Shown in pieces: positions 1 to 55,920 of a DNA stretch of 55,920 nucleotides (position 1 is the first letter of the stretch; every line of letters begins with the position of its first letter). The translations under genes and the position numbers were made by a program. A model generated the notes under the pieces. It worked only from the letters and a program-made list of their open reading frames with translations, ran no database searches and was not told the origin of the DNA. Origin of the DNA: Streblomastix strix (taxonomy: Eukaryota); the NCBI GenBank assembly GCA_008636045.1, contig SNRW01000004.1, positions 1 through 55,920 on the forward strand. Reading direction: 5' to 3'.

Positions 1-2
1 TA

Positions 3-878
3 GCTGCACTCCCAGCTTGCGATGGTTAAAGTAGCGCTTCAGTTTCTCCGAATACTTGCAAATGTGTAGAAGGCCATACACCAGAGAATTGCGTGTGTCC
101 AGTAGTACCAGCTTAATTAGCCACCATTCCGGTGGATCGTTGCCAATGTTTAACAACAGGAGATCCAAGAGCAGGTCAAACTACACCAACAGGAGCTATA
201 TGTCCTGCATATTGTGCGGACAATGTATATGAAGAAGGATGTGCTTGCGACAGTAGCATTGAAGCAACATATGATAAATGCAGGGAAGATAAAGCATATG
301 ATGGTATATAAAAATGCGCTGAACTTACAGCAGCAACAGTTGGAGTTGCAACATGCATATGCGATGGAGCAGCTAACTCACCAACACATTGCGTCTGTCC
401 AAAAGATGATGATATCGCAGATCTAGAAGGAGTACCATCAGCTAGATGCGGCTGTTTATCAACTGGGGATCCAAGAGCAGTAGCAGAAGGAATCTGCCCC
501 ATATATTGCGTTAAAGACACTGCAACAGCTGATTGCACATGTGACAGTGCAATAGAAGAATATCCAGTTGCAGATTGCGAAAAAGAGAAAGCCTGTAAGC
601 ATGATTTAGCTGCACAAACAAAGGAGGACTGTGAATGCACTGGTGATAGTGATCCAAGAATAGCTGGTGTATGCAAACCTCCAGCAACTGTTGATTGTGC
701 AACATCCATCGATAAAGATACTCCAGTAGAAGACTGCGCTTGCCCCACTGATAAGAAGTTATTGAAGAAAGATCCACGTTACACAAAAGGTGGACTTTGC
801 GCAGCTGGATCAATGAGAGCTGCTTTGGCTGTGGTGGTTTCTGCCTTAATCATCCCAGCTTTAATTCTGTTCTTCTGA
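3..878 (+). CDS. Cysteine-rich surface protein, 3' part (5' end outside window), with C-terminal hydrophobic GPI/TM-type tail
   Basis: Frame 3 is open for 291 codons if TAA=Gln (3 TAA): AALPACDGQSS...CQCLTTGDPRA...CGCLSTGDPRA...CECTGDSDPR...GSMRAALAVVVSALIIPALILFF, then TGA at 876-878. CxC...DPR motifs repeat. Confidence 0.85.
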
Positions 879-976
879 ACTAAAGAAGCAGATTCAATGA
901 CGTCTGAATACTGATGTCATATACACCCCATACACCTTTGGGTGCACCTCGGAGATCCTTATCAGCACCTTTCTTT

Positions 977-1026
977 AATTTGTCCGTAAAGTGATGTTAT
1001 TTTGATTTGTCCGTAAAGTGATGTTT
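977..1026 (+). repeat. Tandem duplication of ATTTGTCCGTAAAGTGATGTT in the 3' UTR region
   Basis: Two exact ~21 bp copies 28 bp apart. The paralogous UTR near 12000 has one copy. Confidence 0.8.
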
Positions 1027-2199
1027 TTTTTTCGTTATGTTTTACCTTTTATTAATAGGTCCTGTAGGGTTTAAATCAAAATAAAGTTCGGCACTAGAAC
1101 AAATCGATTGGATCCATTTTTATTTAACTTAGTTAAAAAAAGAGTTTGTTCGTAAAATTTAGTAATAAAACTAAAAAAGAAGCTTATAACAAAGATGACC
1201 TCTTATTTATGAGTATCTTAACCAATCCAATCACATGGAAGATGTCTCTGCGCTTGCTGTGGCAGGTTAACGAGGTTTTGATTTCAGAATTTCAAAGTTA
1301 AATTATTCATTGTAGGCAATGTTTCCAAATTAGTTCGCACACTAAGCCGATACAACTATATTCTTATTGATGTTTTAGAACACTTGTGTGAGTCAAATAT
1401 GCGATGGTTCAACAGAAACATCAACTTTTGAATAGAATGGTACAACGCCCTTGTTCAGAATTTATATAAGTAGCTCAATAGACTATTTCGTATCGTTTGT
1501 CTTTCAGTATCCACCCAATACAAAAAATGGAAAATTGATAAGGAAACCGAGAAAAATGTTTTATATGGTTTGATTAAAATGCGTCAGTAATTTTTTTATG
1601 CGTCAGTAAAAAAATTTTTTTTGTTTTAATCTATAGAATGAGTAGTGTACATTAAAGTTATACTCCAAACTTTTCTCATAACGACTTCTTAGTGGCGCAG
1701 CAACGTATTTTTTCCAAAAAAAAATTATTGGCCTAAAATTTAATTTTAACTGAATTAATAATATTTCTACTAAACATGAATTTTAAAAGAATTATACAAG
1801 AGAATATTAAAAAATAATTAGTTTTTGGAGTGATTTAATATTTTAAAAATTTTATTATAAACTCTCTATTTTTTATTAATACGTCATTAGATTATTATAT
1901 TAACATATAATTATATAAAAATTTTGTGTTAAAATCAAATCGATTGACAATTGATTGAGATTTACGTTTTAAGAATGAAAAGATTAAAATACAGCATAAA
2001 AATAAAATAGAAATATCAGATTTTGATGAAAAATGATTAAAAATAATAGTTATAATTAATTTCATCGAATATATTAACTTCCATTTTAAGTGATCATTTC
2101 ACAAATAGATGCTATCATAGCTACAAAGACACACACGCCGCTCACTCAACAATAATGTCAACATATTCATGATACAATCGAAACGTATATGATATTTGG

Positions 2200-2870
2200 T
2201 TTATTTTAGTGGAAATTGATATTGATTATAATGAAAGAGCGAAGTCTTTTAGCATCAATATAGCAGAAGTTGAATGGTGCAATACCCAATGGATTATTTA
2301 TACCAGACAATTCTTCAAGATTGCATCATATCTGAAGTTCAAGATATAAATCTTCAGTTAATCAGTGAAATCTCTTTCATGCATTTAATTACGAGCTGAA
2401 TTCAAATAATCCTTTTCTAATCTTTAAACAGTGTAATTGGAATGAATACTCTTTCTCTCAGAGGGTAAGCATCTATCAAGAAAGGATTTAATTATTTCTG
2501 AATATCAAAGTCATATTCAATCACGGATGGATTAATGTATTGAACATTTGTCAGGATATTCTTGTCATTTACAATTAGATCAAGTATTGCATATGGAAGA
2601 AGTGCAACTGGCACTTTGCATATCCATACAAGAATATATCAAATAAGACATTAATCAATAATTCTTTTTTAGGATAGAAGTAATACATCATTCAAGATAA
2701 TATCAATTTTAATTGGAAATCTAATCCGAATATTTAGATTGGTGCTATCAATACACCTAAATGTAATTCCAAATGGATAAGGTACTTATGAGGTCATTAT
2801 TACTTTCCTATCTTGATGAGAATCACCAAATCCTACTTGATTAGTATCACTATCTTTGATTTATGTTATG
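2200..2870 (-). pseudogene. Degenerate ORF of unknown function (possible transposase remnant)
   Basis: Minus-strand frame has protein-like composition (…KVPVALLPYAILDLIVNDKNILTNVQYINPSVIEYDFD…) but several TGAs. No motif recognised with confidence. Confidence 0.25.
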
Positions 2871-3749
2871 TATATAAATGGTTGTAATACACAGAGTTAA
2901 CATTGTCTATATTTGATGAAAAAAGATGAATGATTATGTAAAAATTATTTATTTTTATACTTGATCTTCTCAGATTAATTCCATTATTTCAATCTAAAGA
3001 CATTCTCATTCAGTTTCAATCTGTATTAAATAAAAAAACAATAATTAATAGAATAAAAAATATTTATTTCAATAATTAAATAAATTATTATTATTAATTA
3101 TAAAACTAATTTTTTATTAATAAATAATTTACTAAAGTCATCAACAGAGAAGTATTCATCTATTCTTACAGTATTCTCGTTGACTGAATTTCATGTAAAT
3201 TATTATCAAATAAATTTAAATTATAATAAATGGTGTTATAAATATAGTATATAATTATCATTAATTTAAATATAGATTAATATAATTTATGTATCATTAA
3301 AATTTAATTTAAACTTTGTAAAATATCGCCTACAGCTTCATTTCTTCAGTTTTCATATTTGATGTTTCTTGTTGTTTCTTTTTTGCCTTATTTGCATTCA
3401 TCTACTCATCATTAAGCTATCTCATAAAAATTCTTTTTAAAAAATTCTTTTTATTTTTCTTCAAAACTATTCTGTTTAGGCCTAATAAGTTTATGCTGTC
3501 GTTTTTGTTCTATGGAGCTGTCTGAACTGAAAAGATCTGATATTAAAAAGATGAATATATATTGAATATATTTCATAATTATATATTGGAATTTAATAAA
3601 TAAATAAGAAATTTCTTAATAATAAATAATAATAAGAAATTATAACAAATATTAATATTTAAATAATAAAATATTAAATTTACTCTCTAATTTATTATTA
3701 TTATTATTATTAATTACTTCCTATTCGCATTTTCTTAAAAATTTACAAC

Positions 3750-6000
3750 GTACCACTTTATTCTTCTTTCCAATCTCTACTGTTAGCAACAAGATGAGTA
3801 GCATGTTCTTTAATTCAATATGATCATTTTTATACAAAAAACAGTCAGAAGCACTATTAAAACTTCCATTTTAGAGAAGTTATATATGAATCCTAATCCA
3901 TGAGTTTTACCAAGAACATAACTACACCATCAAATTCATGAGTAATTACCGAAATTTGAGGATGAATTATCTTAATCGTCTTCGTTTTGAATTGATAGAA
4001 TGAATGGTAGTATCGTAAAGATTCATTTGTTTACAATTGCAAATCCTTTGAATGATTCTGTATCAATAGCAAATATCTTAGCATGAACTATTCGTAAAAT
4101 AAGCTACGATGTCAAAGTGGTTTTGGTAATGCAATGTTTCGCGTAAAAAAGCATGGAAATAAAAAATCAATGCAATCATCATTATTTGCACTCTTTTCAT
4201 ATGGTAATTATGAAATTATGTATTACGGATCAATCTGACGCCATTAAGAAGCTGGTTGAAGTAATATTTCAAGGATTTTAAGCTGGTGGTGGATTAAGAT
4301 GCAGTTGAGAAGGAAAATTTGGAAGACAAAAGCATGATACAAATATTTTTGAACCCTAGAATGATGGTTATCCACATGATGTGAGCAATAATCTTTTAGA
4401 TTGTATATATACTTTTGCTAAAGAATTGACACCAATTGGATCAGAAAATTCGTTTGTTGATTCGGTCTTTGATAATTAAATTTCTGTAGATCCTAAGTAT
4501 TCATTTTGAACTTCAACCTAATAAAAATTTGATAATAGGATATTCCCTTTCTTCTATAATAGACTTTTAGAAACAGAAGTACCTCCCATACGAACTGGTA
4601 TATATAAATTCTCGTTGAACACTGAATTCAAGTTCTCAGGTTTATCAAAAGACATTTAACAACTATCATCCAAATCAACAACAACAAACACATCTGAATA
4701 TCCAGTTGTATCAGCTGCAATAATTTCTGTGCATTCTTTAACTTTAATATATAAATATCTATAATATGGTTTCACTTGTACTTTGTCTCGCGATTGATGA
4801 AGTTTAAGTAATGATAATATATCAATATATCCAGATACTCTTCCTACTGATCGACTTTATGCTAGAGAAATGCATCAATATATCCAATTTATAGAAGACA
4901 TCGTAGTGGAACAATTCTTTTACTCATCGATTCATTAACTGATGTATCTTTATCCTTAACTTCTATTTTTAGATTTGCATTCTCTAATTCTCTTCAAAAA
5001 CCTGCAAATGTGAACAAGCTGAATTACATCAATTCTGGGAATAGTGTGCATGCTTGAACATCAAATTTAACTTGTTGCACTGTTTTAATGTTCATTTCTA
5101 AACCTTCTGATATGAACTAAACAATTAGAAATGAATCGTATATTCGTTCATTTTGCAATGATATCAAGTTTTCACTATGTTAATCATACAACTATAGAGC
5201 AAATTCGCAAAGTTCTTAGAAGTGACAATTAAATGATAACTCTACTTTTTTTTCAAGAATTCTTTTCTTATGCTTTTATATTTCAATCCTTTCAAGTTAC
5301 ACTGGTCCAGTAGCTAGATCTTATAGTCGAATCTTTGTAGATACTATTTTCTCATCTTTTCCATAACAATCGTGTTATTACACTAAATATTTCAATTATA
5401 ATGTAATATAATACAGCATAATATATTAAATATTATTAAAAATAGATATACTAATATATTCATACATTGATTATTGATCTTAAATCCTCGGATCTTCCAG
5501 AGCTCTGCGCAAATATTCCATCTATTAATCTAAGATTGTAATTGAACGAAAGATAAAATAAAATAAATTAGAATAAATTGAGCTCATTATTTATATTTTA
5601 TGATATTCTATCTAAATAGTATTAAAAAAATTAATATACTTGCAACTTCCATCTTCAATTTTAAAGTTTTAAATTAATGATATCTTCAAACGTAAGCAGT
5701 TTGAATTCAACATATCAAATAATTTAAAAATTAATATTTGGCTATTCTTAATCAGGAACTTGAACTGTTTAATATCATCGTTAGTAGGTTAAGTCGTTGT
5801 AGTTACTATTGCCTCTTCTTCCTGAACTGTATCATTATCATCATGTTCATCACTTGATAAAGAGCTTGACGATGATTTGCTTTGAGGAGCTGTTTATGAT
5901 GCGTCCACATCAGATGACGAATTTTCGATAATAACATTCGATTATCTCTATACGTCAGAACCTTGAGTATTCTCAATTCGAATTTAGTTCAATTCTGAAT
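3750..6000 (-). pseudogene. Decayed multi-exon C2-domain protein gene (possibly CC2D2A/CEP76-like)
   Basis: Minus strand ~4490-4770 reads YLYIKVKECTEIIAADTTGYSDVFVVVDLD...PENLNSVFNENLYIPV, a typical C2 N-terminus. An upstream acidic/Ser exon lies at 5640-6000. The downstream part has TGAs and frameshifts. Confidence 0.6.
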
Positions 6001-6904
6001 AAAAATTAACCAAAATTTAATAAATAATTCATATGAAATATTAAGTAATCATTTAGTATTTTGATTTGAAAAATATTTAAAATTAGTATCTAAAATTGAT
6101 TTAATGGATATTATGGAAAAGAATATTTGCATTTGTGATAAATTTCATATAAATATAAATTAATTGAAATGATAAAAAGTAAATATTTAATAATTTTATA
6201 TTCATTCATTGGAAAAACTAGTTTTAATTCGAAAAAGTATTAATTTATTTTTTTTGAACTGAATAATTTAAAATTTTATAATTATTGTTAAATATTTGAT
6301 TTTTAATTGAAATTTAAATGAGATATTAATAGAATTAAATAAATTGATTGTGTAATTATTTAAAAATTTGTGGTAGAATATTGAAAAAAAAATAAATATT
6401 AAAAAATTAGTTAAAATTACAATTTAATAATATTTGATCCAAAAATGTTTTCTAATTATAAATATATATAAATATTTTAAAATAATTTAAATAAAATATT
6501 AATTTTATTAGAATTTTTTTTGCATAAACTATTTGTTAGATTTCTCCACGAATAGGTCATAACTTAATTTTTTCCAAGTTGAATGTTAATAACACGAACT
6601 ATATCTATCAGTTAAAATTATAAAATCAACTACTGACACTTTTAAAAATACTGCCGAAATTTAGTCGCGCCATATACCGATCCAGCCATTGTGTAGCATT
6701 AATTTCTAAAGAACTATGCAAAAGTATAAAATAAACAAGAAAATAAGTAAAAATATTAAAAAGAATAAGAATAATAAAGTAAAATCATAAAATAATAACT
6801 ATTTTAAAAACAAACCTAAAAAAGAATTAACAAATAAAAATATTTCAACATATTTAAAGAACGTTACATATTTACATATCAATACCCAAGTTCTTCATGT
6901 AATT

Positions 6905-7240
6905 CTCATTTCGTTTAACTGATCCAATTTTATCAGCCTTGATAATAGCTTCGACAACTTTATCTATAGATGGTTCCATAGTTTTCTCATCGTATCACCT
7001 TCAGAAAGACTCAATTTAGCAACTTCAACTAATCTTTCTCGAGATGCATTGCTTATTCCAAGTTATTTCAGACTAATTGGTAATCCAACTGAAAGACAGA
7101 ATGTTACCACTTTCTTTTAAATTCATCATCTGATGCATTTATTAGTACAAGATGAGCAAGTGTTCCAAATGTAACTTTCTCACTATGAAAGTAAAGAATG
7201 TGTTTCTTCAAATACTGTAATATTGAATGGATTCCATTAG
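6905..7240 (-). pseudogene. gldA: Glycerol dehydrogenase (GldA-like) C-terminal fragment, frameshifted
   Basis: Reads FHSEKVTFGTLAHLVLINASDDEF / VVTFCLSVGLPISLKQLGI...VAKLSLSEGDTM / IDKVVEAIIKADKIG, matching the GldA pattern HGEKVAFGTL.QLVL...VGLPITL.QL...EGETI...AD..G. Confidence 0.8.
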
Positions 7241-7569
7241 CCATTGCTGTATACTTGGCTATTAATACTGCATATGTAGAATATAATATGTGGATAATAC
7301 ATCTAATATTAATTGAAAAGCAAAATACGAAACTTTTATTGTAAGAATTAGATTTGTGTCCATCAGAACTAAATCAGAACATTTCTTGGTAGAAATAAGT
7401 ACTTTCCAAATTTATGGTTGCCTTTATGTATCAATGAAAGAGCGTTTTATGATAAATCGGACGAGACAACACTTGGCACAACGATCATTGGAAGCTTTAA
7501 ATAGAATCAAACAGCTTTTGTTTGATCAGGATAACTTCTCATAGCAATAAATTGATTAAAGTCATTTTA

Positions 7570-8510
7570 ATTCTTTAATAGACTTATATTGGATGTATGA
7601 ATATTTCCCTTAGTCAAATTTCCTTACATAATCACTTATATATTGGCTCTAGAACCTAGCTTTGAGGAGTTATAACCTCGGATAAATGAATCATCAGTAG
7701 CCAAATTCCATGCAAGCATATATTTATTTGGATAAATTGTTTTTGTTGCTTTGCTTCCACTATACAATGTTGTTAAATAGAATATGTTAGCTGTTTATAA
7801 AAATTTTCATTATCTATCAATCCATAGTAATTTTTCTTATCATCAACATTCAAGTTCTCAAATGTAAGTGAATGATATAGATCTGATGAGGCACTAGCAA
7901 CATCTTAATCAATGAAGCAGTCAATCATTAATCCATTTGTTGCTTAATTCAATGATTTATATGGCTATAGGATAACATTATTCTAATCAATAACAAGATT
8001 GAGTCCTGTGAATAATACAGGGAAAAACCATGTTGGATATTAGGGCATAGCAAATGTCATAAATAATGCTTTTAAGTTAGAGAATGACATAATGCTTTAC
8101 ATTGATCCACTTTCTTTATCAAACTCACTAAATGGAAAGTTCGATGATTATGTTCTAAATACTTATGTAGGAAAGTTTACTATTTTTTGTTATTGAATCA
8201 TACTAATTATAGCTTCTTCATTTTCAATATTGAAGCATATGTTTTATATCTCTAATACATCAAATTTAGCTGTTCTAATCTAACAAATTGAGTTTAAAAG
8301 TATCTTATCATCAATAGCCGCATTTTAAATTTTTTCAATTCTAATATTATATCCCAGATATTCATGTACTCTATCTTCAGTAGGCTCTTTTAGTAGATAA
8401 ACTATATCAAGTTTCTCTGGAGGTATCATATGATATGCAAGATTGGCATTAGGAATTGTATCTTATTTGTTAAACTATACAACTTTTAATTTTTTCAAAA
8501 AATCATTCAT
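7570..8510 (-). pseudogene. Putative major capsid protein fragment (paralog of 44138-46120)
   Basis: LAYHMIPPEKLDIVYLL...NICFNIENEEAIISMIQQQKIVNFPTQVFRTQSSNFPFSEFDKESGSMQS...YMLAWNLATDDSFIRGYNSSK aligns directly with the main copy. Confidence 0.75.
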
Positions 8511-8600
8511 CCAAAGTTATAAAGAAAATGATGCATAACTACATTTAAATACTGGAAAAGAGTTACTAGGCTAGGATGAATGATGTTTATTTTTACAAAA

Positions 8601-9090
8601 ATGGAAAAAGCTGTAACTTAAACAATCAAACAATTATTCAATGATTTAGTCAAATAACACTTTCAAGACAATGATACAGTTAAAGTTACAATTGAAGCAT
8701 TATAAAATTTACTAAAGAATGATGTAAAAGTATCAATCCATCCATTATTCTAAGAATTAACGAGAATCAATAAATTGTTCACCAATCAATATTAATAATT
8801 ATAAAATATAAAGAAAATGGTAGATGAAGAAGATTATGAAAATAAGTTATTTAATGAATAAGATAAGTACCTCAAAAATAAATATTTATTAATTAAAAAG
8901 TCATTAGATCAAAATAATTAACGATAATATATAAAGAAGTATATTATCTCTGAAGCTAGTGAAAAAAAAATTAGATTTACTATTAATTTGCGAACGATGA
9001 GTAATACAGTATCTTTGTCAATTATTATCAGCTTAATTCAAAATAATAAGATTGTTGATATATTAGATGTATTTGATTATTTCTTCAATT
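8601..9090 (+). pseudogene. Polinton hypothetical protein (paralog of 41560-42090)
   Basis: MEKAVTQTIKQLFNDLVKQHFQDNDTVKVTIEALQNLLKND vs MEKHQTQLIKQLFNELVKSHFQDNDSIKITIEALQNLLKND. Confidence 0.7.
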
Positions 9091-9691
9091 TTATCTTGAA
9101 TTGAATCGTGGTGATAAAAGTGAAAATATTATAACATCATATTATATCTACTTTTATCTTATTAATCTAACTCAACCATAAATTTCCATGGAATTACAGT
9201 ATTCATGTTAAGTATTTAGAATATTTTGAATATCTCATACTCAGACGCATCATACTTATCACCAATTGTTTTTGCTAAACTATATATCTCTTCCATTTTA
9301 TTAAAATAAAACAATTTATTTACTAGGATTATTTAACATTTTAAGATATAAGATATATCTCCAATGTTTTGCCAATTCCAAATCTTTATTTAATATTGCA
9401 TTGTTCAAAAATGATTCAATTTATTCTATAGATAATTGTATTTAATGGATGCTAGGTTAATTCTTGTCCATTTTTCTTTTGTAAAAGAATTGTATAATGT
9501 AAATCGTTATATTTAATAGAACCAATACTAGACCAAAATAACTCCATTATATTTTTTTCACATTAACGGTGTCCATCAATTTATCAGGTAGGGATACAGA
9601 AATAATTGATGTTATAAAATTAACGCCATTGAACAAGTGATTCATTATTCCCATGATTATCGATATAATACTCATTTTATTATTTTTGAAA

Positions 9692-10390
9692 ATGTCACTA
9701 AAAGAATTATAGGATATAACATTTACTAACCAAGATTTATTGAATGAATATAAAACTAAGCTATTAGCGAAGAATTCATTGTTCCTAATTAATGGAAATC
9801 ATTATTTTGTTGGAGCTGTTGGAAGTGGTAAAGCAACGTCAATGAATATAAAAATTGTGATATTTAAAAAATAGTCGATCCTTACATATTATGCTTCTCG
9901 AATTACGATGCAGAAGAATCAACAGCATTAAACCATAATAGTAAGAACATATAATAAACGAATGTGGCTTATGGAGAAGCAATGATATTTCTACCTGAAT
10001 TTGATGAAATATAATACTTAACAAAAGAGTTATACGCTTAGTACAAAAAGAATGAATAAAAATAATCGTATATTAGTGATTTCATCAAGCGAATGGATGA
10101 GTAATTCATTTAAAATGACGAGATAAAAAATGATGGAAACATGATGATTATATTAATCGAAATGCTGATCTATTCAAATAAAAAGTAATCGAAGCCATTA
10201 ATTCATATAGTTAACCAACCAAGGTATTGAGATTCTATATCTGTGCACTAATTCAAAACGTTAGTTACTAAAAGAAATCCTTAGCAGTTAATCCATATAT
10301 ATAAGAACAGAATGATTGATCATCTAGCATTATAATGTTAGTGAGAATTTTTGTGATTCCATTTTCCTCAATTGATTGGATGATATTGCA
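9692..10390 (+). pseudogene. A32-like packaging ATPase, decayed copy
   Basis: MSLKELQDITFTNQDLLNEYKTKLLAKNSLFLINGNHYFVGAVGSGKAT (Walker A), followed by frameshifts. Paralog of 40011-41028. Confidence 0.8.
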
Positions 10391-10407
10391 AAGATTGATT
10401 ATGTTCT

Positions 10408-10770
10408 ATTAAATTCATAATTATTATTTAATGAATTAACTATTATTATATATTAAATTAACTATTATTTATTAAATTAATTATTATTATTTATTAAAAT
10501 AATAATTTTTTTAAATTAAATAAACTATTATTATTTATTAAACTGACTATTATTATATATATTAAATTAACTATTATTAATTAATAAACTAACTATTATT
10601 ATATATTAAATTAACTATTATTATTTATTAAACTAACTATAATTATATATTAAATTAATTATTATTATATATTAAATTCTTAATTATTATACATTAAATT
10701 CAATATTATGATATATTTAATTTCAAATTTGTATATATTAAATTAAAAATTATTATAAATTAAATTCAAT
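10408..10770 (+). repeat. AT-rich minisatellite, ~22 bp unit ATTAAATTAACTATTATTATAT, roughly 15 degenerate copies
   Basis: The unit is visible repeatedly and the array starts just after the truncated ATPase. Confidence 0.8.
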
Positions 10771-11749
10771 TTTATCATATTTATAATTAATTTTAATCAC
10801 ATATTTTAACCTAAATTTCAAATTTATTTAATTATTATTTTAATTATATTATTTATAAAATGAATTGATACTCAGTTATTATTTACTTGGATGCGACTAT
10901 AAAAGTTGTTACAAAAGTATGATTAATATTATTTAATTATTATAGAAACTAATTTGTTTTATTTACTTCATTTATTTGATTTATTTATTTATTAAATAAT
11001 TTTACTATTCATTTTCTTCTAATTTTTTAATATATGTTATTTAGGTTTGTATTATGCTTTGTAATATTTCAGAGTTCCTTTAACTTGCACTGATTGTGAA
11101 TTAAGTAAGAAAATAGTTTTAAATTGATGAAGATAATTTTACTAAAACTGATGATGAATAAAAAGAAGATATGAATTTAGAAATGTAAATGAATGAAATT
11201 GAAGAAGATATTCAATCAAATAATAATAGTAATATTAGAAATAATTTGAATAATAGCAGAAGCATATCTATTAAGAAATAATCACATTCAATGAAGTAAA
11301 ATCGGCATTCCAATAGCAATTATTGCTTATTTTTTTATTTAAAGAGTTGTAAATTCTGTTTTATCTCAATATCCAATGTTTATTATTATTATAATCTATG
11401 CGATATTATAACTTATTATTGACTATTCATATCCTAAATCCATACGAATGCTCGTTCGATGAAGAATCCTCAATTAATTCACCTTCTGATTGAATAAAAC
11501 AATAATTTTTCAGAGTTTTTCAAAAAATTTTTTATTCAAACATCAAGGAGTTTTTAATTTTTAACAAAAGAAAATCAATCTCAGACACGAATCTGTAAAG
11601 ACATTTAATAGTTTAAATCTTACAATTTTGATTAAATTATAAGGTTCAGAGGTCACATTGACTCCTTCTTCACAAGCAATCATCATCCAATAACAATTTC
11701 TTGATTTAAATATCAAAGCAATATTCATCAGAATTTTCTTTGGTACGGC

Positions 11750-11913
11750 AATGCTGGAGTTGAATGTCCATGCCCAGATAAAACTGATAAATCAAATAGG
11801 ATACAGGTCTAAGAACAGTTGAAAAAGGAATTTGAGCAATTAGATCAATGAGAGCTGCTTTGGTTGTTGTGGTTTCTGCCTTAATCATCTCAGCTTTAAT
11901 TCTATTATTCTGA
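11750..11913 (+). pseudogene. 3' fragment of a Cys-rich surface protein paralog
   Basis: NAGVECPCPDK...SMRAALVVVVSALIISALILLF-TGA, near-identical to 808-878. UTR homology continues to ~12066. Confidence 0.8.
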
Positions 11914-12682
11914 ACTGGAGTGCTGGAATTTATGATGTTTGAATATTCATGTCATTTTATTCAATTCTCCTTTGACAGTACCAGAGATTCTTTTTGGCAC
12001 CTTTCTTTAATTTGCATGTGAAGGATGTTATTTTTTCTATTATGTGTTACGTTTTATTAATAGGTCAAAGTCTGTTAAAAGATGACGTTAGTAGCAAGCT
12101 GAAATTAAGAAAGATGTCATCCATGGCTGTTTATATCATCCTCGAAATAAAATAATTAAAAAATAAATATATTTTTATATTAAAAAAATAAAATAATGCA
12201 AAAATATTAATTTTAAACATTAAATTCATATGCATCGCACTAAATTAGTTTTAAAAACATAAATTTGAATAAAACTCTGTTCTCGCTTTGAAATATATCC
12301 AAATATTGCCATTTAAATTATATAGAATAACATTTAAACTGAAAATATTTATAATTTTGGGAATTCTAGAGCTCTATAATTACTAGTTTAATATAAAAAT
12401 TGATTAAACTTTGTTTGTTAAATGGTTAATTTAAAAGATGAAGTTTATTAATTCAATTATTATTCTAAAAAAAATTGATTTAAAAAGTTAATAATACTTC
12501 AGTTAGATAAGATTTACTGATGAAAATCTACCTTTTTTGAAAAAATGATAATAATCTCGGATAACCTCTCCATTTCATTACAATATTATCTGGCATACAC
12601 CTAATCAGGGCCACATTTTTATTGCGAGACTGTAATTTAAGGCAATGGGACCAATCAATCGAAAAAAGGCAAGTATTTATGT

Positions 12683-14000
12683 ATGAGCGACTCAACAAAA
12701 TTAAATTAAGTGTAATTTAAAAAGCATCCATCTCGTCAAGATATATCTAAAACAATACCGGGCATTCCTCAGTCCAGTAGACAAATACTGAAGCAATCGT
12801 CGAAAATTCAATTTTCTGACTTATCTTGTAATATCAAAGATGGTTTGAGCGATGATGCAGACAATTACACTCTACTCGAGGATGAATACATGTAATCAAA
12901 GGGTTGTGAGGCTTTCGTCGATGAGATAGATGATGATGTTTCTGTACGTTTTCACGGTCAAGTTAAAGCGATTCTGAAAGAAAACGGGCACTTTGAACAT
13001 GAAACAAAAGAAGAACTTCATTACAGTTTTTGGGAATTTGAGTCTCAAGAGAACATGAAGATCTGGACAGCTTATGTACTCGCGGATGCTGCATAAATTA
13101 AATCATCCCATCTCCAGAATGTAGTTCAGTCGCGATTGCAAAGTGTCATATTCAGAGTTCAAAAGCAACTTGTCGTTGATGTATTCATACCTCCAAAGAT
13201 GATTCCAATGAAACGCAAAGGGCGACGAAAGCTAATTGGTAGATGGAAAGAGCTCCATTTCATTATAAGCCTAGTTCCAACAGCAGAGATAGTAGTATTC
13301 CAAATTTAATTCTTTAGTAGATTAGAAGATAACACAAGACATCGTTACAATATTTGAGGGAGTTCTAAAGAAACCGGCATCAAAAATCGAAATGCTGAAT
13401 CATTCACTAGAACCTGTTACAAGACAGATGCATTTTGAAGACATATCCTGGAATGGTGCAAATATAATCTTCCCTATGTCTGAAGTTGGTCCTATTCTGA
13501 AAGAAGAAAGTCCTGGATATGCAAGAAGATAGTTGGAATCGTCTGCTGCTGTCACATAAGGAATGGCAATGCTGATAAATGACGCAGCAAGGAATGAAAC
13601 AGATAATCTAGTGGGCAAGATGCTTAAGGTATTCGAAGCGTCACTTATATCAGTAGCAGATGCCTCGTCCAAAGAGAATCAAGACAAGAAGGTGTAGATC
13701 AGAGGCCGTAGAATGAAGACGTTCTATCACAGCATACTAAGGAAAGATACAAAACGAAGTCTGGAAAGTAAATTAACTTAGGAAGAGGAAAGTTTGGGAG
13801 CACGTTTGGGAAGTATAGCAGTTAAAATAGAGGAAGGAAGCAGTAAAACAAGAGAAACTTCTAATACTAACCAATAGGAGGATATAATCGTGTGTTCAAG
13901 GCAAAAAAATTCAAATCCAGCTCAGGAAAATACCATATTGAAGATAAATATTATCTCTGATTAGTTGAATCTCAAACATTCCATAAATAAGATTAATCCT
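12683..14000 (+). pseudogene. DIRS ORF1 (gag-like), disrupted
   Basis: ATG at 12683 (MSDSTKLNQVQFKKHPSRQD...), long open frame with one TGA and a frameshift near 13400. Called mainly by its position upstream of RT. Confidence 0.55.
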
Positions 14001-14571
14001 CTACTTCACTCACCACTGTTCAATCCATTATCCTTAAATAATATATCGTTGTTAAAAGAATCTTCACATCTAAATTAGACTAAACACCAGGAAGAGTTCA
14101 AACTCAATTCAATAGTTCCAGATTCCAAGTTGTGCTAAAGGAATCGAACGTAATAATAAAGTATATACCAACATTATTCGAATATGTAGGCTTAGCAGTG
14201 CGTCGGGATTTCCAATGCTTTGACACTGTATTAACAGCTAGATAACATATTGTCAAGTTAATGTGTTGGGAGATAAACTCCTATGACCCTGACAAATGCG
14301 GAGAAGGAGACGTAGTGCGTCAGGATTGTAACTCCTTAGATCTTTCCATGCAACATGCAATCACAACAGTGCGTTGGGGAGATTCTCCCTTAGATCCTAT
14401 TAAATAATTGAAAGGATACGATGAAGTTGAACAATAATAATGTAGTGGATCACACAAAGAACAGATGCAAAAATAGAATAATTCATTAAAGAATCAATGT
14501 ATCCTCCATAGATAAACTTATATATCATCGATTTATGTTATCTCAACCTTCAAATACCTTTAGTTGATACA

Positions 14572-16640
14572 ATGAGACTAGTTTCGGCTTCTCCAATAGG
14601 TATCACAATTCCTAATATTCGTAATCAACCAGATTTCACCCAATAACTATTCACAGATCATCAATATCAATCTTCAGAACTCCCAACAGATATAATATCC
14701 CAACTTTGTCATGCCAATTCTACTCAGATCAATTGGCCAAATGGTGAAATACTGATTCATTTTTTAGATATATGGAAACTTATCAAAGCAGAGATACTGA
14801 TAACAAGAGGTATTAAAGCATACTGGATCAGTAAACAAGCACCACAAGTACTGGAATTGAATATAATAATCATAAACTAGAGGAGATCTAAAGAAAGCGA
14901 AGTGGCTCTTGGATTACTGATACGGAAAGAACTGCAAGAGGAGATTGTGGAGGGGGTATCATTCAATCAACTGAGATGGATTAATCCCTGCTTTGCCATT
15001 TCAAAGAAGGATAAAGGAAAATGGAGGATGATAACGGATAGTTCCTTGCTTAATTAACATCTCCTTTCATCATACTTTATAGTGGAGGACATATAGAGCC
15101 TTTGACAACTTCTAAAACCTAAAGATTTCATGATGAAGATCGATCTGGAGTCCGTCTTTCATCATATTCAAGTTGATAAAAATTTCAGACCCTTCTTCGG
15201 ATTCACCTTCAACAATAGGTTTTAGCAAAATAGAGCTGTGCGCTTCGGGATCAAACATGCCCCACTTATTTTGCGTAAGACTATTCGTCCAGTTACTAAA
15301 TTCATCAGAGAAGCTCTCCAAGTTAGAATAATCGCATATTGCGACGACATCATCATTTTACACCAAAATCAAGAAGTACTGAACATCAAGAAATAGTTCA
15401 TCATCAACAACCTAACGAACTTTGAATTAAAAATATCAATAGATAAGTCTGTACTGACCCCAATGATGTAGATAGAGTTTCTTGGCTACAAAATAGATTC
15501 AAATCAAGATAAGATATCAATGATGCAGAGTAGATGGAAGAAAAATAATTTGATGCTGGGAAGATGGAGAAGGATTGTAATTAAATAATAGATAGTCAAA
15601 GTCAAATTTTTAGCAAGTTTCATTGGGTCTTTGAACTTCATGAGGCCCTATTTAATCGAGGAGGTATTCGTCTCAAAAAATTGAACAAGATTAAGTCAAG
15701 AGCGACACTTCAAAAAGGCTGAAATGCTCTTATCTTCCTGAACAAATTAGTCCTTAAAGAGATATTCAGATGGATGGCAGTGATAACAAATAACCATCCA
15801 ATTCAGGCAACAATTATACAACCTCAAGCGATCCTAGCGACAGATGCGAATCAGACCCACTGGAGTGCAACGCTGAAGCTGTTCAATCCAAAACAAGAAG
15901 TATGGTTTTGGGGCAAATGGAGTCAAAACTGGCACTTAACAAGCAGAAATCAGAGAGAAGCTGCAGCTATTCATTGCTCGCTTCGCTAATCAGAAATCTT
16001 CTTGAATGAAAGGTAAATCAAATCACTCAAAATAGAGACAGACAATTCATCAGCTGCATTCAACATCAATCCAATATCAGCCGCAGTGGATCTAGCAAAG
16101 TTGGTGGAAAGAACTCTGGAAATTGCTAAAAACTTCAACCTGCACTTCATTAGTTCCACATTCCAGAAGAAACAAACAAGATTCCGGACTCATTGTCTAG
16201 ATTAACAACATCCGGAGACTATTCACTACACTAAGAAGTCTTCGAGGAATCCATGCGATCTCTAAAGATACGTCCATCAATAGAAATGTTCGCAAACAGA
16301 CAGAATAGGAAGCTTAAATGATTCTTATGCATCAAAGCGGACAAATTGGCAGTGGGACAAGATTATATGTCACTCCCATGAAAGGGAGAACTACCATACC
16401 TCCATCCACTGATTCCACTGATCCAAGCAACTCTCAACAAAGTATGAGAAGACAACGTTCAAGCAATGATTGTAGTACCAAACTGGCCATCCCAACTTTG
16501 GTGGCTGAGTCTGACTAAGTTTGCATCAAAATATTTCAACCTGTGAAAAAGAGTTGACGTACAGAAGACGGGCGGTCGAATGAAGAAAGCAAAAAAGCAT
16601 CTTCCTCCAGGAGAAATACTCGCAGTTAGACTAGAGGCAA
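14572..16640 (+). pseudogene. DIRS reverse transcriptase / RNase H / N6-adenine methyltransferase-like ORF
   Basis: RT: WINPCFAISKKDKGKWRMITD, KIDLESVFHHI, FGIKHAPLI, IIAYCDDIIIL (YCDD at 15337-15348). RNase H: LATDAN, NQRE, IETDNS, NKIPDSLSR. MT: IEMFANRQNRKL, LPYLHPLIPLI, IVVPNWPSQLWW. Contains stops and frameshifts. Confidence 0.9.
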
Positions 16641-17601
16641 TAGAGGCGAGGAGCTCTTCAAATGGATCTTGTCAAAGAGGTAGCTCTCTGAGAGTGCCAC
16701 TTAATAAGTCATTGATGTATGGCATAGCATCTGGAGTAGATATCGATAAAGAATAGGATAATTTGAGGAGTTCTGGACCAAATCTGGGAAATCATGGGAA
16801 GTTCTAACTACAATGAAGGACCCTGAAACTGTGATATCGAATTTCATTGCATAATAAGTCTCTGCAAATGCTACCAACGCGAATTCTTATGCATGTAGAA
16901 CAGCAGTTGGCATGCTATTCAGAATTCAAGGTTTTTAAGAAGATAAGATAAATGGATTTGCACTCAAATAAATAATGAAGAAACCAACTGCCGCAGCAAG
17001 GAAAAAGACAAGGGAAGAACCAAAATATAAGTTGAATGTCTTGTTGAAGTACATTCAGGGCAAAGCCTAGGACAAATAGAAACTGAATGAGTAGGAAAAT
17101 CTTGGATGCACAATATCTTCAATTATGGCTTTTTCTATCTTTCGCTTAGCAGAAATTCATAGAGCCTCAGTAGTTCATTTAGATAGCAATGTTTCTATGC
17201 TAAATACGTCAATTTAGAAGGGAAATCATTATGATCTCACGGTCACCTTCGGACCATTATCCAATTCTAAAGTATGTCCAACTGAATGGCTTTAAAGCTG
17301 GTTCGCGTTGAGAAAAAAAGACGAACTAGACAAACTTCTTTGGTGGAGAGCGAAAAATATGAAAACGTCATCATACGAATACTTATCAAAATCTGTACAT
17401 TTAGTCATGAGCGCAGCTGGAGTTCATAAAGGAAACTCAGTTACTTCAATCAGAAAGTCTTCAATCACTAAAAGTCTCAATCAAGGAGCAAAAATCCTAG
17501 AGATCAACAGGGCATCTAGACATAAAGATGGACCTAGCACTGTTGCTGCTCATTATGATATGAATTTAAATGAAACCATAAAAGAGACTCACGAACTTTG
17601 A
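16640..17601 (+). pseudogene. DIRS tyrosine recombinase
   Basis: FSIFRLAEIHR, KVCPTEWL, SIRKSSITK, RASRHKDGPSTVAAHYD supply the catalytic R...R...H...Y. Confidence 0.85.
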
Positions 17602-18271
17602 ATGATATAGCAGTCTCACAATAAAAAGATAGTCCAGATTAAGTCGATGCTAGATAATTTCGTAATGAAATGGATAGGTTAGCGAAGCTTTCCACCTATC
17701 TGGAATAATACTTTTTTCTCTCCGTTGAACTTCATTCTCCTCCAATATGTATCTATATGCAGAAGAGTTCAGTCCATTCCCTCCCTAAGAGCATTTTTAA
17801 TTTATTGAATTTTAGTTTATTTTGTTTATTTGGTTTACTTTATTTAGCATTTGACAAAGAGGGCGCCATACTTTTACTTGTTATATTTTATTATATTTTA
17901 TTATATTTCTCCATTATTTAACTCATCTATAGTCGCTCAACAACAATTTTAAATTTTAAATACTAAATTTCAATCTAATACTATCTTTTAATAAGTCTAC
18001 TTTAAATGTCTTAACTTGATAAAAATGTTACTAACAATTTTTGTTTATCACTTTTAAAGTTAAATTTTAAATTGTTCAAAATTTAATCCAATGTTAAACA
18101 TTTCGTGAATATTTTGAGTTTCGTTGACTGGACCCATTGCCTTAGGTTACAGTCTCTCAATAAAAAGGCAGTGTTCCAGATATGTGGATAGCTACGATTT
18201 TCTAAAATTAAAATATAGGATGCAGGAATTTATTATAGTGTAGTTAGATCAAAAAGAGATTTCTGTTGTTC

Positions 18272-18879
18272 TTTTTTAAATAATCCTTAACTTATTTACC
18301 TCCAATCGTTGATTCACCATCATATATAATGTTACTTACGAGTTAATTTGATTTTAATTATTTAATACACTTTAATAGTTCATTTGTTGACATATCTTTA
18401 ATTGGAAATATTATTAAGTATTTAGTTATATTATTAATACAAAATAGATATTATTGAATTACTTTATTAATTGTTGGATGTATTATAAATATAATTTCAA
18501 TTTCCCAGCTCCATAATTCAGGTAATAAGTTTGGAAATTAATACTTCTTTAATGGTTTCAATTTAATGTCTTAAACCATATCGGTTTTATCTTTAACCTT
18601 ACTCCTAAATGGATTCTTAATTCTCTATGGATCATATTAAACCTTCGTTTTTTGTGGTTCAACATTGTGCTTTATTCGTTCAGCATGATACTTTTAAAAA
18701 TTATCAAGATAAATCCTATACCATTAAGAAATAGATTTATCTTCGAATTACTCCTCAAAATTATTGATGTTGAATTACTTTTTAAAAACAAAATTCATAT
18801 TCTTAATGAAATCCATTAATTTAACTTTATCAACTTTGAACGTTTTATCATCTATAAATTTAGCATTTTATTTTTACAT
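18272..18879 (-). pseudogene. Retroviral-type integrase, 5' fragment of the second Polinton copy
   Basis: MQKQNAKFIDDKTFKVDKVKLMDF...LPELWSWEIEIIFIIHPTINKVIQQYLFCIN...QVKDYLKKN, homologous to 30970-31590. Confidence 0.85.
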
Positions 18880-19084
18880 TTATTTTTTACCAGCAAAAGC
18901 TGGCGGTATAAATGTTATAAATCATTCATATATGCAAACAGATATTTCATCGAGCCATAATGCTTAATTATTCGAAAAACGTAAATTTATATTGAGTATA
19001 TTCACTATTTCTTTGAATTATTACTCACATACATTTTTTATAAAATATTAACCCGAAATCAAACCAGACAAACAACCTTACATG

Positions 19085-19465
19085 CTGCACCACATAATTT
19101 ATTAAAAACACCAATTTTTTTCTGTAGACGCTTTATATTTTTGATTCATAAATTATGAACATGCGCATGAATTATTAGCATGGTATAACTTCCTCACACT
19201 AATCCTGTGTGCTGTTTCGGAGAATTAATCATAAAAATTAACACAGTGAGATAAATTATACACATTTTCATGCTTCACATCAGTGTGGTGGATTAATGCA
19301 TTCCTTATACGTTTATTCAATAGTTTTGTTGGGGAAGATGATGCCGTAGGTTTAAAATCATACTTGTTTATGTTAATTTGCTACACCAAATCAATTAGCG
19401 TGGGTAAATTCATATGTCTAAATATGATTTTGAACTTACGGCAAACTTCTACTTTAGATACTACT
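19085..19465 (-). repeat. Terminal repeat (left end) of the second Polinton copy; terminus reads 5'-AGTAGT on the minus strand
   Basis: Homologous to 49481-49819 over both the inner (ATTTATTAAAAA...GAACATGC) and outer (TTCATGCTTCACAT...TTGTTGGGGAAGATG.TGCCGTAGGTTTAAAATCATA...TTACGGCAAACTTCT...TACTACT) segments. Confidence 0.85.
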
Positions 19466-19839
19466 AACGTTATATCAATAAGGAGTGAAAAGTTAACCCA
19501 AAAAATATTGCCAAAAAATTATCTATTTAAAAATAGAAAAATCTTGCGAAATAAACAAAATCAAGATTAATTACCTAAAAATTAAATGATGTAATAATGA
19601 ATAAATATGAAAAAAAATTAAATGTAATTAAGTATCGGAAAAATATGAAAAAATAATTAAATAAAAAAAAAGAAAATTAATTGATTGAAGTCAATATTAC
19701 CAATTTGATTGATAACCAGTCAAATCACATGTACTAATTATTGAAACATGTCTTACAACACTGTTGATAAAGTTATATAATATACCGAAAAAAGTATTAA
19801 TAATAAATAAATAAAAATAGATAGATAAAGAATTAATGT

Positions 19840-21120
19840 TTCTGACAATAATACCAGACATTTTCTGTCAAATGCCCCTTCCAACCAGCATGCACATTAG
19901 ATATTTATGCAACAAGTCTCGCATATCCTTCTGTATTGATAGCTCCTGTGTGCAATTATAGTAAAAGCAGAAGGCAATACTGTAATGGAGACCATAACAG
20001 AACTACAACAACGTAGGTATGAGCTTCGCCATCTTTAGTTCATTTTATTCAATTATTATCTGTTTCATCTCTGGTGATGCTGCTACATCAAAGGATATGT
20101 TGAGTATTCTTACAAAATTTGAAATAGCTTTATCTATCGTTACAGTACTAGCTGCTGTAATTTCAATCTCTAAATTCTCACCTGGACACTTCGGATGCTT
20201 TAATTCTTTTATTGTGTTGCTCCGTTTATTCCATTTACATTTCACTCCATTATGTCCAAAAGGTTTTAATTCGAAATTATTATAAAAATATTTAAATGAA
20301 ATTATAGCATATTTAACATTAATTATAAAAAAAATTATTTTTATTTGATATTCAATTATTTCTTAATTTTCACTGTCATTCATTTCAATTTCAGAATGAT
20401 ACACCAGATAAATGGTTAATAAATATTTATTATGATTATATTTATAAAATTCTTGCTTATTAATTTCAACGATTCAGAGAAATTCACTGATCAAACTTTC
20501 AAGCCAAATATCTTGGAACGCGTTAATAAATTCAGCTTAATTATACTTATTTTACTTGCTTGCTTAAGTATACATGAAGTTATGAGAAAATTTACCTCTA
20601 ATACAAGTGATAACAACTTTTCTGCAATTATCAAAAATACATCTGACAAATTGTTCGTTTCTCCTCGCTGTGCATAATAGATTGCTTTGAGACGTACAAT
20701 ATTTTGCATAGTATATACTCTTAATATATTTTAAGTTGATAAATTTTCATCGTATTTCAATGTACGTGTTGAACAATCGCAGAAATATTTAAAACAAGAA
20801 ATTAAAACAAATTAAATCTTGGTTGCATTCCATTCTAACATTTAAATGACCGATATTGAAAATTATATGAATATTTTTGAATATGAATAATCTTACAATG
20901 CAAATACATTGGATAAATCGTCTAGGATTCTAAATAACTTGCGCAAATTCTTAAGGCTGACTCAACTTAGTTCTTTGCTTCATTTTTATTTAAATATACT
21001 GTTCAGCACGCCCAGGCCAATAACATGTGAGTATAATCAACCACTCATTTATTGTTCTCTTTTCATGATTCTTGTTCTCCTCTAATCGTTTTGGAAGACG
21101 TGTTTTATCCATCTTCTTTC
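19840..21120 (-). pseudogene. Degenerate ORF fragments, possibly a hAT-like transposase remnant
   Basis: Protein-like stretches (DKAISNFVRILNISFDVAASPEMKQII; LDDLSNVFAL...RSFKCQNGMQ) broken by frameshifts. The family resemblance is weak. Confidence 0.25.
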
Positions 21121-21187
21121 AATCAACAGAAAATCATCAATTTTTCATAATTATTAGAAGAATAGAAATAATAATCATTTTATTCTT

Positions 21188-22706
21188 CATATTCTATTGA
21201 TACTCATACTATCACATAATTTCTATGATGTTTCTGGAGATGAATTCTATGTTGGTACAACTGGAATTGATAATATTTCATGTTCTTTATCAGAACCTTG
21301 TAAAACTTTGGAGTCAACAACTTTGAGAGGAACTGTTAATTCTGCAACAGATCAATTAGAAGTTATAATTTAAGAAGAGGATATAGATGAATCTGAAATC
21401 GATGATCCAGAAAAAGAAGATGATTAAGAAAATGATGATAAAGTATAATAAGCAGAAAATAATGAAAAAGGAAAAGGATTACCAGTTGGTGCTATTATTG
21501 GCATTGTTTTTGGAATATTGGCTTTTATAGCTTTGATTGTTATAATAATAATAATAATTATTGTTGTTCTTGTAACAAAGAAGGTTATCACATATTTTTA
21601 AATATTTCTTCGATTATTACATTTATATATTTTTTTTATTTTATAACAATATGAAATTTTATTAAATTTTTTCAAACTTTATTTTATATATTATATTATA
21701 TTCTTAGAAAAAAGAGAAAGAGTACAAATAACAAAATAATGAACCGCAAATTTCAGACTTTAGTATAATCGTAAATCCTTCTTAAATATCAGTAAATAAT
21801 AATCAGATTTAATAAAATCAACCGTTAAACAAAGCCAACTCATAAATCAATTCATATGATATTATCAACTCAAGAAATAAGATATCTAATAAACCCATCT
21901 CAAGAATTCAATCATATTATATTCCCAACTCAAGAAATAAGATGTCTAATAATTTAGTTAAATAATAGTCAATGTCATATACCAAACTTCCTAAATTAAT
22001 TCAATAAAAACCTCTTGATAGAATTCCTCTATCATATAAACAAATACCATAAACTAGTACTCCTCCATTAAATTAATAACAATCTCAAGTTATAATTCCT
22101 CCATTAAATCTATAAAAATCTCTTGATAGAATTCCTCTATCATATAAATAAATACCATAAACTAGTACTCCTCCAATAAATTAATAATCTCAAGTTAGAA
22201 CTCCGCCATTAAATCTATAAAAATCACTTGAAAGAATTCCTCCATTAAATCAATAATAATAATCTCAAGTTATAATTCCTCCATTAAATCTATAAAAATC
22301 TCTTGATAGATTTCCTCTATCATATAAACAAATACCATAAACTAGTACTCCTCCATTAAATTAATAACAATCTCAAGTTATATTTCCTCCATTAAATCTA
22401 TAAAAATCTCTTGATAGAATTCCTCCATTAAATCAATAAAAATCTCTTGATAAACTTAAACCATTAAATAAACAAATACCATAAACTAGTACTCCTCCAT
22501 TAAATTAATAATCTCAAGTTAGAACTCCTCCATTAAATCAATCAAAATCTCTTGAAAGAATTCCTCCATTAAATCAATAAAAATCTCTTGATAAACTTAA
22601 ACCATTAAATAAACAAATACCATAACTTAAAAATCCTACATTAAAAAATGATTAGTTATACAGTTATCCTGATATTAATAAAAGAATAATAAACGAAAAG
22701 AAATGA
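21188..22706 (+). CDS. Type-I membrane protein with short ectodomain, one TM helix and Pro/Gln-rich repetitive cytoplasmic tail; intron 21584-21707; start codon not identified
   Basis: Signal-like IISFILHILLILILS, then FYVGTTGIDNISCSLSEPCKTL, an acidic stalk and GLPVGAIIGIVFGILAFIALIVIIIIIIIVVLVTKK. After the GT..AG intron the frame is open (TAA=Gln) to TGA at 22704-22706. Confidence 0.7.
22005..22625 (+). repeat. Coding minisatellite of ~36-39 bp modules (PPLNQQQSQV / PPLNLQKSLDRI / YKQIPQTST)
   Basis: CCTCCATTAAAT, AAAATCTCTTGATAGAATT and CAAATACCATAAACTAGTACT blocks recur in frame. Confidence 0.9.
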
Positions 22707-22991
22707 AAATAATTAATTGACAGATAAAGTAATAAGAAATATCTATTATGATTAAAGAAATGTTTATTACAACTCAAATTTGTTAGTGTGAAACATAGCA
22801 ATTCATTTAATTTAATATTTAATTTAATATCAATAAAAATTCATAAAGAAATATTAATAAACCAATGTTTGAATCGTTTTATATTATTCATTTAATATTA
22901 TTTAAAGTTTATTTTGAAGTACAAAAAGGAAAAACAAGAAATTTAAACAAAATATACTATAATTACTAAATATTTAATCAATTCCAATCTT

Positions 22992-26426
<3,435 letters not shown>

Positions 26427-26629
26427 TACAATTTCTGTTTTAATAATGAATATATGATGAATAAGTGCTGAACGTAAATATTTTGTCCAATCGTTCTAGC
26501 ACTACTATCTGTCTAATATGAGTATTAATCTTGATTTAAAATTCATTTATATTAAAAACTAAATACAAAATTCGTAAATAATGATGTATTTACAGAAAAA
26601 TTCAATCCAGTATTAAATCCTGTATCAAT

Positions 26630-28850
26630 AATGCCTAGGAGATCTTGATTTGTCATTAAACCGGTTTAAAATCTAATTTATCAACCAATATGTATGCCTG
26701 CTTGCTATACTGAAACGCTATTTTGGATCTGGGAAAAGAAGAGATTGAAATTCATCTTAGGCACCTTCTTCAATTATTTACTCTTCAACAATCTTCAACA
26801 GATTTAATTTTGCAGAACAAAAATCTTTCTTTCCTTTTCTTAACACAAGAATAAGCATAATAATCTTTAATAAGGCCGAGTTAACAACACCATTATTTTC
26901 TTCTTGACTGCCACCACAGTTGGAACAAGCTGGAATCAATGCACATTTAACATATTATTTTTCTATGTTAATCTTTTTCTATTGTTTATCAGTGGAGAAA
27001 ATTTGTATCCATCCTAAACAGTCCAAACTCCTAATTCTGATCGAGACTGCATTCCATTTGGCCAGAGGCATATTTTAATCAATTCTTGAACCATATAATA
27101 ATAATTATTGTTTATTTTAATTCTAATCCAGCATAAACCTGCTCAAATTAATCAACGATTATACACTTTTATGAATGGATTAAAATTACTACGCTGCTTT
27201 TGGTTCATTTATTAAAAGCACATGAAGAAGATTAAGTATTGCAGAAATTAACTGAGGAGATGAATTAGATTGAGTTTATTTATTGTTTGTTAAATTGATT
27301 TTATTATTAGAGCTATTAAGATTAATTTCACTTATATTTAATTGATTAGATTTTTGTTTGTTTGCAAATTTAATGATTAATGGACAAATGTGGGAGATCG
27401 CATTATGATCATGAATCAACGATTCCTTAATTGTTAGCAAACATTATGAAAGTTGAGACAAAGCCCAAATGGCAGATGTTTGAAGTTCATCTGAAAGTGC
27501 TGATTATCTTAATTCTAATTTAAAATTGCAGTTCAATTTATCTGAGCAATTGATATGAAATAATTGTATTATTTTATTAATCTTTTCTTAATTTGAATTT
27601 AATCTATTTTTGTTTTTATAATTTGCCAAGTTAGTCATCATTTTCAATGCTGAAATCATTTTCAATTATATTTTTCTATTTTCTTTTTATTTCATTTTCT
27701 CATTTTCAATAGTTAATTATTCAGATTATTTTCTTTTACTGAACTTTTCAGTGAATTTTTGCATATTTGAATCAAACGCTTCAACACAAATCTGAAACAA
27801 ATCTTTTTCTATTTTCGTTCCTTTCATAATTAAACACAGATTATTCAATTGTTTCAAAACAGAATCTGAGTATTTCCAACGATCTAACTTCTTGCTTTTA
27901 ATTGAAGAGTGAATATTGGCTTCAATTAAATCTAATAAGCCAGAAACTTTAAAAGGGATAAACAAATGATGATGAGTTGATAATGGTATTTACGAAATAC
28001 CTCCATCAATGATTATTTACAATATATCATACAATCCTCTTTAAATACTTTATTTGCTTTAATTTGATATAATATGTTCTTTCAACCAGAAACAAGAAAA
28101 ATAATCAATTATATTAAAAAGATCTTTCTTAAATAAAACCTAAAGTTTTGTAATAGATTTTAATGTTTCTTCATCCTAATTCCCTTTTTTAATCTAATCC
28201 TTCAAATTAAAAAATATTTCTTTACTTTATTAACTATTTTCCTTGATTAGTTTGTACATTCTTAGGCTTTCAGTAAACTCAATATATTAATTAGATTCCA
28301 ATTTTATGTTTTCTAAATCAAAATGTTCAACAGATTTCTGATTTCCTTTCAAAAATATCTGCAAAGTTGGTTCTACTTTTGTTTGATGTGAATCATTTTG
28401 TTTAATAATTAGTTCTTATTATTTCTCCTTTTATTTTGCTTCAACTTATAATTAATGTTTACCATCAAGTTTTTATTAATCACTTAAAATTATACTTTCT
28501 TTTTGATCATCTTTACTCTTTAATGAATGTATTCTTGATGTCTGGTTATAATAATAGTTAAATTAGTAGAAACAAAAAATATATAAGAAATTTAGTTTAA
28601 TTAAATAATAAAAATCATCAAATAATACCTTTTTTTCACAAGATATTGTTTTAATTGATTCAACTTTGGCAGATTCAATCTGAATTTCTGTATTTTTTCT
28701 TTGTTGATCTTTATTATATGTCTGTTTTACAACTTTAAGTACTTATATACTAGATTGCTTGCTTTATTACTGTTTCAAATTATTTGTTTTACTTTTATCA
28801 GTCAATTATTTTGTCGTTTTTCCTTTTTTAGGTTTACCACCTATAGAAGA
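26630..28850 (-). pseudogene. Hypothetical host protein (Gln/Lys-rich N-terminus, helical C-terminus), probably disrupted
   Basis: Long minus-strand stretches are open with TAA/TAG=Gln (HLFIPFKVSGLLDLIEANIH...; EEQIIEEGAQDEFQSLLF), with an intron near 28550-28630 and some TGAs. Confidence 0.45.
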
Positions 28851-29549
28851 CATATTTTGAAACTTAAAAAAAGATACAGAATATTAATTAAATTTTTAAT
28901 ATAATTAAAGTGATTCTTAGAATTATTTGGTAGATAATAATATAAAAACTTGAGAAATTTAACAATATTGAAATTTACAGCTTTGAATCAACTTATTATT
29001 TAAATGAATAATGAAATTAATATTAATTTATGATGTTTAAATAAATATGATTATAATTAAAGTTAAGTCTATTATAATTTGAATGAAACTTCGTTTTCTT
29101 TCAATTGATTAATTTTCTTTGTTTTCCTGAATTGAAAAATATTTTTTTTATTCTTGTTAAGTTTTTTAATTAAACTGTATTATAGTTTAAAATTTTAACA
29201 TTTGTTTGCATAATAAAGTTATTTATTGAAAAAAATTGCAATTTTTTTTTTCCATTTTTTATTCGAATTTTTTTTTGAATTACCCTCTATTCAGACATAA
29301 ATAGTAAATATTTGCCCCTTTGAAACGATATTATACATGAATTCATGCATTGAAAATTAATAGAAACATTTTTTTAGTATTATAATTTCTTGTTGCTCTT
29401 CTTGAATGATATATTTTTATTTAATATATAATGCATTTTATATCAAATTTAATTTAATTTCTTTTTAAAAATGCGTAAGGAATTTTCTTTAATGCGGTCT
29501 TAGATTTATAAATAAAAGTGTTTATTAAAATTTTAATTTATTTTAGATA

Positions 29550-30130
29550 ATATGCATTTTGCTGAAAGATATACTGTGATATTGGTAGAAAAAATGATGA
29601 ATTGATACAGAAAATGAAGCTGAAAGAAGAAAATAAATTAATCCTAAATCTAAAAATGAGTATGATTTCAGAACAAAAAATTTATTTAGTACCTTTAATT
29701 CCACTAAATTAAAATTTTATGTGCTTAATGAGATAAAGAAGAATTAATGCTGAAGATTAAGTAAATGGAATAAGAGAAAAGTAGTAATGTTAAAAATGTG
29801 AATGAATTGGAACGAGAGAAAACTGATCTTGAAAAAAATCATATAAACCAGAGATGGAGAAAATGTTATATTGAAATAAAAATTGGTTAATCGATAGAAA
29901 AAAATTAGAAATTTAGATAAAAAAATTATATAAAAGAATAATAAATATGAATTGTAAAATCTCAAACTGAATGTAATGAAGAATAAGCAAGAATTGTAAA
30001 ATAAAAAACAGAAAAATATGAAGAATAAGCTAGAATTGCAAAAGAATAAGCTCAATAATCAAACGAAAATATGCAAGAATTGCAAAAAAATATGCTTAAT
30101 AAACTAAATTCAAAAATAATATATATAGAA
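29550..30130 (+). pseudogene. Degenerate coiled-coil ORF (K/N/Q/E-rich)
   Basis: Repeated GAATTG(T/C)AAAA (ELQ-K/N) units with frameshifts. Confidence 0.3.
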
Positions 30131-30443
30131 TTAACCAGAGAACATTAATTTATTCACGCTATTTGTGACCATAATCTCCGTGCCAAATCACAATAACAAC
30201 TCTGCACGATTCAACAATTTAATGTTTAAATGATATGATCAATTTTACACATATGCTTATGACACAAATTTACACATTAAACTTCAAAAATAACAACATC
30301 ATCACTTAATTAAACAATGATCAACACTAATTCCATACACATATATTATTAAAATAACGGTTTGAATTAATATTCAAAAAAAAATTCAAAATTATTAAAA
30401 AATACTTACAAAAATAAAAATGTAATTTTCAAAATTTATACAT

Positions 30444-30586
30444 TTAATTCATATGATTATTCATGTACTATGTTTCGAAGGATTAGTCATAAGTATTGTT
30501 CAGGCGCATGTTCCTAATTTGTAAATAAAAAATATAAAGCACTAACTAATAAGGTTGATCTTTTTAATAAGTCGTGTGTTGGCGCC
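30444..30586 (+). repeat. Left terminal inverted repeat (inner part only)
   Basis: ATTGTTCAGGCGCATGTTCCTAATTTGTAAATAAAAAATATAAAGCA...TCGTGTGTTGGCGCC is the reverse complement of 49481-49572 with about ten mismatches. Weaker match to the 19.2 kb copy extends to ~30444. Confidence 0.9.
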
Positions 30587-30649
30587 ACATTTTTGGTTAG
30601 ATATTTGAAATATATTATTAATAATTATATTAATAATGCAATTTTAGTT

Positions 30650-30721
30650 GTATCAGTGGCATAGTGGGTAAATAAGTGGATTTCATATCTGATGTTGTGG
30701 GTTCGAATCCCATTAAGTGGC
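30650..30721 (+). tRNA. tRNA-like (pseudo-tRNA, possible CAT anticodon) / Pol III promoter element
   Basis: A box TGGCATAGTGG (30657), B box GGTTCGAATCC inside a good T arm GTGGG-TTCGAAT-CCCAT, TTCATA in the anticodon region and TTTT just downstream. The acceptor stem does not pair. Confidence 0.55.
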
Positions 30722-30969
30722 GGCTTTTGTATATTGAGATTTAGGTCTAAAATGCAAAAATCCGTAAGAAAAAAAATATTTTTTTTCATTTTTTGACAAA
30801 TTTTGAAATCTCCCATTTTTATTTTTTATTTTTTATTTTTTATTTTTAAGCTTTTTGGCATATCTAGGAGATGAAAATTTTATATAATTTTTACTAATAA
30901 ACATTTTCCATAAAAAATCTATTTTTCATTTTTTTGCTCCAATATGGTTAATTATTGTGTATAAAATAA

Positions 30970-32131
30970 GTGTAAAAAAATAATTTATATAATTTATAGA
31001 TGATAAAGCGTTTAAAGTTGATAAAGTTAAATTAGTGAATTTCATTAAAATCATGAATTTTATTTTTAAAATGTAATTCAACTTCAATAATTTAGAAGAA
31101 TAGTTTGAATATAAATCTATTTCTTAATGGTATAAGATTTATCTTGATAATTTTTAAAAGTATCATGCAGAACGAATAAAACATAATGTTGAACCATAAG
31201 TTAAACCGAAGATTTAATATGATCCATAGAGAATTAAGAATCTATTTAGAAGCAATGTTAAAGATAAAACCGATATTGTATAAGACATTAAATTGAAACT
31301 ATTAAAGAAGTATTAACGTTCATTCTTCTCACCTGAATTAGGGAGCTGGGAAATTGATATTATATTTATAATGCATCCAACAATTAATAAAGTAATTCAA
31401 TAATATATATTTTGCATTAATGTTAACACAAAGTTTCTAGAAGTATTTCCAATCAAAGATAAATCAGCAAATGAGCTATTAAAGTGTATTAAATAATTAA
31501 AATCTAATTAACTCGTAAGCAACATTAGATCTGATTGTGAATCAGCATTAGGTAGTAAATAAGTTAAGGATTATTTAAAAGAGAACGATATAAATTACTT
31601 CTATAACTCATCCCCTTCCATTAATAAAAATTGAGTAGTTGATTCGATAGTTAGAACAATAAGAAATGCGTTTGAAAAAGATCCTTAACAAATGGCTAAT
31701 AACAAGTAATTATAATAAGTTGTAGATGATTATAATAACACAAAGCATTCTGCATTTAAATAAAAATTCACTCCTAAATAAGGAAATGAGAATGAAGATT
31801 TGGACGGAATATATATTAGATAAAAAATTAAGAAATTAGCTGATGTAAAGCAATATCAATACAAGGATAATCTATAGGATCTAAAGAAAGGTAATATTAT
31901 AATTATACATCTTGATTTGAAAAGACTGCTCATGGATTTGAGAAATAACGTAGATAATTTAATGAAGTAGCAACATTTATAAAATATGAGCATGGAAATG
32001 TTGTTTCTGAACTATTGAAACCTTATAATGATATTAAGATTGTTGAAGTACCAATTTATTATATTCATAAGTTTGCAAACAATATTGAAACATTAAAAGA
32101 TAAATATAAGAGAATATTTAAATTAGATTGA
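30970..32131 (+). pseudogene. Retroviral-type (rve / c-int) integrase
   Basis: GSWEIDIIF, YIFCINVNTKFLEVFPIKDKSANE, NIRSDCES, N*VVDSIVRTIR, VVDDYNNTKHS..K..P. TGA at 31632 and a frameshift near 31920. Confidence 0.88.
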
Positions 32132-32151
32132 TATTTTTTCTAGATAAATAA

Positions 32152-32433
32152 ATGGACACTGAAAACTTAAAAATTATTTAAAAGGTTGGTAGACCAAATA
32201 AATATTTTACAGAATAGTAAGCATAAGAAATGGTTAAGTATTAACGTGGTGAAGCTAAGAAGAGATAACGTTTGAAGTAAAAATAATTTAAAGAATAACT
32301 CTCGATTTAGTAATCAAGATTAATAGACATATTAAATAAAACAATAATATCAGATGTTACTTTAGAGTAAATTTCTCAATTAATCGCGATCGAAGATCAA
32401 GTCAGCTATGCTGTCGAAGATCCCAATCTCTGA
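32152..32433 (+). CDS. Small basic protein (93 aa) with AT-hook-like GRP motif and coiled coil
   Basis: MDTENLKIIQKVGRPNKYFTEQQAQEMVKYQRGEAKKRQRLKQKQF...PNL-TGA; intact under TAA/TAG=Gln. Confidence 0.7.
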
Positions 32434-32446
32434 TCATAAACCTATT

Positions 32447-33463
32447 TCATTTCTTTTTTCTTCCAAATTTATTTTTAAGCTATTCTTAAGCTTTAATTGA
32501 TGACATGATACTTTCGGTAGCAATCTTATGTGTTTTAGGTTCATCCAAGTTTAATCGTTCTTCTATTGATAATAGTATTTTACGTTATCTTGCTTTAAAT
32601 GCACATAATCGGTAACTTTATAATCAACTATTTTTTGTGGCTCATTATGATACTTTCCATACCATGTATGCACTGGTTTTTATCCTAAATGTAATCTTCC
32701 AATATATTTTAGATCATTATTTGTTTCTTTATTACCTTAAATTAGTTATTTTTATTATTAATTTTATTCTTTTTCTTAATCAATCTCATTTTAAAGAGAA
32801 TCAGCTTATTAAGCAAAATCGGTGAATTAATCTATATTTATTTCGAATGGATTTAAGTCATATTAAAGCTTTTTTTACCATCGATTGAAACCTCCAAATA
32901 ATTCCATTTTTTCATTTTCACTATCTTCTATACTTCGATCAGGAGCTGATAGTTCTATCTTTGAACCAACAACATATGATGGTTAATTATAGCGATCATT
33001 AATATATTGAATATTATCTACATCTACTTCTTTCGTAAGTTGTTAAGACTATCAAATTAGTAAATTATTTATCATCTATCAAGCTTCTATATTACTTTCT
33101 ATTAGATCATTGGGACTAAATCCTCTATAGAATCGTTGTTTTCTAACTCTCCCTTTATATCCTTATATTCCTGCATCAGCTTCTTATCTCGAAATACTTG
33201 GATCAACTTCAATAATTTAATCAATAATCTTCCCCAATTAATCTTTAGGTAATCTTTTATTTATATTTATATCAATCCAATATCTTATAGAAGCTAAAGT
33301 ATTTTAGGTATTTATTTTGAATCAATGAGCTATTATTTATGTCTAAAATTTTATTTAAATTATATATATTCATATATATCTAACGCATTCGGTTAATTAC
33401 TTGGTCGTCCTGCTTTTTTGGGCTTTGAACCAGTTGATTTAGATCGTTTAACTTCTCATTACA
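32447..33463 (-). pseudogene. Polinton hypothetical basic protein
   Basis: KRSKSTGSKPKKAGRPSNQP...IEVDPSISRQEADAGIQGYKGRVRKQRFYRGF...KFGRKKK-TGA, with stops and frameshifts. Confidence 0.55.
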
Positions 33464-33900
33464 TTTTAATTGTAGATTATTAGTATTTTAGTAATAAATA
33501 AATGGAAACAAAATAATAGCTCAATAAATGTAATCTAATATGTTCGGATATTCAAATTATCATTTTAAGCATTTTATTAATAATAATTTTACTAAATTGA
33601 TATTATTTTTCTAGATTAAAAGTATGACAAAAATAAACTGTGAAGAATTTATGACTTACTCAGCATTTTTGAGCTAACTTATATCACAAGCGACAAAGAG
33701 TGATCCAGAGATAGAATTAAGATTTATTTAATGATAATACAATAAATGCCTTATGATGGAGTAATTAAAAGAAATTGTATAAATAGCAACTGAGAATAGT
33801 CAATCTGCAATAATGAAATTGATATAGTATTTAAATGAAAGTGCGTGAGGTTTATCATATCTGATGCTGGACCATTTAGGTTTATTTTTGTTTCAATGAA

Positions 33901-35365
33901 ATGATTAACATCGGCTTACAAATTATCAACTCAGATTCAGATAAAGATTTTGTAACATGGCAAACAACTATCCCTAGCGGAAGTTAATGCTTTTAAGTAA
34001 ATAGTGTCAATAACATTCTAATAAATTTAACATATTATTTGACCAATGATTATATAGAAATATAGCATAATATGGTACCAACAAATGATAGAAAAATCTA
34101 TTACTAAAATCAAATTTGTGAGAATTAATTCGAATGTGTATTATAGGAAAAATTTCCTTCAATTTGAGTTAGTTCGAATACAGCAGTTAGTAACGCTTAT
34201 ACAACAGATTAAACGTTATAAGGATATAAATTTTAGCCTGTATTACTTTATTAAACACTTACTATATTTAACAGCTTTGCTGATTAAGTTGAGAAATATT
34301 TTAGACTCTAATCAACTTTGAATGGTGGTGCGATATACTTTAATAATGTAATTATTGAACTCGTATAAAAAATATAGAATAATACGTTCTCATTAAATTA
34401 GAATTAAGGATAAGATTTAGTGAATTCAGCATTCAGTTATATTAACCTTAGAATCGATGCATTTCTCTATCATTATTGGATATTTGATACAACAGTTAAT
34501 TGTGCATATCGAATGAAGTGATTAATACGATTATATTGTCCAACATCAAATAATTACATTACTACTATTGAACCAAAGAATTTTACAGAACATGGATTAT
34601 CAATACGATATTTATTTGGTATATAAGTTGATATAAATCGTAATGGAACATTTACAATATCTGACGTATAACTAGTGAATGTATAACAATTGACAATGTA
34701 ATAAATCATTAATATCATAAACGCATTTCCTGCAAGACTCATCTGTTCTGTACCTGAGCTTTGTATTAAAGAATGGGAAAGTATTTATACAGCTATTTGA
34801 AGAACAAATTATTATGGCTAATTTGTGCCTGATGTTCTAATTGATTGTAGCGAGTAAAATAATATCTATTAGTTTGCAAATCGTATACTTTTATCTCCAA
34901 ATCTATATGTATAATTAGTTGGTGGATAGGATCTATATGATGGATAGAATGAAAATGGAGCCAATTAATTAGTTAATTTATCATCAGCTATTAAGTAAAT
35001 TGATCTCGAAGTATGGATCTATTAAATAAAATATAATAATTAAAATTTAGAAGTTGATCTTCCAATATTCTGTCCATATATCTGGAATTTTCTTGAGTAT
35101 CCATAAATGCAGATAAATTGTGTGTCCAATTAATTACAAACAATAACGATACAGTCAACTCGAGGTAATGGATTCTCAAATGTTTGTTTCAAATAAAATT
35201 TGAATGATACACCTGTATTATGGGGATAGAATATGATGAATCTGTAATGCCTTGTGCGATAGAATAAATCGTTAGTTTTTACTTTATATGATAACTTTAG
35301 AAGAAAGATTCCAATGCAATATATGGATATGTATAATAATTTACTTATAGAGATACAATTTAATA
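33901..35365 (+). pseudogene. Putative minor capsid (penton) protein
   Basis: ~490-codon beta-rich frame with 3 TGAs. The C-terminus LVFTLYDNFRRKIPM...LLIEIQF resembles the Polinton penton C-terminal pattern (i.l.D..g..i.....l.f). Confidence 0.5.
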
Positions 35366-35400
35366 AGCTATTAAAATAAATTATTTATATTTTAATCAAA

Positions 35401-38400
35401 ATGTCATATCTAAAAAAAGCGGAACTAATTAAACTAGTCAAAATTAATAATAAAAACATAAATGAATCATTAAAAGTAAATTAGCTTAAAGATTAACTCA
35501 ATGAATATTTAGACAAAATTTATTATAAGAAGAGAGGAAGAAATAACTTCAATGATTTGAAAACACATTTAAGATAGATTCATTAATACAATCAATAAAT
35601 TATTACAGATAAAGATTTGGTATAACATTTCAAATAGAATCAATATGACTAAGATTTATAGGATTATCATAAGGAATAATTGTAATAATAAGCAGATATT
35701 TACTATGATGATTTATAAGAATAGAATCAATAATTAGATTAAGATTTATCACACTATCATTCAAATTAATATGAATAAGATTTATAAGAATATCGTAGGG
35801 AATAAGAGTTACAATAAGCTAATGATTTCTAGACTGATTTATTCAACAGAGAACAAGAGTAAGCTTAAAGAATTATGGATGAAGAATATGATGCGAATCT
35901 ATAATATTTAGTAACTTTCAAACAAAATAAAGAGATTAATGATAGAATTTATTAGTTTAATGTGAAAAAAATTAGAGAATTAAATTCAGATGCAGGTAAT
36001 CTATTATATTTTCTTTTCGAGAATATGGAATAATTTATTGCAACAGTTTCTAATGCAAGATAATGATTTGCTCGTGAACGTACCATTAATTAAACAGAAG
36101 ATCTGGGGTAACTTAGCTAATTACATTATAATAATTTTATCCAATTAATATCAGATATTGAAGAGTTTGTTGATAAAGTTTATGAGGAAAAGCCCCATTA
36201 AGCATTCAAGATTTAATTTAATTTTGGAGTAATTTATGATGAATATAAGTATGATTAGTAAAATTTCATTTATGTTGATTATAGATATATATTACCTAGA
36301 GATACACAAATACAGGAACATGCTCCTAAAGTTATATAATCTAAAGATGATATTAACGAATATTAATAATACAATAAATCTGAGATAATAAATATGTAGA
36401 ATTATAAATTTGGAAGTACAAGGTAACGATATATAGCTATCTATTCGATGATGATCGAAACATTTAATCTTTAACCGTAAATTGTTGGAGTTGGTATGAA
36501 ATAATTAATCGATTTTCATTGTCTGGGTCGCAAAAATGTTATATATATAAAAATACAGGAAATAATAACAATTGTTATATGGAAGCAATAGCTAAAGCTT
36601 CACATCCAGACACCTAAGAGAAACATTATAAAAGTGAATCAATAATAAGCATTAGTAGAGAATATTTAGTTTATGTATTAGAGCTACAATTCGATTCAAA
36701 GAGTAGAAAAATGACAGATTTATTGAAGATATTTGAAGGACTAGACATAACTAAATATGCTAATATAGTATCATAAAAATTAAAAATTAACTAAGATATT
36801 TACCTTAATGATAATGAACATAAGAATTATTATAGAGGACTGTAGATAATGTATTAATGTGAGCAATAAATTGAAAAATAAGAGATTAAAACTATTGATA
36901 TATTAGTTGTTGAATCGATTTGGGAAGAAAATAAGATATCACACACTTTCGCTATAGCTAATAAATAAACATTAACTGGATTGAAATTTTGTCCTCATTG
37001 TAATTCAAAAGTATTCGATCCTAAAAATAAAAATTACTCAAGAGACTATGAGAAACACATTATTAAATGTGAAAATAGCGAAGGAAAAATAGTTAAGAAA
37101 GTTAAACTAGATTATATCTAAAAGTAATTTGTTTCACACATTATGCTGAATAAAACTTATCAATATCTATTATCAAATGGAAGATAACATGAGTTTAAAC
37201 CTACATAATACTTCATCACATATGATCTTGAAACAGTTCCCAAAATCGTTAATAAAAAGTTCAGTAAATCAAGCTACTAAATGTTTGAACTATTTTCTTT
37301 ATAAGTTGCATCGACTATTCGTAATAAATACGGGATTAAGAAAATCTTCTTTAAGTAATAGGATGGAGATGATTTTATAGTTTAACGGTTACATTAATTG
37401 TTTAAATAAGCTGAGTAAGTTAATGCAGATAATTAATATATCATAGAAGCCTGTACCTTTGATGAAACAATTCCTTATTCAATAGAAGTACAAATAGTAG
37501 GATTCAATAGCTCAAGATTTGATATATCATTAATTATATAATAAATGTAATGTAAAGATTGGACAATCAGTAATTATATTGGTAGCACATCAACAGCTAA
37601 GTTGGTAATTGTACATCATAAGAAATTGAATTTGAAGGTGAAATTTGTTGATATGTTAACGTATCTTTAACCAATTGAATTAATGTAAGCTGCTAAATAT
37701 TTTGGTGATGGATACGATGATAAAAAAGACTTATTTCCATATGAAGCTTTCAATACTGATAACGTTAATGAAGTACTAAGCAAATCAGAGCCATTTGCGA
37801 TGGAAGATTTCAAATCGTCATTAAAGAAAACTATAATTAGCTAGAAGTATTATCAGATTTAACTAGATGAAGCAAAACGATTCAAAAATAGATGGGAAAA
37901 CTTATAGTTCCATAATGAATAAGATACTTATATAATGATCAAACCATTAATGACTCTAATTAACTTACAATTTAAATATAAGATTGATATGTTTAGTTTC
38001 ATAAGTATGGCTGCAAGCTCTAATGCTATCAATTATGCAAAAGTATATGAGGATTTTGACATTTATGGAGTATATCCTAATTTTGAAGATAATTCTTAGA
38101 AATTTTACTTAACTGAGAACTATTGATAGATTAACGTGTATGTATATCAATCATAAGATAAACATTAAAGAAGAGAGACAACAAACAATGTTAAGGACAG
38201 CGATTACAATTATTTCAATTAATTATTCAAAGATTCTAATTGTAGCATTTATCGATGTAAATTCACTTTTGCCAATAAGCCAACATTAGATTGAATCGAC
38301 AATTCAAAGGGTCATTCAAAAGATAATGTTTAATCATGTTATTTATATTGCAATTGCTTCTGTTCTAACAAAGACAAAAATATAGGTAAATTGTTCTTAT

Positions 38401-40006
38401 AATTAAGTAAATATTGCGTGATAAGATGTTTACCAAATAATCTTACAGATATTGATGTATGTTACTTAATACGATCGGGGATAACAGGAGGATTATCAAA
38501 TGTAATGCATAGAGTTAATTTATCAAGAATTGATTTTATAAAATGATTATGGTATGATAAAGATAACAAAATGGTAACTGTTCTAACAACTGATCATAGA
38601 ATTACTCATGTAGTTGGTGTTGATTTTAATTCCTTATATCCTAGTGTTATGTCATCAGAGCCACATAAATTTATTAAAAATATAAGAGCTAAAAAGTATA
38701 TTTGTGGTTCATAAACATGTAAGATTGAGAGGGACGATGACCATTAAAAATAAAATATATTAAGAATAATTAGTAGCATAATTAGATTTATAGCTGATGG
38801 CTAATTATTCATTGCAGAAGTTAAAGGTCATATTTAAGAGAATTACCTTAACGATTTCATTAATTTTCCACCTATTCTAAGGAATTATGAATTCACAACT
38901 GATGAAAGAACTATCGGTAGTTATATGTATAATCATATTAAAGACAATATGATTAAGACTGATCAAAAACAAAGAAAGTTAACTAATCTATCATCAACCA
39001 TAGGAGAATATATGGCATTTAGTTCATATTATTTATGGTTTTTAATTGATCATTGCCATTTTATTATAAATGATGTGAAATAGATAGTGTTGTTCAATAA
39101 ACTTAACTAATTCAATTCATTTATTAATGAATTTACTAAAAACAGAATTGAAGCAAAATTAAATAAGAATAAGGGAAAAGTATAATTCTTTAAGATAATC
39201 ATGAATAGTTCATATGGTAGTGATGGAATGAATACAGAGAAATATCATAAAGTTAAAATAATGAATAAAAAGTAAATAGAAAGAGCTATTAGATCTAATG
39301 CATTCATAGACGAACAAAAGATATCTGAAGACAGTTATATTGTATAAATGAAACCTGAGCATTGTAGTTGTAAAACACCTTTATAAGTAACATTCTTTGT
39401 ATTGGATAATGCTAAATATTGGTATCTAAACTTCATATTTAATTTCATGTACAAATGCTCTGATACGAATAGGATACATTTTATCGAAGGGGATACTGGT
39501 TCAGCTTATTGGGCAATTAATGGAAATCCTAATGAAGATTTTACTTAGTAATTTGATGCTACAACAAAAGACCTAGATTTTTATAATGATAATGCTAAGT
39601 ATTTCTTCCCTAGCTGCACAGCAAACACAGGGATTAAAGGAGACGTTTATGATGAAAAGAAAATCCTTCGATTAGCAATAGAAAGACAAGGAATTCCAAT
39701 GCGCGCTTTTGCTCCTAAAAATTACATGATAGAAACTAACTACTGTGCTAATTTAAAATTAAAATTAAAAGGAATTAATTAGAATACTAACAAGATCACT
39801 AAAAAATAGATAGTTGATTGCATTGATGATGGAAAGATAACGAAACGCACTAGTATGATAATGAGATAAAAAAACATTAAATGAGCTAATTATCAATTGA
39901 GAAAAATAGAATCACAGGAATTCACTCAAAAATGATAGTGTTTAAGAATCAATAATGCTGTCCTTTTATGTTTGGGCTCACGGCGAAAGACTACTAATAT
40001 GAATGA
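35401..40006 (+). pseudogene. polB: Protein-primed family B DNA polymerase with Zn-finger and inserted HNH/endonuclease VII-like domain
   Basis: FCPHC...HIIKC; ExoI FITYDLET; ExoII GFNSSRFD; FVDML; LFPYE; ITGGLS; motif A VDFNSLYPSVM; motif B KIIMNSSYG; motif C EGDTGS (D>G); APKNY; KLKG. TGA at 40004-40006, with internal stops and frameshifts. Confidence 0.93.
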
Positions 40007-40010
40007 TGGA

Positions 40011-41028
40011 TCATTTATTTTTGAGAATCTCAAATTTACCCATCCATTTGTTAAAAATGATAAACTCATATTTGTTTAATATATTGTATGGTAATTGCAA
40101 ATCATCAAAATCCAAATTTTATATAGTATTTTCATCATACGCTTATCTTAGATCAGTTTCTCCAAGATTCACGCCTAAGTAAATGACATGAGTTAATATC
40201 CTAGTTATCTTGAACAAATAGGTTGGTCGTTAAGCTACAAAGAAAATAGTATTTTTTGAATGATGAAAATCACTAACGAGATGCGTTATTGTTTTATACA
40301 GTAATGAAGTAAATCATTATATATCTGCATTAGAACCAATATCATCGAAGAGCATTAATGAGTTAAGTAATTAAGCTTTTTCTAATATTGGTATTTTCGT
40401 TTCTTTTAAGTCAGCATTTTACTCGTCATCTGTAATTTTGTATTTCTTTTAGTAAATAGCGTTTTGAATTAGTGCAGGGATATCGAATCTCAATACCTTG
40501 GTTGGTTAACTATATGTATTAATGGTTTCGATTACTTTTTATTTAAATAGTTCAACAATTCAATTAAGATAATCATTAGGTTTTTCATTCTTTTTAGTCT
40601 CATTAGCTTATAAAATTTGTTCTTCCATTCGCTTAATGAAATCACAAATATACGATTATTTTTACTAATTCATTTTACACCAAGTATACATCTCTTTAGT
40701 TAAATATTTTATCTCATCAAATTCAGGTAGAAATATCATTGCTTCTCCATAAGTCATTCGATAGTTATATGTTCTTACTATTAAGGTTTAATGCCATAAT
40801 TTCATCTGCTCCATAATTCGAGAAGTATAATTTGAATAGATTGATTATTTTCTTATATATCACAACTAGCTTACGCGTTAATGTTGATTTACCACTTCTA
40901 ACAGCTCCAACATTATAATGATTTGCATTAATAAGGAACAATGAATTCTTCGTTAATAGCTTTGTTTTATATTCATTCAATAGATCTTAATTAGTAAATG
41001 TTATATCTTATAATTCTTGTAGTGACAT
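40011..41028 (-). CDS. A32-like (FtsK/HerA) DNA-packaging ATPase, possibly disrupted
   Basis: Walker A VGAVRSGKST, Walker B SLMLFDDIG, then HHSKNTIFFVAQRPTYLFKITR. Confidence 0.85.
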
Positions 41029-41044
41029 TTTCAAAAATAAAAAA

Positions 41045-41413
41045 ATGAATATTATATCGTTAATCATGGGAATAATGAATTACATGTTCTATGGTGTTAA
41101 TTTTATTACTTCAATTTTATATGTATCAATTCTTGATAAATTAATGGATACCATTAATATAATAAAAACATTATGGAGTTCTTTTGAAATTGTATTGGTC
41201 CCAATAAATATAACGAATTACATTATACAATTCTTTTACAAAAGAAAATTGGGCGAGAATTAACCACGCATTCATTGGTCATAACTATCAGTAGAATAAA
41301 TTGAAACATTTCTAAATGAAGCAATAGCCAATAAAGATTTGAAATTAATGACATATTGGAGTAATATCTTGTATCTTAAAATGTTAAATAATCCTAATAA
41401 ATAAATTATTTGA
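41045..41413 (+). CDS. Small hydrophobic (putative membrane) protein, 122 aa
   Basis: MNIISLIMGIMNYMFYGVNFITSILYVSIL...NNPNKQII-TGA; conserved in the copy at ~9310-9675 (-). Confidence 0.7.
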
Positions 41414-41423
41414 AATTAATTAA

Positions 41424-41525
41424 ATGGATGATATATATAGTTTAGCAAAAACAATTGATGATAAGTATGATGCGTATATTTATGAGATTTTTTAAAGTAT
41501 TTTAAGCATTAATCGAGATAAATGA
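41424..41525 (+). CDS. Micro-ORF (33 aa, possibly truncated) conserved between element copies
   Basis: MDDIYSLAKTIDDKYDAYIYEIF vs MEEIYSLAKTIGDKYDASEYEIF at ~9296 (-). Confidence 0.5.
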
Positions 41526-41559
41526 ATAAGATTATTAGGAAAAATAATTGTATGAATAA

Positions 41560-42090
41560 TTCAATTAACATTATACTTTCATTGAACCAATCCAAGATTA
41601 AATTGAAGACATAATCAAATATATTTAATATATCAACAATCTTATTGTTTTAAATTAAAATGATAATAATTGAAAAAGTTACTATATTACTCATCATTCA
41701 CAAATTAATTGTAAATCTATTTTTCTTCTTCACTAGCTTCAGAGATAATATATTTCTTTATTTGTTATGGTTAATTGTTTAGATCTAATAACTTTTTAAT
41801 TAATAGATATTTATTTTTGAAGTACTTATCTTATTCATTAAATAACTTATTTTATAATTTTCATCTACAACCATTGTCTTTATATTTTTTAATTATTGCT
41901 ATTGATTAGTGAGCATTTTATTGATTCTCATTAATTCTTAGAGTAATAGATTGATTGGTTCTTTTATGTCATTCTTTAACAAATTTTATAATGCTTCGAT
42001 TGTAATTTTAATTGAATCATTGTCTTGAAAGTGCGATTTGACTAATTCATTGAACAATTGTTTGATCAGTTAAGTTTAATGTTTTTCCAT
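41560..42090 (-). pseudogene. Polinton hypothetical helical protein
   Basis: ATG at 42090, open for ~130 codons then stops; homolog at 8601. Confidence 0.6.
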
Positions 42091-42199
42091 TTTTACAAAA
42101 ATAAATCCATAAATATAAACTTTTAAAGATCACCGATAAACCAACAATATCGTTAATAACCTTTAAGTTGCAGGTTTCATACCAACATAAAATCAGATA

Positions 42200-43839
42200 A
42201 TAGCTTTCATGGTCCATCTGATAGTTATTTCGATAATACTGATACACCTGATTTAACATAACCCAGTGCGGTTAAATTTGCAAGAAATGTGACAGTTAAA
42301 AGGTGTATATGATCATATCTAGAATAATAAAGTGATGTTCCATTAGAAGGATTTAAATTAGGTTTCGGAAAGCTTCCATTATTACAATATACATTAATTG
42401 AATGAGCATGATTACTTCCAGCATAAAATGTTGAATTTCCAGCAATTCCGTTACCTTCAACATCTTATAGAGGAGCTGGGGTAGATACATTAAAAGCATG
42501 GTAATGATTTGCTCTAGCATAATTAATCGAATTGCCAACTCCACAAGTTCCAGAATCAACTGGCGGTATTTCAGTTGTGGCATATTTTAAAGGATGCTAA
42601 TGGTCAATTCTTGCATATATATTCTATGTACCAGCAGAGCCAGCTGCTGTAGTAATTTTAACGGGAAGTGATGTTAATACATTTAATTAATGAGCATGAT
42701 TAGAACATGCAAATGTAGCATTAATTCCTATGACTCCATTTATTGTATCTTTAATCATTACATCAGATGAATCATTAATTGTATGTATCTGATCACTTCT
42801 AGCATATGTGTTAGCTAAACCTGCAGTTGCTTCTCCATCAGGTAATGAGTTCACTACTGATACATTTAATGGATAAATATGATCATTTCTAGCGTAAAAA
42901 TATTGATATATAATTATCTCCTTATCCATCTGGTTTTGGAATATTTCCAGCATTAGTTTCTACATTAATTGGATGAGAATGATTTGATAAAGCATAATCT
43001 GTTGAAGAACCATAAGATCCAGTAGTTGAATCAATTACTGGAATATTTGATGAAAATTTTAGTGAATGTTAATGATCGGATTTAACATATATAGTTTATG
43101 TTCCTACGTTACCAACAGAGCTATCTTTTCAGGTAACATTATAGATACATTATTTGGGTGTCTATGATCTCTTCTAGAATATTCATTTGAAATATCTGCT
43201 TAAGCTGTCCCATCAACTAATGGCAATGAATCACTAGCAGGAGTTTGTTAATCAGGAACAGTTTGACCACTTTGAATCCATTTATTTAATTATTTAGTTG
43301 AATTATCATAAATATATTCTTATAAATATTCTGCTGAATACGCATAATCACCATCGGCTGCATTAAGTAAATTATATATTTCTTATATAGTCGAATAATA
43401 TCCTCTAAAGTGTTATTATCTAAATAATTTTTATTGAATAACTACAACATCTTATTAAAGATAACCAATGTCCGCTTCCTACGAACCAATTGATGCTTAT
43501 AATTAATTCATTTCATTATCCTGCTACATTATCTAAGCTATAAAATCAAAATTAATTGGTTTTAAATTCTTTATCGTTAATAGTCCATTTGGTTCTATTT
43601 TTAATGCATAATCAGATGTCATTCAATTAATGATTAAATTATTAGCAATATACACTAATGCCCCATCGTTATCCATAAATAATTGATATTCATCATTTGA
43701 CATCATACTTTATCCAGAATTGCCACATTTCGAATATTGGTTATAGTAAGCTATATCGTAAATGATAAGTTATCTAACAATACGGATTTATTGTTGGGAT
43801 AATGAAGTACCAAACTCCGTTACCGCTGAATGTATTCAT
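42200..43839 (-). pseudogene. Fibre-like protein with ten Y-A-R-x-D-H-x-H-P type repeats
   Basis: ATG at 43839, short coiled coil, then ~30 aa repeats EYSRRDHRHP, IYVKSDHQHS, DYALSNHSHP, FYARNDHIYP, TYARSDQIHT, TFACSNHAHQ, IYARIDHQHP, NYARANHYHA, FYAGSNHAHS, YYSRYDHIHL. Contains frameshifts. Confidence 0.7.
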
Positions 43840-43864
43840 TTCTCTAAAAATAATTAGATCAATT

Positions 43865-44071
43865 TCAACGTTAATTTATAAGACGATCAAAGGCACTTAC
43901 AAGATCAGCTCCTGCACCTAATGTTCCTCCAATAGCGGGATGAATCATTCCAACAGGACCTGATATTGTTGACAAAACTTTATGTAATGCGATCGCAACC
44001 CATTAAGCTACTTTCCTAAAGCCATTTAATATTTTTGACCTAAAATTTACTATTCCAGAGAAGCAACCCAT
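43865..44071 (-). CDS. 68 aa amphipathic, Gly-rich protein with MG start (putative myristoylated virion protein)
   Basis: MGCFSGIVNFRSKILNGFRKVAQWVAIALHKVLSTISGPVGMIHPAIGGTLGAGADLVSAFDRLINQR-TGA; intact and head-to-head with the capsid gene. Confidence 0.7.
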
Positions 44072-44137
44072 TTGATTTATTATAAAAACTTTTATAATTA
44101 ACTTCTCTTCAGTTCATATATTTTTTATTTTATTGAA

Positions 44138-46120
44138 ATGTCATTCAAATCTAGTGATTATCTTGGATGATTAGCAAAAATACAATATTCTCATTTTATT
44201 AGTAATTATATTTAACTTGACAAAGTTATAAAAACATTATCTATCTATCTATAACTATTTGAAATATCAAAGCAAAACTTCTTCGATTCTACTGTAATTG
44301 AATTTATATCCAGTGGAGTTAAATTTACTAGAGCACCATTAGGAGCACGAGGTAAATCTGCATGTTCAATGGTATAAACTTGTTAAATAAATTGGATTAT
44401 TACTATAACAGCAAATATGTTAGCGATTTAATTGAATAAAATATATGAAAAATGTAATACTACAGGTAAATTAATTGCACGAACTAATTTCAATAGTAAA
44501 GAAGATCCAACAGCTTATTGGACTACAAATATGTCATAAACAACTTAAGGATATTTTGGTAAAACAGCTTATGGTATTGAATCGTCAGAATATCTATAAT
44601 TTTGGATTGGTTTCTCAACAGCTTGTATATCATTCTACCAATTCTAACTAATGAAAGATGCAACAGCAATATGGGGATCTGCAATCTTTGCAAGAGAATA
44701 AGCAGTAATTAGTGGGAATTCTCTTAGAGGCATATATACTAAAAATAGCGTTAGCGAATCAATCCTTGAAAGTATAATTGAAGGAAAACGTTATTGTGGA
44801 ATATTTATTGATATTCCACTTTGTGAAATTGACAGACAAGTAACTGTTTAAACTACTGGAATACCATTCAATTACAAAATTCCTTTTGATTTTACATTTA
44901 GGTGGGTATTTGATCATAAGTAACTAAATCCTATATTTATTTCATTTCCTGTTCTTACACGTAATTATCGAACATTACAATTAAAATTATCGATATAGGA
45001 TTTCCTATAAGATTAGAAGGCTGTTTCGCTTAATAAAAATGACACTATAATGAATAATCATTTAGCTTATCATATGATTCCTCCTGAGAAACCTGAAATT
45101 GTTTATCTTTTAGCTGGAGAAGATTCAAATGGACTTGAATAATAGAGATATAATGTAAGAATTGTAAAAAAGTAAAATGCAACTATTGGTGATAAGATAC
45201 CACAAAATTCAATTAGTTAAATTGGATCGGCTAAATTTGATGTATTGGAGTTTTAGAACGTATGCTTCAATATTGACAATGAAGAAACTATAATTAGTTT
45301 GATTCAATAACAAAAAATAATTAACTTTCGGACATAAGTATTTAGAACATAATCATCATACTTTCCATTTAGTGAATTTGACAAAGAAAGTGGATCTATG
45401 TAAAGTATAATGTTATTCTCTAACATAAAGGCACTATTTATGATATTTGTTATGCCTTAATACCCTACATGATTTTACCATGTATTATTAACAGGACTTA
45501 ATCTAGTTATTGATTAGAATAATATTATCCCATAACCATATAAATCATTAAATTAAGCAACTAATGGATAAATGTTTAACTGCTTCGTTGATTAAGATGT
45601 TGCTAGTGCTCTATCAGATCTATATCATTTACTTACATTTGAGAACTTGAATGTTGTTAATATGAAAAATTTCTATAGATTAATAGATAAAAATAATTAA
45701 CATAAAACTGAAAACATATTCTATTTAATAAAATTGTATAGTGGAAGTAACGCTGTTAAAACACTTTATCCTAACAAATATATGCTTGCACGGAAAATAG
45801 CTACTGATGATTCATTTATGCGAGGATTTAACTCTTCAAAGATGGGATCATGAACTAATGTATAAATAATTATGTAAGGAAATTTGACTAATGGAATTAT
45901 TGATATATCTAATATAAATCCATCATAGAATTAAAATAATTTCAAATAATTCATTGGAACTGGAGCATATCCTGATCCTACTAAAGCGTCAATTACTACA
46001 ATGATGCATTACTTATGTGATGCATTTGTTAGAATTATATTTGATGACAGCTCAATACCATAAATACTAAATATTGATGTTATTGGAGAGCTTGCTGGTG
46101 GAGCTATTAAACCTCAATGA
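44138..46120 (+). pseudogene. Putative major capsid protein (660 codons, 3 in-frame TGA)
   Basis: Single frame from ATG 44138 to TGA 46118-46120, beta-rich, strongly conserved in the second copy. The capsid call is inferred from size, conservation and context, not from a motif. Confidence 0.6.
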
Positions 46121-46170
46121 ATTTACAATTCATCTACGTAGTATTGTTAATGCAAAAATAAATTTATTTT

Positions 46171-46296
46171 TCAATGGCATATTTTTGATTCGCTAGCTTA
46201 TTTGATAGCTGCTTCCCAAATAGTCTTAATGATTGCGTGCCAGTTAATGTTCAATTTTTTAAGAGCATAAATGATGGTCTCATTAAAATCTTCCAT
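46171..46296 (-). CDS. Micro-ORF (41 aa), amphipathic
   Basis: MEDFNETIIYALKKLNINWHAIIKTIWEAAIKQASESKICH-TGA, preceded by AAAAATAAACAA. Confidence 0.4.
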
Positions 46297-46314
46297 TTGT
46301 TTATTTTTAAATTT

Positions 46315-47073
46315 TCAATTTGCTGATTAATTATGAATAGCATATGAATCACAAACTTAAATAGAAAAATCATCAGGTAAACTTAAATAACACATTGTAT
46401 TAATTCTTATATGTCCATCAGGATCAATATAACAGTCCATAGAAGTTGCTCCATTCCAGCATATTAGATAACCATAATTTTTAGCCGCAAACATTGCAGC
46501 ATTCAAAGAAATATTACGAGGTGTTCCTGTGAATTTTGGTTTTATGGCATTATTAATAATAGAAATTGAAGTATATGTTGATATACATACAATATTAGGA
46601 TCAGAATGAGTTACTTATAGAGATAAATATACTCTACTATTTTAAGTTGTCAAAGTACCCCATATTAATTTCTCATGCATTCCATAACCAATTGCATATT
46701 AAGTGGTTTTTTCAATTAGTTCATAGTCTAACTTATCTTTATCAATAGTATCACCATTAGTTTGTAGTAATTAGTTACTTATACCACGATATTTAATAAT
46801 TTTACCAGCAATGATTGGTTATAAAAATATCTTTACCCCACGAATAATCTAGTCATAATGTAGATTAACAAAATCGATTGAATTCTTAAAAAATTAACTA
46901 AAATAATTAAAGTACTTTAATATCTCATTATCAATAACTTATAATAATATATTACTATCTTTAATTTATTTTTATTACTCCTTTTATTGTTATATTTTTT
47001 TACTTAACTATTCTTACTAATTAATCTATTCATCCTCTTCAATCATATCTAAATAACTTCAGTTTTGATCCAT
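46315..47073 (-). pseudogene. Second fibre/receptor-binding-like protein (coiled coil, shaft motif, beta head)
   Basis: Q/E coiled coil, then FVNLHYDQIIRGVKIF...GISNQLLQTNGD (tail-fibre-like motifs) and a ~130 aa beta-rich C-terminus. One TGA near the start. Confidence 0.5.
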
Positions 47074-47536
47074 TTTTATTATAAAAATAATGATCGATCA
47101 TTTATCAAAGAACAAACATTAGGTTTCATTAACATAATAATCTATACTATTAACTTGACATTTAACTCCATATTAGTTATATTAATTATACTTTGTTTGA
47201 GTTTACATTTATTCAATTGCTTCTTAAAATTCACAATATTTTATTCCTATATCCATATTATCACGTAAGACTTTCATCTGTTAGGTATACAATTTAAACA
47301 TATCATCAATATGTTCATTATTTCTTTTCTCAATCATTACATAAATTTGTTACGGAAAACTTGGATTATTTCAATATCGTTTTAATAACTTGTAGTAAGG
47401 TTTATTATTTTTATTTAATGTTCGTTAAAAGAAATCATCACCGCATTAATATTTAGATTCAACGTATATTTGCTTTGGTATATTTTGAGGATTAACAAGC
47501 AATTTACCTTTTCCGATTTAAGATTATGAAAGCATT
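47043..47536 (-). pseudogene. Polinton hypothetical protein
   Basis: MLSQSQIGKGKLLVNPQNIPKQIYVESKY..., with one internal TGA. Confidence 0.45.
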
Positions 47537-47559
47537 TTTGTTGTCGATAAAAATATTTA

Positions 47560-48265
47560 AATGTAAAAAAAAATATACAGCTAAAATAAATATTTCAAAA
47601 AATCATCTTTTGTTATTTCTATTGTAGGTATATCAGATAAACGAACAAAGTCCTTGCTAACTCGATACAGTTTCTCAATTGAATTTTAAAGGATATTATC
47701 AATAACTGATATGCTAACATTTTTAATTAATACATCCATTACTTTTATTAAATTTTTCTTAATATATGATTTACCTATGCATGAATAAGATCTCATTAAT
47801 GATTCTTCTAATACAATTTCAATATTATCTTCATTCTCTTAAATAACTAACGACCAAAGTTTAATAAAATTAACAGATGAAAGTATAAAATCATCACCTC
47901 TTTTTCTTATGGAAACTGTAGCCCAAATTCTATCAATAATGAATTTCATTACATCAAGATTTGGATGAGAAAGGTAAGTATTTTTTAACTACATCCTCAA
48001 GGTTTACTTATGCAGTTGTTCTATCAATTTATTTATATTTATCTTTATTATATTAGCTCTTTTACTTAGTAATTTTTTATTCTGTTAGGATCAATTATTA
48101 AGGTGTTACTTGAATAATTTCATTACCAGTTTCTGTTACATTTTCTTTTGGCTTAATCGTTTCATCAATCGCTGGCATTGTTTAATTGTGACTAATTACC
48201 TCATCGACCAATTGCAATCATATTTTATCTTCATCCGTTAATTCTTTATGTTTAATCTCTGACAT
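47560..48265 (-). pseudogene. Polinton hypothetical protein
   Basis: MSEIKHKELTDEDKI*LQLVDEV...TYLSHPNLDVMKFIIDRIWATV..., with a stop and a frameshift. Confidence 0.5.
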
Positions 48266-48342
48266 TTATTTTTTAGTTTTTGACATGTGAATTTAGTTTC
48301 TTTCTATGCCCTTTATCGTTTTCTTTATTTAAAAATATTCAA

Positions 48343-49010
48343 ATGGACTTCCAACACGCATTAAAGAATTTGATTGAAAGTGGAACAAATATTGAATGCT
48401 TTGATAACGAATATGTAATCCAAATTAATAAAGATATTAGAGTGTTCGAAGATGGAAAGAAGACACTTAAAAAAAATTAACATAAACATAATAGAATAAG
48501 TTATTGTTTTAAGCTCGTGGAGGAGGGATTGCGATCGGAGATCGAAGCGATGTTAACCCAAAGAAAAAAGTTTAAAAATAACCTTAAAAATAAATTGAAG
48601 ATGATGATTTTACATCTTTTGAACGATAGGATGAATAAATTGAATGCGATGACGATTCCATAAGTGAAGTTAGAGAAAAACCATTGAAGAAATAAGTTAG
48701 CAACAGAATTGCTGCCGAAGGTAGAAAAAGAGTTGTTAAAACATCAAAAACTCCATAAATTAATTATACTAATCCTCAACTTGATTTGGAAGAACTAATC
48801 AGGTTGAGAACTGAAAATTCATTTATTAAATAATATTAAGATGATAAACAAATAGAGAAATGTAAATAAAAAATTAAACGATATAAGTAACCAAAATAGA
48901 TTATTGAAAATGAATAAATAATTGAATAAGTTTGAGCTGCAAACGAATGTTAAGAGGAATCTGCATAGTATGAAGAACAGGATAAAGATATTAATTTTGA
49001 TTTATATTGA
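48343..49010 (+). pseudogene. Polinton hypothetical charged protein
   Basis: MDFQHALKNLIESGTNIECFDNEYVIQINKDIRVFEDGKK...; K/E/D-rich and frameshifted. Confidence 0.5.
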
Positions 49011-49480
49011 TCAATTATTTTTTGTTCTTATATTAAAAATGAATCAATATAAACTCAGAAATATTGAAGGAATTTATAGTTCAATGACAAATAAGTATTA
49101 CTTATTAAAAGAATAATTAGACGATGATTAATTTTTAATTTAAACTGACAGTTAGTTACTGAAGCTATGAAAAATGAATTAGACATAATATTTGAAATAA
49201 TAGTGAATTTAGATATGATAATAAAGTTATCTAAATTTATTTAAATTATTAATTTTGTTCCCAGTTTAAAATAGATTAGATACGATATGATTATCTTAAA
49301 CAGTATGAAGTATAACTATAAAATGAATATAAACAAAAGACTAAAAAAATTGTAGATTTTGATATAGATCTAAAGAAAAAATAAGTACAGCATATATATG
49401 CTTTGCTTGATCATACACGAGATTCAATACGTATAGCTGAGGTTTATCTTAATAAAAAATGATTTTGATTATTTTTATTA

Positions 49481-49819
49481 GGCGCCAACACACGATTTAT
49501 TAAAAAGACCAATTTTATTGTTTAATGCTTTATATTTTTTATTTACAAATTAGGAACATGCTCCTGAACAATGTCACACAGTTCATATGAATGACAATAT
49601 ATATAGTTTAATGCTTATTTATTCATGCTTCACATTAGTGTTATGGATTAATGCTTTCAGATATATTTATACGATAGTTTTGTTGGGGAAGATGGTGCCG
49701 TAGGTTTAAAATCATATAAATTCAAATCAATTTGCTAAACCTAATCAATTAGCGTGGTTAAATTAATTTGAATTAATATGATTTTGGAGTTACGGCAAAC
49801 TTCTTCTTTATATACTACT
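49481..49819 (-). repeat. Right terminal inverted repeat (~340 bp) ending ...TACTACT
   Basis: The inner 92 bp is inverted to 30495-30586 and the full length is homologous to 19085-19465. 5'-AGTAGT is a known Polinton terminus type. Confidence 0.88.
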
Positions 49820-50154
49820 AATTGGTCAATCTTTTTTTTATTTTAATTAACTTTCGAAATCTCTTCACTTTTGTTATATTTTTATTCATTTAAAATTCTT
49901 TCTATATATTTATCAATATTTAACTGTTAATTAACAATTTTGCATTTTTATTTGTTGATCATTGCGTGTGGATAAATAAAAATAAAGAATAAAATACGTG
50001 TTATTAAATCAATTAATCTATTAAAAAATGAAAAAGAAGTAAAATAATACAAAATTGATTAGAAAAGTACAATTTAAAAAATATATTAAATTATATTAAT
50101 AGTGTTGTTTATTATGAATATTATAACTCTCTGCTTGATAACAATTTATCTGTA

Positions 50155-53100
50155 TCAAACAATTGGAACTCCTTTCACTCTTGCAATTATCTCTTCAAAT
50201 ATCTTCTTATCCTGTTTCAAGATAAATAATAATATATAGAAAATAATAAAATAAAATATTTTAAACGTATATTGCTAATGAATATTAATACTTTCATGCT
50301 GACTTTGGTAGAATTATAAAAATCTTAAACAGAGTTTGGAATTACAAAAATATCAAAGTTCGGAAGTTCCTGCATAAAAATACAAATAAATTATATAATA
50401 ATCAAAAAAACATAATTTAAAAAATTAAATTATATTCAAAATAACTTTCAGATGAGCAGGTCTTCCTTTTTGCACAAGGAACATTCCCAGCTCAGAATCA
50501 TTGGCCTTTAATAATACAAATGAAAAAATATATATTAATAAAATAAAATAAATTAAAATATAAAATATGCAAAAATAATAATCTAATAATTTTTTAATTA
50601 TATGATCAGCATTTATACTTTGATATGATCTACTATCCATGTGGAGCAGAAAAGTGAAACCTGATATGAACAAATTAATAAACAAACAAATAAATAAATA
50701 GATAAAATAAATAGATAAAGTAATAGGTAAAAAATTAATAATAAATAAAATTATATAAAAATTATTTCAAATTTTATGTATTTGCAAACTTCAGCCAGTG
50801 GAAGTTTAAAACGTGAGAGACTGTCTGAAAATTCAACAACCTTCATTTTTCAATAAAAATTAATATCGATTAATATAATATTTATGAGGAAAACAAATAA
50901 ATTTATTAATCAAATAATCATATTTTCAAATTCAAACAAATCCAATCTTACAAAATTAAATAAATAATACCTTCTTAAATAATGCAATATGCGCTTTCCA
51001 ATGTTGTTTCTTCACAACATCTGGATATTTATATTCTTCCATCAGCATTTCTTCATCAGAAAAGTGTGTTCCTATTTAGAATATCAGAATGAAAGAGAAA
51101 ATAATTATATATTAAACGAAAAAAAAAATTATATAAAAATAAAAGTTCAGCGAATTTATTGGATTTATTACTAATGTATTCTAATACCAGTCAATCTCAC
51201 AATAGTGTTGAGAGTTGCTATTATTTCAAAAGTGTTTTTATTCTCTTATACGCCAATCACAAGTTGAGCTAAATAACCAATAAGCGCTGATCATAAATAT
51301 AATAATATTAAGAATTAATTAAAAATGATTAAATAATGTCTGTTTATGATTATAGTTTATAAATTCTTACTTTCATGAGCAAAGTCTATTCGTCCAACTT
51401 ATACTACGAGATCATCACTCCATTTAATAATATCTTAATCTTTTGTTTTTAAAAATCTATAAAATCATTTATATAAATTTACAAAAATAATTAATATTGA
51501 TAATAATGTAGATAATAAAATAGATAATAAAAAATATATAAAAAATAAACAAACCTCATCATCCTGTGTGATATTATCTGAATCTGTATAAGTTTCTTTG
51601 GAACAGAAAGAAAGAAAATAAATGATATTACAATGAGTAAGAAGAATCCCAGTAAGAAGAAAACTAAAAGCAGTGTAGAATCAGTATTTGTGAAAGTGTT
51701 GAGATCACCCTGTGATTATTATAAAAAAAATATATAATATATTGATTGATAAATAAGAGTTAAATAATATAATATTTAAAAAGTTTGCATTTTTAGTGTT
51801 ATTTTACAATTTAAATATCATACTTATAAATAAACTCCAATCCAGGTAAGAGCTCCCTGAAATTTCAAATAATAATAATTGTTTAAAAGTATAATGATTA
51901 TAATTATTATTATATTAAAAAAATTCATTATTTAATTAAAATGCAATATGAATACTTAAATATCGAGATCAGCAGCTCTGTCAACCAAAACATAATCGGG
52001 ATTTGTGTCTGTAAGGTTTTCAAGTGGATACTAAAATAAATAAATTTAAAAAATTAAATAAAAATAACATTGTGATTTTTTAAAATAACTTTATTGAATG
52101 TCTTTAATATTTAAACACCTTGAGGAAATCGAGTAGAGAGGATCCAAGACGTGAAAGAAGTTCATTCAATCCATAGAATTCACCTTCAATACCTGATTTA
52201 TATAAAAGAAAAATAAATATAATAATAATGAAATATATTAATTAATAAAAACTTTTATTTATTTTCATAATTATGAATTTGAATTATACCTGGAATTCTT
52301 CCAGGAATACATTATGTTTCATCTTCAAGCATACATGTTTGTACTCCTATATGTGAAATTGTAAAAAAGTAATAAAATTAAAGCAAAAAGATTATTAATG
52401 ATTATAATTAATTTCGAATCTATTATTATTTATTGTATTGATTTAAAGTCAATAATTATTTATTATATATATTAATATCAAATCATAATATATTTAATGC
52501 AAACCTGTCATTTTCTCATCCAATTCTTTATCTGATCCCTGTGTGGCTGCTACATTAATCATATCAAATATCTGTTAACGATGAATAAGTGAAAATAATA
52601 ATAGAAAAATATACTGCATTAAAATTATATAATTTGTCAATTTCTTTAAAATAATAAATTGTTTCATTGTTATCATACCTCATCTCCTGAAAGGATCTAT
52701 CCAGATTATCCCTGAATAAACAAATAATAAATAAATATGAATAAAAATCATATTAAATAAATATTTAATCTAAAATCATTTAATTAACTAAAAGCTAACA
52801 AATCAAACTTGCATAAATATACTCCCCAAAGCATTCGTCAACTGCAGCAACTTCTGCATCGCTTCTCTGCAATGGTCCCTCGAAGTAGAGAAGTTTGTAG
52901 ACGTTATCGCAGGTGTTGTATACAATGGATCCGTATATATGAACTAAGGGAGATATGCATCAGATGGTCTTTAATCGATCTATTCACGAATCTAACCAAC
53001 TTTCTCTTCATACAGAGGAAACAAATTGTTGTATGTATACGCAATTGCAAGAGCCTTGATCTGTGTGATGGTTACTCTCCTCCAGCCCGACAGACCAATA

Positions 53101-55920
53101 TGCCCTGAGATAGTTTCTATCTGTTTCATTACTATTATGCTGAATATGAAAGATATATATGTGGATAGTATGATAAGTATTGTGCCAATAACCAGCTGCC
53201 ATTTGATGGAAGATGATACGATTCCTGAGATGGACTTTAATTTATCGTCAACCTGTTCTGATCTTTATTGCTGTTGTCTTTCTCTTTCTTCTTCTTCTGG
53301 GCTCATTTGGGGTTCATCTTCTTTTTGTTGATCTTTTGGTTTCTATTTTAGATCTTCATCTTCTTCTCCTTCTTATTTATCTTATTCTGAGAGAAGCATC
53401 TGACTGTTCATGTTCTTGTTATCACTTTTCGATTTGGCGAATTATCTTTATTGCTGCTTCTGCTTCTGTTCCAATTGATATTACTTCTCTTCCTCGTCTT
53501 CTTCTTCATCTGGAAGATCAACATAATGAAGGCCAAATTTATTGGGCTTCGCTTGTCCACCAAAGCTCTGATTCATCAGCATCATCTGCTGTTATTGGAA
53601 GTTCATCATATTCATGTTGGGATTCATACCATTCATTTGCATCTACATGTTCATGTTCTTATTCTAATTCTCGTTGTCCATCAATTGATCTTCTTCATTA
53701 TCGATTTCATATCCTTCTTCATCTAATAATACTTTCTATTAGACTTGTGGGAGTTGTGACCCTTTTTATTATTTTTTATTTGCTAGTTTTGCTTTGTTTT
53801 GAGGATCAACTTTCTATCTTTGTTAATCATCTTATGGAGTAGTCTATCTAATTTGCTGCTGTAATTGTTATTGTTATTATTATTATAATTATTACTGTTG
53901 AGTCATTTACATAAATTATTGTTATTATTGTTATATTTATTATGGGTTCATTCCCATTTGCTACATCATTGATTACTACTGAAGCTGCATTTATGTTTAT
54001 TATATCTACTACATCTGATTCTAAACCTCGGCTGATTCCTTAGAATTAATTTACATTTGCTGTTAAATTACTTACATTTGCATATTGGATTGTTATGCTT
54101 GTATCTGATACTGCTGATATTATTAAAGAAGCTATTATTGTTATTATGGGGGTTTCCCTTATGATTATTGCTGAACTTGTTGCATTTATAATTAATTTTA
54201 TTATAATTGCTGTTATAAAATTGTTAACTAATTTTGTAGTTATTATTAATTCATTTGCAATTGATTGTTATTCATTTGTAACTATTGGAATTTGGCGAGA
54301 TTTTATTACATTTATTATTAAAGTGGATTTGTTGTTTGTTGGACATTCTGTTATTAGGGACCTAATAGTAAATAAAAAAATATGAAAAAGGTAAAATAAA
54401 ACATAAATTAAAAATAAAAAATTATATAATTTAATTAAATAATATATATAAAAAATAAACCAGTTATCATCAATGGTTGCATCATTCCTGTTCCTTACAT
54501 TTATTAATTTGTGTTCATAATATTCATATTCATGTTATTATTCATTGTTGCATTTGGCATATTTATTCCCATTTAATTAAACATCTACAAATTTGCATTG
54601 TCCAAAGCACTACTATTCATCATTTAATTCATAATTTATCCATTATTTTAGCCCATCATAGGCAATATTTCTTTTGATTCATGAACTTTAATCAATTTAT
54701 TATCCTTATTATCTTTTTCATTCACTTTATCCCTTTCTTTAGATTTACCACGAGCACTCACTTTAGGAGTAACTCCATCTTCCTTCTTCTATTCACTATT
54801 TTCCTTCTTCAATTCATTATCCTTATCTTCATTATCTTATCCATCTTATTGACTCTTAGTAACTGACTATGCTTATAAAGTATTCCTCTGTTATTCTCTG
54901 GGCTCTTATGATGACTATTCCATCTTCTCAACTGCATATGTGGCTGATTCTATTGGGAGGGAGCAGATCAGTTTGAGGATTTGCTTACGGTCTCTGATTA
55001 GTATTATATAAGGTGGTGTGTATTATATATATAATGTAGATGAGAATTGTTAATGATAGATAAAAATATATAAATAAAAATATCAATATAATAATAATTG
55101 AATTAATTCTCTTTTTCTTTAAATTATAAATTTTTATCAACAAATTTAATTTTAAATTAAATTATCTATTTACCTTACTACTTCATTAATACCCATTATT
55201 AGAGGAAGGGTTGAAGCTAAGAAGAGAACAATTGCAACAGCAACCATACATATCACTTAGATAATAATACCTCTGGTTGATTCACTATGAATTTGTAAGA
55301 AAAATAATAATAATAAATATAATTATATTTAAACAAAATTAATTTATTTAACTAAGAAATAAACTAATAAAAACCTTATTATTAATTTCAGTTCATCTCC
55401 AAAGACGTTTTTAATGTCTTCTGTGAAAATGTATGGTACATTCACAGTCAGATCAGCAGTTAAACCTCTGATTGTGGCTAAGTCAGGAGTTATCTAATTA
55501 TAATAATAAAATTATAGATAAAACATGAATCTATATAAATAATCATTTACATATCCATTTCATATAATAAACATATCATCCAATTAATTAATTAATTAAT
55601 TAATCCACCCAATAATAATATCCATAAACTCCTCCAATACCTCAATCCTGTATCTGTCCACAATCTCTGCTCCCATATCCTGGGCCCATGCAGCCATACC
55701 TGCGAGATCATTCATGTCCTTCCTGATACCAATGATTGGTTTCTCTGGAGTCATTGTGTCTGGAGATGTATTTGGTAGATGGAGGGATGGATTAAGTAGT
55801 TATTATTATGATGATGAATATGATAAAGTATTTTAATTAATTAAAGTTGGAATTGATTCATTTAGGAAAGATTATTCTAACAGCGTTTCAGTTTAATTTT
55901 TATTGTTTTCAGTAATATTT
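50155..55920 (-). CDS. Large multi-exon multi-pass membrane protein with low-complexity loop and C-terminal hemerythrin domain (5' end outside window)
   Basis: TM segments IIIQVICMVAVAIVLFLASTLPLIMGI (~55180-55270), WQLVIGTILIILSTYISFIFSIIVM (~53130-53200) and one near 51610-51680. Hemerythrin exons: IKWSDDLVVQVGRIDFAHE / THFSDEEMLMEEYKYPDVVKKQHWKAH / STWIVDHIK / ANDSELGMFL. TGA at 50155-50157. Confidence 0.85.

Follow-up and report, generated by a model that had tools for sequence, protein, structure and literature searches.

A hemerythrin domain on a TmcB-family membrane scaffold: a candidate oxygen or redox receptor of Preaxostyla

A spliced gene at the end of the window

The window, that is, the whole stretch of DNA analyzed (55,920 nucleotides), holds the 3' part of one gene on the minus strand (55919-50155), whose 5' part lies beyond the window end. 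Read with NCBI table 6 (TAA/TAG = Gln), this part comprises 20 exons separated by 19 introns of 76-180 nt, all of which are of the GT..AG type. The frame of the 20-exon model reads 84 TAA and 22 TAG codons as Gln without an internal stop, and its sole TGA is the final stop (50155-50157). The region is AT-rich, with a GC content of 0.33 in the exons and 0.13 in the introns. A word-based search with part of exon 5 returned one protein from 425 candidates, namely, P0001 (Streblomastix strix EZS28_011509; partial, 1379 aa), which showed 93% identity over the query exon (part of exon 5). S. strix is the closest named relative, which fits the placement of this DNA in a probably anaerobic gut protist by an earlier sequence-only reading. 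The exons and the predicted parts of the protein are as follows.

Exons 1-10, minus strand: 55919-55641, 55493-55375, 55284-55174, 54993-54461, 54361-52809, 52711-52679, 52571-52505, 52346-52290, 52192-52119, 52030-51956 (GT-AG, agreement with P0001)
Exons 11-20, minus strand: 51856-51824, 51709-51555, 51456-51371, 51286-51188, 51071-50971, 50840-50790, 50660-50619, 50505-50446, 50369-50292, 50211-50155 (GT-AG, agreement with P0001)
55272..55919, minus strand: latter half of predicted outer loop 1 (family profile E 3e-15; repeats the second loop)
55215..55271, minus strand: membrane helix b, model 138-156 (hydropathy peak 2.93)
53202..54993, minus strand: low-complexity loop, Gln/Asn/Met- and Glu/Lys-rich, putatively cytosolic (sequence, relatives)
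53118..53201, minus strand: membrane helix c, model ~735-762 (hydropathy 2.41; continuous helix in the predicted model)
51674..53117, minus strand: predicted outer domain 2, a four-helix bundle of ~230 aa (structure models)
51605..51673, minus strand: membrane helix d, model 991-1013 (hydropathy 3.23)
51423..51604, minus strand: juxtamembrane helix and short linker, split by intron 12 (model helix 295-316)
50470..51422, minus strand: bacteriohemerythrin-type domain (exons 13-18; seven ligands, pocket residues)
50155..50469, minus strand: two-helix C-terminal tail, ~50 residues from the last two exons, and TGA stop (predicted model, family comparison)

P0001 and the window model aligned without gaps from the second outer loop onward, down to the C-terminus; the two were annotated independently and are spliced alike. 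The donor of exon 1 was picked to preserve the frame and is consistent with P0001. The first ~55 codons (GC 0.25) form an open frame that is provisional, with ~95 profile positions absent from P0001 there. The P0001 model itself appears to skip part of the first outer loop (~95 residues), and at its residues ~605-665 (window 54361-53850) the public model seems to read the Gln-rich exon in another frame; its middle-loop annotation was excluded from use on account of this apparent frame difference.

Among introns 12-17, four would shift the frame if retained and three carry an in-frame TGA, and intron 16 alone does neither; their splicing, with the exception of intron 16, is therefore required. 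A separate gene for the hemerythrin exons was considered and ruled out, as intron 12 (98 nt, GT-AG) is in phase and its junction is kept in relatives. In relatives on short contigs, the membrane helix and the hemerythrin lie within one unbroken frame. P0002 equals MONOS_6676 over the last 1090 residues of the latter (1090 of 1090), and the whole of MONOS_957 (1879 residues) is contained in P0158; the short contigs of P0002 and P0158 are probably transcript contigs.

Elsewhere in the window, a protein-primed B-type DNA polymerase was observed in broken pieces, free of introns, at 36384-39884 (plus strand; PF03175 E 1e-9 at 38547-39881); these pieces likely stem from an endogenous DNA element of the Polinton type that has degraded in the protist genome. 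Two similar intron-free ORFs with shared stretches and no Pfam match (44171-45472, plus strand, and 7632-8732, minus strand) are possibly capsid-like genes of the same Polinton-type element, and a repeat-rich, fiber-like ORF (42207-43622, minus strand) lies nearby. A GC-richer region of broken ORFs at 13212-17601 (plus strand) gave no Pfam match at E 0.001; by eye, these ORFs resemble a DIRS-type retroelement in its reverse transcriptase, RNase H, and tyrosine recombinase genes. At 3-878 (plus strand), there is a Cys-rich, repetitive, surface-protein-like ORF with a hydrophobic tail end and no Pfam match.

Hemerythrin domain and membrane scaffold

Six exons (13-18) make up the hemerythrin domain, with the ligands on four of these and five introns inside the domain. 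The ligand set H-HxxxE-HxxxH-HxxxxD is complete, comprising, in model numbering with codons in parentheses, H1057 (51377-75), H1094 (51066-64), E1098 (51054-52), H1115 (51003-01), H1119 (50991-89), H1154 (50627-25), and D1159 (50499-97). The N-terminal WSDDL motif begins with W1042 (51422-20), and the pocket residues L1060, F1095, W1150, I1151, and I1155 are present. The sequence-only reading had claimed a complete domain with all seven ligands over about six exons, together with the W-S-D-D-L motif; both are borne out by these codons and by P0001, whose hemerythrin has the same seven ligands and is identical at 117 of 129 positions. A loose seven-ligand pattern arose by chance in 0 of 20,000 shuffles of the whole model and in 0 of 20,000 shuffles of the last 300 residues.

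P0001 scored above the cut-offs of TIGR02481 (76.5 bits against 51.75) and of PF01814, the hemerythrin HMM that the earlier reading had proposed as a check (30.2 against 25.3), and narrowly under that of NF033749 (81 against 84). Single exons of the window gave no hemerythrin match against Pfam: four of the five exons searched, three of which were hemerythrin exons, matched no family and one matched LapA weakly. The closest solved relatives of P0001 by sequence were myohemerythrin and DcrH-Hr, and the family profile matched the DcrH hemerythrin with an E value of 6e-16 among the best 60 of 96 rows of a PDB profile search. An AlphaFold2 model of the C-terminal 502 residues of P0001 (pLDDT 91.4) showed the N-terminal loop and up-down four-helix bundle. 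When this model was submitted to Foldseek, the first 14 rows were hemerythrins and the best was DcrH-Hr (TM 0.86 over the target, rmsd 1.8-2.1 Å), with E values of merely 0.01-0.05 because the query is multi-domain. The hemerythrin domain likely binds two irons. The C-terminal tail that follows it is kept in oxymonad members of the family and is absent or different in the Paratrimastix members seen.

The sequence-only reading had described the domain as the end of a large multi-pass membrane protein. The fusion stands, with the correction that the window contains just three membrane helices (b-d) of a gene that extends past its end. A fourth helix and the TPR region are visible only in P0001, and an N-terminal membrane bundle is visible only in longer relatives (hydropathy, 39 rows); in the window gene, the TPR region, assigned via P0001, and the N-terminal bundle would lie beyond the window. 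Residues 18-115 of P0001 matched PF25474, TPR_TmcB, with 50.4 bits (cut-off 27), and relatives also exceed the cut-off; on this profile the scaffold, which the sequence-only reading had no means of placing, is that of the TmcB/TmcC family. The layout is constant in the family: membrane bundle, TPR, helix-loop-helix, low-complexity loop, helix-loop-helix, short helix, and hemerythrin.

Homology between the two outer loops is supported by hhalign (91%, E 9e-7). Of 23 rows, 22 have a spacing of 229-263 residues across the second loop, and one has 205; this loop has a conserved Cys pair (codons 52335-33 and 52311-09), each Cys being present in 22 of 23 rows. This Cys pair fits an outer location of the loop, which would place the hemerythrin inside the cell, and the domain likely faces the cytosol. 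The region of helix d (991-1015) is identical to P0001 at 25 of 25 positions. Only 27 residues separate this last membrane helix from the hemerythrin (Pro1015 to Trp1042), and in each of the 35 rows reaching that point, 26-33 residues lie between the helix end and the hemerythrin Trp, whereas the spacing from helix b to helix c ranges from 111 to 635 residues across relatives. A fixed linker beside a variable upstream loop is as expected for mechanical coupling.

In the 502-residue AlphaFold2 model, a long helix crosses the membrane and enters an outer domain of four helices, and a long return helix is followed by a 22-residue helix, the hemerythrin, and the two-helix tail. The outer domain was also modeled from a fragment of a relative, P0089, rather than from the window protein (pLDDT 88.4). 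Foldseek found no match for the P0089 outer-domain model. With VIA, bacterial sensor domains took 10 of the top 12 rows, with Z scores of 11.2 for PilJ (rmsd 2.5, 119 aligned), 10.4 for McpN, and 10.2 for PcaY (113-119 aligned), where ~13 is needed for helical bundles, Z 9-11 is reachable by a common helical-bundle arrangement, and designed bundles score 9.5-9.7. The resemblance of the modeled outer loop to bacterial chemoreceptor sensor domains of the PilJ, McpN, or Tar type is thus a lead only.

Distribution in Preaxostyla and ligand loss

The last 502 residues of P0001 were searched against 1.84 billion representatives, which gave 6085 matches at E<=0.001; the best 150 were used and 30 of these were looked up, yielding 28 family members and two other hemerythrin proteins. 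Directly or by cluster, 23 of the 28 members belong to Monocercomonoides exilis, Blattamonas nauphoetae, S. strix, or Paratrimastix pyriformis, and the remaining five have no organism named. A further word-based homolog search gave five Paratrimastix proteins, and the word-based searches yielded TmcB members from Preaxostyla only. In the available part of the PMC10703272 supplement, one row unites 12 genes of Paratrimastix and a single Trimastix transcript, and at least five further rows contain oxymonad genes only. By sequence comparison, the gene is one paralog of a multi-gene TmcB-hemerythrin family common to oxymonads and their free-living relatives, that is, Preaxostyla-wide. The survey of Preaxostyla proposed by the sequence-only reading has turned up the same architecture, and the span of the family, together with the five introns inside the domain, fits its view of a fully domesticated domain.

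Several entries named "hemerythrin" or "putative hemerythrin," from Blattamonas and including MONOS_10517 ("Hemerythrin"), are family members. UniRef names P0030 "RGS domain," a label that we rejected, as there is no Pfam RGS match and a six-ligand hemerythrin stands at that place. P0007 (Blattamonas KAK2960695.1, 3353 residues) contains two whole TmcB-hemerythrin units in tandem and probably represents two neighboring genes fused in annotation.

A quick hemerythrin tree was built from 147 rows and 135 columns; P0026 and P0068 were dropped by a length/score filter, and 16 fragments or near-copies were omitted. On one side of a branch with an SH-aLRT of 98 stood 31 family rows and P0105, itself a family fragment, with the 115 others opposite. 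The tree fits a single fusion event without proving it; the 115 non-family rows carry no taxonomy that would point to a donor. The fusion probably arose once, before the split of Paratrimastix and the oxymonads.

Ligands were counted in 36 family domains from 35 proteins, including near-copies such as window/P0001 and P0010/P0155, at an overall identity among the domains of ~20-35%. E1098, H1115, and H1119 are retained in 36 of 36, D1159 in 35, H1057 in 33, and H1154 in 32. At the H1094 position (window 51066-51064), His is found in only 14 domains and is replaced in 22. All seven ligands are present in 11 domains (the window gene and 10 other rows), six in 21, five in three, and four in one, which is a fragment. 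We take H1094 to be one of the two His on the O2-binding iron, following the usual numbering. The non-family matches have His at this position in 116 of 116, although they had been picked for their resemblance to a query that itself carries His. In a tree of 28 rows from which the hemerythrin columns were left out, the state of this position changes three times, whether by loss or by gain, and at least two changes are forced by well-supported branches. The paralogs have probably lost one histidine several times.

Possible function and relation to known systems

We favor, at roughly even odds (about 0.5), the interpretation that this TmcB-family multi-pass membrane protein carries its cytosolic di-iron hemerythrin as a DcrH-like O2/redox switch with a non-enzymatic output. 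O2 entering the cell would bind to the di-ferrous site or oxidize it; a change of order in the N-terminal W-S-D-D-L loop, as proposed for DcrH, would then pull on the juxtamembrane helix. The O2/redox state would be combined with whatever the outer four-helix bundles bind, and the output would pass through partners on the TPR region or the long loop without an enzyme domain. One possible output is cAMP signaling, which has been reported for Dictyostelium TmcB. The complete ligands and pocket, together with the DcrH hemerythrin as the closest solved structure, argue for this O2/redox switch. So do the fixed linker, the Cys pair, the sensor-domain matches of the modeled outer loop, the kinase of P0034, the hypoxic induction of Dictyostelium tmcB, and the unbroken frames of relatives; the lack of PAS and cyclase matches in the family proteins scanned, Z scores within the helical-bundle range, and the P0001 score under the NF033749 cut-off count against it. 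Against a canonical O2 function stands the complete ligand set in just 11 of the 36 family domains, and as the H1094 position keeps its His in so few of them, canonical O2 binding is not the role of most family members. The O2, redox, or iron sensor role put forward in the earlier reading is a plausible inference.

A PAS domain following the TPR region is typical of the TmcB/TmcC family but not universal. Pfam searches for PAS and cyclase domains found neither in 44 family proteins, many of them fragments (P0001, 33 of one 34-protein set, and 10 more; the bacterial-type P0025 is outside this count). One Paratrimastix member is annotated as "PAS domain sensory protein FXL5" and has no Pfam PAS match. 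Neither in the window nor in P0001 did a catalytic or MCP domain turn up, the N-terminus of the window gene lying beyond the window, and no cyclase appeared among the best 60 of 96 rows of the family-profile PDB search. A kinase follows the hemerythrin in 1 of the 44 proteins, P0034. This protein (P. pyriformis KAJ4460679.1) has a seven-ligand hemerythrin and then a Ser/Thr kinase domain, which may reflect a genuine receptor kinase or a fusion of gene models.

The pattern of ligand loss can also be read in terms of iron. Hemerythrin-type iron sensing is known from animal FBXL5 and plant BRUTUS/HRZ, and the domain could be an iron-occupancy sensor, in which the filling of a second iron site reports cytosolic Fe(II) rather than O2. 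The three-His half and both bridging carboxylates are retained (32-36 of 36), one His has been dropped repeatedly, and its loss would weaken one iron site; moreover, for the hemerythrin of P1B-5 ATPases, the choice between O2 and iron sensing is left undecided in the available text of PMC9388753. We consider this reading unlikely for the window gene, which has the canonical O2-binding motif and pocket and whose nearest structures are O2-binding hemerythrins. The same ligand losses, with 25 of 36 domains short of at least one ligand, three of them having five and one fragment four, might indicate a structural or protein-binding relic in which the metal is merely structural. This is very improbable, given that six ligands persist in 32-36 of 36 rows at such low overall identity, and that all seven are found in the window gene and 10 other rows.

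Two further explanations concern the direction and purpose of the fusion. A membrane-tethered scavenger of O2 (or NO), shielding Fe-S enzymes near the cell surface and having no signaling role, would be compatible with the lack of an enzyme output domain in the family proteins scanned; in the available text of PMC6759080, the M. exilis hemerythrin is placed among oxygen-stress genes by analogy to Campylobacter, and MONOS_10517 belongs to the TmcB-hemerythrin family. Such a scavenger would be costly, with one di-iron site per ~1700-residue membrane protein, and signaling fits better with the fixed coupling length, receptor-like outer domains, paralog expansion, and ligand loss; we regard scavenging as rather improbable. 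Alternatively, the signal could run from outside to inside, with the outer bundles sensing a ligand and the hemerythrin serving as the output through its oligomer state, O2 affinity, or partners. The hemerythrin does directly follow the last membrane helix, and the linkers of Paratrimastix members read like T-x-K-M-x-E-L-F-P, which we take to recall the cyclase transducer helix. However, the PDB rows for the family profile mentioned above contained no cyclase, the linker motif is eroded in the window gene, and hemerythrin as an output domain was not met in the literature searched; we regard this arrangement as likewise rather improbable.

The preferred interpretation, an O2/redox switch, can be extended to a broader scenario that is possible but tentative. 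In Preaxostyla, including the mitochondrion-free oxymonads, a bacterial hemerythrin would have been grafted onto a TmcB scaffold, replacing its PAS/cyclase parts; the paralogs would have been tuned by His loss toward O2, redox, or iron, and the seven-ligand gene would be a true O2 sensor of gut gradients. The finding bears on the open question of how anaerobic protists without mitochondria sense oxygen and on the TmcB family, which is widespread and nearly unstudied; databases label the Preaxostyla TmcB-hemerythrin family only as "putative hemerythrin." The hemerythrin domain is small, soluble, color-reporting, and directly assayable, with natural seven- and six-ligand variants and cultured relatives in M. 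exilis and P. pyriformis. If true, the O2/redox interpretation would add a di-iron O2 receptor to the membrane proteins of eukaryotes and offer a way to learn which signals TmcB scaffolds pass on.

O2-binding hemerythrins occur in few eukaryote genomes, and fusions are mostly bacterial signaling proteins, according to the available parts of PMC4919030 and PMC2556348; the characterized hemerythrin sensors in the accessible sections of PMC9388753 are all bacterial. In the literature searched, which left most subscription journals outside, no paper on a TmcB-hemerythrin fusion was found, and one oxymonad paper mentions hemerythrin. The word "hemerythrin" has 0 uses in the available text of PMC10703272. 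The M. exilis "hemerythrin" (PMC6759080, Karnkowska et al. 2019) comes from the same lineage and has the same domain; in the part of that paper available, it is treated as a laterally acquired oxygen-stress protein, with no mention of a membrane fusion and 0 occurrences of "transmembrane."

The scaffold is shared with the TmcB/TmcC family (PF25474; Dictyostelium TmcB), including the N-terminal membrane bundle, the TPR region, and repeated helix-loop-helix membrane modules, but here hemerythrin ends the chain and a PAS match is found in 0 of 44 family proteins. The Chlamydomonas FXL proteins are heme-PAS members of the TmcB/TmcC family. Dictyostelium tmcB regulates cAMP signaling (PMC12750705, citing Muramoto 2005, as far as its available text goes) and is slowly induced in hypoxia (PMC12750705). 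P1B-5 ATPases are likewise multi-pass proteins with a cytosolic C-terminal hemerythrin-like domain, whose role is unsettled in the available text of PMC9388753; they differ in having an ATPase and the variant H-HxxxE-HxE-HxxxxD, whereas the window gene lacks an ATPase and shows the canonical motif.

Bacterial hemerythrin sensors (DcrH, Bhr-DGC, Bhr-HD-GYP) carry a functional output domain in one chain; the hemerythrin of the window protein is fused to a receptor-like scaffold. As far as the accessible sections of PMC9388753 go, such sensors have a large substrate tunnel, fast autoxidation, and redox-dependent output, and the same sections describe the O2-binding motif H-HxxxE-HxxxH-HxxxxD, the layout of DcrH, and its redox-dependent N-terminal loop; DcrH is a proposed aerotaxis receptor in the available part of PMC13401364. 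Among known systems, DcrH of Desulfovibrio vulgaris (PDB 2avk, 2awc, and 3waq) gave the best sequence-profile and structure match: it is a membrane receptor, likewise from an anaerobe, in which two membrane helices flank an outer domain and the C-terminus is a hemerythrin that has the same seven ligands and an N-terminal W-S-x-D-L loop. Unlike DcrH, the window protein is without a HAMP or MCP signaling domain and has its hemerythrin 27 residues from the membrane; its scaffold is of the eukaryotic TmcB type, with two outer modules and a TPR region, and its gene has introns.
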